Positions 1 to 64,000 of a stretch of DNA of 64,000 nt are shown in pieces (within the stretch, counting starts at the first letter, position 1; every line of letters begins with the position of its first letter). The notes under the pieces were generated by a model, which did not search any database, had not been told where the DNA came from, and saw only the letters and a list, made by a program, of their open reading frames with translations. Made by a program: the position numbers and the translations under genes. The DNA comes from Alloprevotella sp. GTDB lineage: Bacteria > Bacteroidota > Bacteroidia > Bacteroidales > Bacteroidaceae. The stretch is from contig JBNMKQ010000001.1 in assembly GCA_050874425.1 (NCBI GenBank), positions 9,016-73,015 of the forward strand, in the 5' to 3' direction.

Positions 1-1128
1 CATTTCTTCGGTCTTACCTTCTGGATAATTAGTGATGACAAGCTTTACAGGGTCGAGTACTGCACTAACTCGCAGCGCACGAGCATTCAAGTCCTCACGA
101 GCAGCGGCTTCGAGCATTGCATAATCGTTAAGTGCATCAAACTTGGTATAACCAATCATGTCGATAAACTTACGCACGGCTTCAGGCGAATAACCTCTAC
201 GACGTAAACCGCAAACAGTCGGCATTCGGGGGTCATCCCATCCGTCTACCAAATGTTCTTGTACCAAAGCCAACAATTTACGCTTCGACATTACCGTATA
301 CGTTAGGTTCAAGCGATTAAACTCGTACTGACGTGGACGATTGTCATCTAAATCTTTACCCTCTTTCAATTCATCAATAAAGTGATCATATAAGGGACGA
401 TGAGGTACGAACTCAAGTGTACAGATAGAATGTGTTACGCCCTCAAAGTAATCGCTTTGGCCATGTGCAAAGTCGTACATTGGGTAAACCTTCCACTTGT
501 TACCAGTGCGATGATGATCTTTGTTGATGATTCTATAAATGATAGGATCGCGGAAGTGCATGTTAGGATTTGCCATATCAATTTTTGCACGAAGTACCAT
601 GGCACCCTCTGCGATTTCGCCCGAATTCATTTTCTCAAATAACTGTAAGCTTTCTTCAATGGGACGATTTCTGTAAGGACTTTCAACACCAGGTTGCGTA
701 GGTGTACCCTTCTGAGCTGCAATTTCTTCGCTTGTTTGCTCATCAACATAGGCTTTCCCTTCTTTGATTAGACGAATGGCGAAATCCCAAAGTTTTTGGA
801 AGTAGTCTGATGCATGGTAAATGTTGCCCCACTTAAATCCAAGCCATTCAATGTCTTGCTTTATGGCTTCAACGTATTCTGTATCCTCCTTTTGTGGGTT
901 AGTATCGTCAAAGCGAAGGTTACATACTCCACCAAACTTTTGTGCTACACCAAAGTCCATGCAAATAGCTTTGGCATGGCCAATGTGAAGGTAACCATTA
1001 GGTTCGGGCGGGAATCGTGTCTGAAGTCTACCGCCATTTTTACCTTCCTTCAAGTCATTGGCAACAATCTGCTCAATAAAGTTTAAACTCTTTTTTTCTG
1101 AGTTCTCGTTATTTGTCGTTTCAGTCAT
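1..1128 (-). CDS. glnS: Glutaminyl-tRNA synthetase, 5' part (runs off the window start; absent from the ORF track)
   Basis: Hand translation from ATG at 1128: [56 protein letters not shown] (class I HIGH motif). The same frame reads ...[35 protein letters not shown] at position 1. Confidence 0.95.
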
Positions 1129-1207
1129 TTTTTTGATAATAGGTGAAAAGGTTAGGAGTAGAGTTATGTGTTTTCAAACCATATCACTCCTAACCATTTC
1201 AGATTTA

Positions 1208-3385
1208 TTAATTAGCCATTTCAGATATAAACTTAATGCGTACAAGTCTGATTTCCTCTTCAGTATAATCAGTACCCAATTCGTCAAACGCTTCGTCTAA
1301 GTCATCGGTTTCGCTTTCTCTGAAATATTGATAGATATCGTTAATGCTATCCTCGTCCATTACTTCGTTAATGAAGTAGTCAATGTTTATACGAGTTCCC
1401 GCATACACGATCGATTCAATTTCATCTAATAACTCGTCAAATTCAATACCATTGGCTACTGCAATGTCGTCAAGAGCGACCTTTAAGTCAATGCTATGAA
1501 TAATTCTATTCTTTTTTTGCGTCTTGTCTGCAACCGTGCGAATGTGAAGGTCCTCAGGACGCTCAATATCGTTCTCTTCGCAATGTTTTTTTATGAGTTT
1601 GCAGAACTCAGTGCCATAGCGCTTAGCCTTGCCCGCACCAACTCCAGGAATGTTTTGCAATTCCTCAATGGTTTGTGGGTAGAAGGTTGCCATTGCTTCA
1701 AGCGAGTTATCTTGGAAAATAACATAAGGTGGAACTTCAAGTTCTTTTGATAAAGTCTTTCGCAAGTCCTTCAACATGCTATACAACGCAGGGTCAACTG
1801 CAATAATTGACTCGTCTTGCATTTCAGCTTCAGCTTCTTCGTCAAAATTCCTATCTTCTGTAATTTCGAACGAGGTGGGCTTCTTTATGAACTCACGTCC
1901 CTTGTCTGTCAATTTCAGTACACCATAGTTGGTAATGTTCTTTTCAAGATACCCTGAGATAAGTGCTTGACGTATAACAGCATTCAATAGCCGTTCGTCT
2001 GTTTCTTCACAACAGCCAAAGCACTCTAGCTCGTCATGGTGATAGTCACTAACATCTTCTGTGCGATTTCCCAGAAGAATGTCTTTTATATAATCATCAG
2101 CGAAGTTTTCTTTAGTAGCTAGAACAACTTCTAAAACATTCAACAATACTTTCTTAGCTTCCACTTTTTCTTTAGGGTGTAAACAATTGTCGCAATTGCC
2201 GCAATTATCGCGATCGTAATTTTCTCCGAAATAATGGAGAAGAAGTTTTCGACGACACAACGAACTTTCGGCGTATGCAGTGGTTTCTTTTAGGAGTTGT
2301 CGGCCTATGTCTTGTTCTGCCACAGGCTTTCCCTCCATAAACTTTTCTAATTTTTTTAGGTCTTGTCTTGAGTAAAAGGCAATGCACTTACCCTCACCTC
2401 CGTCACGACCAGCACGTCCGGTTTCTTGATAATATCCTTCAAGGCTCTTGGGTATGTTGTAGTGAATGACGAACCTTACGTCAGGCTTATCAATACCCAT
2501 ACCGAACGCTATGGTTGCAACAATAACATTGATGCGTTCCATCAAAAAGTCATCTTGCGTTTTTGAGCGTGTAGCCGAATCCATTCCAGCATGATATGCC
2601 TCAGCTTTTATATCATTTGCCTTTAGAACCTCTGCTAACTCTTCAACTTTTTTCCTGCTCAAGCAGTAAATTATTCCGCTACACGTTGGTCTTTGTTTAA
2701 TAAACTTGATAATGTCGCGATCAATATCTTTTGTCTTAGGACGGATTTCGTAATAAAGGTTGGGTCTATTAAAGGAGCTTTTGTAAGTAATGGCATCTAA
2801 TATACCCAAATTCTTTTTAATGTCGGTTGCCACTTTCACTGTAGCTGTAGCCGTTAAAGCTATGACAGGAGCATTACCTATATTATTAATAATAGGCCTT
2901 ATCTTACGATATTCAGGTCTAAAATCATGCCCCCATTCCGATATACAATGTGCTTCATCAACAGCGTAAAAAGAAATTTTTATCGTCTTTAAGAAGTCAA
3001 TATTGCTTTCTTTTGTCAGCGATTCAGGAGCCACATACAATAATTTTGTGATGCCTAATCGAACATCGCTTTTAACCTTTTCTATTTGACCTCTTGTAAG
3101 AGAAGAATTCATAAAGTGGGCAACACCATCATTCTGGCTAGAATGACGAATCATATCCACTTGATTTTTCATCAAGGCAATAAGCGGTGATATAACAATA
3201 GCCGTACCTTCCATAATAAGCGATGGCAACTGATAGCAAAGGGACTTTCCACCACCTGTTGGCATTAGTACGAACACATTTTTCCCTTCAAGAAGTGATT
3301 TTATTATCGCCTCTTGATTACTTTTAAATGTGTCAAAGCCAAAGTATTGCTTTAACGCTATTCTCAACTGTATTTCTTCCTTCAT
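1208..3385 (-). CDS. recQ: ATP-dependent DNA helicase RecQ
   Basis: MPTGGGKS Walker A, DEAH box, YYQETGRAGRDG, RQC zinc motif CRRKLLLHYFGE..CGNCDNC, HRDC-like C-terminal part. Confidence 0.96.
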   Translation of the reverse strand: MKEEIQLRIALKQYFGFDTFKSNQEAIIKSLLEGKNVFVLMPTGGGKSLCYQLPSLIMEGTAIVISPLIALMKNQVDMIRHSSQNDGVAHFMNSSLTRGQIEKVKSDVRLGITKLLYVAPESLTKESNIDFLKTIKISFYAVDEAHCISEWGHDFRPEYRKIRPIINNIGNAPVIALTATATVKVATDIKKNLGILDAITYKSSFNRPNLYYEIRPKTKDIDRDIIKFIKQRPTCSGIIYCLSRKKVEELAEVLKANDIKAEAYHAGMDSATRSKTQDDFLMERINVIVATIAFGMGIDKPDVRFVIHYNIPKSLEGYYQETGRAGRDGGEGKCIAFYSRQDLKKLEKFMEGKPVAEQDIGRQLLKETTAYAESSLCRRKLLLHYFGENYDRDNCGNCDNCLHPKEKVEAKKVLLNVLEVVLATKENFADDYIKDILLGNRTEDVSDYHHDELECFGCCEETDERLLNAVIRQALISGYLEKNITNYGVLKLTDKGREFIKKPTSFEITEDRNFDEEAEAEMQDESIIAVDPALYSMLKDLRKTLSKELEVPPYVIFQDNSLEAMATFYPQTIEELQNIPGVGAGKAKRYGTEFCKLIKKHCEENDIERPEDLHIRTVADKTQKKNRIIHSIDLKVALDDIAVANGIEFDELLDEIESIVYAGTRINIDYFINEVMDEDSINDIYQYFRESETDDLDEAFDELGTDYTEEEIRLVRIKFISEMAN

Positions 3386-3633
3386 AGCTTTTCTGGTTGC
3401 TTAGAGGTTAGGGGCTTACGCTGGTATCTTATTTACCTTAATTGGCTTCTAAAATATTGGTTTAATGCTTTTACCTAAGCAAAGGTATAACAATTTTCTT
3501 AAAAAGAGTATATATAGTATACATTTATTTACATGAAAATTCATCTCTCTTTGCCTATTAATATAAAAGCAAAAAGAGATGAATTAAAATTGATGGCTTA
3601 CCTATTTTATTGTAAATAAGCTATCTACATTAT

Positions 3634-4887
3634 TTACAAGTTGTTACGCTTCTCCATTTGTGCTTCAGCGTATGCCTTGCTAACTACGAATTTCCGTTTC
3701 GATGTTGACGGAATCTCAAACATCGCATCCATCATAATCGTTTCTACAATAGAACGTAAACCACGAGCGCCTAACTTAAATTCCACAGCCTTGTCAACAA
3801 TATAATCAAGCGTTTCCTGTTCAAAAACAAGCTCAACATTATCCATCTTGAAAAGCTTGATATACTGTTTTACTATAGAATTCTTAGGTTCAACTAATAT
3901 GCGTGCAAGAGCTTCCCTGTCAAGCGGATTAAGATAGGTAAGAACAGGTAGACGACCTATAATCTCTGGAATCAAGCCAAACGACTTTAAGTCTTGTGGC
4001 TCGATGTATTTCATTAAGTTTTTAGGGTCAATCTTCTTTGCATTCTGCACAGAGTTGTAACCAACTGTGTGAGCGTTCAAACGTTGTGCTATACGTTTTT
4101 CAATGCCATCAAATGCGCCACCGCATATAAATAATATATTGCGAGTGTCAACGTGGATGTAATCTTGATCGGGGTGCTTACGTCCGCCCTTGGGGGGGAC
4201 ATTCACCATTGTACCTTCAAGTAATTTGAGCAAACTTTGTTGCACACCTTCTCCACTAACATCACGTGTAATAGAAGGATTATCAGCTTTGCGGGCAATT
4301 TTGTCTATCTCGTCTATAAACACAATACCTCGTTCCGCTTTTGCTACATCGTAGTCTGCAACTTGAAGCAAGCGTGAAAGTATACTTTCAACATCCTCTC
4401 CAACATAACCTGCTTCTGTAAATACAGTTGCATCTACAATCGTAAATGGCACATCAAGTAGTCTAGCTATAGTGCGTGCAAGCAAGGTCTTACCTGTACC
4501 TGTCGAACCAACCATAATGATGTTTGATTTTTCTATTTCAACATCATCATTGTCGTCCTTCTTTTTGTTGTCAGCCTGGGCTAAACGCTTATAATGGTTA
4601 TACACAGCAACGCTCATAAAGCGCTTTGCATCATCTTGCCCAATAATATATTGATCTAAGTACTCCTTAATGTCTTTAGGCTTAGGAACATCTTTTAGGT
4701 TTATTTTTTTTGCTTGCCCCTTTTGCTTAGCATCGCTTAATACGTCATTAGGTAAGAACTCTTCAAGCATCTTATAGGCATTTTGAACGCAGTCTGAACA
4801 AATATAGCCATTCACGCCTGTTAGCAACATGGGTACCTCGTTCTCAGAACGTCCACAGAAAGAGCATTTCCTTTTTGAATTTGCCAT
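3634..4887 (-). CDS. clpX: ATP-dependent Clp protease ATP-binding subunit ClpX
   Basis: N-terminal zinc finger [42 protein letters not shown]. Start overlaps the clpP stop (TAATG). Confidence 0.97.
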
Positions 4888-5573
4888 TATTCTACGTCCT
4901 TCTTTTTGGGTTCAAATATCTTGTCTATCATACCGTACTCTTTGGCCTCTTGAGCTGTCATCCAGTAGTCACGATCCGAATCTGCCCAAACTTTATCAAA
5001 GTCCGTGTGTGAGTGGTCGGCAATGATAGAATAAAGTTCTTTTTTGAGTTTTTGAATTTCTCGTGCAGTAATTTCAATATCCGAAGCTTGTCCTTGTGCG
5101 CCACCCATTGGTTGGTGAATCATTACGCGGCTGTGGGGTAGGGCAGAGCGTTTACCTTCTTGACCAGCAACTAGCAGCACAGCAGCCATTGAAGCTGCCA
5201 TACCCGTACAAATGGTACAAACATCACTCTGAATAAACTGCATTGTATCATAAATTCCCAATCCTGCATATACTGAACCGCCAGGAGAGTTAACGTAGAT
5301 TGAAATATCCTTGCCAGGATCTGTTGAATCAAGATACAACAACTGTGCTTGCAGCGTGTTAGCTGTATAATCGTCAATTTGTGTGCCTAAAAAGATGATT
5401 CTGTCCATCATTAGCCTTGAGAATACATCCATTTGCGTTACATTTAATTGACGTTCCTCTAATATATAGGGGTTGAGATATTGGTTTTGGCTCTTGATAA
5501 CATCGTCAAGAGCCATAGAGTTTATACCAGCATTTGATGTGGCAAACTTTTTAAAATCAGATGTTACGTTCAT
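4887..5573 (-). CDS. clpP: ATP-dependent Clp protease proteolytic subunit
   Basis: [32 protein letters not shown] (catalytic Ser), RVMIHQP (catalytic His), DRDYWM. Confidence 0.97.
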
Positions 5574-5759
5574 AGCTTATATTTTTTAACTAGCTACTTT
5601 AGTAATAATAGTAACCTATGAGTAATAAAATGTGCAAACATACAAATTTTCGAAAACAATTTAATCGGACAAATAATCAATGCCACTGAAATTGATTTTT
5701 TATTTGTATGTTTGCACACTTATTGATTATGCTTATGCATTTCTTAATGCGAGCAGAGA

Positions 5760-7121
5760 TTACTTGTTCTCTTCAAACATTTTTGCAAAGTCTTCGCTTG
5801 AAATGCTCTTGTGGTTGAGTTTTACAACCTGCTTAAGAGCTTCGCCCAGTTTTTGGTCGATGCAGCGATCAACGAGTTGGTTAACTTGTTCCTGATGCTT
5901 CAACATTTCTTGGGCATAATTCTCAAGGTATTCATCAGGAATATTGTTCATACCATATTGTGCGAATTGGAAGCGAGCAGCCTGTACGGCAGCAGCCTTA
6001 ACATCCTTATCGTTTACCTTAATCTTGTTAGCCTTTACCAACTGTTCCTTGATGAGTTGCCACTTGAGTTCTTCGATGCTCTTAGCATAGTTGTCCTCAA
6101 TAAACTTGTCATCCTTATCCTTGTTGTTGGCCTTCATAATCTTCTTCAACAAGTCGTCAGCAAATTCAAGTTCACCAACCTTTTGTTCCATGTAGGCGCG
6201 TACGTCGAGCAAGAATTTGTAATCGCTGTCGTTTTGTTGAAGTTCGTTGATGCTTTCTCTAACTTTATTGCGGGCTTCCTCTTCACTCTTAACCTCATCC
6301 TTACCAAATACTTTATCAAAGAAATCTTGATCAAGCGTAGCAGGCACGAAGCGGCTAATTTCGTTTACCTGGAAGCTAAAGTCACCTGCATGGTTAGCGA
6401 CATCCTCTTTTTCTACCTTCAAGAGTGACATTAATTCTGCCTCGTTAGCCTCGTATGCTGTAGTGGGGTTGAAAGTGATTACATCATTCTTTTTAGCCGT
6501 TTCGAAAATCTTCTTTTGATCCTCGTTCTTAAAGTAAGCAGGCATCAAAGACGCGGTTTCAATTACGATACCACCTTCTTTGGGTTGGCCATTCTCGTCA
6601 AGTTCAGCTAAAGTACCACGGAGAATGTCACGTTCTTCGTACGAATCAACGCTTTCAGGGTGACCAGCTTGCTGTTGGAGCGCACCGAGTTGCTTTGTGA
6701 TTAAGTCCTCGCTTACTTCAATGTCGTAGTAATCAATTGTATCCTCTTCGCTGAGTTCAGCCTTAAACTTAGGAGCAATAGCAATGTCAAAGATGAAAGT
6801 GAAGTCGTCCTGCTTCTCAATATCTTGAGGCTCTTGCTTTTCACTGCCAAGAGGTTCACCCAACATGTTAATCTTCTTTGTCTTGATATAGTCGAAAAGG
6901 CTATCTTGAAGCAACTTGTTTACTTCTTCTGCTTTAGCCTGAACGCCATACATTTTCTTAACAAGTCCAGCAGGAACATGGCCAGGACGGAAGCCAGGCA
7001 TCTGCACCTTCTTACCTAAGTCCTTCAAAGCTTTGTTAACATTAGCCTCATAGTCAGCCTTTACCATGTTGATTGTAAGCACACCGCTTACCTTGCCAAC
7101 TTTTTCAAATTGAATATCCAT
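5760..7121 (-). CDS. tig: Trigger factor
   Basis: Ribosome-binding signature MPGFRPGHVP, 453 aa, canonical tig-clpP-clpX order. Confidence 0.93.
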   Translation of the reverse strand: MDIQFEKVGKVSGVLTINMVKADYEANVNKALKDLGKKVQMPGFRPGHVPAGLVKKMYGVQAKAEEVNKLLQDSLFDYIKTKKINMLGEPLGSEKQEPQDIEKQDDFTFIFDIAIAPKFKAELSEEDTIDYYDIEVSEDLITKQLGALQQQAGHPESVDSYEERDILRGTLAELDENGQPKEGGIVIETASLMPAYFKNEDQKKIFETAKKNDVITFNPTTAYEANEAELMSLLKVEKEDVANHAGDFSFQVNEISRFVPATLDQDFFDKVFGKDEVKSEEEARNKVRESINELQQNDSDYKFLLDVRAYMEQKVGELEFADDLLKKIMKANNKDKDDKFIEDNYAKSIEELKWQLIKEQLVKANKIKVNDKDVKAAAVQAARFQFAQYGMNNIPDEYLENYAQEMLKHQEQVNQLVDRCIDQKLGEALKQVVKLNHKSISSEDFAKMFEENK

Positions 7122-7203
7122 TTTGTTATTTTCGGTTTTGAATTTCTTTTTTTTAGCCCAATTTTAATCATAAATCTGAAATCTTTAGGGCATAAAGCGG
7201 TGG

Positions 7204-7211
7204 CAAAATTA
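7204..7211 (-). promoter_or_regulatory. Bacteroidetes -7 promoter box for tig-clpP-clpX
   Basis: The minus strand reads TAATTTTG (consensus TAnnTTTG), about 80 bp upstream of the tig ATG. Confidence 0.6.
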
Positions 7212-7312
7212 ATATTTTTCTCTGAGAAACAATAAAATTGTAGTCATATTTTTATTCGACAATTGAAAAAAACACTTCAAAATCTGTTCATAACACCACT
7301 TCAAATCTTGAC

Positions 7313-7442
7313 CTATGGGTCATTTTGCGTGGTAGAATATATCAGACCCCATTGTAAACATTGATGTTTGCGGTGACTCAAAGTTTTGAAACTCAAGATT
7401 GAACGTCAAAACTTCTCTATGGGTCATTTTGCGTGGTAGAAT
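7313..7442. repeat. Two identical 26-bp direct repeats 104 bp apart, with a nested inverted repeat
   Basis: CTATGGGTCATTTTGCGTGGTAGAAT at 7313-7338 and 7417-7442. AAGTTTTGA (7381-7389) and TCAAAACTT (7406-7414) lie between them. Confidence 0.9.
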
Positions 7443-7474
7443 GCCCTTTGATCCCTTGTAAATACTTAAATACT

Positions 7475-7520
7475 AACTAAAGTTTCCCACCCCGAAATAA
7501 TGAAGTGGGAAACTTTAGTT
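7475..7520. terminator. Palindrome with perfect 16-bp arms, 20 bp past the hemW stop (probable terminator or REP-like element)
   Basis: AACTAAAGTTTCCCAC ... GTGGGAAACTTTAGTT. A related copy lies at 60433-60478. Confidence 0.75.
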
Positions 7521-7540
7521 AACACTTTATTATCGGATAT

Positions 7541-8689
7541 TCAATCTGCACGCATCAAGTCGCTAATCACATCATTACTTGTCATAATGCCCTTTTGAGT
7601 TAAAACAAGCTTATTATCAGCTAATAAAAGCCTGCCAGCAGTGATATGAGGTTGCGCATCCTCCAACATTTGATACAACCATTCCATCGAAAAGTGCGCC
7701 TTAACAACATCAATATCAAGTCCGTCGCGCGTGCGCAATGACGTAAAGAGCAGTTCATCAAAAGCTTCAGCATCTGTCAGCACTTCTGTCTCATGTGCTA
7801 CATCGCCATTCTTAGCCTCTGCGTAAGCTCCCAAGTTAGGTAGATTATAGCGCCTGGTGCGTTTCCCGTCAAAAGAGTGTGCACCAGGGCCAATCCCTAA
7901 GTAAGGCAATCCATGCCAGTAACCAGAATTATGACGTGAAGCAAAACTATGTTGAGCAAAATTAGATATTTCGTAATGCTCAAACCCATGTTCACTACAT
8001 TGCTCCATTAGCAAATTGTACGCCTCAATGTACAAACTTTCATCAGTAGGGCAGAGTTTCCCTTTTCTTATCATTGAGTCCAAGACTGTTCCCTCCTCAA
8101 CACTTAAAGCATAAGACGACAAATGCTTTATAGGTAACTGAAAAGCACATTTCAGATCACTACCAAACTGACTAATCGTTTGCGTAGGCAGCCCATATAT
8201 TAAGTCAATACTAATATTTTCAATGCCACAATTATAGATAGTATCAACCGCTTGACAAGCCTCTCTTGCAGAATGCCTTCTGTTTATGATACGCAAAATA
8301 GAATCGTCAAAGCTTTGCACTCCCAGACTCATTCTATTAATACCAAGCGCTTTTATGCCTTTCACAAAATCTGCAGTGACATCGTCAGGGTTGGCTTCTA
8401 TTGTAATTTCAACATTGTTGCTTAGTTCAAAAGCATCGTGTACGGTTGCCAAGAGTTGGGCAAGTTGTTTTACTTCAAGTTGCGAGGGGGTCCCTCCACC
8501 AATGTAGACAGACTGTAAAGGGGCATTATCCAGTTCATGGCATCTATTTATAATCTCTTCGCAAGCAGTTTGAATATAGTGCTCCTTCAACTCCTGCGTA
8601 TGCGTGGTAGAGTAAAAGTCACAATAGATGCAACGACTTGCGCAAAATGGCGCATGAATGTAGACCATATTTGTTTTTTCAACACACAT
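7541..8689 (-). CDS. hemW: Radical SAM family heme chaperone HemW (HemN-like)
   Basis: YIHAPFCASRCIYCDF (CxxxCxxC), GGGTPS, EANP, SLGVQSF, YEISNFA, HNSGYW. The true start may be the later Met (MVYIH). Confidence 0.88.
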   Translation of the reverse strand: MCVEKTNMVYIHAPFCASRCIYCDFYSTTHTQELKEHYIQTACEEIINRCHELDNAPLQSVYIGGGTPSQLEVKQLAQLLATVHDAFELSNNVEITIEANPDDVTADFVKGIKALGINRMSLGVQSFDDSILRIINRRHSAREACQAVDTIYNCGIENISIDLIYGLPTQTISQFGSDLKCAFQLPIKHLSSYALSVEEGTVLDSMIRKGKLCPTDESLYIEAYNLLMEQCSEHGFEHYEISNFAQHSFASRHNSGYWHGLPYLGIGPGAHSFDGKRTRRYNLPNLGAYAEAKNGDVAHETEVLTDAEAFDELLFTSLRTRDGLDIDVVKAHFSMEWLYQMLEDAQPHITAGRLLLADNKLVLTQKGIMTSNDVISDLMRAD

Positions 8690-8693
8690 CGTT

Positions 8694-9299
8694 CTATTCC
8701 TCGCCCTTTAATGTTGGCAAATGGATTTTGTAGTGAACAGCTAAGATGCGTGAAAGCACTACAAATATACCACATATAATACCCGACACAATATTTCCAG
8801 CACCAAAGAGGAAACAAATATAGTAAGCAATTCCACCCACGACACAAGCTAACGCATAAATTTCTTTTCTGAAAATAAGTGGAACCTCGTTTATAAACAC
8901 GTCACGAAAAACGCCACCGCCAGCACCTGTAAGTGTGCCCATCATAATAGCGGTCCAAAACGGGAACCCCGCAGCTAAAGTCTTTTCAATACCTGTCACA
9001 GCAAATACTGCCAAACCAATCGTATCGAATAAGAACCAAGTATTTTCTTGCTTTACCAACTGCTTCCTAAATAATATAACCCATAATAGTGCAAAGGCAG
9101 TACAGATAAGGTAAATTGAGTTCGTCATCCAGAAAGGAGGTTGGCTCAGTAGCAAGTCACGCAGTGTACCACCGCCAATAGCAGTTGTAAGTCCTACCAT
9201 GTAGGCACCAAAAAGGTCAAAATGTTTAGCCGAAGCCAATCGTATGCCAGAGATAGCAAAGGCTAACGAGCCTATAAAGTCAAGTATTTGTACAAACAT
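8694..9299 (-). CDS. Trimeric intracellular cation channel (TRIC/YadS) family membrane protein
   Basis: Duplicated glycine-rich motifs TAIGGGTLRDLLL and TGAGGGVFRDVFINEVP in a hydrophobic 201-aa protein. Confidence 0.9.
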   Translation of the reverse strand: MFVQILDFIGSLAFAISGIRLASAKHFDLFGAYMVGLTTAIGGGTLRDLLLSQPPFWMTNSIYLICTAFALLWVILFRKQLVKQENTWFLFDTIGLAVFAVTGIEKTLAAGFPFWTAIMMGTLTGAGGGVFRDVFINEVPLIFRKEIYALACVVGGIAYYICFLFGAGNIVSGIICGIFVVLSRILAVHYKIHLPTLKGEE

Positions 9300-9329
9300 T
9301 CTTTTGTTAGCAAGATTAGAGAAAATATT

Positions 9330-10289
9330 TTAGTTCACAACACTTTTCGGTTCTCCCTTCAGAAAGGCCTCAATGTTGTCGCACACGATGTCAATGATAC
9401 GCTCTACAGTTATTGATGTTTTCCACCCTATATGAGGTGTTACGTATGCGTTGGGAGCGTGTAAAATAGGACAATCAGCTGCGGGTGGTTCCTGACACAA
9501 CACATCAGTACAATAAGCACCTAACGTTCCACTCCTCAAGGCTTCAGCTACGTCTTCTTCGTTAATTAACCCACCACGAGCAGTATTTATTAAAATAAGC
9601 CCTTTACGTGCGTGCTGCAGTAAATCAGCATCCACGAATCCACGGTTACTATCCGTGAGTGGACAGTTAAGGCTTACAATGTCGCAACTAGCAAATGCCT
9701 CTCTTAGCTCCAGCTTTCTTACATCGCTAGGCAACTCATTGGGAGCCTTACTGCTCACAGTAAACAGTTCTACCCCCAATGGACGCACCACTTTAGCTAT
9801 AGTGCGACCTATATTGCCAAATCCAACTATAGCCATACGTTTGTTTACTAAGTCAAAGCGAGGCCGTGACGAATAGCAAAAGTCTTCACAATCGCTCCAT
9901 CGGCCTTTTAAGTTCTCATTGGTATAAAATCCAACGTTATCCGCAGCCTCAAGCAGTAACGATAACGCCATCTGAGCAACTGCCGTACTAGAGTACCCTG
10001 CACAATTACAAACGGGAATTCCCTGTCTACGTGCCGCAGCGATGTCAATCTTATCATACCCTGTAGCCGCCTCACATATCAGCTGTAGCTTAGGTAATTG
10101 ACTTATCACTTCAGCCGTGAGCGACGTCTTGTTCACAATCAAAATCTCAGCATCTTTAGCGCGCTCTACTATTTCATCATAGCTTGTGCGGTCATATACC
10201 GTTAAGTTACCATACGCCTCAAATCGCTTTAGCATTGTAGCATCACTCGATGTCTGCAGCGTATATCCGTCTAAAAATACAATATTCAT
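9330..10289 (-). CDS. D-2-hydroxyacid dehydrogenase (glycerate dehydrogenase-like)
   Basis: GFGNIG Rossmann motif, LNCPL, INTARGGLINE, DVL..EPP, TPHIGW. Confidence 0.9.
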   Translation of the reverse strand: MNIVFLDGYTLQTSSDATMLKRFEAYGNLTVYDRTSYDEIVERAKDAEILIVNKTSLTAEVISQLPKLQLICEAATGYDKIDIAAARRQGIPVCNCAGYSSTAVAQMALSLLLEAADNVGFYTNENLKGRWSDCEDFCYSSRPRFDLVNKRMAIVGFGNIGRTIAKVVRPLGVELFTVSSKAPNELPSDVRKLELREAFASCDIVSLNCPLTDSNRGFVDADLLQHARKGLILINTARGGLINEEDVAEALRSGTLGAYCTDVLCQEPPAADCPILHAPNAYVTPHIGWKTSITVERIIDIVCDNIEAFLKGEPKSVVN

Positions 10290-10303
10290 TTGTTCTTATA
10301 TTA

Positions 10304-11578
10304 CTATTTACGATATATAGGTGTAACACAACCTACCAACTGCCAATAACGTCCGCCAGTAGGGCGATAATAAACCAATATATCATATTCATTTTCAGTT
10401 TGATAATAATCTCCTTCAATGGGAGCTGTTGCTCCGCGACTTTTGTTATTACTTAATGCAGTCAAATACAAATAGTTATAATAGCCGCATTTAAGTAACA
10501 CATCAGCTACATACGACTCCGAAGCATCATCATAACGCATCACATATCTATCGTTTAATATATCGCCTGTCCACTGTCCGCTAATGTATACCCTCGCATT
10601 GCTCATTGGTAATGCTTTCAGCGAAAAATGCGCCATCACATAGTCAGCCTTCACGTCAGCATCCCCGCCCCCGTCATATCGAGTTAGGTACAAGCCATTG
10701 CGATCCTCATCATAAAGGTAATGTTTGCGTTCATTGTCTTCCATTATGGTATAGTGATAATACGGTTCAATCCAGCGCACTCCCTCGCCATGCATACCAG
10801 GGTAACGAGTTGAAATAATCTCCATTTTACGATATTCATTTCCAGCCTCAAATATCAAATCACGTGTGTGTTCCCAAAGCAGATTATTTCCATTTTGAAC
10901 CGTAAATCGTGGATGAACTACCGCGTTGTCAAGTCTTCTATTCTGCATAACGACCACTTTCACCTCGTTCTCAGCATCGCGCAATGTTAAGTTACCAATA
11001 TCAATACGTAACGATAACTGTTGGTGTGAGCCATTCCAATCCACTTCAGTGTTAGTAGAGCAGGTAGGGTAGATACCCACCTGCGTGTCAACTACACCAA
11101 AGTAAGTTCGCAATACAGGCACCTCTTCATCATTATCGTTTTCAGTACTAATCGTGATGCGATAATTGCCCGATAATAGAGGACGCATCTGTGCGTTAGG
11201 TAGCGTAAACGAGTAGTGCGTATAAAGCACAGTAGTGTTTTCACTCTGCTCATAGTCCTCTATAACCACCTTATCATCAGCACTATTCACATATTCACTC
11301 TCAAACAATCCGTCGCTCACCGTCCCCTCAGCGTCGCAGTGTTCAATCTTATATGTATAACGCTTATACTCGTGCGTCAAGTCGTCAAAACTAACATTCA
11401 GTCTCTCGCCACTATTCAATTTCAACACAGGGAAAGCTTCAGCCTTTTCGTCCACTTTCAACTGTAAAGTATGGATGTTAGGAGCCAAATACTCCGTACG
11501 TCCAGGTTGAGCAATACAGATAGGTGAAAGTCCAATGCTTAGCAAACATAATAAGCTGAGTGTAAATAAGTTACGCAT
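10304..11578 (-). CDS. DUF5103 family protein (type IX secretion system plug protein)
   Basis: Signal peptide ending IA-Q. Motifs SFDDLTHEYKRYTYKIEHC, TTVLYTHYSFTLPN, FEAGNEYRKME, LLKCGYYNY and EGDYYQTENEYDILVYYRP recalled as typical of DUF5103. Confidence 0.8.
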   Translation of the reverse strand: MRNLFTLSLLCLLSIGLSPICIAQPGRTEYLAPNIHTLQLKVDEKAEAFPVLKLNSGERLNVSFDDLTHEYKRYTYKIEHCDAEGTVSDGLFESEYVNSADDKVVIEDYEQSENTTVLYTHYSFTLPNAQMRPLLSGNYRITISTENDNDEEVPVLRTYFGVVDTQVGIYPTCSTNTEVDWNGSHQQLSLRIDIGNLTLRDAENEVKVVVMQNRRLDNAVVHPRFTVQNGNNLLWEHTRDLIFEAGNEYRKMEIISTRYPGMHGEGVRWIEPYYHYTIMEDNERKHYLYDEDRNGLYLTRYDGGGDADVKADYVMAHFSLKALPMSNARVYISGQWTGDILNDRYVMRYDDASESYVADVLLKCGYYNYLYLTALSNNKSRGATAPIEGDYYQTENEYDILVYYRPTGGRYWQLVGCVTPIYRK

Positions 11579-12918
11579 TATTTATTTAACTTAATAATGA
11601 AGTCTGTCAACTCATTCTCTTTGCGGACGGGCAAGTTGAAAGTCGTCAACTTTGTCTTCTTGTCATACTTATAAGTTACCACCTCTTCATTCATTAACGT
11701 TGTGACCCGGTTAAATCGATGAGCATTCAAGGGTATGGTAATCGAGGTCGTCGAATCTTGAACCTTTAACAGATGAAGATATAAGCACTTTCCGTCGCCA
11801 CTTTGCGTGCTAACGATACTATCGCCCATAGCCACACACCCTGCAGTGGTGCCATAGATGCTTTCGCCTGCCTTCGAATGCAGCCATTCCCCCATACCCT
11901 GAAGTCGTTCGAGCGCAGCACTTGGTAAATTTCCGTCAGGTTGTGGCCCAATGTTAAGCAACAAGTTAGCACCCTTCGCAGCAGTGCGCACCAAGAGTTG
12001 TATCAACTCCTGCGTCGACTTATAATTTTGGTCTTCAACCCTATAGCCCCACATACCATTCATTGTCTGACAAGTTTCGAGTGGCAAGTGGCCGATGCTC
12101 TGTCCCGACATACCTGCCTTATTCTCGCCTGGCACATCTCGTTCAAACATCTGCATATCTTCGCCCTCGTTAGGCTTTTGGTGGTGATTATTACCAATCA
12201 TACACGCAGGTTGTAACCTGTGAATTAAAGCATATTGTTCGGGCAGTTGCCAGTCAAAGGGTGTAGAATCATCTTTATGATCCCACCACCCATCAAACCA
12301 TATGCCGTCTACCTTACCATACTGCGTCAATAGTTCGGTAAGTTGCTCATTCATAAAGCGATAATAACTATTCCAATTAGCTTTTTCCGCGTTCTTACCC
12401 GTATTGCGCCCTGTAACCCCCATAGGATAGTCATCGCGCGTCCAATCAATATGTGAGTAATAAAGGTGCAACCCAACACCCTGCTTATGGCAAGCGTCAG
12501 ACAACTGTTTCACCACATCCTTGCCATAAGGCGTATGCATAATGTTAAAGTCGCTTTGTTTAGTGTTCCACATCGAAAACCCGTCATGATGACGTGTAGT
12601 AAAGCAAATGTAGCCCGCTCCAGCTTTTTTTATCGCATCAACCCACTTATTAGCGTCGAAGTCGTGTGGATAAAACGCGTTCGCCGCTTTAGCATACTCC
12701 TGTCGGTTAATGCCAGCATTTTGCATATACCATTCGCCTTGAGCAAAAGTACTATAAATGCCCCAGTGCAAAAATATGCCAAATCGCGCGTTTTCGAATC
12801 GCTTGCGCGCGTCTAGTTGTTCCTTACCAGGAGTGTATAAAGTAGTTTTAGCAGGTACTAAAGTCGAGAGGGATAAAAGAGCTGCAAGCACCCACATTTT
12901 TGTACAATTCTTAATCAT
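11578..12918 (-). CDS. Alpha-L-fucosidase, glycoside hydrolase family 29
   Basis: Signal peptide, RFGIFLHWGIYS, FTTRHHDGFSMW, WFDGWW (nucleophile Asp), ETCQTMNGMWGY, NLLLNIGP. Confidence 0.93.
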   Translation of the reverse strand: MIKNCTKMWVLAALLSLSTLVPAKTTLYTPGKEQLDARKRFENARFGIFLHWGIYSTFAQGEWYMQNAGINRQEYAKAANAFYPHDFDANKWVDAIKKAGAGYICFTTRHHDGFSMWNTKQSDFNIMHTPYGKDVVKQLSDACHKQGVGLHLYYSHIDWTRDDYPMGVTGRNTGKNAEKANWNSYYRFMNEQLTELLTQYGKVDGIWFDGWWDHKDDSTPFDWQLPEQYALIHRLQPACMIGNNHHQKPNEGEDMQMFERDVPGENKAGMSGQSIGHLPLETCQTMNGMWGYRVEDQNYKSTQELIQLLVRTAAKGANLLLNIGPQPDGNLPSAALERLQGMGEWLHSKAGESIYGTTAGCVAMGDSIVSTQSGDGKCLYLHLLKVQDSTTSITIPLNAHRFNRVTTLMNEEVVTYKYDKKTKLTTFNLPVRKENELTDFIIKLNK

Positions 12919-12998
12919 TACGGCGTGGTATAAGATTTATTTCAGAGCAAAAGTACATTTTTTTAAGCATTTAGTCTGTGTGTGCATCGAAAAAGTTG

Positions 12999-13006
12999 TA
13001 ACTTCG
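12999..13006 (+). promoter_or_regulatory. Near-consensus -7 box for rnpB (divergent TACTTTTG for the fucosidase operon at 12948-12955, minus strand)
   Basis: TAACTTCG 11 bp before the P1 helix of rnpB. Confidence 0.5.
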
Positions 13007-13017
13007 CACAACATAAG

Positions 13018-13472
13018 AATCAGTTGGCCGGCTTGTCGCGTGCATCCGTGGCGTTTACGTTACAATCTTTTGGAGCGTAACCCTACCATTGAGATGCAGG
13101 AGGAAAGTCCGGGCAACACAGAGCATTCTGCTTCTTAACGGGAAGCCGCTCGTAAGGGTGGATTAGTGTAGAAGAAAATAACCGCCGCTAATTCATATTA
13201 GTGGTAAGGGTGAGAAGGTGGAGTAAGAGCCCACCAGTTGCGTGGCGACACGTAGGCTGTACACATCAGAAGTTGAAAGTTCATGTATACCAACGTTCGA
13301 GAGCTGCTCGTTCGAGTTCTTGATAGTTCTTCTATTAAGGCGCGTTGGAGGGTAGAACGATAGAGCACCTTGGCAACAATGTGCGCGGATAAATGGCAGG
13401 CGCTTACATACTCCCTTTTCATGGTAAGGGAGTAGCGTTAAGCACAGAACCCGGCTTATAGGCTGGCTGATT
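13018..13472 (+). ncRNA. rnpB: RNase P RNA, bacterial type A
   Basis: Universal motifs GAGGAAAGTCCGGGC (about 13100), GGTAAGGGTGAGAAGGTGGAGTAAGAGCCCACC and ACAGAACCCGGCTTAT (about 13444). P1 pairs AATCAGTTGGCC with GGCTGGCTGATT and is followed by a T-run. Confidence 0.96.
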
Positions 13473-13698
13473 CTTTTTTTAAGTATATGCTGCGTTATTT
13501 TCAAAGCAATAACAAATATCGGAAGTCCAACAATTAAGCACCGAAATTGTAAGCAGCCAAAAAATGACTTACATCGAGACAGGTGATTCGTTAGGTGGGT
13601 TGCCCTATCTTTTTCGAAAGTCTCAATTTTTTATCGGACACCAATAATTCGAAAAAATGTGTGTTAACTCACACAAATTCTTGTAGAATCATTTTAGC

Positions 13699-13723
13699 TA
13701 CCCATACAATTCGTTATAGAGCC
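13699..13723 (+). mobile_element. Solo ISL3-family terminal inverted repeat
   Basis: TACCCATACAATTCGTTATAGAGCC, near-identical to 44109-44134 and to the reverse complement of 52472-52497. ISL3 ends typically begin GGCTCT. Confidence 0.65.
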
Positions 13724-13731
13724 AAACTTAA

Positions 13732-13775
13732 AATCCCCACACTTACACTCTGTTAAGGATGTAAATGTGGGGATT
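13732..13775. terminator. Hairpin between convergent rnpB and RNase E/G genes
   Basis: AATCCCCACACTTACA ... TGTAAATGTGGGGATT, 16-bp arms with one mismatch. Confidence 0.7.
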
Positions 13776-13840
13776 ATGCTTTAGCTCGCCATTTCTTAAG
13801 TTGATTGTTTTATGACTCAAGAAAGGAGAATTTGCTTACT

Positions 13841-15418
13841 TCATGCGTTATGTTGGTTTAAAATGATTTCTTCACCCTTCATATTGTGGAAGGTGTATTG
13901 TAAGTAGGCCAGTTTTTGGTTGGGAAGTACTTTAACTCCTAATCCGTATTTCAACTGCCAACGACTCTTTATCGAGAACAGACCTTGGTTAATGTAAGCT
14001 GCTACAAATGGGTGTACATAAAGACGAAAGCGCTTAATTCCGAGCTTATTTACCAAAAAGTCTATTTTCGTTTCGAGTGAATCAGTAAAGAGTATACTTG
14101 GCATAATTTTACCTGTACCACCGCAGGTCGGACAAGTTTCTTCGACATTGACGTCCATCACGGGACGTACGCGCTGACGTGTGATTTGCATCAGACCAAA
14201 CTTCGACAAGGGGAGTATGCTATGTTTTGCGCGATCTTTACGCATATTCTCAACCATACGTTCGTATAGTTTTTGCCTATTTTCGGGCATTGCCATATCG
14301 ATAAAGTCAACGACTATAATGCCCCCCATATCGCGTAGGCGTAATTGACGTGCTAACTCATCAGCAGCCCCAAGATTAACATCTAAGGCGTTCACCTCTT
14401 GACCTTCAGGGCTTTTCGAACGATTTCCACTATTAACGTCAACAACATGTAGAGCTTCGGTTTGCTCAATAATGAGATAGGCTCCATGTTTGTAGGTGAC
14501 AGTGCGGCCCAATGATGTCTTAATTTGCTTTGTTACCGAGAAGTTGTCGAATATGGGGACACTACCTTTGTAAAGCTTTACAATATCTTTGCACTCGGGC
14601 GCAATAAGTGTAACGTAGTTGCGTACTTCGTCAAATACTGATTGGTCGTTGACATAAATGTTTTCGTACGACGGATTAAACAAATCGCGTAAAAGTGCTA
14701 CTGTTCGACTCGTTTCTTCATAAACAAGTTGCGGTAGTATCATGGCTTCACTACGCGACTGCTTTACCTTTTCGATTGTGTTGTTCCACCTTGTGAGTAG
14801 TATTTGCATCTCGTTGTCTAACTCAGCTACGCGCATACCTTCAGCAACAGTACGGATTATCACACCAAAGCCTTTGGGCTTAATGCTTTGTATGAGTTGT
14901 TTTAGACGAGTACGCTCGGCACCTGACTTTATTTTTGATGAGACAGATACTTTATCACTGAACGGAATAAGTACCAAAAAACGCCCAGCAAAAGATAACT
15001 CTGATGTAAGACGAGGCCCTTTTGTGTTAATTGGTTCTTTAACGATTTGAACGAGAATTTCTTGTCCGACTTTTAAGGTAGACTGTATGGTTCCCTCTTT
15101 TTCGATTTCGGGTTGTTTTGCTACTTTGTCAAGCGATATGTTACGACGACCATCGCCCAACATTTGTAGAAACTTCTCTTGCGTTTTATAGCGTGTGCCT
15201 AAGTCTAAGTAATGTAGAAAGGCATCGCGCTCGTAACCAACATTCACGAAGCAAGCATTCAGCCCTGGCATTAGTTTGCGTACCTTTGCCAAGTAGATGT
15301 TTCCAACAGAAAAATGTTCTGAACGTCCCTCGCGCTGATACTCTACTAACCTTTTGTCTTCGAGCAGTGCGATTGAAATGTCTTGCTTGGTTACATCTAC
15401 AATAACTTCGCTTGTCAT
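13841..15418 (-). CDS. Rne/Rng family ribonuclease (RNase G-like)
   Basis: S1-domain start VGNIYLAKVRKLMPGLNACFVNVG, KEPINTKGPRLT, IEQTEALHVVDVNSG, LRDMGGIIVVDFIDM, zinc-link CPTCGGTG. Confidence 0.93.
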   Translation of the reverse strand: MTSEVIVDVTKQDISIALLEDKRLVEYQREGRSEHFSVGNIYLAKVRKLMPGLNACFVNVGYERDAFLHYLDLGTRYKTQEKFLQMLGDGRRNISLDKVAKQPEIEKEGTIQSTLKVGQEILVQIVKEPINTKGPRLTSELSFAGRFLVLIPFSDKVSVSSKIKSGAERTRLKQLIQSIKPKGFGVIIRTVAEGMRVAELDNEMQILLTRWNNTIEKVKQSRSEAMILPQLVYEETSRTVALLRDLFNPSYENIYVNDQSVFDEVRNYVTLIAPECKDIVKLYKGSVPIFDNFSVTKQIKTSLGRTVTYKHGAYLIIEQTEALHVVDVNSGNRSKSPEGQEVNALDVNLGAADELARQLRLRDMGGIIVVDFIDMAMPENRQKLYERMVENMRKDRAKHSILPLSKFGLMQITRQRVRPVMDVNVEETCPTCGGTGKIMPSILFTDSLETKIDFLVNKLGIKRFRLYVHPFVAAYINQGLFSIKSRWQLKYGLGVKVLPNQKLAYLQYTFHNMKGEEIILNQHNA

Positions 15419-15501
15419 GAATTAATGCTTTTTCGGTTTTGCATAGTTAGAGTTCGTTTTATGCTAAGACCTAAACTATGCACCATGTAATACTAAAAAA
15501 G

Positions 15502-15561
15502 AACGAGCAAACGAGTGTCAATGCTCTTGTAGAGAACATAATATAAGCTCGTTTACTCGTT
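15502..15561 (-). terminator. Intrinsic terminator after the small basic-protein gene
   Basis: AACGAGCAAACGAG ... CTCGTTTACTCGTT, with an A-run on the left that is a U-tract on the minus strand. Confidence 0.6.
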
Positions 15562-15604
15562 GTTAATTTAAAGACTCTGGTATAAATAAGAGCCGTCGAG
15601 CTTT

Positions 15605-15694
15605 TTACTTGCTCTTATGACGATTCTTGCGTAGTCTTTTTTTACGTTTGTGAGTAGACATCTTATGTCTTTTCTTCTTTTTTCCGTTAGGCAT
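15605..15694 (-). CDS. 29-aa basic protein, ribosomal protein bS22 / mS38 (AURKAIP1-COX24)-like; below the ORF-track cutoff
   Basis: Hand translation MPNGKKKKRHKMSTHKRKKRLRKNRHKSK*. Matches the recalled Bacteroidetes pattern MPxGKKxKRHKxxTHKRKKR. Confidence 0.85.
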   Translation of the reverse strand: MPNGKKKKRHKMSTHKRKKRLRKNRHKSK

Positions 15695-15738
15695 ACCTAT
15701 TACGTTTTTAGTTAATTATGTTAATTGTATTTTTTGCT

Positions 15739-16029
15739 TTATGCTTCGATTGTTTTGTCTTTTACCGACACAGCAAATTCTTTAGCTGGCTTAAACGCCG
15801 CAATATCGTGAGCTGGTATGATAATGGTTGTATTGCTCTGCATATTACGCGCGGTTTTTTCTGCTCTGTGCTTCAAGTAGAATGTACCGAAGCCACGCAT
15901 ACTGACATTATTGCCTTCAAGCAAGGCATCCTTTATTTCGACCGTAAAGGCTTCAAGAACCTGCGAAACGGTTGCACGGTCAAAACCTTTTTTGGTCGCA
16001 ATAGCCTTGATTATCTCTGATTTAGTCAT
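15739..16029 (-). CDS. HU/IHF family DNA-binding protein
   Basis: MTKSEIIKAIA, VSMRGFGTF, RAEKTARN, IIIPAHDIAAFKPAKEF. Confidence 0.93.
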   Translation of the reverse strand: MTKSEIIKAIATKKGFDRATVSQVLEAFTVEIKDALLEGNNVSMRGFGTFYLKHRAEKTARNMQSNTTIIIPAHDIAAFKPAKEFAVSVKDKTIEA

Positions 16030-16132
16030 TCCAGTTTAAGTATTTAGTTTGTTTTCGTTTTTTGTAAAAGCGAGTGCAAAGATAGTACTTTCTATTGATT
16101 TAGAGAATGTTTGCACATTATTTTGTACAAAA

Positions 16133-16558
16133 TTAAACTGGAATTTTTTCAATGCGGCGTATATGGCGTCCCCCTTCAAAGTCAGTATTGAAGAATTCGT
16201 CCATTATATCGTGTGCTGTTTGATTGTCGATATAACGTCCTGGCATTACTAATACATTGGCATCGTTGTGTAAACGGGTCATGTGTGCGATTTCGGGTAT
16301 CCAAACCAACGCAGCACGAATGCGCTGATGTTTATTGAGCGTCATTGAGATGCCTTCACCACTACCACAAATAGCAATACCTTTTTCAACTTCTGCATTT
16401 TCAATACCGCGTGCGAGAGCGTGTGCATAGTCGGGATAGTCGCAACTGTCGGTAGTATATGTGCCATAGTCCTTGTATTCTATGCCCTTAGCTTCAAGAT
16501 ACTCTTTTACATACTGTTTTAGTTCAAAGCCAGCATGATCACTTGCAAGTCCTATCAT
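16133..16558 (-). CDS. rpiB: Ribose 5-phosphate isomerase B (start placed at MIGLASDHAG; the ORF track extends to 16618)
   Basis: SDHAGFELK, ICGSGEGI, HNDANVL, FEGGRHIRRIEKI. Confidence 0.93.
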   Translation of the reverse strand: MIGLASDHAGFELKQYVKEYLEAKGIEYKDYGTYTTDSCDYPDYAHALARGIENAEVEKGIAICGSGEGISMTLNKHQRIRAALVWIPEIAHMTRLHNDANVLVMPGRYIDNQTAHDIMDEFFNTDFEGGRHIRRIEKIPV

Positions 16559-16652
16559 ATTTGGAGAGAAAGTTATATGTTTTGTATAAGAATGCGGAAC
16601 GCTATCGCAGCCCCGCAATCTTATTTTATTGTATTGTTAGCACAACGTGCCT

Positions 16653-18683
16653 TTACTTTTTAAGATAAGCTAAGACTTCTTTGTGAATATTTTGGGGAGT
16701 GAAGCCTAACTTTTCGTCAAGGACCTTATAAGGAGCGCTAAAGCCGAAGCTTTCAAGACCATAAACCTTTCCGTTTGAGCCAGCAAGACCTTCAAAATTG
16801 ACAGGAAGACCTGCAGTTAGCGCAAAGATTTTACCACCTGTTGGTAACAATGCTTCTTGATATTCCTTGCTTTGACTACGGAAGAGACCTTCACTTGGAC
16901 AACTTACCACACGTGCCTTGACGCCATCTTCTTTTAATAACGCTGCAGTATCTACTAATGTAGCAACCTCAGAGCCTGAAGCTACGAGTATAACATCTGG
17001 ATTATCCTCTTTAATTACAGAGTAGGCACCGTGCAAAATTCCTTCACGATAGTCAGTTCCCGCTGGTAGGTCGTTAACGTTTTGGCGACTAAAGATGAGG
17101 GCGGTTGGTGTGTTCATGTTCTCCATAGCCATTCGCCAACACTCTGTTACGGCATGTACATCGCAAGGACGCAATACACGAACACTATCGCGGCCGCTAT
17201 GGTTCTTTAACTTTTCCATTAAGCGGATTTGCGCTTCTTGTTCAACGGGCTCGTGTGTAGGACCATCCTCGCCTACTCGGAAAGCATCGTGCGTCCACAC
17301 GAACTTTACAGGAACTTCCATTAAAGCTGCCATTCGGATAGCAGGCTTCATATAATCTGAGAATACGAAGAAAGTGCCCATAGCTGTAATGATACCTCCG
17401 TGTAACATCATACCAATGCAAATGCATGCCATAGTGAGTTCTGAGACACCTGCTTGTAAGAAGCCACCACCAAAGTTAGTACGGCTGATTTCCGTTGTAT
17501 GCTTCAAAAAGCCATCTGTCTTATCTGAGTTGCACAAGTCGGCTGATGAAACTATCATATTGGGCACGTACTCTGATAGTAGGCTTAGACACGCTGAAGA
17601 TCCATTACGAGTGGGAGAATTGGGCTTTTGTTCGATTGTTTCCCAAGGGATTGATGGCAATTTGTTTGCCATCCAATCGTTGAGCTGAGCGGCTTTTTCA
17701 GGATTTGCAATTTCCCATTCCTTTTCTTCTGCGCGACGAGCAGCAACGATTTTTCGCAAATCTGCTTTGCGCTCATCGTACATTTGTTTTACTTGTTCGC
17801 GAATTACAAAGGGATTTTCGGGATCACCACCTAAATTCTTTATAGTATTAATATAGGCGTCACCGCCTAATGGAGCGCCATGCGTTTTGCAATTGTGTTC
17901 GTAAGAAGTGCCGTCGGCTTTACGGGCTCCCTTACCCATAACACAATGACCTATAATAAGCGTAGGACGTGATTCTTCTTCATTTGCAGCCTTCAACGCA
18001 TTACGAATTTGCTCAGCATCGTTACCGTCTATTTCGAGCACATTCCAATTCCATGCACGATATTTCATTCCCGTATCCTCTGATATAACGGCAGAAGTAT
18101 CGGTAGAGAGTTGCACTTCATTGGCATCGAAAAACATAATAAGATTATTCAGCCCTAAGTGGCCTGCTATACGTCCTGCGCCTTGTGAAATTTCCTCTTG
18201 CACGCCTCCGTCTGAGATGTAGGCATAAATTTTCTCCTTATTAAAGCCAGGATTACCAGTACGCGCATATAAAGCTTTAGCTGCAATTGCTGCGCCTACC
18301 GCATAAGTATGGCCTTGACCTAATGGACCACTAGTATTTTCGATACCACGCTGAGGGCATACTTCTGGGTGTCCAGGAGTTGGCGAGCCCCATTGGCGGA
18401 ATTGCTTCAATTCATCAATGGTGTAATTTCCGATCAAGGCCAGCTGTGAATATAGCATGGGCGACATGTGACCTGGGTCGAGGAAGAAACGATCACGGCA
18501 GCGCCATGTTGCTTCATCGGGGTCGAAATTTAGAAATTCTGAATAGAGCACGTTGATAAAGTCCGCTCCACCCATAGCGCCACCAGGGTGTCCTGACTTT
18601 GCACGTTCTACCATACTTGCTGCCAATATACGTATGTTATCAGCGGCAAGGTTCATGAGTTCTTTTGAATGTTCAATTGACAT
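16653..18683 (-). CDS. tkt: Transketolase
   Basis: AKSGHPGGAMG, RDRFFLDPGH, SGPLGQG, SDGGVQEE (TPP binding), VGEDGPTHEPVEQ. A TACTTTTG promoter box lies at 18728-18735 (minus). Confidence 0.96.
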   Translation of the reverse strand: MSIEHSKELMNLAADNIRILAASMVERAKSGHPGGAMGGADFINVLYSEFLNFDPDEATWRCRDRFFLDPGHMSPMLYSQLALIGNYTIDELKQFRQWGSPTPGHPEVCPQRGIENTSGPLGQGHTYAVGAAIAAKALYARTGNPGFNKEKIYAYISDGGVQEEISQGAGRIAGHLGLNNLIMFFDANEVQLSTDTSAVISEDTGMKYRAWNWNVLEIDGNDAEQIRNALKAANEEESRPTLIIGHCVMGKGARKADGTSYEHNCKTHGAPLGGDAYINTIKNLGGDPENPFVIREQVKQMYDERKADLRKIVAARRAEEKEWEIANPEKAAQLNDWMANKLPSIPWETIEQKPNSPTRNGSSACLSLLSEYVPNMIVSSADLCNSDKTDGFLKHTTEISRTNFGGGFLQAGVSELTMACICIGMMLHGGIITAMGTFFVFSDYMKPAIRMAALMEVPVKFVWTHDAFRVGEDGPTHEPVEQEAQIRLMEKLKNHSGRDSVRVLRPCDVHAVTECWRMAMENMNTPTALIFSRQNVNDLPAGTDYREGILHGAYSVIKEDNPDVILVASGSEVATLVDTAALLKEDGVKARVVSCPSEGLFRSQSKEYQEALLPTGGKIFALTAGLPVNFEGLAGSNGKVYGLESFGFSAPYKVLDEKLGFTPQNIHKEVLAYLKK

Positions 18684-18806
18684 TGCTATATTCGATTTGG
18701 TTTTGTATCAAAATAACTATTTGATTGCAAAAGTACAAAATAATCAATACAATTAACAATTTAGCAACTAAAAAACATGTATTTAGGAACAATTCAAGAT
18801 AAAAAT

Positions 18807-18931
18807 GGAGTCTATGTTGATTCGAGTGAGTAGCGGAAGCATTCTTCTTTATTGATATAATATACCATATCCATGAAGTTGTTTACATTCGAATAGTCTC
18901 TGGCTCTTCTTTTAGCTAATTGAATTTTAGC
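18807..18931 (-). mobile_element. 3' fragment of an ISL3-family transposase with a degenerate right end
   Basis: Minus-strand frame 18931-18812 reads AKIQLAKRRARDYSNVNNFMDMVYYINKEECFRYSLEST*. This resembles the recalled ISL3 C-terminus KIQLAKRRARGYRNxxNFINMIYF. Confidence 0.75.
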
Positions 18932-19150
18932 CCAACTGACGTATACTGAATTTGGTTGACAGTTTTAAATATTAAAACTAAAGTTGTTTGCACTCTTGTA
19001 CTCTTATCAATTGTGTGCTTCACCTTGTGTGGGTATGCACTTTTGTAGACCATGCTCGAGAGTCTGCTGAAGCATACCCTTTGGTGGGTATTTTACTTGT
19101 GATAAAGATACTCTTTTATTAAAACGCTGTGCGAGGCATTTAAGATGTTA

Positions 19151-19158
19151 TACTTTTG
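19151..19158 (+). promoter_or_regulatory. -7 promoter box upstream of the peptidase remnant/lipoprotein pair
   Basis: TACTTTTG(CA), 50 bp before the ATG at 19208. Confidence 0.6.
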
Positions 19159-19207
19159 CATCAGACGCGTCTCAATAAACATTAAGAAGAATAAAAAGTA
19201 GAAGAAA

Positions 19208-19591
19208 ATGAAAGTTTTAAAATTCTTGCTTTTCTTTATCATTTTTCTCTTCCTATCATGTAGCGAAGATGAAAATGTCTTAAATAAGAGGGAAGGGCAG
19301 TTAGGTGCTTCAACTTCTTATTACGTAAGTGTCGAAGAGGCGCTTGCCAAAGCAACTGCGATGTTGAACAAAATAGAGAAGACTAGTTCAAGGACTGTTA
19401 GAGCTTCACTATACCATTGCGTATGGGAGTGAGGAGGAAAGTTAAATGGATATTTCTATTGAAATTATAATATTTTGGCAAGTAATGTAGTAGGACTTGA
19501 TATAAATGATAATTATAATGGATATCAAGTATCAAAACATGAATTAATGGATTTACATTTTATGTCGAATTTTAAAAAGGTTTTGAAATGA
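19208..19591 (+). pseudogene. Internally deleted C10 (streptopain-like) peptidase lipoprotein remnant
   Basis: One frame carries the lipoprotein signal FLS-C-SEDEN and prodomain-like YYVSVEEALAKA, joined directly to YHCVWE*GGKLNGYFY* (compare HxNWGWGG..NGYF). It has two in-frame TGA stops and ends in an ATGA overlap with the next gene. Confidence 0.65.
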
Positions 19592-20019
19592 AGACTTTAA
19601 TACAACTGCTTTCTGTTATGATTGCAACATTGTTAATGAGTTGTTGTTCAAATGATGATTTTGATGACATTGCTATTGGACAAGAGATTACGTATGAAGT
19701 GCCAAATAAGGGTGGAAAATATAGATTGAATACATCGTCAACCAATCATTATTGGACTTTAGAGAGCATCAAAATTCAAAGTAATGGCAAAATCGTTACG
19801 CTATACGATAGTAGCAATTTGCCGTCTGTTTGTATAAATCAAAAATTAGAAAATGCTGTAGGCTATTGTTGTGATGATTATAGCATCTATCAGCGTAAAG
19901 GAGCAAATGATGTTATTTGTAAATTTAGCAGGAATACGTCAGGTAGTGATAGAACTTTTATTGTTGAGTTTAGTGATGCCGATGAATTTACGAAAGTAAA
20001 GGTACATCAAGTAAAATAA
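19588..20019 (+). CDS. Small lipoprotein with a BACON-like C-terminus
   Basis: Lipobox LMS-C followed by acidic NDDFDD. The C-terminus FSRNTSGSDRTFIVEF..TKVKVHQ resembles the end of BACON domains. Confidence 0.65.
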   Translation: MKTLIQLLSVMIATLLMSCCSNDDFDDIAIGQEITYEVPNKGGKYRLNTSSTNHYWTLESIKIQSNGKIVTLYDSSNLPSVCINQKLENAVGYCCDDYSIYQRKGANDVICKFSRNTSGSDRTFIVEFSDADEFTKVKVHQVK

Positions 20020-20067
20020 CTTCCTTTTGGCCTTATGAGATACTCTATGTGAGATAAAGGGCTGATA

Positions 20068-20142
20068 AACTTCAAATTACGGCATCTTCCTCTAGCCTCC
20101 TCGACCGGGGAGGGCTAGGGGAAGAGGCCGTAATTTGAAGTT
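20068..20142. repeat. Long imperfect palindrome with pyrimidine-rich left arm and purine-rich right arm (REP-like or terminator)
   Basis: AACTTCAAATTACGGCATCTTCCTCTAGCC ... GGCTAGGGGAAGAGGCCGTAATTTGAAGTT, arms about 33 bp. Confidence 0.85.
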
Positions 20143-20172
20143 ATCCGCTATTTGATGAATGTCGACTTGTCA

Positions 20173-20260
20173 TCGTCCACTACGTAGTGTACGTGTTTCC
20201 ACTTGGTAGTGTACGTGTTTCCACTACGTAGTGGAAACACGTCTACTACGTAGTGGACGA
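20173..20260. repeat. 22-bp tandem repeat built from palindromic units and enclosed in a 30-bp inverted repeat
   Basis: Unit CCACTACGTAGTGTACGTGTTT (about 2.5 copies), core GTTTCCACTACGTAGTGGAAAC. The outer arms TCGTCCACTACGTAGT.. differ at 2 of 30 positions. Confidence 0.9.
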
Positions 20261-20522
20261 TAACTAATCACCGAGAAAAGTATGCTTCTCAACCTATGAT
20301 CTAACATTTGGGGATCCTTTCTCTTATCTTTATTCATAAGGTAGGTTGACTCAGTTGCGTACTTATTTTTAATCAAAGTTGACATTGCGAACGAGGTATT
20401 GTAAGTGGGCTTACACCTACTTAACAAAGCACGTATCCTACATTCGTCGATAAAAAGCACGGGTTCGTCTATTTTGCAGTGTCAACAAGTCTTTATATGC
20501 ATTTTAACTATTTAGGGCAGCC

Positions 20523-20530
20523 TACCTTTG
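20523..20530 (+). promoter_or_regulatory. -7 promoter box for the TolC/ABC exporter operon
   Basis: TACCTTTG(CA), 28 bp before the ATG at 20559. Confidence 0.7.
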
Positions 20531-20558
20531 CACTTGTAAAAACGAAACAAAAGACAGT

Positions 20559-21917
20559 ATGAAAATGGTTAAACTGCAAAAATTAGGAATGGCTACGGTG
20601 TTGAGCCTGTTGCCCTTCTGCGGTTGGGCACAGACGGCAGACGGTGTGTGGTCGCTCAGCGATTGCATCAACTATGCTTTAGCACACAATGTGCAGTTGC
20701 TCAAGAGTCAGGCTACGGAGCAGTCCACACGTGTCGACGTGACGGAAGCCAAGGCAGGATTGTTGCCCAGTCTAAGTGCCTCTGTTACGCAAGGGGTGAA
20801 TTATCGCCCATTTCAAGAGAGTGGTGGTAACTTCGTAAATGGTGGAATTGCAACGTCGGCTGCTGATAAGGCTACACAAAATGGCAGCTATGGCGTGAGC
20901 GCACAGTGGGTCGTATGGAACGGTGGTAAGAATAAGATGAACATAACCAACGCACAGTATTCGCAGCAAATGGCGGCCTACGACACGCAAACTTCTGCTA
21001 ACAAGATTAAAGAGCAAATAGCGCAACTCTACGTGCAGATACTCTACATGACGGAGGCCGAGAAAGTGAACGAAACGCTTTTGAAGCAGGACTCTGTCAT
21101 CTGTCAGCGTGGTGAGCAAATGGTAAAGGTGGGCTCGATGGCAAAAGCTGACTTGGCACAGTTGCAGGCACAAATGAGTCAAGGACGCTACGATGTAGTG
21201 AACGTTCAAACGCAGATAGCTGATGCTAAAATGCAATTGAAGCAGTTGCTCGAATTGTCTTCGGACGTGGCTTTCGACGTTCAACCTATCAGTGCTACTG
21301 ATGCTCAAGTGTTAAGCACGATTCCAACGAAAGCGGCTATTTATGAGGCAGCGTTAGAAAGCCGTCCAGAAATAAAGCGTTCACAATTGGCTATAGAACA
21401 AAGTGCTTTGAACACAAAGATAGCTAAGAGCGGCTATATGCCCACGGTGAGCCTTACGGGAAGTTTAGGCGATAGCCACATGACCGGTAGCCAAACGAAT
21501 TGGGCCAAGCAAATGCGAAATAACTTTAGTGGTCAGTTAGGCGTGTCGGTTAGCATTCCGATATTCGACAATCGTAAGAACAAGAGTGCTGTCGAACGTG
21601 CTAAGGTGGCAGAGACGACTGCTCAACTCGACTTACAGGACACGCAAAAGCAATTGTCGCAAACCATTGAGACGTATTGGCTCAATGCTACTAATTCGCA
21701 AGCAAAGTATGTCGCTGCAAAGTCAAGTGTAGAGAGCATGGAAACAAGTTATGACCTCATGACAGAACAGTTCAACTTGGGACTGAAGAACATAGCCGAG
21801 TTATTGAACAGTCGTGCTAACTTGTTGAATGCGCAACAGCAGATGTTGCAAGACAAGTATACCGCATTATTAAATCGTAATTTGCTCTCATTCTATGGGG
21901 GCGAAGAATTAAAGTAA
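20559..21917 (+). CDS. TolC family outer membrane efflux protein
   Basis: Signal peptide ending WA-Q, WSLSDCINYALAHN, LLPSLSA, SIPIFDN, long coiled helices. First gene of an MFP/ABC operon. Confidence 0.92.
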   Translation: MKMVKLQKLGMATVLSLLPFCGWAQTADGVWSLSDCINYALAHNVQLLKSQATEQSTRVDVTEAKAGLLPSLSASVTQGVNYRPFQESGGNFVNGGIATSAADKATQNGSYGVSAQWVVWNGGKNKMNITNAQYSQQMAAYDTQTSANKIKEQIAQLYVQILYMTEAEKVNETLLKQDSVICQRGEQMVKVGSMAKADLAQLQAQMSQGRYDVVNVQTQIADAKMQLKQLLELSSDVAFDVQPISATDAQVLSTIPTKAAIYEAALESRPEIKRSQLAIEQSALNTKIAKSGYMPTVSLTGSLGDSHMTGSQTNWAKQMRNNFSGQLGVSVSIPIFDNRKNKSAVERAKVAETTAQLDLQDTQKQLSQTIETYWLNATNSQAKYVAAKSSVESMETSYDLMTEQFNLGLKNIAELLNSRANLLNAQQQMLQDKYTALLNRNLLSFYGGEELK

Positions 21918-21940
21918 CTTGAAAAGACGAATATAAAACC

Positions 21941-23134
21941 ATGAAGTTGAATAAGAAGAAAATGCTCATTGGTGTAGCGGCTGTAGCAATCGTAGCAGGC
22001 GGCGTCTATGCCTTTTTGCAAAAGCAGGAGGCTCCCTTTGAGGTGAGCTACGAAACTGCCAAAGTAGAAAAAGCTACTATTGGAAATAGTGTGACGGCAA
22101 CGGGTACGATTGAGGCCGTGACTTCGGTTGAGGTCGGTACGCAGGTGTCGGGCATCATTGATAAGATTTACGTTGACTACAATAGTGTAGTGAAGAAGGG
22201 ACAAGTCATTGCCGAGTTGGATAAGACGAACTTAATCAGTGAACTGAAGAGCGCTACGAGCCAACTGGAGAGCGCAAAGAGCGATCTGAGCTATCAGCAG
22301 TCGAACTTTAATCGCATGAAGACGCTCTATGGCAAGGGGCTTATTAGTGCCAACGATTACGAGTCAGCTCGTCTGTCGTTGCAGCAGGCTCAAAGCCTTG
22401 TGGCTCAGCGTCAAGAGGCGGTCAATAAAGCGCAAACCAACTTAAGTTATGCTACGATTACGTCGCCTATTGACGGTGTGGTGTTGAGCAAATCAGTTGA
22501 AGAAGGCCAGACTGTAGCTTCAAGCTTTAGTACGCCGACGCTCTTTACGATTGTGAAGGACATGACTGATATGCGCGTTGTGGCAAGTGTTGACGAGGCC
22601 GACATAGGTCAGGTGAAGGTAGGACAGCGTGTCACCTATACGGTTGATGCTTATCCCGACGAAACGTTTGAAGGTACTGTAACGCAGGTGCGCAATGAGG
22701 CTACAACGGAGAATAATGTAGTTACTTACGAAGTAGTTATCTCTGCTCCTAACCCTGACTTAAAGTTGAAACCAGGATTGACAGCCAACGTTACTATCTA
22801 CACAATGGAGCAAACGGGCATTGTTAGTGTGCCGACAAAGGCATTGCGTTTTACTCCTACGAAGGAAACGGTTGGGGCAAAAGATAAAATTGTTGACTGC
22901 AATGGTACGCACAAACTTTGGGTGCGTGAGGGGAGAACCTTTAAGGCTTACAGTGTACAGACGGGCATAACGAATGGCACTCGCACACAGATATTGAGTG
23001 GTGTGAAAGAGGGTACGGTCGTAGTAGTCGACATGAAGGAGGCTGCTAATAACGATGAGTCTTCAGCATCGGCTGAGGGGGGCGACGAGAAGAGTCCCTT
23101 CTCACCAGGGCCTCCCAGTAAAAAGAAAAAGTAA
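21941..23134 (+). CDS. Efflux periplasmic adaptor subunit (MacA-like)
   Basis: N-terminal membrane anchor, VEVGTQVSGII, VKKGQVIAELD, ITSPIDGVV, VDEADIGQVKVGQ, LKPGLTANV. Confidence 0.93.
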   Translation: MKLNKKKMLIGVAAVAIVAGGVYAFLQKQEAPFEVSYETAKVEKATIGNSVTATGTIEAVTSVEVGTQVSGIIDKIYVDYNSVVKKGQVIAELDKTNLISELKSATSQLESAKSDLSYQQSNFNRMKTLYGKGLISANDYESARLSLQQAQSLVAQRQEAVNKAQTNLSYATITSPIDGVVLSKSVEEGQTVASSFSTPTLFTIVKDMTDMRVVASVDEADIGQVKVGQRVTYTVDAYPDETFEGTVTQVRNEATTENNVVTYEVVISAPNPDLKLKPGLTANVTIYTMEQTGIVSVPTKALRFTPTKETVGAKDKIVDCNGTHKLWVREGRTFKAYSVQTGITNGTRTQILSGVKEGTVVVVDMKEAANNDESSASAEGGDEKSPFSPGPPSKKKK

Positions 23135-23140
23135 ACTATT

Positions 23141-23935
23141 ATGGAAAAGATAATAGATGAGACCTTTCCTCAGCCTGAAGATAGGGCTGACAAGAAGGTG
23201 GTGATAGAGTTGGACAATGTTCGACGTAACTTTATTGTGGGCGATGAGACCGTACATGCACTGAAAGGCGTTTCGTTTAAGATTTATGAGGGCGAGTTCG
23301 TAACCATTATGGGTACGTCGGGTTCGGGTAAATCTACTTTGCTCAACCAATTGGGGTGTCTTGATACGCCTTCAAGTGGTGAATATTATTTGGACGGCGT
23401 GAGTGTGCGTTCGATGAAGCGCAGCGAGCGGGCCATATTACGTAATCGCAAAATTGGCTTTGTGTTTCAAAACTATAACTTGCTGCCCAAAACTACAGCG
23501 GTCGAAAACGTTGAACTCCCCTTGATGTATAATGCTTCGGTGTCGGCCAGTGAACGTCGCGAGCGAAGTATTGAGGCATTGAAAATGGTAGGGCTTGGCG
23601 AGCGCCTGTATCATAAGTCAAACCAGATGTCGGGCGGTCAAATGCAGCGTGTGGCCATAGCGCGTGCTTTGGTTAACAATCCAGCTGTTATTTTGGCCGA
23701 TGAGGCTACGGGTAATTTGGACACGCGCACTTCGTTTGAGATACTCGTGCTGTTTCAAAAGCTCTTTAAGGCTGGACGAACGATTATATTCGTTACGCAC
23801 AATCCTGAAATCGCGCTTTACTCAAGTCGTAACATCTTCCTACGTGACGGCTTGATACGTGAGGACGTGGTCAACCATAATATTCATTCAGCGGCAAAGG
23901 CTCTGGCCGAATTACCTGTAACGGAGGAGTCGTAA
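23141..23935 (+). CDS. ABC transporter ATP-binding protein (MacB/LolD-like)
   Basis: GTSGSGKST, signature MSGGQMQRVAIARAL, ILADEATGNLD, VTH. Confidence 0.95.
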   Translation: MEKIIDETFPQPEDRADKKVVIELDNVRRNFIVGDETVHALKGVSFKIYEGEFVTIMGTSGSGKSTLLNQLGCLDTPSSGEYYLDGVSVRSMKRSERAILRNRKIGFVFQNYNLLPKTTAVENVELPLMYNASVSASERRERSIEALKMVGLGERLYHKSNQMSGGQMQRVAIARALVNNPAVILADEATGNLDTRTSFEILVLFQKLFKAGRTIIFVTHNPEIALYSSRNIFLRDGLIREDVVNHNIHSAAKALAELPVTEES

Positions 23936-23949
23936 ATCGTAAGTAAAAT

Positions 23950-25173
23950 ATGAATATAGCAAATTTATTTAAGATAGCTTTGCGCGCCATTGCTGCCAAT
24001 AAGCTCCGTTCCTTTTTGACGATGTTGGGTATCATCATCGGTGTGGCTTCAGTCATCGCCATGATGGCTATCGGACAGGGTTCGAAGAAGAGCATTCAAG
24101 CGAACATTGCAGAGATGGGCTCGAACATGATTATGATCCGTCCTGGACAGGACAAGGGACCTGGCGGAGCGCAACAAGACGCTTCGGATATGCAGACGCT
24201 GAAGTTGAAAGACTATGAGACGCTCAAGGAGCAGTCGAAGTACTTAGCTGCCATATCACCCAGTGTAAACGCTTCGGGACAGTTCATTAATGGCAATAAC
24301 AATACGCCATCGACCATGTACGGCATCTCGCCCGATTATTTGCAGATTCGTCAGCAGAAGATAAAGGACGGCGAGATGTTTACTGACGAGGAGGTAAAGA
24401 CGAGCGCGAAGGTGTGTGTGATTGGTAAAACGGTAGCGGACAATCTGTTTACGAATGGAGAGGATCCGATAGGCAAGGTTATTCGTTATAACAAAATTCC
24501 GTTTCGCATCGTTGGCGTATTGGAGTCAAAAGGGTACAACTCATTTGGTATGGACCAAGATGATGTCGTATTTGCTCCTTATACAACGGTCATGAAACGT
24601 ATACTCTCTGTTACCTACTTACAAGGCATCAATGCTTCTGCCATTACAGAGGATATGACGGATTTAGCGATTGAGGACGTGACGAACATCTTACGCGAAA
24701 ATCATAAGCTAAAGGGAACGGACGAGGACAACTTCACTATTCGCAGTCAACAAGAGATGGCTGAGATGATGAACTCAACCTCAGACACGATGACCGTGCT
24801 ACTCTTAGTGGTAGCTTGTATCTCGCTCGTAGTTGGTGGTATCGGTATTATGAACATTATGTATGTGAGTGTGACGGAGCGCACGAAGGAAATCGGCTTG
24901 CGAATGTCGGTCGGCGCGCGTGGCATTGACATCTTAAATCAGTTCTTGATAGAGTCAGTATTGCTCAGCGTTACGGGAGGTCTGATAGGTGTGCTTTGTG
25001 GCATTGGTGCGGCAGTTGGCATTAACGTGTTTGCTCATTGGCCGATACAAATACAGCCTTGGAGCGTACTCTTGAGTTTTGTCGTTTGTTCGGCTACGGG
25101 CATATTCTTTGGTTGGTATCCTGCCAAGAAGGCTGCAAGTCTCGACCCTATTGAGGCGATAAGATATGAGTAG
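23950..25173 (+). CDS. ABC transporter permease (MacB/FtsX family)
   Basis: RSFLTMLGIIIGVASVI, GGIGIMNIMYVSVTERTKEIGLRMSVGA, FGWYPAKKAASLDPIEAIRYE. Confidence 0.95.
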   Translation: MNIANLFKIALRAIAANKLRSFLTMLGIIIGVASVIAMMAIGQGSKKSIQANIAEMGSNMIMIRPGQDKGPGGAQQDASDMQTLKLKDYETLKEQSKYLAAISPSVNASGQFINGNNNTPSTMYGISPDYLQIRQQKIKDGEMFTDEEVKTSAKVCVIGKTVADNLFTNGEDPIGKVIRYNKIPFRIVGVLESKGYNSFGMDQDDVVFAPYTTVMKRILSVTYLQGINASAITEDMTDLAIEDVTNILRENHKLKGTDEDNFTIRSQQEMAEMMNSTSDTMTVLLLVVACISLVVGGIGIMNIMYVSVTERTKEIGLRMSVGARGIDILNQFLIESVLLSVTGGLIGVLCGIGAAVGINVFAHWPIQIQPWSVLLSFVVCSATGIFFGWYPAKKAASLDPIEAIRYE

Positions 25174-25277
25174 TAATTCTAATATTTGAATGAATTGAGG
25201 TTCGGTTTTGATGATATTATTGATTATCTCCGAACCTCTTTTTGTATTTTTGCACGTATCAAAACGAAGATTACATA

Positions 25278-26402
25278 ATGGCAGAAAAGCATACTTTACA
25301 ATCCAAGCAACCACGTATCGAAACGTTTATAGAGGTTGCAGTACATGTGTTGGCTTGGAGCTACATTTTCATTTCGCCCTTATTTTTTAAGCGAAGAGGG
25401 GAAGCGATAGACTGGAACCATTACATTCATGGCTCTTTATTGCCCATAACGTTATGCGTTAGCTTCTATTTAAATTACTTTATTTTTGTGCCGCGCTTCT
25501 TACTTAATAAGGAGAAACGTAGGTGGTTCTTTATCTGTAACGTGCTGATCTTTTTAGTATATCAGTTGGGTATTGAAATGCAGGCCATCTTGCTCGCACC
25601 ACCAATGAATAAACCCATGATGGGGCCTCGTGGTGGCTGGCGCGGACCACGGCCGGGATTCAGTAATGACCTTCCGCCTAAGGTGTTTTTCATCGTTCGT
25701 GGATTCTTATTTTATGTGTCGGCTATAGGAGCTTCGGTCGCATTACATTTAAGTAAGCGTTGGAAGCAAAGTGAAAAAGCACGTGCCGAGGCGGAGTTAG
25801 GACGCTCGCAAGCGGAACTAAAGAACTTAAAGAACCAAATTAACCCACACTTCTTGCTCAATACGCTCAATAACATTTATGCCCTTACGGGATTTGATCA
25901 GGAAAAAGCTCAATGGGCCATTCATGAGTTGAGTCGTTTGTTGCGCTACATGTTGTACGAAAATCAGACGGAACGGGTTAGCTTGAATAAGGAGGTGGAG
26001 TTCTTACAGTCTTACATATCGCTTATGCGTCTGCGATTGCTTGACAATGTTGATGTAACGGTGGTGTTTGACTATCCGAAGGAAGAGAACCTTCAAATCG
26101 CTCCGCTTATCTTTATCTCTTTAGTAGAGAATGCGTTCAAGCATGGCATAAGTTCTGGACTTCATAATTTTATTCATATCACTTTAAAGAGTGATGCGCA
26201 TCATTTATGTTTCTGCTGTGAAAACAGTAACACGCCACAACGCGAAAGCGATAAGTCGCCAGGGGGTATTGGACTCCAGCAGGTGGCAAGTCGCCTGGAA
26301 TATTCTTACCCCAACCAATATACGTGGCGTGTCGAACTTGCAGATGGGGGTAGTACCTATCGTTCTGTAATTGACATCTATGATAAACCCATTAAACACT
26401 AA
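25278..26402 (+). CDS. LytS-type membrane sensor histidine kinase (start placed at MAEKHT; the ORF track begins at 25242)
   Basis: N-terminal TM helices, ELKNLKNQINPHFLLNTLNNIY (H box), LVENAFKHG, GGIGL. Confidence 0.92.
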   Translation: MAEKHTLQSKQPRIETFIEVAVHVLAWSYIFISPLFFKRRGEAIDWNHYIHGSLLPITLCVSFYLNYFIFVPRFLLNKEKRRWFFICNVLIFLVYQLGIEMQAILLAPPMNKPMMGPRGGWRGPRPGFSNDLPPKVFFIVRGFLFYVSAIGASVALHLSKRWKQSEKARAEAELGRSQAELKNLKNQINPHFLLNTLNNIYALTGFDQEKAQWAIHELSRLLRYMLYENQTERVSLNKEVEFLQSYISLMRLRLLDNVDVTVVFDYPKEENLQIAPLIFISLVENAFKHGISSGLHNFIHITLKSDAHHLCFCCENSNTPQRESDKSPGGIGLQQVASRLEYSYPNQYTWRVELADGGSTYRSVIDIYDKPIKH

Positions 26403-26409
26403 TATAATT

Positions 26410-27231
26410 ATGAAATGCGCTATTATCGATGACGAGCCGCTTGCGCTGGGATTGCTTGAGAGTTATGTAAAGAAGACTCCCATGCTTGAACTCTGCGGTA
26501 GCTATTCAAGTGCTATTGAGGCGATGGGAGGATTGCAAAAGAAGCCCGTTGACATCTTGTTCTTGGACATTCAAATGCCCGACTTAGACGGCTTGGAGTT
26601 TTCGCGAACGATTGACACTGCTCGCACGCGAATTATCTTTACCACAGCTTTCAGTCAGTATGCGATTGATGGTTATAAGGTGAATGCACTTGACTATTTG
26701 CTAAAGCCAATTAGTTATGCTGACTTTGTAGGGGCTGTGAGTAGAGCGCAAAAGTGGTACGAGATGAGTCAACTAAAGTTGCAGTCCACCGCTCAGTCAA
26801 GTGAGGCAATTGGTGATAATCAGGAAATTGTAAATGAACTGAGCACAGATTCAAGTGAATCTGCAATAACATTAACGGAGTCGGCAAGTAGTAACGACGG
26901 CTATGTATTCGTCAAGAGCGATTACAAACTGTTGCGCGTTGACTTTGATGATATTGAGTACATTGAAGGCTTAAAAGATTATGTGAAAATCTATTTGTCA
27001 TCTGCACAGAAGCCCATACTGAGTTTAACATCAATGCGTAGTCTTGAGCAGACGTTGCCCTCTTCTACGTTCTACCGTGTTCATCGTTCGTTTATTGTTA
27101 ACATGAGCAAGATTCGTGTATTTGAGCGTGGGCAGATAGTCTTTAATGATAAGTATTTGCCTATCTCTGATAGTTATCGCGATAAGGTGCAGCAATACCT
27201 TAACTCGCATCTGCTAAAGGGTAGGGGATAG
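26410..27231 (+). CDS. LytTR family DNA-binding response regulator (start placed at MKCAIIDDEP)
   Basis: Receiver motifs IIDDEP, LFLDIQMP, FTTAF, DYLLKP, and LytTR motif FYRVHRSFIVN. Confidence 0.93.
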   Translation: MKCAIIDDEPLALGLLESYVKKTPMLELCGSYSSAIEAMGGLQKKPVDILFLDIQMPDLDGLEFSRTIDTARTRIIFTTAFSQYAIDGYKVNALDYLLKPISYADFVGAVSRAQKWYEMSQLKLQSTAQSSEAIGDNQEIVNELSTDSSESAITLTESASSNDGYVFVKSDYKLLRVDFDDIEYIEGLKDYVKIYLSSAQKPILSLTSMRSLEQTLPSSTFYRVHRSFIVNMSKIRVFERGQIVFNDKYLPISDSYRDKVQQYLNSHLLKGRG

Positions 27232-27265
27232 TAATCGTTCTGTGTTCTCATGGATGTCTGAACGT

Positions 27266-27315
27266 AAAAGGAGCCGCCTTTGATTGCTATTAAGTAATCA
27301 AAGGCGGCTCCTTTT
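27266..27315. terminator. Bidirectional intrinsic terminator between the response regulator and rho
   Basis: AAAAGGAGCCGCCTTTGATT ... AATCAAAGGCGGCTCCTTTT, perfect arms with A and T tails. Confidence 0.9.
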
Positions 27316-27339
27316 TGTATGTCTGTAACTTCTGTGAGA

Positions 27340-29433
27340 TTATCCGTTCATTGAAGCGATGAACTCTTGATTATCTTTTGTATCTTCTAACCGTTTCTTT
27401 ACATCGGTCATGGCTTCAATAGGCGTCATGTCTGAGATGTAGTTGCGCAAAATCCACATGCGCTTACGCGTAATCTCATCTTGCAACAAGTCGTCGCGAC
27501 GGGTAGAAGAAGCAACAATGTTGACGGCAGGGAAGATACGCTTGTTAGCCAATGAGCGGTCAAGCTGCAACTCCATATTGCCCGTACCCTTAAACTCTTC
27601 GAAGATGACTTCGTCCATCTTAGAACCTGTGTCGATAAGTGCGGTGGCAATGATAGTGAGTGAGCCTCCGCCTTCGATGTTACGTGCTGCACCGAAGAAG
27701 CGTTTGGGCTTTTGCAATGCATTTGCGTCAACACCACCAGAGAGTATCTTGCCTGATGTTGGTGCAACAGTGTTGTACGCACGAGCTAAACGGGTGATTG
27801 AGTCGAGGAATATAACGACATCGTGACCACACTCTACCATACGCTTGGCTTTGTCGAGAACGATTCCTGCTATCTTGACGTGACGCGCAGCGGGTTCGTC
27901 AAAGGTTGAGGCGATGACTTCGGCCTTTACGGTGCGCATCATGTCGGTAACTTCTTCAGGGCGTTCGTCGATGAGCAGCATCATGAGGTACGTGTCGGGG
28001 TGATTGCGAGCGATAGCGTTGGCAATGTCTTTCATCAACATTGTTTTACCCGTTTTGGGTTGTGCCACAATGAGGGCGCGCTGTCCCTTACCGATTGGCG
28101 TGAAGAGGTCAACTAATCGGCAAGAGGTGCTATCGCCTTTACCTGAACAAAGGTTGAACTTCTCCTCTGGGAAGAGCGGTACGAGGTGTTCGAACGAAAT
28201 GCGGTCGCGTACTTCGTCTGGCAATAATCCGTTAATGCGATCAATGTCAATGAGAGCAAAGAACTTCTCACCATCGCGTGGTATCTTTACTTGCCCTTCG
28301 ACTACATCGCCGGGCTTGAGTCCAAACTGTCGAATTTGTGTGGGCGAAACGTAGATATCGTCAGGTGATGCTAAATAGTTGTAGTCGGAAGAACGTAGGA
28401 AACCAAAGCCTTCGGGCACAATCTCAAGCACGCCTCGGCCAGAAAGTAAGTGGTCAGAGGGCATAGGCTGTTGTTCGGTAATAGGTACGAAGTCAGCCTG
28501 TGATGAGGGAATGTAAGCTTCTTGATTGTTGTTTGTCCTTTCAGTCCCCACATGCTTATTAGCCTTTTGTGCTAAATTGCCTTGTACAATGGGGTCGTCT
28601 TTAAAACGGCGGAATTTGGGACGGCTTGCAAATGCGTTGAAGCCTCCCTCTGCTGAGTTATTATCATAAAAGTCGTTGCCTGTTGTGTTTTGAGGCACGT
28701 TAAGTTCGCTGCCTTCAAAAATAACAGGAATGTCTTTGGTGATAATAAAGTCTTTCTGATTGTTCGGATTGTCAGCTATGTTGAGTTCGGGACGAACAAC
28801 ATCTTGCATCTTAAATGAAGGATTCTTATTGCCTAAAGTGCGTTTCACTTCTTCCATGTCGAGTACGTCGGGATTTTGCCCTTCTTCACTCGATTTGTTG
28901 TTACGCATTTGTTCGGCAATAAAGTCTGGCACTTCATCGGTTAGTGTTCCTTGGGTTGGGCGGTTTTCTTCTGATGTAGTTTCGCTTTCTACATTTTCTT
29001 CCTTTTCGGCAGTTTGCTGTGTCTCTTCGGCTTGCAAACGTGCAGCTTCTTCGGCTGCTTTAATTGCTGCCTCACGTGCAGCAATTTCTGCTTTTGACGG
29101 ACGACCACGTTTACGTTTAGGTAATTCTATGGCAATAGGTTGTGGCTTTCCTTCTTTTTCGGTCATATCGGGGGGTGTATTAGTCATGGGGTCTGTTTCT
29201 GTGTCGGGAAATAAAGATGGGTTTTGAATTTGTTCTGCTGCTTTAGTTGTTCGCTTTGAGCGTTTTTCAATCTTGCTCGTTGTTGAAACGCCTTCCGCTT
29301 GAGCATCTAAAATGGCATAAATAAGTTCGTCATTCGTCTTTTTGCTAATAGCTTTTATCTTTAGGCTTTTAGCGAGTGCTTTCAACTCTGACGTATCTTT
29401 TTCTTTTAATTGATCTTTTGTTAAGTTAGCCAT
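27340..29433 (-). CDS. rho: Transcription termination factor Rho with a long N-terminal insertion
   Basis: [63 protein letters not shown]. About 290 low-complexity residues follow the Rho_N helices. Confidence 0.97.
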
Positions 29434-29718
29434 ACGTGCGTCATTATTTTGTGCTCATAAATTAAAAAGCATATTGAGCGTTGCGCGTTTTGGGCTGCAA
29501 AGCGTGCGTGTTATGCTATGAAATGTTGAAGCGTTATAAATGTATAACGCGATATGGCACAACAATTACTAATAAATTTTTATGAGATGAATTTCGTTGG
29601 GAATTGGAGGGCTGACGAGAAGTATTAATAATGCGTCAAGAAATAAGTGTTTCTGATTTTTGCAAAGAACCCTTATAATAGAAAGAGGTTCGTATACGTT
29701 CTTGCCCTTTAGTATGTG

Positions 29719-29726
29719 CAAATTTA
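29719..29726 (-). promoter_or_regulatory. -7 promoter box for rho, implying a leader of about 280 nt
   Basis: The minus strand reads TAAATTTG(CA). No closer consensus box was found before the ATG at 29433. Confidence 0.55.
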
Positions 29727-29838
29727 CAGATTATATTTTAAAAACAATCTGTTTGTGTCTAATAAAATATAAATTGTGTGCTATTTTATAGCAAAAGGGT
29801 GCTGCGACAGTGTGTTTTGCAAGGACGCAGCGTAGTCC

Positions 29839-29928
29839 AACTTTTACACCCCTAATATTGCAACTCTTGCTGTCATGGGCAATTCCAATCATTAGAGGTT
29901 GACTTTGTGTCCTACAAATTTGTATTTT
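29839..29928. repeat. 90-bp dispersed intergenic element, copy 1
   Basis: 84 of 90 positions identical to 52380-52469, same orientation. Confidence 0.92.
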
Positions 29929-29992
29929 CTTAAATGGCGCATGTTTGAACCTATAGGTTGCAGTGAATTTATGTAAGAAACTTCGTAGCTCA

Positions 29993-30538
29993 CTATTTGA
30001 TATAGTGATATACTTGATGGTGAATTATCCTTACAATGTTGTCAAAGTTGTGATTAGCAAAGTTTACATCGTTACACATGATGTTCAGTGGAAAAGAAGA
30101 GCCTCCTTTATGATAGGGGGGTTGTAAGTAGGGATGGTCTATGATTTGAAAACGATGCTTTTTGTAAAACAAGATTCGTCTATGAGTGGTGTCGTCTGTG
30201 TCGGGTTCTACCTCGAGTATGATTGGATATAGCGCGCGTGTTGCTGTAAAGAGTTCTAACGCAGCACTGCCAATGCCATTTCCTCGTTGCTGAAGCGATA
30301 TGGCAAAGTGTTCGATGTAGTGAAAAGACTCAAATGTCCAATAGCAAAGTATTCCTTGAAAGATTTGGTCTTGCTTAATGCACAGAATGTTAAATAGTGG
30401 ATTTTGCTGGTATTGGAGTAGCCACTCGGACGTATTGCGACGTTCTTCTATAGGAAAGGCATATTCATATAGTCGACACGCGTATTGATAGTCTACATCT
30501 TTCAATGGCTCAAATATAATATTATTCGTTGGTGTCAT
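29993..30538 (-). CDS. GNAT family N-acetyltransferase
   Basis: LYEYAFPIEERR, YIEHFAISLQQRGNGIGS (acetyl-CoA motif), IILEVEP, RRILFY, YLQPPY. Confidence 0.88.
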   Translation of the reverse strand: MTPTNNIIFEPLKDVDYQYACRLYEYAFPIEERRNTSEWLLQYQQNPLFNILCIKQDQIFQGILCYWTFESFHYIEHFAISLQQRGNGIGSAALELFTATRALYPIILEVEPDTDDTTHRRILFYKKHRFQIIDHPYLQPPYHKGGSSFPLNIMCNDVNFANHNFDNIVRIIHHQVYHYIK

Positions 30539-31160
30539 TGCTTATAAATTTTAATGTTAATATTTTAGATAGTCTTTCACGTAAGACTGACTCGTCATCT
30601 TTCCTAATCTCAATAGTTAGAAATGTTCCTTGTTCATCATAGTCGCGTTGTGTGATGTCAGCCTTTGCTTCTCGAATAAAACGCATGGCGATGTCTGCTT
30701 CAGTGTATGGAGCATAAATGATAAATGTTTGGGTAACGATTTTTTCTATTTTTTCTGCTTCATCTAAGGCTTCTCCAATGGCGGTTTTATAAGCTACTCC
30801 CAAAGGGCCTGTACCTAACTTTACTCCTCCGAAATAGCGTACGACAATTCCTAACGTGTATGTAAGATTGCGCGAAAGAATTTGTCCTAATATGGGGCGC
30901 CCCGCAGTACCGCTTGGTTCGCCATCGTCGTTAGCTCGTGTGATTTCGGCTTCATTTCCTATAACATAGGCATAGCACACGTGGCGGGCATCATAGTATT
31001 CTTTCTTATAAAGAGACACCATTTCCTTAGCCTCCTCTTCAGAGGCAACGTGTAGGGCGAAGGCTAAAAATTTTGATCGCTTCTCGGAAAGTTGAGTTTC
31101 GGCAGATGTCTTTAAAGTTAAGTAAGTGTCCATCGTTGTTTGGTGAAACGTAAAAGGCAT
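30522..31160 (-). CDS. YigZ / IMPACT family protein
   Basis: EKRSKFLAFA, YYDARHVCYAY, DDGEPSGTAGRPIL, VVRYFGGVKLGTG. The true start is probably MDTYLT. Confidence 0.92.
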   Translation of the reverse strand: MPFTFHQTTMDTYLTLKTSAETQLSEKRSKFLAFALHVASEEEAKEMVSLYKKEYYDARHVCYAYVIGNEAEITRANDDGEPSGTAGRPILGQILSRNLTYTLGIVVRYFGGVKLGTGPLGVAYKTAIGEALDEAEKIEKIVTQTFIIYAPYTEADIAMRFIREAKADITQRDYDEQGTFLTIEIRKDDESVLRERLSKILTLKFISNDTNE

Positions 31161-31210
31161 ACAAGTGGCTTGCTTGTATGCCTTTTATAATGTATAAATG
31201 TCAGTTACTC

Positions 31211-31666
31211 TTAGTTGAAGTGGTAGAGGAAGGTTGCAATACCCGAGAGTGCAGGCTTCTTCTGATCTTTGATTTCAATAGTGAATTTGATCTCAACCTT
31301 GCAGATACCGCGAAGGTTAGCAATGCTATGCAGTGTAGCAACCAATCTAATACTTTGTCCGCTGAGCACGGCTTGGCCATATTTCATCTTGTCCATGCCG
31401 TAGTTTACCATCATCTTGAGGTTGTTTACCTTAATGATTTGTTCCCACATGTAGGGTAGGAGTGAAAGGGTCAGATAACCGTGTACAATGGTTTGACCAA
31501 ATGGACCATTCTTGGCCTTTTCAGGGTCAACATGAATCCATTGGTGGTCAAGTGTAGCATCGGCAAAGGCATTGATGCGGTCTTGGTCAACTTCGAGCCA
31601 TTCAGACTTGCCAAGTTCTTGACCAAGGTATTTCTCAAATTCTTCGTAAGAGTTGATAGTCAACAT
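31211..31666 (-). CDS. MaoC family dehydratase
   Basis: FADATLDHQWIHVDPEKA, GQTIVHGYLTLSL, VNYGMDKMKY. Confidence 0.9.
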   Translation of the reverse strand: MLTINSYEEFEKYLGQELGKSEWLEVDQDRINAFADATLDHQWIHVDPEKAKNGPFGQTIVHGYLTLSLLPYMWEQIIKVNNLKMMVNYGMDKMKYGQAVLSGQSIRLVATLHSIANLRGICKVEIKFTIEIKDQKKPALSGIATFLYHFN

Positions 31667-31712
31667 GTTGTGTATGTGTATTTAAATAATAAAACTAAGA
31701 GAATACGATGCT

Positions 31713-32681
31713 TTAATTGTTTTGCTGTGACGATATTTCATCCATCGTAAGTGATGTGATAAGCATTTGGTCGTTGATAACAGCGGTACACTTGTACTGA
31801 CCAAAAGTTTTGCCTTCATTGTCACGTTCGATGTGTTGGTCTACCGTGAAGGTGGCGACGTACGATGCTCCATTGCGCTTTATTTGAAAGTCGCGATTGA
31901 CATTGAATTGGCAAGACTGAATGTGCTCATTGAACATAGCGTGTATGGTCGAAAGCACATTTGACTTGTTTACGTTGCTATGCTTAAGGAACTTGTCCAT
32001 AGTCGAAGCAATGTTAGAGCAAATACGGTTGTCATCGAGTGATGCAAATCCGTTGAAGAATTCCGTAACAATGCTGCTGATTTGTTGGCGGTCTTGTTCG
32101 TCCACCTCCTGATCGCGCAGCGTACCCTGTGCGATAGATGCTTCAGAGGCATAGCGTCCGTCAGGGTGTGAGTCAAGGTAATGTTGGTATGCTTCAGGTG
32201 TGCCTTGCTTTTGTGCAATTATGAAATCTAATGAGTCAATCTTAATGTCGCACAAACGGCCATACTGAATGTCGTTGTAGGTGTTCTTAAAATTGATAAA
32301 GTCATTAATATTGTCAGAGAGAGCAATCGTGTTCCACTTAGCCAACATCTCTTCTAACTTTGTTAAGCGCTGACGTACTTCGTCAGCATGCTCACTGTTA
32401 GGATATTTTTCAAGAAAGTCTTGATAGTCTTGTGGATTGTCGTTGTTTTCGAGGATTTGGTAAGCCATCTCCTCTTGTGATGCAGCATTGTTTGCACAAA
32501 CGAACCATGCGCCACCACCGATGAGCAACACAACTAATACGGCTATGATAATATAAAGCGTTTTCTTATTACGTTTAGGCGGTTGTTGCGTTGGTGCCTC
32601 GGTAGGAGAGGACTGAGGAAATGTTGCTTGTGCATTCTCAGCTTGTTGAACTTGTTCCTGATTTAAATTTTGTTGTTCCAT
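31713..32681 (-). CDS. Membrane-anchored hypothetical protein with helical Y..(F/Y)L..(Y/H)P repeats
   Basis: Q/P-rich N-terminus, one TM helix (IIIAVLVVLLIGGGAWFV), repeats YQDFLEKYPNSEHADEV and YQHYLDSHPDGRYASEA. A TAACTTTG box lies at 32714-32721 (minus). Confidence 0.7.
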   Translation of the reverse strand: MEQQNLNQEQVQQAENAQATFPQSSPTEAPTQQPPKRNKKTLYIIIAVLVVLLIGGGAWFVCANNAASQEEMAYQILENNDNPQDYQDFLEKYPNSEHADEVRQRLTKLEEMLAKWNTIALSDNINDFINFKNTYNDIQYGRLCDIKIDSLDFIIAQKQGTPEAYQHYLDSHPDGRYASEASIAQGTLRDQEVDEQDRQQISSIVTEFFNGFASLDDNRICSNIASTMDKFLKHSNVNKSNVLSTIHAMFNEHIQSCQFNVNRDFQIKRNGASYVATFTVDQHIERDNEGKTFGQYKCTAVINDQMLITSLTMDEISSQQNN

Positions 32682-32848
32682 ATTGATTAATTATACAATG
32701 AACTTTTGGTGTGCAAAGTTACTGCAACGTATTTTAAGAGCAAAGAGAAAGACTTATTTTTCAGGCAATACGCTAAATGAAAGGGTTAAAATATCGTATT
32801 ATTCGTTTTAAATATGTATTTTTGCGCGAAAATATATTTTTTTTATTC

Positions 32849-34201
32849 ATGAAAACCTTATACAAGATTAAGAAGGGTTTAGACCTTACACTGAAAGGTG
32901 AGGCAGCGCTTCAACTCGCAACGGCTCAAATGAGTGGTGAGTATGCTGTGATGCCTACAGACTTTCCTGGTATCGTTCCTCGCACGGTTGTGAAAGAAGG
33001 CGATAGCGTTTTAGCGGGTCAAACCTTGTTCGTTGACAAAGCTACGGAACGCATACATTTTGTGTCGCCTGTTAGTGGAACCGTAGTGAGTGTTGAGCGT
33101 GGTGAACGTCGTAAGTTGCTTCGCTTCCGTATAAAAGCCAATGGTACACAAGAGTTTAAAGACTTTGGAGTGAAGGATTGGTCTAATATGTCGGCTGAAG
33201 ATGTGAAGGCATTAATGCTTGAAAGTGGTTTGTTTGCCTTCTTGCGTCAGCGTCCTTACGACGTTATAGCTAATCCTACTGATGCACCTAAGGCTATCTT
33301 TGTTTCAACCTTTAGCAAAATGCCTTTAGCTGCAAACTTTAGCTTTGTATCAAAAGGTTTGGAACAAGACTTTAAGCTTGGTGTGCGTACATTAGCTAAG
33401 ATTGCCAAAGTACATTTAGGAATTTGTCCAGACCAAATCAACTCAGAATTATTGCCCGTTGAAGAGGCAGAAGTTAGTGTATTCGATGGGCCCAACCCTT
33501 CGGGTAACGTTGGTGTGCATATTAACCATGTGTCACCTGTTAATAAAGGTGAGGTTGTTTGGACAATGGGCGCTGAAATGGTGATTGTCTTGGGACGTTT
33601 GGTGCGTACAAGAAAAGTATCGCTCACTCGTCGCGTAGCCGTTGCTGGTGCTTGTGTAGGTCAACCACAATATGTTGAAACCTTAATAGGTGCTCCTTTG
33701 CGTGATTTGATTGGCAAGCAGCTGAATGCTACGGAGCATGTACGTATTATAAATGGTAATCCGCTCGTAGGCTATAAATCAAGCATTGATGACTTTTTGG
33801 GAGCATTTAGCACAGAAGTTTGCGCCATTCCTGAGGGCGACGATGTTGATGAAGCCTTTGGTTGGATAGCACCACGCTTTAACGACTTCTCAACTAGTCA
33901 TAGTTATTTTTCATGGCTCTTGGGTAAGAAGCGTGCTTATAACCTTGATTGCCGTATAAAGGGTGGTGAACGCCACATGATAATGAGTGCGGAGTATGAG
34001 CGTGTATTCCCTATGGATATTTACCCCAGCTATTTAATTAAGGCCATTATTACAGGCGATATTGATCGTCAAGAGGCTTTAGGTATTTACGAAGTGGCTC
34101 CTGAGGACTTCGCTGTAGCTGAATTTATAGACTCTTCAAAACTTGAGCTGCAACGCATCGTGCGTGAAGGTCTTGACATTTTAAGAAAAGAAAACGCATA
34201 A
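32849..34201 (+). CDS. nqrA: Na+-translocating NADH:quinone reductase subunit A (start at MKTLYKIKKG; the ORF-track start 32777 precedes the TATTTTTG promoter box at 32817-32824)
   Basis: KIKKGLDLTLKG, SPVSGTV, LRQRPYDVIA, GPNPSGNVG, LGIYEVAPEDFA. Confidence 0.95.
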   Translation: MKTLYKIKKGLDLTLKGEAALQLATAQMSGEYAVMPTDFPGIVPRTVVKEGDSVLAGQTLFVDKATERIHFVSPVSGTVVSVERGERRKLLRFRIKANGTQEFKDFGVKDWSNMSAEDVKALMLESGLFAFLRQRPYDVIANPTDAPKAIFVSTFSKMPLAANFSFVSKGLEQDFKLGVRTLAKIAKVHLGICPDQINSELLPVEEAEVSVFDGPNPSGNVGVHINHVSPVNKGEVVWTMGAEMVIVLGRLVRTRKVSLTRRVAVAGACVGQPQYVETLIGAPLRDLIGKQLNATEHVRIINGNPLVGYKSSIDDFLGAFSTEVCAIPEGDDVDEAFGWIAPRFNDFSTSHSYFSWLLGKKRAYNLDCRIKGGERHMIMSAEYERVFPMDIYPSYLIKAIITGDIDRQEALGIYEVAPEDFAVAEFIDSSKLELQRIVREGLDILRKENA

Positions 34202-34205
34202 AAAT

Positions 34206-35372
34206 ATGATAAAAGATATTTTTGATAAGTTACGTCCCAATTTTGAAGAGGGTGGTAAGTTAAAGGCATTCCATTCTGTGTTTGAGGGCTTTGAAAGCTT
34301 TATGCTTGTGCCCAACACAACTTCACGTAATGGCGTGAGCATTCATGATGCAATTGACTCAAAGCGTATTATGTCGTTTGTGGTGATTGCGTTGTTGCCT
34401 GCTCTGTTGTTTGGTATGTATAATATTGGCTATCAGAATGCAGCTGCGGCTGGTAAATTAGCTGAAGCAAGCTTTTGGTCAATGTTCTTCTATGGCTTTT
34501 TACTCGTTTTGCCCAAGCTCATCGTATCGTACGTCGTAGGTTTGGGTATTGAGTTTGCCGTTGCACAGTGGAAGCATGAAGAAATTCAAGAAGGCTATCT
34601 CGTTACGGGTATTTTAATTCCTTTAATAGTTCCTGTAGGTTGCCCCTTATGGATGATTGCTTTAGCAGTAGCTTTCTCAGTAATTTTCTGCAAGGAAATA
34701 TTTGGCGGTACGGGTATGAATATCTTCAACCCAGCTTTGGTTGCACGTGCATTCCTATTCTTCTCTTATCCTACTAGCATGAGTGGTGATAAGGTGTGGG
34801 TTGCAGGCGAGCAAATTTGTGGATTGGGTTATGCTTTGCCCGATGGTGCCACAATGGCAACTCCTTTAGGACAAGCTGCGGCAGGCATTGCTCCAAATGC
34901 AAGCCTGAGCGATATGATATTAGGATTTATTCCTGGTTCTATCGGTGAAACTTCTGTGATAGCCATAGCTTTAGGTGCTATTATATTACTTTATACTCAA
35001 ATTGCTTCATGGCGCACTATGATTAGTGTGTTTGTTGGTGGTGCAATCGTAGCTGTATTGTTTAATATGATAGGTCTTACCAACAATGAGGTAGCACAAA
35101 TGCCTTGGTATGAACATATCGTAACGGGTGGTTTCTGCTTCGGTGCTGTGTTTATGGCAACCGACCCTGTTACAAGTGCACGTACAGAAAAGGGTAAGTA
35201 TATTTATGGTTTCCTTATTGGCGCATTGGCTATCTTAATACGTGTGCTTAATCCAGGGTATCCTGAAGGCATGATGCTTGCAATCTTGTTTATGAATATG
35301 TTTGCTCCGTTAATTGACTACTGCTTTGTTCAGAGCAACATCAACAAACGTTTAAAGCGAGCAAGTAAGTAA
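34206..35372 (+). CDS. nqrB: Na+-NQR subunit B
   Basis: HDAIDSKRIM, KEIFGGTGMNIFNPAL, DGATMATPL (FMN Thr), PGSIGETS, YPEGMMLAILFMN. Confidence 0.96.
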   Translation: MIKDIFDKLRPNFEEGGKLKAFHSVFEGFESFMLVPNTTSRNGVSIHDAIDSKRIMSFVVIALLPALLFGMYNIGYQNAAAAGKLAEASFWSMFFYGFLLVLPKLIVSYVVGLGIEFAVAQWKHEEIQEGYLVTGILIPLIVPVGCPLWMIALAVAFSVIFCKEIFGGTGMNIFNPALVARAFLFFSYPTSMSGDKVWVAGEQICGLGYALPDGATMATPLGQAAAGIAPNASLSDMILGFIPGSIGETSVIAIALGAIILLYTQIASWRTMISVFVGGAIVAVLFNMIGLTNNEVAQMPWYEHIVTGGFCFGAVFMATDPVTSARTEKGKYIYGFLIGALAILIRVLNPGYPEGMMLAILFMNMFAPLIDYCFVQSNINKRLKRASK

Positions 35373-35439
35373 TAGTCGTGTAAGAAAAGACTAATACATT
35401 GTGTTTAGCCTTTTTGTAGACTCTTAAATGATAAGAATA

Positions 35440-36156
35440 ATGAATACGAATAAAAATTCATACACAATAATTTATGCTGCGGTAATGGTCGTTATCGTTG
35501 CATTCTTGCTTGCCTTCGTTTCATCAGCGTTAAAGCCCACACAAGATCAGAATGTTGCACTTGATAAGAAAAAGCAAATCTTGGCAGCACTCAATATTCG
35601 TGGCTTGGAAAGTGCGAGTGACATCGAAGCAAAGTACAATGAGTATGTTGTAGCCGATATGATTGTAAAGGCAGATGGCTCAGTTGTAGCTGAAGGTAAG
35701 AATAAGGAAACTGACGGCTTTAAAGTAGAGAATAAGTCCATCTCTGCTGATTGTCTTCCCGTTTATGTTTGCAAGGTTAATAACGAAACGAAGTATCTTG
35801 TTCCGATGACGGGACGCGGTCTTTGGGGTGGCCTTTGGGGCTATATGGCTATTAACGCTGATTTGCAAACAGTTTATGGCGCATACTTCTCGCATGAGAG
35901 CGAAACGGCGGGCCTTGGTGCTTTAATTGCTGAAGAGAAATTCCAAGATCAATTTAAGGGCAAACACCTTTTTGCTGCTGATGATGCGCAAAATGTAGCT
36001 CTTACAGTTGTAAAGAACGGTAAGGTTGAGCCTGGAAAGGAAAATACACAAGTTGATGGCATTACAGGTGCTACGCTCACGTCAAATGGTGTAGCCAATA
36101 TGGTGCATGACGGCTTACAACAATATTTAGGCTACTTTCAAACGCTTAATAAATAA
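35440..36156 (+). CDS. nqrC: Na+-NQR subunit C
   Basis: GRGLWGGLWG, HESETAGLG, VDGITGATLTSNGV (FMN Thr). Confidence 0.95.
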   Translation: MNTNKNSYTIIYAAVMVVIVAFLLAFVSSALKPTQDQNVALDKKKQILAALNIRGLESASDIEAKYNEYVVADMIVKADGSVVAEGKNKETDGFKVENKSISADCLPVYVCKVNNETKYLVPMTGRGLWGGLWGYMAINADLQTVYGAYFSHESETAGLGALIAEEKFQDQFKGKHLFAADDAQNVALTVVKNGKVEPGKENTQVDGITGATLTSNGVANMVHDGLQQYLGYFQTLNK

Positions 36157-36243
36157 TTTTGAAAAAGGATAATCATCATTGCCAAACATTAAAGCGGCAA
36201 TTATGGTTGCTCTTATAATAATCATTTAAACACTCTTTATAAA

Positions 36244-36885
36244 ATGAGTTTGTTTTCAAAAGAAAATAGAGAAGCACTTACGGGGCCTTTAAACTTGAAT
36301 AACCCAGTGGCAGTTCAGGTGTTAGGTATCTGTTCTGCTTTAGCCGTCACTTCGCAGCTTGAACCTGCTATTGTGATGGGGCTTTCGGTTACGGTTATTA
36401 CAGCCTTTTCGAATGTTATAATATCATTGCTTCGCAAGACAATCCCAAGCCGCATTCGTATTATTGTGCAGTTGGTTGTAGTCGCAACGTTGGTAACCTT
36501 AGTGTCGCAGGTATTAAAGGCATTTGCCTACGATGTTAGCGTACAATTGTCCGTTTATGTAGGTTTGATTATTACGAACTGTATCTTGATGGGCCGTCTT
36601 GAGGCTTTTGCCATGATGAATGGCCCTTGGGAATCATTCCTTGATGGTATAGGTAATGGTTTGGGCTATGCATGGGTGCTTGTGGCAGTAGGTTTTGTTC
36701 GCGAACTTTTTGGCAGCGGAACGTTGCTTGGCTTGCGCGTTATTCCCGAAAGTATCTATGCTTCAAACGGAGGTTTCTACGTAAACAACGGTATGATGAC
36801 AATGCCTGCAATGGCGCTTATATTGCTTGGATGCCTTATTTGGGCGCATCGTGCTTATAACGAGCGTGAAACAAAAAAGAAGTAA
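36244..36885 (+). CDS. nqrD: Na+-NQR subunit D
   Basis: NNPVAVQVLGICSALAVT, YVGLIITNCILMGRLEAFA. Confidence 0.96.
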   Translation: MSLFSKENREALTGPLNLNNPVAVQVLGICSALAVTSQLEPAIVMGLSVTVITAFSNVIISLLRKTIPSRIRIIVQLVVVATLVTLVSQVLKAFAYDVSVQLSVYVGLIITNCILMGRLEAFAMMNGPWESFLDGIGNGLGYAWVLVAVGFVRELFGSGTLLGLRVIPESIYASNGGFYVNNGMMTMPAMALILLGCLIWAHRAYNERETKKK

Positions 36886-36938
36886 TAAAAAACGATTAAG
36901 GGTGTATTGCTTATGCCCTTAGCTATAAAGAAAAAACA

Positions 36939-37565
36939 ATGGAACATTTGTTAAGTCTGTTCGTCCGCTCTATATTTGTGGACAATATGATATTTGCTTT
37001 CTTCTTGGGAATGTGTTCATATTTGGCCGTTTCGAAGAACGTAAAGACAGCGCTCGGACTTGGTGTGGCCGTTATCTTTGTGTTGATAATTACCGTGCCT
37101 GTTGATTATTTGTTACAAACAAAGGTGTTAGGTCCTGATTGTATAATGCCAGGTGTAGATTTGTCATTCCTATCATTCATTCTGTTTATTGCAGTTATTG
37201 CAGGTATCGTGCAGTTGGTTGAAATGGTAGTAGAACGTTTTTCACCATCACTCTACGCAGCTTTGGGTATATTCTTACCGCTAATCGCTGTAAACTGTGC
37301 CATTATGGGTGCTAGCCTTTTTATGCAACAACGTATTGGCATGGAGCCAGGTAGTACACAATACATCGGCAATGTGGCTGATGCTTTTGTTTACGCATTA
37401 GGTTCAGGTATTGGTTGGTTATTAGCGATTGTAGCTTTAGCTGCTATTCGTGAAAAGATGGCTTATACCGATGTGCCCAAGCCGCTTCAAGGATTAGGCA
37501 TCACATTTATTACTGTAGGACTCATGGCTATGGCTTTTATGTGCTTCTCAGGTTTGAATATTTAA
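36939..37565 (+). CDS. nqrE: Na+-NQR subunit E
   Basis: [38 protein letters not shown]. Confidence 0.96.
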
Positions 37566-37581
37566 TCACGGCAAGGAAACA

Positions 37582-38850
37582 ATGGATTTGAATTTAATTT
37601 TATCAAGTATCGGAGTATTCTTGGTGATTATACTCCTGTTAGTAGTCATACTGCTCGTGGCAAAGAAGTATCTTTCGCCAAGCGGTAAGGTTACTATAAC
37701 GATTAATGGCAAGGATAAGGTCGAGGTAGAGCAGGGCGCAAGCTTGTTGACTACACTCTCAGATAATGGTATCTATTTGCCTTCAGCGTGTGGTGGTAAG
37801 GGCTCTTGCGGTCAGTGCAAGTGTCAAGTACCTGAAGGCGGTGGTGAAATCCTTGATTCAGAAAAGGGCCACTTTACTCGCAAACAAATTAAGGAACACT
37901 ATCGTTTAGGTTGCCAATGCAAAGTTAAAGGCGACCTTTCAGTACAAGTGCCTGATAGCGTATTGGGTGTTAAGGAGTACGAGTGTACAGTTATTTCAAA
38001 CAAGAACGTAGCTACCTTTATCAAAGAGTTTAAGGTGCAGTTGCCAGCAGGTGCTCATATGGACTTCTTGCCTGGTTCGTATGCTCAGATTAAGATTCCT
38101 GCATTTAGCATGGATTATGATAAGGACATTGACAAGAGCCTTATTGGTGAGGAGTATTTGCCTGCATGGCAGAAGTTTGGCCTTTTCCCCTTGAAGTGTG
38201 TAAACACGCAGCCAACCGTTCGTGCTTACTCAATGGCCAATTATCCTGCTGAGGGTGATGTGTTCATGTTGACAGTTCGTATTGCGACACCTCCTTTCAA
38301 GGCTGATCGTAGTGGCTTTATGGATGTTAATCCTGGTATTGCTTCTTCATACATCTTTACGCTCAAACCGGGTGATAAGGTTATTATGAGTGGTCCTTAT
38401 GGCGATTTCCACCCACACTTCGATTCAAAGAAGGAGATGATTTGGGTTGGCGGTGGTGCAGGTATGGCTCCGTTACGTGCCCAAATTATGCACATGACGC
38501 GTACTTTGCATACAACTGATCGTGAAATGCACTACTTCTATGGTGCACGTGCATTGAATGAAGTGTTCTATTTGCAAGACTTTTTGCAGTTGGAGAAAGA
38601 CTTCCCCAACTTCCACTTCCACCTTGCCCTCGACCGTCCCGACCCCGCAGCCGATGCAGCAGGCGTGAAGTATACTGCAGGCTTCGTACACCAAGTAATG
38701 TATAATACTTATTTGAAAGACCACGATGCTCCTGAGGATATTGAATACTATATGTGTGGTCCTGGTCCTATGTCAAAAGCTGTTGTCGGAATGTTGGACA
38801 GCTTAGGTGTAGAACCCGAAAGCATTATGTATGATAACTTCGGCGGATAG
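37582..38850 (+). CDS. nqrF: Na+-NQR subunit F
   Basis: 2Fe-2S motif SACGGKGSCGQC..RLGCQC, RAYSMAN, GGGAGMAP, YYMCGP, DNFGG C-terminus. Confidence 0.97.
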   Translation: MDLNLILSSIGVFLVIILLLVVILLVAKKYLSPSGKVTITINGKDKVEVEQGASLLTTLSDNGIYLPSACGGKGSCGQCKCQVPEGGGEILDSEKGHFTRKQIKEHYRLGCQCKVKGDLSVQVPDSVLGVKEYECTVISNKNVATFIKEFKVQLPAGAHMDFLPGSYAQIKIPAFSMDYDKDIDKSLIGEEYLPAWQKFGLFPLKCVNTQPTVRAYSMANYPAEGDVFMLTVRIATPPFKADRSGFMDVNPGIASSYIFTLKPGDKVIMSGPYGDFHPHFDSKKEMIWVGGGAGMAPLRAQIMHMTRTLHTTDREMHYFYGARALNEVFYLQDFLQLEKDFPNFHFHLALDRPDPAADAAGVKYTAGFVHQVMYNTYLKDHDAPEDIEYYMCGPGPMSKAVVGMLDSLGVEPESIMYDNFGG

Positions 38851-38923
38851 CCGGTAACGTAAATTTGAATACTTACATATTAAGAGAGGCGTAAGCATAA
38901 CTGTACGACCTCTCTTATCAAAC

Positions 38924-38958
38924 GAAGTAAAGCCACTGCATATCAGTGGCTTTATTTC
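38924..38958 (+). terminator. Intrinsic terminator after nqrF (a second hairpin lies at 38881-38917)
   Basis: GAAGTAAAGCCACTG CATAT CAGTGGCTTTATTTC. Confidence 0.75.
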
Positions 38959-38992
38959 GTAATGTAGCATTGTAAGAGAAACAAGAAAAAAT

Positions 38993-39379
38993 ATGAAAGA
39001 GTTAACAGCAGGATATGAAGTAATAAAGTTCAAGGGGCAAACGAAGCGTTTTTGCCAAACGCTTGATTTACGCGATGATCCTCAGCTCATTGCTTCGTAC
39101 AAGCAATTGCATTCACAGTCGGGCATTTGGCCAGAGATACTTGAAGGAATAAGAAAGGCGGGAGTGCTTGAAATGGAAATATACCTTTTAGGTACACGTT
39201 TATTTATGATAGTAGAATTGCCGATTGATGCAGAGTGGAGCGATGTAATGCAACGCATGTCTTCTTATCCCCGTCAGGCTGAATGGGAAGAGTTAACAGC
39301 TCGCTATCAAAAGGCCGAGGCGCATGCAGCGTCAGCTGATAAGTGGAAACTTATGGAACGTATATTCCATTTGTATTGA
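38993..39379 (+). CDS. L-rhamnose mutarotase family protein
   Basis: KRFCQTLDLRDDPQLIASYKQLH, IWPEILEGIRKAGVLEMEIY, QAEWEE, KWKLMERIF. Confidence 0.85.
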   Translation: MKELTAGYEVIKFKGQTKRFCQTLDLRDDPQLIASYKQLHSQSGIWPEILEGIRKAGVLEMEIYLLGTRLFMIVELPIDAEWSDVMQRMSSYPRQAEWEELTARYQKAEAHAASADKWKLMERIFHLY

Positions 39380-39629
39380 TATTTATAGTTGTTTTATTCG
39401 AACCTCATCATTTGCTTTTTTACTTGAAATAAATAGTGTGGTGATACTAAAAAAACTAAAAGGATAAAGAAATCTACAAATAGTGTTGCAGTTTAGTGTA
39501 TTTTTCTGCAACTTTGCGTTACAATTTGTGCTTGCATATGTTCAAACACCTTTTGCATCATAAAAGGAGCGGTGTGTGAAGTAGGCACTTTTTGTTAGTT
39601 TCGACATCTAATTTACATTTACACTTTCT

Positions 39630-41138
39630 ATGAAAAAAAACAAACTCTTTGTTTCGTTGTTGGCAGCAGGTATGCTTGCCATTTCGCCTGCTATGGCAGA
39701 CGATGTGGTGAAGATTACCACCAACAAGCAGGCAGGCGAGACTGTTACGCTACAGGTTAATCAACTTGGTAGCGGTTCGACTGTAGATTGGGGTAATGGT
39801 CCTGTTGAAGTTACTGCAACAGATGAAGACCAACTCACTCTAACAGGTGAACTTGCTGGTTCAACAATCACTATTAGTGCTACCTCAAAGTTGCGCACAC
39901 TTATATGTGATGGTATTGGTGCAACAGCAATTGACCTCACTGGCGCTCCCAACTTGATGTCACTTTACTGCCAAAATAATGAGATTACTTCATTAGACTT
40001 GTCAGCATGTAATGCTTTGACTGACTTGAACTGCGAAAATAATGCTTTAAGTCGTTTGACCATTTCAGCTTCAAAAAATGCAAATTTGCAAAATTTGAAC
40101 ATTGCTGGTAACCAACTTACTTCGTCATTCTCATTCTCAGGCGCAGATTTGCAACACCTCAATGTTAGCAAAAATGCTATTACAGGATTAACGCTTTCGT
40201 CAAACACAAAGTTGGACGTTGTGAAGTGTACGGAGAATGCTCTGACTTCGCTTACAGTCAATGCTCCTTCGCTCTCAGCCATTATGTGTGGCGATAATAA
40301 GCTTACATCACTCTCAATTGGTGGTGAAGTGTCAGGCTTGCGTCAAGTATTTGCTGAAAATAACAAAATCGGTAGCCTAAACGTATCAAAAGCTACTGGT
40401 TTGAAGTACATTGCAGTTGAAAATAATGCACTTACTACGGTTACTTTGCCCGAAAGCAGCGTGCTTTATGCTATGACTTGTCAAAACAATATGTTGACAT
40501 ACAAGTCGTTGCCTGCAAAACGTGCTATTACAAATATTACGTATTTGCCTCAAGATAATTCAAGTCAGACCATAGATATTAAGGGTAAACTGAACAATAA
40601 GCGCATTGACGGCACACGTTATTATTATTTGATTAAGGGCTCAAAGACAGAATTGCGTGCAGCAGAATTACCTTATGTGCTTGATATGAGAGATTACACA
40701 GATGGTGTTTCTGTCAACTTTGTGAATGAAAGTGGTAATAAAGTTGCTAGCGACGACATTATTACTATTAACAACTCAAAGTATGCAGGATACATTGTGT
40801 TTGCAAATGCTCAAGAAGAGCCTATAATGGGTCAAATCGTTCCGACTTACTATCCAGAGTTGGTAATAAACACTTCACCTTCGTTCTATGTTGTAGAATC
40901 AGAAGAAGACCTCGTTAATCGTGTAACTGCTGGCATCAATGATATTACCGTTGGTAAAAATGCTTTGGGTGTAAATGGTGCACATGGCGTACTGACCCTC
41001 GCTTCTGAGGCTTCAACTCCTGTCAAGGTATATACCAGCGCCGGCCAATTAGTATGGCAAGGTAATGTACAAGGAACAACTACGGTAAACCTTTCAACGG
41101 GTGTTTATATCGTAAATGGTAAGAAGGTTGTTCTCTAA
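39630..41138 (+). CDS. Leucine-rich repeat protein with a T9SS type A C-terminal sorting domain
   Basis: Signal peptide ending AMA-D, about 10 LxxLxCxxNxLxxL repeats (for example LTDLNCENNALSRL), C-terminus GINDI..VKVYTSAGQLV..GVYIVNGKKVVL. Confidence 0.88.
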   Translation: MKKNKLFVSLLAAGMLAISPAMADDVVKITTNKQAGETVTLQVNQLGSGSTVDWGNGPVEVTATDEDQLTLTGELAGSTITISATSKLRTLICDGIGATAIDLTGAPNLMSLYCQNNEITSLDLSACNALTDLNCENNALSRLTISASKNANLQNLNIAGNQLTSSFSFSGADLQHLNVSKNAITGLTLSSNTKLDVVKCTENALTSLTVNAPSLSAIMCGDNKLTSLSIGGEVSGLRQVFAENNKIGSLNVSKATGLKYIAVENNALTTVTLPESSVLYAMTCQNNMLTYKSLPAKRAITNITYLPQDNSSQTIDIKGKLNNKRIDGTRYYYLIKGSKTELRAAELPYVLDMRDYTDGVSVNFVNESGNKVASDDIITINNSKYAGYIVFANAQEEPIMGQIVPTYYPELVINTSPSFYVVESEEDLVNRVTAGINDITVGKNALGVNGAHGVLTLASEASTPVKVYTSAGQLVWQGNVQGTTTVNLSTGVYIVNGKKVVL

Positions 41139-41177
41139 GCAAACTACTTAATTACAAGATATTAAAAAGAATAATCA

Positions 41178-43901
41178 ATGAATTACATAAAGCAAATGCT
41201 CGCTTGTGTAGCATTGGCAGCTGGTACAGCATACCAACCGCTTATGGCACAAGTGAAATTGTCGGGCGAAGCATTCCCTGTTATTGTAGCTCCCCACGCT
41301 CAGTCGGTAAGCTACTATGAACGCACGCTTTGCTATGACATTACTTCAAATGTAGACTATACTGCTACGTCAGATGCTGATTGGGTAAGCGTTCGCAAGG
41401 CCGATAATGGTACTGTTTACGTTCATGTACAATACAACAAGTTGGGCGAAGAACGTACGGCTCATGTCGTTTTTGCTAATGCCGAAAATAATTTGAGTGA
41501 AACACTCACCATTACGCAAAGCCGTAATGAGTCATTTAAGGAATTGCCTAAGGATGTTCAGGTTAGCGTCGCTTCAGCAACGGCTAATACCACAAACTCA
41601 GGTTATGGTATAGAGAAAACCTACGATAACAATGAGTCAACCTTCTGGCACAGCCAGTGGAATCCCTCAAACTTCGTGGTTTCTAAAGAGAATCCTGCCA
41701 TTCTTACTTACAACTTCAACAATGTTGACCATATTGACTACATAGAGTATGTAACTCGTCAAGATGGCAATTCAAATGGTAACTTTGGTGAGGTTGAGGT
41801 TTATGCAAAGTGTGGTAGTGAGACTGCTTACACACTAATTTCAACTGTAGACTTGGGCCATGCCGGTGGCCTTATTACTTTGGGAGCCACGGGATTAGAC
41901 GATGTTAAGTCTATTCAACTAAAGGTATTGAGTGGTGCTAACAATAATGCTTCATGTGCAGAAATGCGCTTTATGAAGTATAATAGCGAGGCAACTGACT
42001 ATAATGCATTATTTACGGATGCATCAATGTCGGCTTTGAAAGAAGGCGTAACAAAGGAACAAATTGAAACCATTAAGTACGACTTTATTCGCGACCTCGC
42101 ACTTGGCCTCTTAGACAAGTCTTACGATAAGAACTATCGCGTAGGCGAATATACTGCTAAACTTTCTTACGTTACCCAAAGTAACATTTGGAATGCTCCT
42201 GGTAAGTACTATGACCAACGTCAAGGCGTTACGGGTATTAACATCTCAAAGGGTCAGCATGCTATTGCTGTTTCAGGCTTGCCTGATGGAAAAAACGTGC
42301 CAATGATTGTTACGGCTTGGTATGTAGGTAAGGATGGCGAAAACTTCAAAGGTGGTAATCCTCAAAGCTTTAGCTACTCTTTACACAATGGCTTGAACAT
42401 CATCAACTATAACTATGACTTCGATGGATTAGCCTACGTTTGCTATTATGCTGATGCTAATCCAGAGTTGCAGCCTAAGTTGACGGTTCACTTCATTAAT
42501 GGTGACGTAAATGGTTACCTCTCTTCAGACAAAACGAATGATGAGATGCATGAACTTACTGCGAAGGCTAAGAACGTATGTATGGACGTGTTAGGCACAA
42601 AGGTCCACTCTGTATGGACATCACAAGGCTTGCATGATTATTGCAAGGCAACAGATGGAACATCTATTGGTTACCGTCAGTATATGAACGTACTCGACTC
42701 GCTCATTCAGTGGGAGCATGATTTGTTAGGTTTCAAGAAGTATAACAGCGAACCTGATAATCGTACCATGGCTTATACCAACTACACTTACTACATGTTC
42801 CAAGGTGGCTTTGGTGTATCATTCCATCATGATCAAGAGTATCGTGTGTTGAATTGCAAGAGAATTGTTTATAATGACAATGACGCTATTTGGGGCCTCT
42901 CACACGAGTGGGGTCATCAACACCAAATGCACCCCTACTTCTGTTGGGCTGGTATGAGTGAAGTTACTAATAACATGAACTCATATTACAACATTATGAA
43001 GATGGGCTATCACACAAGTGATAAGATCAATGCTTGGCCGACAGCTCGTAAGCACTTTATTCAGGACAATATTAACGACATTGAAGTAAGTGGTCCTGTT
43101 GCGCTTGTAAAAGATGGTGGTGGTAGATACGATGTAGGTAAAGGTAGTATGGTGAAAGGTCGTCGTTTTAGTCGTACCCGTCGTTTGGCCTACTTGAACA
43201 AGAACTTTATGACAAACGCTGCTTTACGTCAGATTTGTGAGAGTATGTCAGACTCAACTGTAACCACTTATGCTAAGGACCCAGCTCATGCATTACACAT
43301 CAGTGAAGTAGGCGTAGGGGAAACCCTTTGTCCCTTCATCATGTTGTTCAACTACTTTACAACTCACGGCAAACCCGACTTTGCTCCCGATTGGTATGAA
43401 GCACTTCGTCAGACAGATGATGTTAATGGTGGCTCATCAATCGAAAAGGCTAAGGGCTTTGACAAGTACGAGTTGGTAGCAGCAGCTCAGAATAATAATA
43501 AGAATGACCTTTACAGTAAGTTGGTTGAACTCTATCCCAACTCTTGCTGGGTGAAGAGCGGCTATGTAACGCGCAATAGTACGCAATGGGAAAATTCAAT
43601 GCCTTATGTACTTAACTACATTCGCAAGACTTCTCGTCTTTCAGGTTACAACCTCTTGCCTTACTTTGATCATTGGGGCTTCCTCCGCCAAGTTGCACTC
43701 TACATTGGCGACTATGGTAACAAGTGGCAATGCTTCAACAAGGAAATGTACGATGAGTTCAAGGCCGATATGGATGCTCTTGTAGCAGATGGTACTTTGA
43801 AAGAAATGCCAGAAGGCATGGTAGAAGAGATTTCAAATACTGTTGATCTCTTTGACTCAGGTTACCAAAACTTTGGTACGACTCCCACTTTTCCTAACTA
43901 A
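41178..43901 (+). CDS. M60-like zinc metallopeptidase (BACON - CBM32/discoidin - M60)
   Basis: Signal peptide ending LMA-Q, BACON SDADWVSV..N..GEERTA..LTITQ, discoidin KTYDNNESTFWHSQW..CAEMRF, gluzincin motif SHEWGHQHQ..EVTNN. Confidence 0.9.
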   Translation: MNYIKQMLACVALAAGTAYQPLMAQVKLSGEAFPVIVAPHAQSVSYYERTLCYDITSNVDYTATSDADWVSVRKADNGTVYVHVQYNKLGEERTAHVVFANAENNLSETLTITQSRNESFKELPKDVQVSVASATANTTNSGYGIEKTYDNNESTFWHSQWNPSNFVVSKENPAILTYNFNNVDHIDYIEYVTRQDGNSNGNFGEVEVYAKCGSETAYTLISTVDLGHAGGLITLGATGLDDVKSIQLKVLSGANNNASCAEMRFMKYNSEATDYNALFTDASMSALKEGVTKEQIETIKYDFIRDLALGLLDKSYDKNYRVGEYTAKLSYVTQSNIWNAPGKYYDQRQGVTGINISKGQHAIAVSGLPDGKNVPMIVTAWYVGKDGENFKGGNPQSFSYSLHNGLNIINYNYDFDGLAYVCYYADANPELQPKLTVHFINGDVNGYLSSDKTNDEMHELTAKAKNVCMDVLGTKVHSVWTSQGLHDYCKATDGTSIGYRQYMNVLDSLIQWEHDLLGFKKYNSEPDNRTMAYTNYTYYMFQGGFGVSFHHDQEYRVLNCKRIVYNDNDAIWGLSHEWGHQHQMHPYFCWAGMSEVTNNMNSYYNIMKMGYHTSDKINAWPTARKHFIQDNINDIEVSGPVALVKDGGGRYDVGKGSMVKGRRFSRTRRLAYLNKNFMTNAALRQICESMSDSTVTTYAKDPAHALHISEVGVGETLCPFIMLFNYFTTHGKPDFAPDWYEALRQTDDVNGGSSIEKAKGFDKYELVAAAQNNNKNDLYSKLVELYPNSCWVKSGYVTRNSTQWENSMPYVLNYIRKTSRLSGYNLLPYFDHWGFLRQVALYIGDYGNKWQCFNKEMYDEFKADMDALVADGTLKEMPEGMVEEISNTVDLFDSGYQNFGTTPTFPN

Positions 43902-43920
43902 TAGGAAGAGGTAATATAAA

Positions 43921-43960
43921 AAAACATCCGCATAATCATTAACGATTATGCGGATGTTTT
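43921..43960 (+). terminator. Intrinsic terminator closing the LRR-M60 unit
   Basis: AAAACATCCGCATAATC ATTAAC GATTATGCGGATGTTTT, perfect arms followed by Ts. Confidence 0.88.
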
Positions 43961-44108
43961 TTCTGTATACTATCCGCCAGTGCGCTATCTTAATTGCATC
44001 ATGATAGAAATTAGAAAGCTTGAAGTTTATGTTTGGGTCTGAATTATGTTAACTTTATGCTTGATAGGTACTTTTATTATTCAAGTTTTGGATTTAGACA
44101 AATTGCAG

Positions 44109-44134
44109 TTACCCACACAATTCGTTATAGAGCC
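44109..44134 (+). mobile_element. Solo ISL3-family terminal inverted repeat
   Basis: TTACCCACACAATTCGTTATAGAGCC. Confidence 0.65.
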
Positions 44135-44329
44135 CTTTAGCTAAATATATTTCGTAGATAATAGTGATGCTTTTTCCGACAAAATGAAAGCAATTTTTGG
44201 GAAGTTTGGAATTTTGCAATTTCTCATGTGGCTCATGTATGCGTTTAACGTACTACCCATTAACTTTATGCGACATCTGATTACGTAAGCAATGTGATGG
44301 GATTATGAAGAAGTCGCGCGCTTCGACAC

Positions 44330-44360
44330 AAAAAAAGCACGTAGCTATATGGCTCGTGCT
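44330..44360 (-). terminator. Intrinsic terminator of the small wHTH gene
   Basis: The minus strand reads AGCACGAGCCATATAGCTACGTGCT followed by a T-run. Confidence 0.7.
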
Positions 44361-44403
44361 AAATGTGGTTGTTAGTTTAGTGTCTTAACAAGCAGAAGGA
44401 AGA

Positions 44404-44607
44404 TTACTTCAATGAGATAGTGAGGTCCTTTTCGCCTTCAGTTACATTGAGCTTGCCTTCACGGAGCAACCAACCAAGACCAAGGAAAAGATCCTTGTCA
44501 GAACGTGTCTTGATAGCCTTCTTCAATTCCTTACCCGTAAGTTCACCGCCCTCGTTAAGGGCTTCCCAAATCTTGCCAGCTAAAGCGCCAGCCTTTTCTT
44601 CGAACAT
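44404..44607 (-). CDS. Small winged helix-turn-helix protein (DUF2582-like)
   Basis: AGALAGKIWEALN and LFLGLGWLLREGKL recalled as the family pattern. Has its own TACCTTTG box at 44679-44686 (minus) and a terminator. Confidence 0.85.
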   Translation of the reverse strand: MFEEKAGALAGKIWEALNEGGELTGKELKKAIKTRSDKDLFLGLGWLLREGKLNVTEGEKDLTISLK

Positions 44608-44832
44608 ACTATAAATTATGTTAGTTAAACATGGTTGAGGGTCATGCGGTTGTTAACATTCCCCCTTTAAAACGATAGCAAAGGTAAAGAAAGTTAAGTG
44701 AAAGGAAAAATTTTTTCACTGAAAATCAATACTTTTCAACCCTTAAGACTATAATTTGTCTTATAAAGTTTTCAAATTCTAAGGATAAAGTACTATATTA
44801 GCACATAGTTTTTATGAATTAACACTCTCCTT

Positions 44833-47800
44833 ATGAATAAATCGAAGACTCTCACCGTCTATAATGCCTCGGCAGGTTCGGGCAAGACGTATACACTGGC
44901 CTTAAAATACATTGCATTGGCTTTAAAGGGCGAAGCGTTTGATAACGAAGAGACGGGACGCACGGAATATCGCTTTAGTAAGAACGACTATACGCACATA
45001 CTCGCCGTGACCTTTACTAACAAGGCTACGGCCGAGATGAAGGGGCGCATACTGAAGTACCTCCTTGCCTTGGCTAATCCTGACTTTAGAACGCCCGACG
45101 ACGACCTAGGCTTTATGCAAAAAGTTATGGACGAAACGGGACTGACGGAGCCGGTGGTCAGACAGCGTTCGGCCGACATGTTAGAGGCTATTATGCAAGA
45201 TTATGACCACTTTAAGGTAGAGACGATTGATTCCTTCTTCCAAACGCTGCTTACGAGCATGGCGCACGAGATGAACCTACCTCGTGGCTTTAAGGTCGAC
45301 CTCGACGACAAGGCTTTGGTGGCTGACGCTGTGAACAACTTCTTGATGAAGCTCAAGGGCAAACATGGAGGAAGGGGCGCGATGAAACGTGTCATTGCAC
45401 TGCTTAACGACTACATGGAGGAAAAGGGTAAGTGGGACATTAGTAAGGAGCTTACACGCTTTGCACAAGATAACCTCTTTAGCGACCTTATGATGAATAA
45501 GGAGGAGGAGCTAGCAGCCTATATGAATGGCGACGCATCGCAACTCTATGAGCTACGCACGCGACTGCGCGATAAGATGAAGGAGATTGATAATAGCTTA
45601 AAGCGTAGATGTGAAGACCTGAAGAAACTGAATAATAAGATTTTGCCCTTTATCAATAAAAAACTAAGCAACACACTCATAAACTACTCTAATGGCATAA
45701 TAGACCATTCACTCTTTTCAAAAGACCCTGTTGGAACAATTGTGAAATTAGCAGAATCAAACATTAAAGGTTTTGTTTTAAACAAATATATAGAAAATGG
45801 TGAGGCGCAAGCGAACGAAGACATTAATAAAGTAATTCATAGTGTTGCAGAATTAGAAAGACTTCGCAACAAATATCAGGTAGTTTACAACACTTGTCAA
45901 CTTACGCTGCAAAAGCTAAGCACGCTGAGCCTATTGAGCGACATCAACCAGGAGGTAAAACGACTCACGGCTGAACGTGGCACACACTTATTGGCCCACA
46001 CGCCCCAACTGTTTGGTCGCATGGTTAAGGCCGAGGACGCCTCGTTCATATACGAACGCTTGGGCACCACGTTGCACCATATTATGATAGACGAGTTTCA
46101 AGATACTTCGCACGCTCAGTGGCAAAACTTCAAGTTGCTCATTGGCGAGATGTTGAGCCAAGGGCAACAGTGTATGTTGGTAGGCGACGTTAAGCAGAGT
46201 ATCTATCGCTGGCGCGGTGGCGATTGGGGCATTTTGGGCAACATCGATACGGAAGGAGGCATTGGCCGCTATGTAGACCGTCTGCCCAAAATGGTGAACT
46301 ATCGTAGCCAACCGCTCATTGTGCGCTTTAATAATGCTTTCTTTATGAAGGCGGCTTCGTACTGTGACTGTAACTCCTCTACGCGCACTGAGGGAGAAGT
46401 GGAATGGACAGTGCCCCAGGATTGGCAAGAAGCTATCTATGAGGGGGAGCTGAAGAATAAGTTTGCTGAGGGCGAGAGTGAGGATACTTTAGTTGAGCAA
46501 CGTAGCACCACCACCGAGGCACGAGGGGAGGATAAGAGCACAGCACAACGCGTTATACCGATGAAGAGAATTTATCAAGACGTGGTGCAAATAGCTAATA
46601 AGGGGGGCAACGAAGTGGGCAAGCCTAATGGCTATGTGTTCATCAAGTTGCTTGACAAGGATTATGAGGAACAAGCACTTAAAGAATTGAGCCAAAAGAT
46701 AGACTTGGTAAAGCAAGAATGTCAAATCGAGTATAAAGATATGCTCATATTGGTGCGACGTAATGGTGAAGCAAAAAAGGTGGTTGACTATATGCAAGAC
46801 AAGCGTCCTGACTTGCCCTTAACGACTGAAGAAGCTTTTATGTACAGTGCGTCGGACATGGTTAACTGCTTGGTGAATGCCTTGAAGTTCATAAACGATA
46901 TGGACGCGCTAAAGGCCGAGGCCGAAAGGGCGCAAAAAGAAGATGATAAGGATAAAGCTATAAAGAAATACGAAGAAGGGGCCGATCACCAACTTTCTTA
47001 CTTCCGCCTGCAGCAATGTTATGACAACTTGACGAAGACGGCTGAAAAGGTGGGAAGCGGCACTACGGACTATGCCGCTACGCTGAGCGAGTTTATGAAT
47101 AAGCTGAAAGATGAGCAGTGGCGCACGGAGTGTCACCGCATTCCGCTATACGAACTGTTGCAAATGTTTATGCGCGACCTCGCATTTGATGAGCTGAACA
47201 ATCAGGGGCAGTTGGGACAAGCGGCTTATTTGCACAGCTTTATGGACGAAGTAGTGGCTTTTGCAGACGAGAAGACACCGGATATAGCAAAATTCATTGC
47301 TTACTGGGATGAGTCGCTCGCCAAGAAATCGATTGCTACCAACGCTTCAGACGCCATTAGCGTGATGACCATTCATAAAGCGAAAGGATTGGAACGACAT
47401 ACCGTGTTTATACCTTTTGGCAATATGGATTTGGAGAGCGATAAGGCTGGAATGTTTCCCGCCACACTAACGTGTAACGTAACAGAGATTACGAAGTACA
47501 ACGCTGAAGCTAAGGACTTGTTGGGAGAACTGCCTGTCATACCTATTACAATGGGTAAGGCGATGGACAATTCGTTCTATCACGATTGTTATGTCTACGA
47601 CCACTTGCAGCAACGCGTTGACAATCTTAATACGCTCTATGTGGCCTTTACGCGCGCTGCCACAAACTTATTTATTTGGAGTCAAGATAAGGGGACGCAA
47701 ACGACCTCGGCCTTACTAAAGGCTTTTGTTAGCAATGAGGAGGCAAAGGTGAACGAAGAGGATCAAAAGCCTTACTATGAGTTTGGCCAACTTGAGCCAC

Positions 47801-48435
47801 GCCCTCAAGCAGTGCCTAAGACTGATGAAGCGCAGCATGAACCAAGGGCGAACGTCAATCCCTTTGATGACGACGTGAAGCCCAAAGACGTTGAGGTAGC
47901 ACTGCAACCAAGCCATTTGCAGAACGTGCAGTTTGTGCAATCAACAGAGGCTAAAGAGTATATGGGACTGCTGCCCGAAAAAGATGCGAAGAAAGAAGAG
48001 GCTCGCCAGCGTGGCTTGTTTTATCACGACCTTCTGTCGCGCATCGAGACAATTGACGACTTGCCCCGCGCATTGAACGACATGGTTGTAGAAGGTAAAA
48101 TAACCGAAAGCGAAAAGGCTCAGCACGAGGCTTACGTTAGGAAGTGCGTTACAAGCAAACCGCTGCACAAGAAATGGTTTGATGGTTCGTATCAGCTTTA
48201 TAATGAATGTGACATATTCTTACCCAACGCTGACGGCACCATAAAAGTGCGCCGCCCCGACCGCGTAATGATCAACGACCACGAGGTGATTATCGTTGAT
48301 TACAAAACGGCCGATGAACACAAGGGCTATACGAGCCAAGTGAGTGAATATCGCGATTTGCTTCACATGATGACAGGATTGCCTGTCACGGCTTATTTGT
48401 GGTATTTGGACAAAGACGAAAGTCATCGGGTATAG
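44833..48435 (+). CDS. addA: UvrD-type helicase fused to a PD-(D/E)XK nuclease (AddA-like)
   Basis: ASAGSGKT, VTFTNKATAEMKGRI, DEFQDTS, VGDVKQSIYRWRGG, NYRS, MTIHKAKGLE, YVAFTRA. C-terminal nuclease motif RPDRV..IVDYKT. Confidence 0.88.
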   Translation: MNKSKTLTVYNASAGSGKTYTLALKYIALALKGEAFDNEETGRTEYRFSKNDYTHILAVTFTNKATAEMKGRILKYLLALANPDFRTPDDDLGFMQKVMDETGLTEPVVRQRSADMLEAIMQDYDHFKVETIDSFFQTLLTSMAHEMNLPRGFKVDLDDKALVADAVNNFLMKLKGKHGGRGAMKRVIALLNDYMEEKGKWDISKELTRFAQDNLFSDLMMNKEEELAAYMNGDASQLYELRTRLRDKMKEIDNSLKRRCEDLKKLNNKILPFINKKLSNTLINYSNGIIDHSLFSKDPVGTIVKLAESNIKGFVLNKYIENGEAQANEDINKVIHSVAELERLRNKYQVVYNTCQLTLQKLSTLSLLSDINQEVKRLTAERGTHLLAHTPQLFGRMVKAEDASFIYERLGTTLHHIMIDEFQDTSHAQWQNFKLLIGEMLSQGQQCMLVGDVKQSIYRWRGGDWGILGNIDTEGGIGRYVDRLPKMVNYRSQPLIVRFNNAFFMKAASYCDCNSSTRTEGEVEWTVPQDWQEAIYEGELKNKFAEGESEDTLVEQRSTTTEARGEDKSTAQRVIPMKRIYQDVVQIANKGGNEVGKPNGYVFIKLLDKDYEEQALKELSQKIDLVKQECQIEYKDMLILVRRNGEAKKVVDYMQDKRPDLPLTTEEAFMYSASDMVNCLVNALKFINDMDALKAEAERAQKEDDKDKAIKKYEEGADHQLSYFRLQQCYDNLTKTAEKVGSGTTDYAATLSEFMNKLKDEQWRTECHRIPLYELLQMFMRDLAFDELNNQGQLGQAAYLHSFMDEVVAFADEKTPDIAKFIAYWDESLAKKSIATNASDAISVMTIHKAKGLERHTVFIPFGNMDLESDKAGMFPATLTCNVTEITKYNAEAKDLLGELPVIPITMGKAMDNSFYHDCYVYDHLQQRVDNLNTLYVAFTRAATNLFIWSQDKGTQTTSALLKAFVSNEEAKVNEEDQKPYYEFGQLEPRPQAVPKTDEAQHEPRANVNPFDDDVKPKDVEVALQPSHLQNVQFVQSTEAKEYMGLLPEKDAKKEEARQRGLFYHDLLSRIETIDDLPRALNDMVVEGKITESEKAQHEAYVRKCVTSKPLHKKWFDGSYQLYNECDIFLPNADGTIKVRRPDRVMINDHEVIIVDYKTADEHKGYTSQVSEYRDLLHMMTGLPVTAYLWYLDKDESHRV

Positions 48436-48528
48436 TTTGTTGGGTGATTATGAGGTTATTTGCTTATAATCTCATAACCTTCAAACTCACTCACCAACCC
48501 TCTATTCACATCAAAAAAAGCAATAAAA

Positions 48529-51500
48529 ATGGATACATTCTTAAAACTTGTGGCAAAGTCGCTGTTGGCTCCCTTTGAGGGAGAGCAGATGATTGACTTG
48601 AGCAAGATGATTATCATATTTCCGAACAAACGCGCGTATTTGTTTTTGAACAAATACTTGACAGAACAATGCGGTGGACGACCTATCTGGGCGCCTACGT
48701 ATAAGTCAATCAGTGAGTTCTTTAAGGAGCAGGCCCCCGTGGTGAAAGTGGAAGACAAGATTAACACCATAGCACGCTTGTTTAGACACTACAAAAGGCT
48801 GGTCAACCCGAATGCCACACTCGACAATTTTTATGGGTGGGGCGAACGCATACTGAATGATTTTGATGACGTCGACAAGAACATGGGGCCTGCTGAAAAG
48901 GTATTTTGCGACCTTAACGACTATCAAGCGCTCAGTACGCAAGATGATTGGTTGGACAGCGAGGCTGACCGTGAGGAATTGGAAACCTTCTTTGGGAGTT
49001 TCTCAAGCGAAAGGCAGAGTGAGGTGCGCGAGAGTTATAAAAAGCTTTGGAAGCAATATCATACGCTCTACAACGACTTGCGCACGGAGCTAAAGAGTAA
49101 GGACTTGGCCTACGAGGGTATGCTCTACCGTGAGGTGGTGGAAGAGTTGGAGCGAGATCGCGAAGCAGGTCGTGTGCTCGGACTCAAGGCGAAGTTTAGG
49201 GGGCGCACCTTTGTGTTTGTGGGCTTTAACGTGCTCGATCGAGTTGAGGAGCACCTATTCCGCTTGCTCAACGACGAGGGCATGGCTCGCTTCTATTGGG
49301 ACTATGACACCTATTACGTTGAGAAGCGAAGGGATAAGTATGTAGCTAAAAACGAGGCGGGCATCTTCATGGCACAAAACCTTAATACCTTTGGCAATGA
49401 ACTTGAACGTGACAACTTGGAAGGCGTCAGCTTTGACAATATAAGCCGCTTTGCCGCTCGTGACGGTAAGCATCAACTCACGTTTGTACAAGCCGATACG
49501 AATGCTATCCAGGCACAATATATTGCGCCATGGCTGAGCGATAAGGATACACCGCACATCGACCCTGCACAAGCGAACCAAACGGCCGTGGTGTTGGGCG
49601 ATGAAACGATGTTGCAGCCTACCTTGCATGCGTTGCCTATTGCTACTAATGGGGAGGAAAGCGATGACGTAAATGGTGCGGCACCTTCGTATTACGTAAA
49701 CATAACAAAGGGCTTCCCCGTCAACTATACTTCGGTCTATGCTGACTTGGTGCGACTTATGGAGCAGGTGTTGAGCGGTACTGCTCCTTACGATGAAGAG
49801 GGGTATGCTCCTACGCTGCACTCATTGCCCACACTCGATGAGATGATAGCAGTGCTAAAGAGCTTTCAAGGCCAATTGAGACAAACAGCCCAAGATGCGG
49901 CTCACACTGAAAATGACGATGTGAATGATGAATACAAGGTAGAGGGCGAAACGTGGCTCAATATTCTGCATACAGAGTCAACTTCTCACCTTGATAAGTT
50001 GATTAACAAGTTTATTAGTCTGCTTGAGAACGACGAACATCTGTTAGCACAAGAGGACAATAGCAGGGTGGCATGCTTGAGCTATAAGATGTTGTTTAAA
50101 TTGATGAAACAGAGTATGCAACAAAGTCAGGTGCCTTTCCACGGTGAACCTGCTATTGGGCTACAGGTAATGGGGGTGCTCGAAACACGCTGCCTTGACT
50201 TTAAGCATGTGCTCTTACTCTCTGCCAATGAGGGCGTGTTGCCCCAAAAAGCGAACGACGCTTCGTTTATTCCCTTTATCATTCGTAAGCACTATGGGCT
50301 GACCACATTTACGCGCAAAACGGCGGTGTATGCTTACTACTTCTACCGTTTGTTGCAACGCGCAGAGACGGTAACCATGGTGTACAACTGCTCAACACGA
50401 GGTACGCACCGAGGTGAGATGACACGCTTTATGCGACATTTGCTAACCGACGGCAAAATGGCCAACTGTATTAAGCGCATTCACCTCACGTCAATGCCGA
50501 AACGCTCTGAAGCTGCAGACGATATTGAGATAGACAAGAAGTTGCAAAGCCGCCGTTTCTCACCCTCGGCACTCAACGTCTACTTACACTGTCCACGCGA
50601 GTTTTACTATCACTATGTAGCTAACATTCAAACTCCCGACGATCGTAAGGGCATTATTGATGCGCGCGACTTTGGCATTGTGGTGCACTATGTGGCCGAA
50701 CAGTTTTATGCCAAACACCCACATGGCGTGAGTGAGCAGGAGTTGGAAGCACTGCTTAATGACTCGTCGGAGAATGGAATTAATCATTTCATAAAAAAGG
50801 CCTTTACAGATGAAAATGTCACATCGCTCGACTTTACCGAGGAGTTGGTGCGCAAGAGTGTTGTTGACCTGCTGAAATACGATGCGAGCGAGAAACCCCG
50901 GCTGGACGAATTTGAATTCTTAAGAGGTGAATTCAATGCCAGCGCTACATTTGATGTGAAGAACTCTGAAACAGGTAAACTCGAACAAGTCACGATCTAT
51001 GGCTCAGTTGACCGCATGGATATGGCCTACTTTAAAGAAGATAGTGGCTTTAACTCAGCCCGAACGCTGCGCGTCATTGACTACAAGACGGGAGGGCATG
51101 TACTTAAGGCTAAGAACATTGATGCTCTATTTAACAATCGGTTGGTTGAAGGCGAAAATGAAATAGATGAAGATAACCCCAAGTATCTGTTCCAAGCCTT
51201 TGTATACAGTTTGCTCATGTTAAGAAATCCGCATGGGGCACCCACCCAAGAAAATCAGCCAGATATAACTAACATTATAAAGGGGGCACCTATTGTACCA
51301 GCACTCTACTACATTGGCCGCATGGGCGAGGACGAATTCGTACCTTACTTAACGGTCGGTGGCAATCTCATAACTGACTTTAAGGCACAAGTTGCCGATG
51401 AGTTTGAGGAGAAGTTGAAGTTGCTGTTAGAGAAGATTATCGACCCTAAGAATGATTTTCCCTGTGCTAAAAGTGACAAGGCCTGCAGTTATTGCAACTT

Positions 51501-51537
51501 TAAGCAATTGTGCGCTAAAGGACGAAATACACTTTAA
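48529..51537 (+). CDS. addB: PD-(D/E)XK nuclease with an inactive helicase-like N-terminus (AddB-like)
   Basis: IIFPNKRA, QVMGVLETRCLDF, FSPSALNVYLHCPREFYYHY, GSVDRMD..VIDYKTG, terminal Fe-S cysteines CAKSDKACSYCNFKQLC. Directly follows addA. Confidence 0.87.
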   Translation: MDTFLKLVAKSLLAPFEGEQMIDLSKMIIIFPNKRAYLFLNKYLTEQCGGRPIWAPTYKSISEFFKEQAPVVKVEDKINTIARLFRHYKRLVNPNATLDNFYGWGERILNDFDDVDKNMGPAEKVFCDLNDYQALSTQDDWLDSEADREELETFFGSFSSERQSEVRESYKKLWKQYHTLYNDLRTELKSKDLAYEGMLYREVVEELERDREAGRVLGLKAKFRGRTFVFVGFNVLDRVEEHLFRLLNDEGMARFYWDYDTYYVEKRRDKYVAKNEAGIFMAQNLNTFGNELERDNLEGVSFDNISRFAARDGKHQLTFVQADTNAIQAQYIAPWLSDKDTPHIDPAQANQTAVVLGDETMLQPTLHALPIATNGEESDDVNGAAPSYYVNITKGFPVNYTSVYADLVRLMEQVLSGTAPYDEEGYAPTLHSLPTLDEMIAVLKSFQGQLRQTAQDAAHTENDDVNDEYKVEGETWLNILHTESTSHLDKLINKFISLLENDEHLLAQEDNSRVACLSYKMLFKLMKQSMQQSQVPFHGEPAIGLQVMGVLETRCLDFKHVLLLSANEGVLPQKANDASFIPFIIRKHYGLTTFTRKTAVYAYYFYRLLQRAETVTMVYNCSTRGTHRGEMTRFMRHLLTDGKMANCIKRIHLTSMPKRSEAADDIEIDKKLQSRRFSPSALNVYLHCPREFYYHYVANIQTPDDRKGIIDARDFGIVVHYVAEQFYAKHPHGVSEQELEALLNDSSENGINHFIKKAFTDENVTSLDFTEELVRKSVVDLLKYDASEKPRLDEFEFLRGEFNASATFDVKNSETGKLEQVTIYGSVDRMDMAYFKEDSGFNSARTLRVIDYKTGGHVLKAKNIDALFNNRLVEGENEIDEDNPKYLFQAFVYSLLMLRNPHGAPTQENQPDITNIIKGAPIVPALYYIGRMGEDEFVPYLTVGGNLITDFKAQVADEFEEKLKLLLEKIIDPKNDFPCAKSDKACSYCNFKQLCAKGRNTL

Positions 51538-51550
51538 TGCACAAGTTAAA

Positions 51551-51587
51551 AGGTGTGTTCTAAAAAATCCGTTTTTAGAACACACCT
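51551..51587. terminator. Perfect 16-bp-arm hairpin after addB
   Basis: AGGTGTGTTCTAAAAA ATCCG TTTTTAGAACACACCT. Confidence 0.75.
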
Positions 51588-51608
51588 AAAAACAAACAAA
51601 CTTGAAAG

Positions 51609-52274
51609 ATGTATAACATAGAAATAACCGAAAACTTCAAACGACTTTGCCCTACCTTTTGTGGAGCCATGATTTTGGCTAAAATAAAAAACACCGAGTC
51701 GTCAGAGGCGCTATGGCAAGAGATTAGGCATGAGGAGGATAAACTCTTAGACACGTTCACGACCGAAAGCATAAAACTGCGTTCGGGGATTGCTGCTACG
51801 CGACAGGCTTACAAATCGTTTGGTAAAGATCCGAGCCGTTATCGACCGGCTTGTGAGCAATTGGCTCGACGTGTGCTGCAGGGTAAAGGATTGTACCACG
51901 TTAACACGGTGGTTGATGTGCTCAACCTCGTTTCGCTCGTTTCTGGCTATTCAACGGCTGCGCTCGATGCAGCACACATTGTGGGCCATAATATCACACT
52001 GGGCATAGGTCATGCAGACGAGCCGTATGAGGGTATTGGACGTGGAGTGCTGAATATTGAGCATTTGCCCGCTTATCGCGATGAAATGGGGGCTTTTGCT
52101 ACGCCTACAAGTGATTCTACACGTACGATGCTTGCGCTTGATTCAACCCTACTGCTTGTCATCATTAATGGCTACGACGGCGATGAAATGGCACTAAAGC
52201 AAGCCACAGACTATACGCAACGCTTGCTAAAGGATTATGCTGAAGGAAGTGACTTTGAAGTGACGTATTACTGA
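51609..52274 (+). CDS. Standalone B3/B4 domain protein (PheRS beta editing domain-like)
   Basis: IAATRQAYKSFGKDPSRYRPACEQLARR, VNTVVDVLNLVSL, YRDEMGAFATPTSDSTRT. Confidence 0.88.
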   Translation: MYNIEITENFKRLCPTFCGAMILAKIKNTESSEALWQEIRHEEDKLLDTFTTESIKLRSGIAATRQAYKSFGKDPSRYRPACEQLARRVLQGKGLYHVNTVVDVLNLVSLVSGYSTAALDAAHIVGHNITLGIGHADEPYEGIGRGVLNIEHLPAYRDEMGAFATPTSDSTRTMLALDSTLLLVIINGYDGDEMALKQATDYTQRLLKDYAEGSDFEVTYY

Positions 52275-52285
52275 TTAGGTTAAGC

Positions 52286-52323
52286 TTTCCCCCTAACCTC
52301 CTCTTCCAATCGGGAAGGGGAAA
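52286..52323. repeat. Short pyrimidine/purine palindrome after the B3/4 gene
   Basis: TTTCCCCCTAACCTCCTCTTCC AATC GGGAAGGGGAAA. Confidence 0.55.
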
Positions 52324-52379
52324 CAAGTTGCCTCTATTTGCTACGTTTCTAACTGAAAATCAGTAAGAGGACTAAAACA

Positions 52380-52469
52380 AACTTTCACACCCCTAAGATT
52401 GCATCTCTTGTTGTCATGGGCAATTCCAATCATTAGAGGTTAACTTTGTGTCCTGCAAATTTGTATTTT
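52380..52469. repeat. 90-bp dispersed intergenic element, copy 2
   Basis: 84 of 90 positions identical to 29839-29928. Lies 2 bp from an ISL3-like end. Confidence 0.92.
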
Positions 52470-52471
52470 TA

Positions 52472-52497
52472 GGCTCTATAACGAATCGTGTGGGTAA
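52472..52497 (-). mobile_element. Solo ISL3-family terminal inverted repeat (opposite orientation)
   Basis: GGCTCTATAACGAATCGTGTGGGTAA, the reverse complement of the 44109 copy with one mismatch. Confidence 0.65.
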
Positions 52498-52519
52498 TAT
52501 TGCTTTTAACGATATGTAC

Positions 52520-52603
52520 AACCTACAATTTAGCAGCCTCTCCCCCCTACCTTCCCCCCAAGAGGGGAGGAGGTAGGGGGGAGAGGCTGCTAAATTGCAG
52601 GTT
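52520..52603. repeat. Long pyrimidine/purine palindrome 31 bp past the gdhA stop (REP-like or terminator)
   Basis: AACCTACAATTTAGCAGCCTCTCCCCCCTACC ... GGTAGGGGGGAGAGGCTGCTAAATTGCAGGTT. Same architecture as 20068-20142. Confidence 0.88.
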
Positions 52604-52634
52604 ACGTAAATGCTAATGAGCGTACCTGTGGCTC

Positions 52635-53972
52635 CTATAAGACACCTTGTGCCATCATGGCGTGAGCGACCTTCATAAATCCAGCGATGTTGGCCCCCTT
52701 GACAAAGTTGATTTGACCGTTAGACTCCGTTCCGTAACGTAAGCATTGGTCGTGAACGGCACTCATGATATGGTGTAGTCGTTGGTCGACTTCGTTGGCA
52801 GTCCATGAAATGTGCATGGCATTTTGCGTCATTTCAAGTCCAGATGTGGCTACGCCACCAGAGTTAACGGCTTTACCTGGTGCAAAAGGCATGTTGTGCG
52901 CGATGAAATAATCAACGGCCTCAGCTGTACACCCCATGTTGCTTACTTCGGCTACGAGGCCGACGCCATTGTCGCAGAGTTGTTTGGCATCCTCAAGGCT
53001 TAACTCGTTCTGCGTGGCGCAGGGTAGTGCAATGTCAACATGCTGCTCCCAAGGTTTTTTGCCTGCGAAGAAGGTGGCTTCAGGATAACGCTCAGCGTAT
53101 GGCGACACAATGTCATTGCCCGACATTCTTAACTCAAGCATATAGTCAATCTTGTCGCCGCTTACCCCTTTGGGGTCGTAAATGTATCCGTCGGGGCCAC
53201 TGAGTGTTACGACCTTAGCCCCCATTTCAGTGGCTTTTTTTACAGCCCCCCAAGCTACATTGCCAAAACCCGAAACGGCTATGGTCTTACCACTAATATC
53301 TTTGCCGTAGTCTGCTAACATTTGGCGAACAAAGTAGAGAGCGCCATAACCAGTTGCTTCGGGGCGTAAGATGGAACCTCCAAACTCAAGGCCTTTGCCA
53401 GTAAAGGTGCCTGTGTGTTGATGGGTCAGTTTCTTATACATTCCAAACATGTATCCTACTTCGCGTCCGCCCACGCCGATGTCGCCCGCGGGGACATCTT
53501 GGTCAGGACCTAAGTTGCGCCAAAGCTCTAACATGAATGCCTGACAAAAACGCATGATTTCAGCTTCGCTTCGTCCGCGTGGTGCGAAGTCAGAGCCGCC
53601 TTTCGCACCGCCCATAGGTAGGGTAGTGAGAGCGTTCTTAAAGGTCTGCTCAAACCCCAGAAATTTCAAAATACTAAGGTTAACTGAGGGGTGAAAACGT
53701 ACACCTCCTTTGTATGGGCCAATGGCATTGTTGAACTGTACGCGGTAGCCCAAATTGACGTGTACTTCACCTTGGTCGTCAATCCAAGGCACGCGGAAGG
53801 TGATGATACGATCAGGTTCAACAAGGCGTTCGATGAGCTTAACCTGTTCAAATTCAGGGTGTTGGTTGTAGACGTCTTCAATTGAGAGAAGAACTTCCTG
53901 AACGGCTTGTAAATACTCAGCCTCGCCTGGATGCTTGGCTTCGAGTTGTTGTATGATATTTTCTGTTTTCAT
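52635..53972 (-). CDS. gdhA: NAD(P)-specific glutamate dehydrogenase (start at MKTENII; the ORF track extends to 54077)
   Basis: GPYKGGVRFHP, KFLGFEQTFKNALTTLPMGGAKGG, DVPAGDIGVG, RPEATGYG, SGFGNVA. Confidence 0.95.
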   Translation of the reverse strand: MKTENIIQQLEAKHPGEAEYLQAVQEVLLSIEDVYNQHPEFEQVKLIERLVEPDRIITFRVPWIDDQGEVHVNLGYRVQFNNAIGPYKGGVRFHPSVNLSILKFLGFEQTFKNALTTLPMGGAKGGSDFAPRGRSEAEIMRFCQAFMLELWRNLGPDQDVPAGDIGVGGREVGYMFGMYKKLTHQHTGTFTGKGLEFGGSILRPEATGYGALYFVRQMLADYGKDISGKTIAVSGFGNVAWGAVKKATEMGAKVVTLSGPDGYIYDPKGVSGDKIDYMLELRMSGNDIVSPYAERYPEATFFAGKKPWEQHVDIALPCATQNELSLEDAKQLCDNGVGLVAEVSNMGCTAEAVDYFIAHNMPFAPGKAVNSGGVATSGLEMTQNAMHISWTANEVDQRLHHIMSAVHDQCLRYGTESNGQINFVKGANIAGFMKVAHAMMAQGVL

Positions 53973-54305
53973 GATATAGTTGGTTATGTTACTGCTTTGT
54001 TGTACAAATGTAAGTATTTGGTGTAGTATTCGTGTAGAATTAAATGCAAAATATCCCTTAGTTATGCTTAATAGCATATTAATTTAATCATTTTGATACA
54101 TTGACTGTTTTTGAAATATGTCTGTGTAAGATAAGAAAACAATGGCCGAAAGCGTTGCGATGTAGAGCGTGAATAATGAAAGCGTACATTTTACATATTA
54201 GTGCATAAAAGAAGATTTAGTTTACAAAGTGTAATGTAAAACAAGAAAATATGGAGAAATATGAAATTTATTTAAGCATAAAGCGTTATTTTGAAATGAA
54301 TATTG

Positions 54306-54313
54306 TACTTTTG
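54306..54313 (+). promoter_or_regulatory. -7 promoter box for gltBD
   Basis: TACTTTTG(CA), about 105 bp before the ATG at 54420. Confidence 0.65.
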
Positions 54314-54419
54314 CAAAGGAATAGGAACTAATACGTAACAAAGGCGAAACTTGTTGCATGGTTTTCCTATTATATTATTCATTGAAATTGTATTAAGCAC
54401 AATAACATACAAGGACATT

Positions 54420-57400
54420 ATGCAAATAAGTAACAGACTTAACGAAGGGTTGTATCGTTCAGAAAACGAGCACGATGCCTGTGGCGTTGGCATGATAGTC
54501 AACATTCATGGCAACAAGAGTCATGAATTGGTTGACGCTGCTTTGAAAGTCCTCGAGAATATGAAGCACCGTGGTGCAGAGGGTGCAGACAATAAGACTG
54601 GCGACGGCGCCGGTATTATGTTGCAAATACCGCACGAGTTTATATTGCTTCAAGGCATTCCAGTGCCAGAAAAGGGATATTATGGTACGGGGTTGCTCTT
54701 CTTGCCAAAGGACGAGGCATCTCAGGGCGATATTCTTCGCGTCTTCATAGAAGAAGTAGAGCGTGAGGGGTTGACATTGATGCACTTACGTGCAGTACCT
54801 ACCAATTCTGACATCTTGGGAAAGGACGCTTTGTCTACAGAGCCAGCGGTGAAACAAGTGTTTATAACGGGTGGCGATGCAGAATCATTAGAGCGCAAAT
54901 TATATCTAATACGTAAAAGAGTAGAAAAGCGCATAACGGACAAAGACTTTTACGTTTGTTCGCTTTCGTCAAAAAATATTGTATATAAGGGAATGCTCTC
55001 GTCAACGCAGTTGCGCGAGTATTACCCAGATTTAACGCAACCTTACTTTACGAGTGGATTGGCTATCGTTCACTCACGTTTCTCGACCAACACTTTCCCG
55101 ACGTGGGGATTGGCACAGCCATTCCGCCTTTTAGCGCATAATGGTGAGATAAATACCATTCGTGGTAATCGTGCTTGGATGGCAGCTCGTGAGTCAGTAT
55201 TGTCAACCGAGGTTTTGGGCGACATTAGTCAATTGCGTCCTATCATTCAGCCAGGCATGAGCGATTCAGCCTCGCTTGATAATGTGCTTGAATTCTTAGT
55301 AATGTCGGGACTTACATTGCCGCACGCTATGGCAATGTTAGTGCCTGAAAGCTTTAATGATAAGAACCCTATATCAGAAGACTTGAAAGCCTTCTATGAG
55401 TATCACTCTATCTTAATGGAGCCGTGGGACGGGCCTGCAGCGCTGCTCTTTAGCGACGGCCGTTACGCTGGTGGTATGCTTGACCGTAATGGATTGCGTC
55501 CTGCGCGTTATCTGATTACGAAGAATGACACAATGGTGGTAGCTTCAGAGGCAGGTGTGATAAACTTTGAAGCTACTGACATAAAAGAGAAAGGACGCTT
55601 GCAACCAGGCAAGATATTGTTGATTGACACGCAAGAAGCAAAGGTATACTATGATGGCGAGTTAAAAGAACAATTAGCAAAAGCCTATCCCTATCGCCAG
55701 TGGTTGTCAACCAATCGTATAGAATTAGACGCACTGAAGAGCGGTCGTAAGGTGGAGAATTCAGTAGAAGACTTTGATGTTCGTCTTCGTGCCTTCGGCT
55801 ATACGCGTGAAGACATAGAACGCACTATTACGCCTATGGCTACGAATGGTAGTGAACCTATCGCTTCAATGGGTAATGATACACCATTAGCTGTGCTATC
55901 AGAGCGTCCACAATCTTTGTTCAGTTACTTCCGTCAACAGTTTGCTCAGGTTACTAATCCAGCTATTGACCCCATTCGTGAGGAGTTAGTCATGTCGTTG
56001 ACGGAATATGTCGGAGCTGTAGGTATGAACATACTCTCTCCCAACGAGAGCCATTGTAAAATGGTGCGTTTGCCACAACCTATATTGACCAACCGACAGT
56101 TAGATATACTTTGTAATATTCGCTATAAGGGCTTCAATACTGTTAAGTTGCCAATGACGTTTGAGTCGGCAAAGGGTACGCAAGGCCTTAAGGATGCACT
56201 TGACAATCTATGCCACATGGCAGAGCAGAGTGTTAATGATGGTATTAACTATATCATTTTGTCTGATCGTGGTGTAGACGAAAGTCATGCTGCTATTCCA
56301 TCACTGTTGGCCGTAAGTGCTGTTCATCAGTATTTGATTTCGGTACAGAAACGTATGGAGACAGCCCTTGTCGTTGAAAGTGGTGAAGCGCGTGAAGTAA
56401 TGCATGCAGCCCTTTTGATTGGTTATGGTGCAAGTGCTATTAATCCATATATGGCCTTTGCAGTGCTTGACGATTTAGTAAAGCGTGGCGAGGTGCAGAT
56501 GAACTACGAGACGGCAGAAAAGAATTATATCAAAGCTATCTGCAAGGGACTATATAAGGTGCTCTCAAAAATGGGAATCAGCACTTTGCGCTCCTATCGC
56601 GGTGCACGCATCTTTGAGGCTATAGGCTTGAGCGATGACTTGTTGCGAAGCTATTTTGGCACAGATGCGAGCACGATTGGTGGGGTACATCTTGACCAAA
56701 TCGCACGTGATTATGTTAAGTTCCATGATGAAGGCTATGCTCCTTGTTATGAAGATAGAGAGTTAGAGGGCCTATTGCCTTATGCAGGCTTATTTAGCTA
56801 CAGAAAGGATGGTGAGCAACATGCTTGGAATCCCGAAACGATTTCAACCCTTCAATTGGCTACTCGCTTGGGTAGCTATAAGAAGTTTAAAGAATTCACC
56901 CAATTGGTTGACCAAAAGAGTAAACCTATATTTTTGCGTGATTTCTTTGAGTTTAAGCAAAATCCAATCCCTGTAGATGATGTAGAGTCCGTTGACGATA
57001 TCGTTAAGCACTTCGTTACGGGTGCCATGTCATTCGGTGCTATCAGTAAGGAAGCACATGAGGCCTTAGCCTTGGCCATGAATAAGTTAGGTACTCGTAG
57101 TAATACGGGCGAGGGAGGCGAAGACAGCGAACGTTTCCACGAGACGTTTGACGGCATTTCACTTTGCAGTAAGACGAAACAGATTGCTTCAGGTCGTTTT
57201 GGCGTGACTACCGAGTACTTAGTCAACGCTGAAGAAATTCAAATAAAGGTGGCACAAGGTGCTAAACCTGGTGAAGGTGGCCAGTTGCCTGGCTATAAAG
57301 TAAACCAGATTATAGCTAAGACGCGTCACTCAATACCAGGCATTTCGCTTATCTCGCCTCCACCACATCACGATATTTATTCAATCGAAGACTTGGCTCA

Positions 57401-58913
57401 GCTGATCTTTGATTTGAAAAATGTTAACCCCAAGGCTCAGATTAGCGTAAAGTTAGTAGCAGAGAGTGGAGTAGGGACGATTGCAGCTGGTGTGGCAAAA
57501 GCAAAGGCAGACTTGATTGTTATTTCAGGTGCTGAAGGCGGTACGGGAGCTTCGCCTGCTTCTTCTATGCGCTATGCAGGTATCTCGCCCGAAATAGGTT
57601 TGTCAGAAACGCAACAAACGTTAGTGTTGAATGGTCTTCGTGGTCAGGTGCGTTTGCAGACGGATGGTCAGATAAAAACGGGTCGTGACGTTATTTCAAT
57701 GGCGTTGCTTGGAGCCGAGGAATTTGGTTTTGGCACGACCGTGCTGATTGTCTTAGGTTGTGTAATGATGCGTAAGTGTCACGCTAACACTTGTCCTGTT
57801 GGTGTAGCTACACAAAATCCTGAGTTGCGTGAGCATTTCCGTGGTCATTACGAATACGTTGTAAACTATTTCCGCTTCTTGGCACAAGAGGTGCGCGAAT
57901 ATTTAGCAGCAATGGGCTTCCGCCACTTTAGCGATATTGTAGGCCGTACTGACCTTATAACGCTTCGTGAAGCAGAGACTGGTTCGAAGGCTGCTACGCT
58001 CGATTTCAGTCGATTGCTCCACCGCGTCGATAACGATGCTGCGCTCCATCATGTAATTGCACAACACCATGATATTGATAGCGTAATGGATCAGTCTATA
58101 TTGAAGGCCGCCTCGCAAGCTATCGAAAGTCAGAAAGACGTATCACTTGAGTACGCGATAGGCAATACGGATCGCTCTGTCGGTGCGATGCTTTCAGGTG
58201 CAGTGGCTGCTAAATATGGTCAGAATAGTTTGCCTGACGAGACGATAAATATCAAGTTTAAAGGTTCTGCAGGTCAAAGCTTTGGTGCTTTCCTTACTAA
58301 GGGAATTAGTTTTAAACTTGAGGGTGAAGCCAATGACTATCTGGGCAAGGCCTTGAGCGGTGGCCGCATATCGGTTATGCCTCCAGTTCGTTCGAGCTTT
58401 AACGCCGAAGACAATACTATTGCTGGCAATACATTGCTCTATGGTGCTACGAGTGGTGAGGTTTATATTAATGGTAAGGTAGGCGAACGCTTTGCTGTGC
58501 GTAATTCGGGTGCAGTAGCTGTAGTTGAAGGCGTTGGCGACCACTGTTGTGAATATATGACAGGAGGCCGCGTTGTCGTGCTCGGCGAGACTGGACGTAA
58601 CTTCGCAGCTGGTATGAGTGGCGGTGTAGCTTACGTTTGGGATAAGCATCATAACTTTGACTACTTCTGTAACATGGAGATGGTTGAGCTTTCGTTGATA
58701 GAAGACTCCGCATCGCGAAAGGAACTGCACGAACTCATTCGCCAGCATTATCTCTATACGGGTTCACAGTTGGCACGTACTATGCTCGATGATTGGAGCC
58801 ATTATGTTGATGACTTCATTCAAGTAACTCCTATTGAGTACAAGCGAGTATTGGCCGAGGAACAAATGCGCAAGTTACAGCAGAAGATAGCTGAGGTTCA
58901 GCGTGATTATTAG
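54420..58913 (+). CDS. gltB: Glutamate synthase large subunit (start at MQISNR; the ORF track begins at 54351)
   Basis: EHDA-CGVG amidotransferase Cys, HSRFSTNTFP, MEPWDGPA, GAMSFGA, KVAQGAKPGEGGQLPG, 3Fe-4S motif GCVMMRKCHANTCPVG, GCEYMTGG-like CCEYMTGG. Confidence 0.97.
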   Translation: MQISNRLNEGLYRSENEHDACGVGMIVNIHGNKSHELVDAALKVLENMKHRGAEGADNKTGDGAGIMLQIPHEFILLQGIPVPEKGYYGTGLLFLPKDEASQGDILRVFIEEVEREGLTLMHLRAVPTNSDILGKDALSTEPAVKQVFITGGDAESLERKLYLIRKRVEKRITDKDFYVCSLSSKNIVYKGMLSSTQLREYYPDLTQPYFTSGLAIVHSRFSTNTFPTWGLAQPFRLLAHNGEINTIRGNRAWMAARESVLSTEVLGDISQLRPIIQPGMSDSASLDNVLEFLVMSGLTLPHAMAMLVPESFNDKNPISEDLKAFYEYHSILMEPWDGPAALLFSDGRYAGGMLDRNGLRPARYLITKNDTMVVASEAGVINFEATDIKEKGRLQPGKILLIDTQEAKVYYDGELKEQLAKAYPYRQWLSTNRIELDALKSGRKVENSVEDFDVRLRAFGYTREDIERTITPMATNGSEPIASMGNDTPLAVLSERPQSLFSYFRQQFAQVTNPAIDPIREELVMSLTEYVGAVGMNILSPNESHCKMVRLPQPILTNRQLDILCNIRYKGFNTVKLPMTFESAKGTQGLKDALDNLCHMAEQSVNDGINYIILSDRGVDESHAAIPSLLAVSAVHQYLISVQKRMETALVVESGEAREVMHAALLIGYGASAINPYMAFAVLDDLVKRGEVQMNYETAEKNYIKAICKGLYKVLSKMGISTLRSYRGARIFEAIGLSDDLLRSYFGTDASTIGGVHLDQIARDYVKFHDEGYAPCYEDRELEGLLPYAGLFSYRKDGEQHAWNPETISTLQLATRLGSYKKFKEFTQLVDQKSKPIFLRDFFEFKQNPIPVDDVESVDDIVKHFVTGAMSFGAISKEAHEALALAMNKLGTRSNTGEGGEDSERFHETFDGISLCSKTKQIASGRFGVTTEYLVNAEEIQIKVAQGAKPGEGGQLPGYKVNQIIAKTRHSIPGISLISPPPHHDIYSIEDLAQLIFDLKNVNPKAQISVKLVAESGVGTIAAGVAKAKADLIVISGAEGGTGASPASSMRYAGISPEIGLSETQQTLVLNGLRGQVRLQTDGQIKTGRDVISMALLGAEEFGFGTTVLIVLGCVMMRKCHANTCPVGVATQNPELREHFRGHYEYVVNYFRFLAQEVREYLAAMGFRHFSDIVGRTDLITLREAETGSKAATLDFSRLLHRVDNDAALHHVIAQHHDIDSVMDQSILKAASQAIESQKDVSLEYAIGNTDRSVGAMLSGAVAAKYGQNSLPDETINIKFKGSAGQSFGAFLTKGISFKLEGEANDYLGKALSGGRISVMPPVRSSFNAEDNTIAGNTLLYGATSGEVYINGKVGERFAVRNSGAVAVVEGVGDHCCEYMTGGRVVVLGETGRNFAAGMSGGVAYVWDKHHNFDYFCNMEMVELSLIEDSASRKELHELIRQHYLYTGSQLARTMLDDWSHYVDDFIQVTPIEYKRVLAEEQMRKLQQKIAEVQRDY

Positions 58914-59003
58914 TCGTTCAGTAAGTTAAGACACTTACCAAACGCCTCAGTATTCTTACTAAAAAATTAAAACATAATAACTCATTAATTCATAACGAGA
59001 ATT

Positions 59004-60350
59004 ATGGGAAATCCTAAAGCTTTTCTATCTGTTCCTCGTCAAGAGGCTGGCTATCGTCCCATTCACGAACGTGTGGCAGACTTTGGCGAAGTGGAACAAA
59101 CTCTCAATACAAGTGATCGCCGATTGCAAGCATCGCGTTGCATGGATTGTGGCGTGCCTTTCTGTCATTGGGCATGCCCGTTAGGCAATCGCCCCCCTGA
59201 ATTTCAAGATGCCATTTACAAGGGCGAATGGCAAATGGCTTATGATATATTAACTGCGACCAATGACTTCCCTGAGTTTACGGGACGTATTTGTCCTGCA
59301 TTGTGTGAAAAGGGTTGCGTGCTGAAGCTCTCAATGAATGCACCTGTAACGATTCGTGAGGACGAATGCTCTGTGATTGAAGCCGCCTTCCGTGAGGGGT
59401 ATATTAAGCCGCAAACGTTTGCACGTAATGGTAAGAAGGTGGCAGTCATAGGTTCAGGACCTGCAGGACTTGCGGCAGCTAATCAGCTAAATCATCGTGG
59501 ATACGAAGTTACGGTGTATGAACAACATGAGTACGTCGGTGGCTTGTTGCGTTTTGGCATTCCTAACTTTAAGTTGCAAAAGACGGTGATTGATCGCCGC
59601 GTTAAAATTATGGAGGCTGAAGGAATTACCTTTAAGGTAAATACTCCCGTAGATGTAACTCAACTGCCCGAAGGATATGATGCCTATTGTATTTGTACTG
59701 GCACACCTCAAGCTCGCGATTTAAATGTTCCAGGACGCGAACTCAAGGGAGTACATTTTGCTTTGGAACTATTATCGCAACAAAATCGAGTGCTTGCTGG
59801 TCAAACATTCTCAGACGAAGAACGTGTAACGGCTAAAGGGAAACGTGTGTTGGTGATTGGTGGTGGCGATACTGGTAGTGATTGTATAGGTACTTCTAAT
59901 CGTCAAGGGGCAGTAAGTGTTACGCAGATTGAAATTATGCCTAAGCCCCCCGTTGGACACAATCCTAACACACCATGGCCACAGTGGCCAGTGGTGCTTA
60001 AAACGTCTTCAAGCCATGAAGAGGGCTGCGAACGTCGTTGGTTACTAACGACCAACAAATTTATTGGAACGGAAGACGGACATGTCTGTGGTGCTGAGGT
60101 AGAGGAAGTAGAATGGCAACCTAACCCAGAAGGTGGACGCCCCCTTATGGTACCAACAGGCAAGAAGGAAGTGATTGAATGTGACATCGTATTTTTGGCA
60201 ATGGGTTTCCTTCGTCCTCAACAGCCAGCATTTGCATCAAATGTGTTTGTAGCAGGTGATGCAGCAACGGGTGCAAGTTTGGTTGTTCGCTGCATAGCGG
60301 GAGGACGAAAGGCCGCCAAGCAAGTAGATGAGTATTTGAGCCGTAAGTAA
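59004..60350 (+). CDS. gltD: Glutamate synthase small subunit
   Basis: SRCMDCGVPFCHWACP, FTGRICPALCE, IGSGPAGLAAA, IGGGDTGSDC, VAGDA. Confidence 0.96.
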   Translation: MGNPKAFLSVPRQEAGYRPIHERVADFGEVEQTLNTSDRRLQASRCMDCGVPFCHWACPLGNRPPEFQDAIYKGEWQMAYDILTATNDFPEFTGRICPALCEKGCVLKLSMNAPVTIREDECSVIEAAFREGYIKPQTFARNGKKVAVIGSGPAGLAAANQLNHRGYEVTVYEQHEYVGGLLRFGIPNFKLQKTVIDRRVKIMEAEGITFKVNTPVDVTQLPEGYDAYCICTGTPQARDLNVPGRELKGVHFALELLSQQNRVLAGQTFSDEERVTAKGKRVLVIGGGDTGSDCIGTSNRQGAVSVTQIEIMPKPPVGHNPNTPWPQWPVVLKTSSSHEEGCERRWLLTTNKFIGTEDGHVCGAEVEEVEWQPNPEGGRPLMVPTGKKEVIECDIVFLAMGFLRPQQPAFASNVFVAGDAATGASLVVRCIAGGRKAAKQVDEYLSRK

Positions 60351-60432
60351 GAGATTGTACAAGAAGTAGCTAAACATGGATTGGATTGCTAAACAAAGCA
60401 AGGTTCAATAGTAATTCGTATTTTGTTAATGT

Positions 60433-60478
60433 AACTAAAGTTTCCTACCCCCATTATTTAGGGGTAGGAAACTTAGTT
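60433..60478. repeat. Palindrome of the same family as 7475-7520
   Basis: AACTAAAGTTTCCTACCCC ... GGGGTAGGAAACTTAGTT. The left arm matches the 7475 copy at 18 of 19 positions. Confidence 0.8.
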
Positions 60479-60487
60479 TGTTGAAAC

Positions 60488-60914
60488 TTAGCCCAACTTT
60501 TTATCCAAAAGGTTAGCCTTCTTGTATAGATATAGAAGGGTATATCTGTGTCCTTTAAGGAGTTTCTTGTCTGTTTGCTCCGCCTTACGAGTATTATCGC
60601 TACCTGAATCCGTTTTCTTCACTGGCTTCTCTCCTTGCACATCTTCACCACTCAATTCCTTTTGATTAGGGCGACCTTGCACCTGTACTTCTATCACTTT
60701 ACGACGAGTATATTTGTACCACTTTGAGAAAATGTTGTAAGGCACATTGTTGTTCAAACAAAACGTCTGAAGAGACGTTCCATGAGGTAGCGCTTCCGTT
60801 TATAACGAAAATAGAAACGCTCTAAATCTTCATTACTATACATCATACTATCGGTTTAAAATTCCGACAACAAATGCAATGACTTCAGAGGTAAGCCTTT
60901 TTTTGACTGTTTAC
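60488..60914 (-). mobile_element. Degenerate IS66-family remnant (frameshifted tnpA-like ORF1; possible left end GTAAAC at 60914)
   Basis: From ATG at 60846/60843 the frame reads MYSNEDLERFYFRYK. A 1-nt shift near 60800 gives TEALPHGTSLQTFCLNNNVPYNIFSKWYKYTRRKVIEVQVQGRP, matching the recalled Bacteroidales IS66 ORF1 pattern. No tnpB or tnpC follows. Confidence 0.7.
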
Positions 60915-60937
60915 ATTTTAGCAAGATAATCTTCCTA

Positions 60938-61828
60938 TTATTCCTCCTCCTCTTCAATACATAGGTGTTTCAAGTCGTACATCGACCCATTATATATATT
61001 CAAGTCCACCTTTTCTTTTATTCCATCAATCTTGCCACAGTCCGTGTGCTGCCAAAAGCGCCATTTTCCTTGATAAGCAAGCGAACGAACATAGTAATGA
61101 GCTATCCAATAAGGGTAACGATCGAAGTCAGGTGTATTAAGATAGTCTTTTTTAAACTTATAGTTCGTATAGATTATTGGCGGCACACCGTAGCGCGCTT
61201 CAACCATTTTCAGCCATTTAAGTGACACCCTACGTAGCTGCTCTATCGTAAGCGTCCCCTTCTCTTCGATATCAAGCACCGGTGGCAAATCGCCGTCTTC
61301 TAAATGAACCTGTTTCAAAAAGAACTTTGCTTGGCTTTCAGCACTAATGTTAGGCTTAAAATAGTGATAAGCACCTCGCAAAAAACCATTTTCGCGAGCT
61401 TGATAAAAGTTTTCATTATAGTTCTCATCAATATGGTTCTGTCCCTCAGTAGCCTTGATAAAGACAAAACTAATAGGTTCGCCATTTACTTCAGCATTCT
61501 TCACCTTACGCCAATCTATCTCACCTTGATGATGACTAACATCAATACCATGAATAGAGTATCCATCAGGGTAGACCTCGTTACCATAAAAAGCTTGCCA
61601 CTTTGAAGTGTAAGGTGCAACGCCATATATGTAAGCAAAGTAACAAACTAACGAAATGACACAAATCAGTCCTAATCGAATGGCCAAAACGCGTAAGTTC
61701 GAAGCGAGCTTGTATATGTCAACAACGCTTCCACTCTTTTTACGACGAGTTCTTGAGCGCCTTGCTCCGCGCCTTGTACTGCCATGATTTGAGTTACGAC
61801 GAGTTGAACTTTTTCGTTGTACGACCAT
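60938..61828 (-). CDS. Membrane-anchored glycoside hydrolase family 25 (lysozyme/muramidase)
   Basis: Basic N-terminal tail and TM helix, HGIDVSHHQG, FIKATEG, RGAYHYF, PPVLDIEE (DxE), WQHTDCG, VDLN. Confidence 0.93.
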   Translation of the reverse strand: MVVQRKSSTRRNSNHGSTRRGARRSRTRRKKSGSVVDIYKLASNLRVLAIRLGLICVISLVCYFAYIYGVAPYTSKWQAFYGNEVYPDGYSIHGIDVSHHQGEIDWRKVKNAEVNGEPISFVFIKATEGQNHIDENYNENFYQARENGFLRGAYHYFKPNISAESQAKFFLKQVHLEDGDLPPVLDIEEKGTLTIEQLRRVSLKWLKMVEARYGVPPIIYTNYKFKKDYLNTPDFDRYPYWIAHYYVRSLAYQGKWRFWQHTDCGKIDGIKEKVDLNIYNGSMYDLKHLCIEEEEE

Positions 61829-61922
61829 TTGTTTACTAAATTGTAAGAGCCCTTCATCGTCAAGTTCCTTAAAAACTCAACTTAAAGTATAGCAAGTCTT
61901 ATTTTTATTTGATTTATAAAAA

Positions 61923-61995
61923 AATGGATTAAGTGATATAGGGAAGGGCAGCAGTTATATAAAGCATGCCCACTTCTGCTATCACTTAACCCATT
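61923..61995 (-). terminator. Long hairpin downstream of pfp
   Basis: AATGGATTAAGTGATA ... TATCACTTAACCCATT. A second hairpin lies near 62012-62048. Confidence 0.55.
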
Positions 61996-62083
61996 ATTAA
62001 TCCTTGTTATATGTATGCCTATCGTCTGTAAACAAACGATAAGCATACCATAATATGATTATATTCTCTTTTACCTAACAAGA

Positions 62084-63724
62084 TTATTTGCCTTGTTCCA
62101 AAGCAAGTGTCTTTGTGCACTGGTCACACACTTCAGTTGGACCCCAATACTGGATAGGACCAGGATAAACGAAGCAAGTGTTTTCAGCCCATTCAGCACG
62201 GTGTTCAGCAAACTTCTTAAAGGGAGCACCATCCAAACGAACAAGTGCCTTCTTAATTACCGGCTTCATCTTACCATTACGACGCTCCATGTTCATCATC
62301 ATCGTGATAGGCACACCACCAGCGATCCACTGTTCTGCAGGAGCAGTCGTATTCTTAACGATAGCCATGTAGCCAGTCTTGCCATTAGCAACCAACTGTG
62401 CAGCACTTGTACCCACGGCATAGCAGTAGTCAGCATCGTAGTTAGAAGGAGCAGCACAACGACCTTCGTAGCCGAAGAAGTGGTGCTGAGCAGCAAACTT
62501 ACCTACAAACTTGCCTTCCTTCTTCCAAGCGGCAAGCTTAGTAGCTACCATTTCAGAGAGCAACTTCTCAGTTTCAATGAGTGACACCTGTACGTTTCCG
62601 TGGGGGTCACGCTCCATAGTAAGCTGCTTAGCAACACCTTCGGGCAAGCTTTCGTAGATAGCAGCATTCTCCTTGCTAAGCTTAGAGAGGATCCAAGCGC
62701 GCTGAGCAGCAGCCTCTACTGAAGCAGCCTCAGGAGTAGCGAGCAAGTCATTGAGTTCAGCAATCAATTTCTTCATTGCAGGAATAAACTCAATCAAGCC
62801 CTCAGGGATGAGTACCGTACCAAAATTGTTGCCATTAGCTGCACGCTTAGCAACGATTTCAGCGATGTAAGTTACGATATCGTCAAGCGTCTGATTCTTC
62901 TCTTCAACCTCTTCGCTTACGATGCAAACGTTAGGCTGGCACTGAAGAGCGCATTCCAAAGCGATGTGACTTGCTGAGCGACCCATCAACTTAATGAAGT
63001 GCCAATACTTGCGCGCAGAGTTAGCATCACGTTGAATGTTGCCGATCACTTCAGCGTAAGTCTTACAAGCTGTATCGAAGCCGAATGAAGTCTCGATTTG
63101 ATCGTTCTTCAAGTCACCATCGATTGTCTTAGGACAACCAATTACTTGTACGCCATAATTCTTAGCAGCGTAGTACTCAGCGAGCACACAAGCATTCGTA
63201 TTAGAGTCATCACCACCGATGATAACAATAGCCTTAATGCCCAATTCGCGAATAATCTTCAAGCCGCTTTCAAATTGGTCTACTTCCTCCAACTTTGTAC
63301 GTCCTGAGCCGATCATGTCGAAACCACCCGTATTGCGGTATTCGTCAATAATTGCGTCAGTAAGTTCAATGTACTTATGGTCAACCAAGCCACCAGGGCC
63401 CATCAAGAAGCCATAAAGTTTGTTGTCAGCGTTTTGCTTCTTCAGTTCGTCATAAAGGCCGCAGATTACGTTGTGACCACCAGGAGCCTGACCACCTGAA
63501 AGGATGATACCAATGTTCATCGGAGCGTATTCCTTCTTTTCGTCAGTAGGAACGAACTCAACTAAAGGCATACCATATGTATTAGGGAAGAGTTGCTTGA
63601 TTTCTTCCTGGTCGCCCACGCTCTGAGTGGGTTCACCTTCTTTGATGCTCACATTGCCACGCAAGCCAGCAGGTAATTTAGGCTGGTAGGCAGCGCGTGC
63701 AATCTGTAATGCGCTTTTTTCCAT
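62084..63724 (-). CDS. pfp: Diphosphate--fructose-6-phosphate 1-phosphotransferase (PPi-dependent PFK, long clade)
   Basis: [57 protein letters not shown] box lies at 63823-63830 (minus). Confidence 0.96.
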
Positions 63725-63880
63725 AAAAATGTGTGAATATTAATAGGTTTTATTCTTTTTTGATTACATTGCAAAAGCATAGGCCACATTTGTGTAGTAT
63801 ATGTCCTTTACTTTTCCACTTGCAAAGGTAGTAATTATTTGTAGTCCTTACAAATTTAGTTATAGCTTTTTAGTCTACAA

Positions 63881-63930
63881 AGTTAACGGGTAAGCTAATC
63901 TTTTGTAAAGGAATAACTTACCCGTCAACT
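63881..63930 (-). terminator. Hairpin downstream of the partial gene at the window end
   Basis: AGTTAACGGGTAAG ... CTTACCCGTCAACT, 14-bp arms with one mismatch. Confidence 0.6.
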
Positions 63931-63961
63931 CGTCAATAGTTGTCTGCTTGTCGAGATCAAT

Positions 63962-64000
63962 TTACTTGATAATATCCAATTCTCGGAACACCTTAGCCAA
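63962..64000 (-). CDS. C-terminal 12 residues of an unidentified gene entering from the right
   Basis: Reads ...LAKVFRELDIIK* and is followed by a terminator-like hairpin. Too short to assign. Confidence 0.45.
   Translation of the reverse strand: MAKVFRELDIIK

Follow-up and report, generated by a model that had tools for sequence, protein, structure and literature searches.

Organization of the locus

Within the window, that is, the whole 64,000-nucleotide stretch of DNA that was analyzed, ORF calling places two plus-strand genes side by side: one for an LRR protein with a type A T9SS CTD and, downstream, one for a CTD-less M60 O-glycopeptidase (Table 1). The spacer between them contains no terminator and no promoter-like box, including none of the -7 type. 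A possible Bacteroidota-type -7 box, TACAATTTG, lies ∼100 nt 5' of the LRR start codon; it reads as TAnnTTTG plus one extra base, and no exact TAnnTTTG occurs within 39301-41300. The unit ends in a hairpin with a dG of -26.6 kcal/mol (z = -10), a stability that none of 200 shuffles matched; a simple terminator scan did not pick it up. Since the stem is flanked by an A-tract and a U-tract, the terminator may act in both directions. An earlier sequence-only reading had described two genes 39 bp apart closed by one strong terminator; these and all of its other elements were confirmed at their given coordinates.

Table 1. Features of the LRR-M60 unit (window coordinates; residues numbered within each protein; a hyphen within a cleavage motif marks the cut)
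Feature	Position	Strand	Basis
Possible Bacteroidota-type -7 promoter box	39520..39528	+	Read from sequence
LRR-CTD partner gene, 502 aa	39630..41138	+	ORF; Pfam LRR_4; AF2 model
LRR protein, Sec (SPI) signal peptide, aa 1-24, cleavage AMA-DD	39630..39701	+	Sequence reading
LRR protein, N-terminal beta-sandwich cap, aa 25-85, conserved VDWG(D/N)G motif	39702..39884	+	AF2 strands 25-84
LRR protein, solenoid, aa 90-295, ~10 repeats of 21-22 residues, Cys/Asn ladder	39897..40514	+	Pfam, AF2, fold match
LRR protein, beta-rich domain without family assignment, aa 300-422	40527..40895	+	AF2 pLDDT 87-95
LRR protein, T9SS type A CTD, aa 437-502	40938..41135	+	TIGR04183, tail-profile hhalign, motifs
Intergenic spacer, 39 bp	41139..41177	+	Both genes in same frame, three TAA codons between
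CTD-less M60 O-glycopeptidase gene, 907 aa	41178..43901	+	ORF; Pfam; structure/fold comparison
M60, SPI signal peptide, aa 1-24, cleavage PLMA-QV, Gln at +1	41178..41249	+	Sequence reading; pLDDT <50 for residues 1-26
M60, BACON domain, aa ~35-115	41280..41522	+	Pfam PF13004, 38 bits; AF2 strands 41-114
M60, CBM32 / F5-F8 type C galactose-binding-like module, aa ~125-268	41550..41981	+	Pfam PF00754, 29 bits
M60, N-domain and catalytic domain, aa 277-632	42006..43073	+	Pfam PF13402
M60, subfamily-specific helical C-terminal region, aa 633-907	43074..43898	+	AF2, alignments
Intrinsic terminator, end of two-gene unit	43919..43962	+	19-bp stem, A-tract before, U-tract after

The LRR protein is a predicted T9SS cargo

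The LRR protein, which is encoded by a single-copy gene with no paralogue in the source genome, matches Pfam LRR_4 at 42 bits, and its AF2 model (pLDDT 91.4, pTM 0.76) has Listeria InlJ, a cysteine-ladder LRR protein, as its top fold match. In the model, the signal peptide forms a helix over residues 7-14 with low pLDDT over residues 1-20, and the orthologues share an A-QD cleavage junction. The cap is the most conserved part of the protein outside the repeats, with W54 and G55 invariant among 66 orthologues, and Asn 117, 138, 161, 203, and 287 of the solenoid are likewise invariant. The beta-rich domain that follows has no Pfam or NCBIfam match. Behind a flexible linker (residues 436-443 in the AF2 model), the CTD shows a cleavage site between TA and GI, motif B (VYtsaG), motif D (GVYIV), and motif E (GKKVVL), as defined by Ye et al. 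2025 (PMC11969387). Against the TIGR04183 cut-off of 23 bits, it scored 19.1 bits with hmmscan and 23.9 bits when the genome was searched in six frames, and a profile of the orthologue tails aligned to the genome's own CTDs with an hhalign probability of 99% (E = 9e-18). Kept in all LRR orthologues, this type A CTD marks the protein, as judged from its sequence, as a genuine T9SS cargo.

The M60 peptidase has an intact active site and no recognizable outer-membrane targeting signal

The peptidase matches Peptidase_M60 at 56.8 bits (Pfam cut-off 25.8), and its catalytic part resembles AM0627 (7sci) both by sequence (E = 4.6e-42) and by fold (TMt 0.86). The zinc site is intact and comprises HEWGH at residues 576-580 (nt 42903-42917) and Glu595 (nt 42960-42962); H576, E577, H580, and E595 are invariant among 65 orthologues. 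The CBM32 module is similar to a Bacteroides thetaiotaomicron CBM32 (PDB 7blg) by sequence (E = 3.6e-17) and by fold (TM 0.86). Past the catalytic domain, the C-terminal region includes a variable basic loop (residues 630-665) and ends in FGTTPTFPN with an invariant tail, P903 to N907. The tail motif, P.[FIV].N, was found in 75 of 78 M60 orthologues, the other three being cut by contig ends. As a free docking peptide, this P-x-F-P-N end is weakened as a candidate because it is predicted to be packed (pLDDT 93); in some orthologues 5-15 further residues follow the motif.

How the peptidase might leave the periplasm was considered from its own signals. Nearly all orthologues show an x-A-Q cleavage junction. 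The ATG at 41178 is the earliest possible start, given the in-frame TAA stops at 41163 and 41172, and Cys10, just nine residues into the protein, cannot be a lipobox cysteine. Lipidation at Cys10 was therefore rejected; this residue is not conserved, and even a crude lipobox occurs in only 1 of 78 orthologues. Across the M60 orthologues, neither a CTD nor a credible lipobox was seen. A cryptic CTD was also rejected, as the AF2 model shows a helical, packed C terminus, and Pfam and NCBIfam scans gave no CTD match (TIGR04183, PF18962, or CHU_C). The earlier assignments, a Sec signal with a type A T9SS CTD for the LRR protein and a cleavable LMA-Q signal with neither CTD nor convincing lipobox for the peptidase, were thus borne out by the profile comparisons, the domain scans, and the start-codon limit. 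By these signals, the M60 protein probably enters the periplasm via Sec and SPI and appears to lack an intrinsic means of targeting to the outer membrane.

The LRR and M60 genes are inherited together

At 77 of 77 related species-level M60 loci (M60 identity 46-92%, LRR identity 25-90%), an LRR homologue lies directly upstream on the same strand, with a median gap of 36 bp that is ≤100 bp at 70 of the 77. These two are the only conserved genes of the neighborhood; the flanks differ, and the next commonest neighbor occurs at 15 of 78 loci. A survey of 61 genomes from the genus found the adjacent pair in 47 and neither gene in 12, with no clear case of one gene on its own. The remaining two are ambiguous (one a contig-edge fragment, the other a paralogue), so that copresence and coabsence are perfect over 59 informative genomes, counts that are phylogenetically nonindependent. 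Cultured strains carrying the pair include Prevotellamassilia timonensis Marseille-P2831, Alloprevotella rava DSM 22548, and Prevotella sp. MGM2. Distant LRR matches (∼30% identity) still have an M60 gene next downstream and distant M60s (37-44% identity) still have an LRR gene upstream, while one distant M60 (P0254) has no adjoining CTD partner on its 14-kb contig. Pairwise identities of the two proteins correlate (r = 0.88 over 65 pairs), indicating that partners have not been shuffled. No natural LRR-M60 fusion was seen among the best 150 of 1.84 billion representatives.

The sequence-only reading had tied the M60 gene to an upstream LRR gene. This stood at all 77 loci and gave way in one nested clade of the M60 tree, where the LRR gene has been lost and a nonhomologous protein of ∼580 aa is encoded 22-30 bp downstream (9/9 loci). 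This alternative partner has an SPI signal in all nine cases and a type A CTD in the seven with a complete 3' end (loci L090 and L098 are cut by contig ends); it also shows a weak ricin-B match (beta-trefoil). The adjacency of LRR and M60 genes is far beyond chance across the 77 loci and 59 informative genomes. A dedicated functional coupling of the two genes is strongly supported, because the premises of the earlier reading held and the checks for an M60 lipobox, a cryptic CTD, and unpaired homologues came out negative apart from the clade with the swapped partner.

The source genome encodes SprA and at least 17 CTD proteins, and SprA was present in 14 of 14 sampled genomes holding the pair. 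The second M60 of the source genome (G000:C101, a 1625-aa ORF) carries its own CTD, as do P0268 and P0297, and other Bacteroidota M60s (P0348, P0349, and P0373) have a lipobox.

A split surface mucinase as the favored explanation

The most likely reading, to which we give about an even chance, is that the partner delivers or anchors the M60 protein at the cell surface through the T9SS. On this view, the pair would be an autonomous operon that encodes a split surface mucinase. The M60 O-glycopeptidase, with its BACON and CBM32 modules, would reach the periplasm by Sec and signal peptidase I; the LRR protein would pass through the SprA translocon by means of its CTD and, after PorU-type cleavage between TA and GI, would be glycan-anchored on the cell surface. 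By binding the folded peptidase, the LRR protein could either carry it out (T9SS hitch-hiking) or hold it on the surface, and in both cases the enzyme would be exposed to mucin glycoproteins outside the cell. The sequence comparisons show the pairing, its strict coinheritance, the signals of both proteins, the T9SS of the genome, and the swap to another CTD-bearing partner; a complex of the two proteins, the way the M60 protein crosses the outer membrane, and its substrate are what we infer here. The T9SS exports folded proteins (PMC9251779). The literature searched offered no precedent for T9SS hitch-hiking and no description of a CTD-bearing partner with a CTD-less M60, and the arrangement suggests an undescribed "carrier or anchor plus enzyme" system in a gut Prevotella-like bacterium. 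We counted in favor of a split system that other Bacteroidota M60s solve surface targeting within one chain, by their own CTD or lipobox. Against it we counted the lack of notable conservation on the LRR concave face, the missing LRR-M60 fusion, the distant M60 P0254 with no CTD partner beside it, the want of a precedent, and the M60 tail, which is modeled as packed and not free.

A serious, if rather unlikely, rival that fits most of the same data is that the two proteins are coregulated and physically independent, the partner being a surface adhesin for mucin or host glycoprotein and the M60 trimming imported O-glycopeptides in the periplasm or the lumen of outer-membrane vesicles. Periplasmic enzymes of Bacteroidota are usually recognized by an SPI signal without CTD or lipobox, and CTD-less enzymes of other Bacteroidota have been found extracellularly and ascribed to vesicles (PMC6247017). 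Both partner types have binding-type folds (the LRR and the weak ricin-B beta-trefoil) and may be lectin-like or adhesin-like, so the partner swap also fits the adhesin model, and amino-sugar and sulfatase-maturation genes adjoin some loci, which places them in a mucin-foraging context. However, such a model needs an importer between the two proteins, and no SusC/D- or RagAB-type importer accompanies the pair as a conserved neighbor. A generic adhesin would not usually be a single-copy partner dedicated to one enzyme, strictly adjacent to it 1:1 and lost along with it; BACON plus CBM32 is typical of enzymes that meet polymeric mucin, and the sister M60 families in the phylum are all surface-targeted.

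The partner could instead be a chaperone or inhibitor that keeps the M60 inactive in the periplasm, where the cell's own O-glycoproteins might be at risk, until later release. LRR scaffolds can inhibit enzymes, as ribonuclease inhibitor and plant PGIPs do, Tannerella forsythia has protease-inhibitor gene pairs, and many periplasmic proteins of Bacteroidota are O-glycosylated; tight operon coupling and coinheritance also agree with this idea. We consider it improbable, since an inhibitor has no need of a T9SS CTD, whereas every LRR orthologue and every alternative partner with a complete 3' end retains one, and since an equivalent inhibitory function would have had to arise in the unrelated alternative partner as well. 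Moreover, D-(S/T)-(A/I/L/V/M/T) sequons are absent from the LRR protein, which is thus not an obvious substrate. It is very improbable that the M60 exits by an intrinsic signal missed by current models, for example in its conserved helical C-terminal region, with the neighbor acting only as a surface substrate-targeting adaptor. Conservation is strong over the last ∼45 residues and in the P-x-(F/I)-P-N motif, and the CTDs of some T9SS cargos fit neither the type A nor the type B model. Nevertheless, AF2 predicts this region to be helical and packed on the catalytic body, not a beta-sandwich, the TIGR04183, PF18962, and CHU_C models find nothing in the M60, the motif is internal in some orthologues, and no other protein of the source genome has such an end.

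Comparison with known systems

BT4244 of B. thetaiotaomicron (PDB 5KD2, 5KD5, 5KD8) shares with the window M60 the BACON-CBM32-M60 order, the HEXXH...E gluzincin site, and the fold, and both presumably act on mucin-type O-glycoproteins. BT4244, however, is a surface lipoprotein of an organism that is not known to have a T9SS. The window M60, with its SPI signal and without a lipobox, falls into a separate subfamily (E = 1.8e-21 only), has extra helical insertions (residues 633-711, 758-806, and 863-907), and is paired with a CTD-bearing neighbor. AM0627 of Akkermansia muciniphila (PDB 7SCI, 7YX8; 22% identity), of all solved structures the nearest to the catalytic part, lacks BACON, CBM32, and the subfamily-specific insertions and comes from another phylum, with neither a T9SS nor an LRR partner. 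The single-chain T9SS M60s (G000:C101, P0268, and P0297) resemble the pair in their M60 domain, carbohydrate-binding modules, T9SS dependence, and occurrence in the same bacteria, but they carry in the enzyme chain the CTD that the window pair has on a separate polypeptide.

Surface enzymes held noncovalently by an anchored scaffold are found in cohesin-dockerin cellulosomes and in Porphyromonas gingivalis gingipain-adhesin complexes; those enzymes, unlike the window M60, have their own export signals, and Pfam and NCBIfam found no cohesin, dockerin, or gingipain adhesin domain in the window pair. In Flavobacterium johnsoniae, SprB-SprF (a type B CTD cargo with a PorP/SprF-like partner) similarly links export of a single cargo through the T9SS to a dedicated partner gene beside it. 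There, the CTD is on the cargo and the partner is an outer-membrane beta-barrel, whereas in the window it is the partner, a soluble cargo, that bears the CTD, and the enzyme lacks one. In Tat hitch-hiking, hydrogenase small subunits carry signal-less large subunits (reviewed in PMC9251779). The machine, membrane, and signal differ from those of the proposed T9SS hitch-hiking, but the logic is the same, a folded signal-less protein being exported with a signal-bearing partner encoded beside it.

A compact two-gene unit

The ORF ends confirmed the spacing of 39 bp that the sequence-only reading had given between the leucine-rich repeat (LRR) gene and the M60 peptidase gene, and the strong terminator it had placed at the close of the unit was borne out by a hairpin flanked by an A-tract and a U-tract (dG -26.6 kcal/mol, z = -10), which none of 200 shuffles equaled in stability. 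Because the 39-bp gap contains no promoter-like or terminator-like element, the two genes are likely co-transcribed. An exact Bacteroidota -7 box (TAnnTTTG) was not found 5′ of the LRR gene, where there is a near match (TACAATTTG at 39520-39528). The rhaM-like gene on the 5′ side encodes a 128-aa protein resembling L-rhamnose mutarotase (PF05336, 98 bits); neither it nor the nqr genes are conserved next to the pair at other loci, and they are unrelated to it.

Features of the two-gene unit, the LRR protein, and the alternative partner
Feature	Position	Strand	Remarks
nqrC, nqrD, nqrE, nqrF (Na+-translocating NADH:quinone reductase subunits) and rhaM-like gene	window 35428-39379		5′ of the unit; nqr genes read from their sequences
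LRR-CTD gene, 502 aa	39630-41138	+	ORF
M60 gene, 907 aa	41178-43901	+	ORF
Hairpin, 19-bp stem, A-tract and U-tract on its sides	43919-43962		3′ of the M60 gene
Large helicase/nuclease-type protein gene	44833 onwards		next gene 3′ of the unit
LRR protein, signal peptide	aa 1-24
LRR protein, beta-sandwich cap	aa 25-85		VDWG(D/N)G motif, invariant W54-G55
LRR protein, LRR solenoid	aa 90-295
LRR protein, beta-rich domain	aa 300-422		no family match
LRR protein, floppy linker	aa 436-443
LRR protein, small C-terminal beta domain	aa 447-501
Alternative partner genes (loci from related genomes)	L087:4001-5743, L089:3511-5265, L092:5457-7217, L090:4693-6213, L095-L099		directly 3′ of the M60 gene

The enzyme is a predicted M60 O-glycopeptidase with a cleavable signal and no CTD

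Among the enzymes with which gut and oral bacteria degrade mucin, M60 O-glycopeptidases are key, and the family is defined by cleavage that needs an O-glycan adjacent to the scissile bond. The protein encoded in the window has BACON, CBM32, and Peptidase_M60 domains; PF13402 matched it with 56.8 bits, and with 47.8 bits in a six-frame genome search, against a cut-off of 25.8. Its zinc site (H576-E577-W-G-H580 with E595) is invariant in 65 orthologues, and its AF2 model (pLDDT 88.7) superposed on AM0627 (Foldseek E = 9e-33, TMt 0.86) and matched BT4244 (E = 1.7e-23). From these domains, the invariant zinc site, and the superposition, we predict that it is a regular M60 O-glycopeptidase. The sole poorly modeled part of the mature enzyme is a variable basic loop, ...KGRRFSRTRR..., at aa 630-665 (window 43065-43172; pLDDT 52-67), which is inserted relative to AM0627.

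The signals of the enzyme were as the sequence-only reading had described them: a cleavable LMA-Q signal, no convincing lipobox, and no T9SS C-terminal sorting domain (CTD). The start is fixed at 41178 by upstream in-frame TAA codons, so that Cys10 is preceded by only nine residues, and it is followed by a normal h-region (VALAAGTAY) and then PLMA↓QV. Across ∼200 homologues the Cys is not conserved, while the x-A↓Q junction is nearly always present; a crude lipobox rule was passed by only 1 of 78 orthologues, many of which lack the Cys. We therefore rejected a lipoprotein reading of Cys10 and with it a surface lipoprotein processed by signal peptidase II.

No match to TIGR04183, PF18962, or CHU_C was found on the enzyme, and none of more than 120 M60 homologues had a CTD. 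In the model, the C-terminal 45 residues form helix and coil rather than a beta-sandwich and are predicted to be packed (pLDDT 86-93), and a cryptic CTD was rejected on both grounds. The P-x-(F/I)-P-N end, in which P903 and N907 are invariant, is found family-wide, with 5-15 extra residues beyond it in some orthologues. Because the C terminus is predicted to be packed, this end looks structural rather than a free tag; the packing (pLDDT 93) and the extra residues weaken the idea of a free docking or sorting peptide, and no other protein with a P-x-F-P-N tail motif was found in the window's genome.

The LRR protein carries a T9SS sorting domain

The partner matched Pfam LRR_4 and, with 66 orthologues in the alignment, gave an AF2 model with pLDDT 91.4 and pTM 0.76. 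Its solenoid is closest to the cysteine-ladder LRR protein InlJ of Listeria (PDB 3bz5 tops both sequence and fold searches), with repeats of 21-22 residues, an Asn/Cys ladder, and a curved shape. The internalin_J model NF033187 matched 66 of 66 LRR orthologues, all well under its equivalog cut-off, which we read as a likeness of repeat type and not as orthology to internalin_J. The concave-face residues show no particular conservation, and the gene is single copy, with no paralogue in the window's genome.

The two targeting features that had been claimed for this protein, a Sec signal and a type A CTD, both held. The Sec signal could be read directly from the N-terminal sequence. At the C terminus, TIGR04183 (cut-off 23) gave 19.1 bits by hmmscan and 23.9 bits in the six-frame genome search; among the 66 orthologues at E < 0.01, it matched 26 and DUF6383 matched 14. 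A profile of the LRR orthologues' tails aligned by hhalign over 70 columns with one built from 16 bona fide CTDs in the window's genome (probability 99%, E = 8.9e-18). In Prevotella intermedia, the cleavage site (P)T/GI and the motifs B (Y..G), D (GxY-I), and E (K/R) of the CTD have been defined experimentally (PMC11969387). The LRR protein has all four (VTA↓GIND, VKVYTSAG, GVYIV, and NGKKVVL), with conserved G472, G491, Y493, and K499, and we assign its C-terminal domain as a type A T9SS CTD. The window's genome encodes the T9SS translocon SprA (2718 bits) and has 22 CTD matches, 17 of them above cut-off; SprA was found in all 14 sampled genomes holding the pair.

Among LRR orthologues, some CTDs are long (∼66 aa, like that of the window) and others short (∼40 aa, ...E/GI...YDLQGRRV...G.YI.NGKKV..K), in agreement with the long and short CTD classes reported for P. 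intermedia; the loci listed for this variation are L036, L042, L044, L051-L054, L062, L064, L070, L071, L074, and L078.

The LRR-M60 pairing is obligate within a patchy module

Scanning one genome per GTDB species yielded 77 loci, from Prevotellamassilia, Alloprevotella, Paraprevotella, and unnamed Prevotellaceae. At every one of them (77/77), an LRR homologue lies directly 5′ of the M60 gene on the same strand, with a median gap of 36 bp, and a CTD closes each LRR orthologue that could be read and is missing from all complete M60 orthologues. The co-occurrence of M60 enzymes having a signal peptidase I (SPI) signal and no CTD with upstream LRR-CTD genes, for which the sequence-only reading had proposed a survey, was seen at all 77 loci. 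LRR matches at ∼30% identity still have the M60 gene directly after them, and M60s at 37-44% identity still have the LRR gene before them. Clustering of flanking ORFs showed that only the LRR and M60 genes are common to the loci; there is no conserved third gene, the next most frequent being a nagB-like gene in 15 of 78. Pairwise identities of the two proteins are correlated (r = 0.88); the faster-evolving of the two is the LRR protein (mean identity 37% versus 53%).

Within the window's genus, the two genes lie side by side in 47 of 61 genomes and are both missing from 12; of the other two, one has a fragment at a contig edge and one a paralogue. When 151 genomes were sampled across the family, a full-length LRR orthologue was present in ∼9 of them, from 3 genera, which marks the unit as an accessory module with a patchy distribution. 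We conclude that the pairing is obligate.

One clade has exchanged the LRR protein for an unrelated CTD protein

The expectation that M60 homologues would not occur without the LRR gene held at all 77 related loci and failed in one nested clade, which has another CTD-bearing partner. In these M60s of the same subfamily, the LRR gene is missing and a gene for an unrelated ∼580-aa protein lies 22-30 bp 3′ instead. It was present in 4/4 look-ups of such M60s and in 5/5 loci found via the new partner. The protein belongs to an unannotated family without firm Pfam assignment and has an SPI signal, a weak ricin-B-like N terminus, and, at the seven loci whose copy of the gene runs to its 3′ end (in L090 and L098 a contig end cuts it), a pre-CTD stalk followed by a canonical type A CTD (...YDLQGRRV...G.YIN...K..IR). 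By hhalign, it matched the tail of a CTD-bearing M60 with 90% probability over the last ∼170 residues only; we rejected an M60-specific kinship, as this segment resembles a pre-CTD stalk and CTD of a generic kind.

The M60s with the alternative partner end in ...PNDRP(L/I)..D(E/N), or in ...SNEPKTAQ in the homologue P0258 and at locus L099. The P-x-F-P-N tail does not cleanly split the two groups of enzymes because NEP... extensions also occur with an LRR gene. An ML tree of 96 M60s separates the subfamily as a monophyletic group (support 100) from lipoprotein-type M60s and nests the clade with the alternative partner among LRR-partnered lineages; the LRR partner therefore looks ancestral and appears to have been replaced once.

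More distant Bacteroidota M60s have either their own CTD (P0268, P0297, and the second M60 of the window's genome) or a lipobox (P0348, P0349, and P0373); no CTD partner was found beside the distant M60 P0254. There are thus three solutions to M60 targeting in Bacteroidota, namely an own CTD, a lipobox, and a split arrangement, the last being that of the window's subfamily. The second M60 is a 1625-aa ORF outside the window (G000:C101:200-5074, + strand; locus L001 covers part of it), with an SPI signal, several ricin-like beta-trefoil repeats, the M60 domain, and a pre-CTD stalk followed at the end by a type A CTD of its own (...GIYIVNGKKTVVGF); the single-chain and the split solution are therefore in use side by side in one cell.

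How the enzyme might reach the cell surface

Many Bacteroidota export proteins mainly through the T9SS, and current prediction of its cargo presumes a CTD on each cargo protein. The parts of the unit are ordinary (a BT4244/AM0627-type M60, an InlJ-like LRR protein, and a type A CTD), but the arrangement is not: the secretion tag is on a dedicated partner rather than on the enzyme, and this logic was retained when an unrelated CTD protein took the partner's place. From an unusually clean genomic signal, we infer a mechanism in which the CTD-bearing neighbor would serve the M60 enzyme as a dedicated subunit, bringing it to the cell surface or holding it there. This is the best-supported reading, and we would put its chances at about even. 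Along one route, an LRR-M60 complex would form in the periplasm and be co-exported through the T9SS, which moves folded proteins (PMC9251779); along the other, the enzyme would be captured on its glycan-anchored partner.

In hitch-hiker secretion, a signal-less passenger and a signal-bearing carrier form a complex before export, and export of the passenger depends on the carrier. True hitch-hiking here would mean that a folded ∼100-kDa enzyme with no CTD passes through SprA bound to a separately encoded CTD carrier, the LRR protein or, in one clade, the unrelated ∼580-aa protein; after export, the two would form a non-covalent two-subunit mucinase displayed on the cell. As far as gene order and phylogeny can indicate it, the corresponding genomic signature, obligate pairing plus partner swap, appears to be present, and we hold this specific version possible though somewhat doubtful. 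A natural LRR-M60 fusion was not among the top 150 phmmer matches in 1.84 billion representatives, searched with a read-through LRR+M60 translation (P0241, TAA=Q).

The main rival to a dedicated CTD subunit is a surface adhesin that is merely co-regulated with the peptidase, the latter being periplasmic or carried in vesicles. This would account for the binding-type folds of both kinds of partner, but it requires an importer, which is never conserved with the pair, and explains the strict 1:1 coupling poorly; we consider it possible but less likely than a dedicated subunit. That the partner is an inhibitor or chaperone of the enzyme would leave its retained CTD unexplained and seems improbable, and an own, unrecognized export signal on the M60 is more improbable still given its helical, packed C terminus.

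The closest analogies to the LRR-M60 pair are offered by hitch-hiking through Tat, by type B CTD cargo and its PorP/SprF partners, and by the cohesin-dockerin or gingipain-adhesin surface complexes. In the open-access literature searched, we found no T9SS hitch-hiking, no CTD-less passengers with dedicated CTD carriers, and no LRR-M60 module, and nothing relevant on M60-like proteins in Prevotella or the localization of BcM60. If a dedicated subunit does serve the enzyme, the pair would represent either a new use of the T9SS, complex co-export, or a new surface-anchoring scheme, and would offer a simple testable two-gene system in the cultivable Prevotellamassilia timonensis Marseille-P2831, Alloprevotella rava DSM 22548, and Prevotella sp. 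MGM2. Hitch-hiking, if true, would be the first case through the T9SS, and secretome predictions based only on CTDs would overlook a class of passengers. Even if the genes were merely co-regulated, the LRR-M60 module would be a well-defined, widespread, unannotated marker of mucin foraging in Prevotellaceae.

Variant arrangements and neighbors of the pair

A three-gene form, M60-LRR-M60, in which one LRR-CTD gene lies between two M60 paralogues, was seen at L083:2254-9432, G203:C314:539-7625, G198:C55, G214:C44, and G204:C99, and a paralogous LRR-M60 pair occurs beside the first in the gene complement of at least one genome (G212:C32). In one MAG (L023:4374-5904), the LRR gene is frameshifted and the M60 gene intact, while the LRR gene is whole in the near-identical L021, L022, and L076; the split is due to an error of assembly or else marks a recent pseudogene.

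The nagB-like gene, for a glucosamine-6-phosphate isomerase/deaminase, lies divergently 5′ of the pair at its 15 loci (e.g., L031:3213-4004, - strand), and a radical-SAM/SPASM gene, possibly a sulfatase maturase, lies 5′ of the pair in 9 loci, with an adjoining sulfatase in L094. These neighbors, cited from L031 and equivalents and from L080, L093, and L094, form a recurrent, non-obligate mucin-sugar context. Finally, six MAG records with a Prevotellaceae-type pair (L004, L011, L013, L016, L041, and L043) are titled Clostridiales, Oscillospiraceae, Lachnospiraceae, Oribacterium, Christensenella, or Clostridium; their M60s are placed among Prevotellaceae in the M60 tree, and the labels or bins therefore look wrong.
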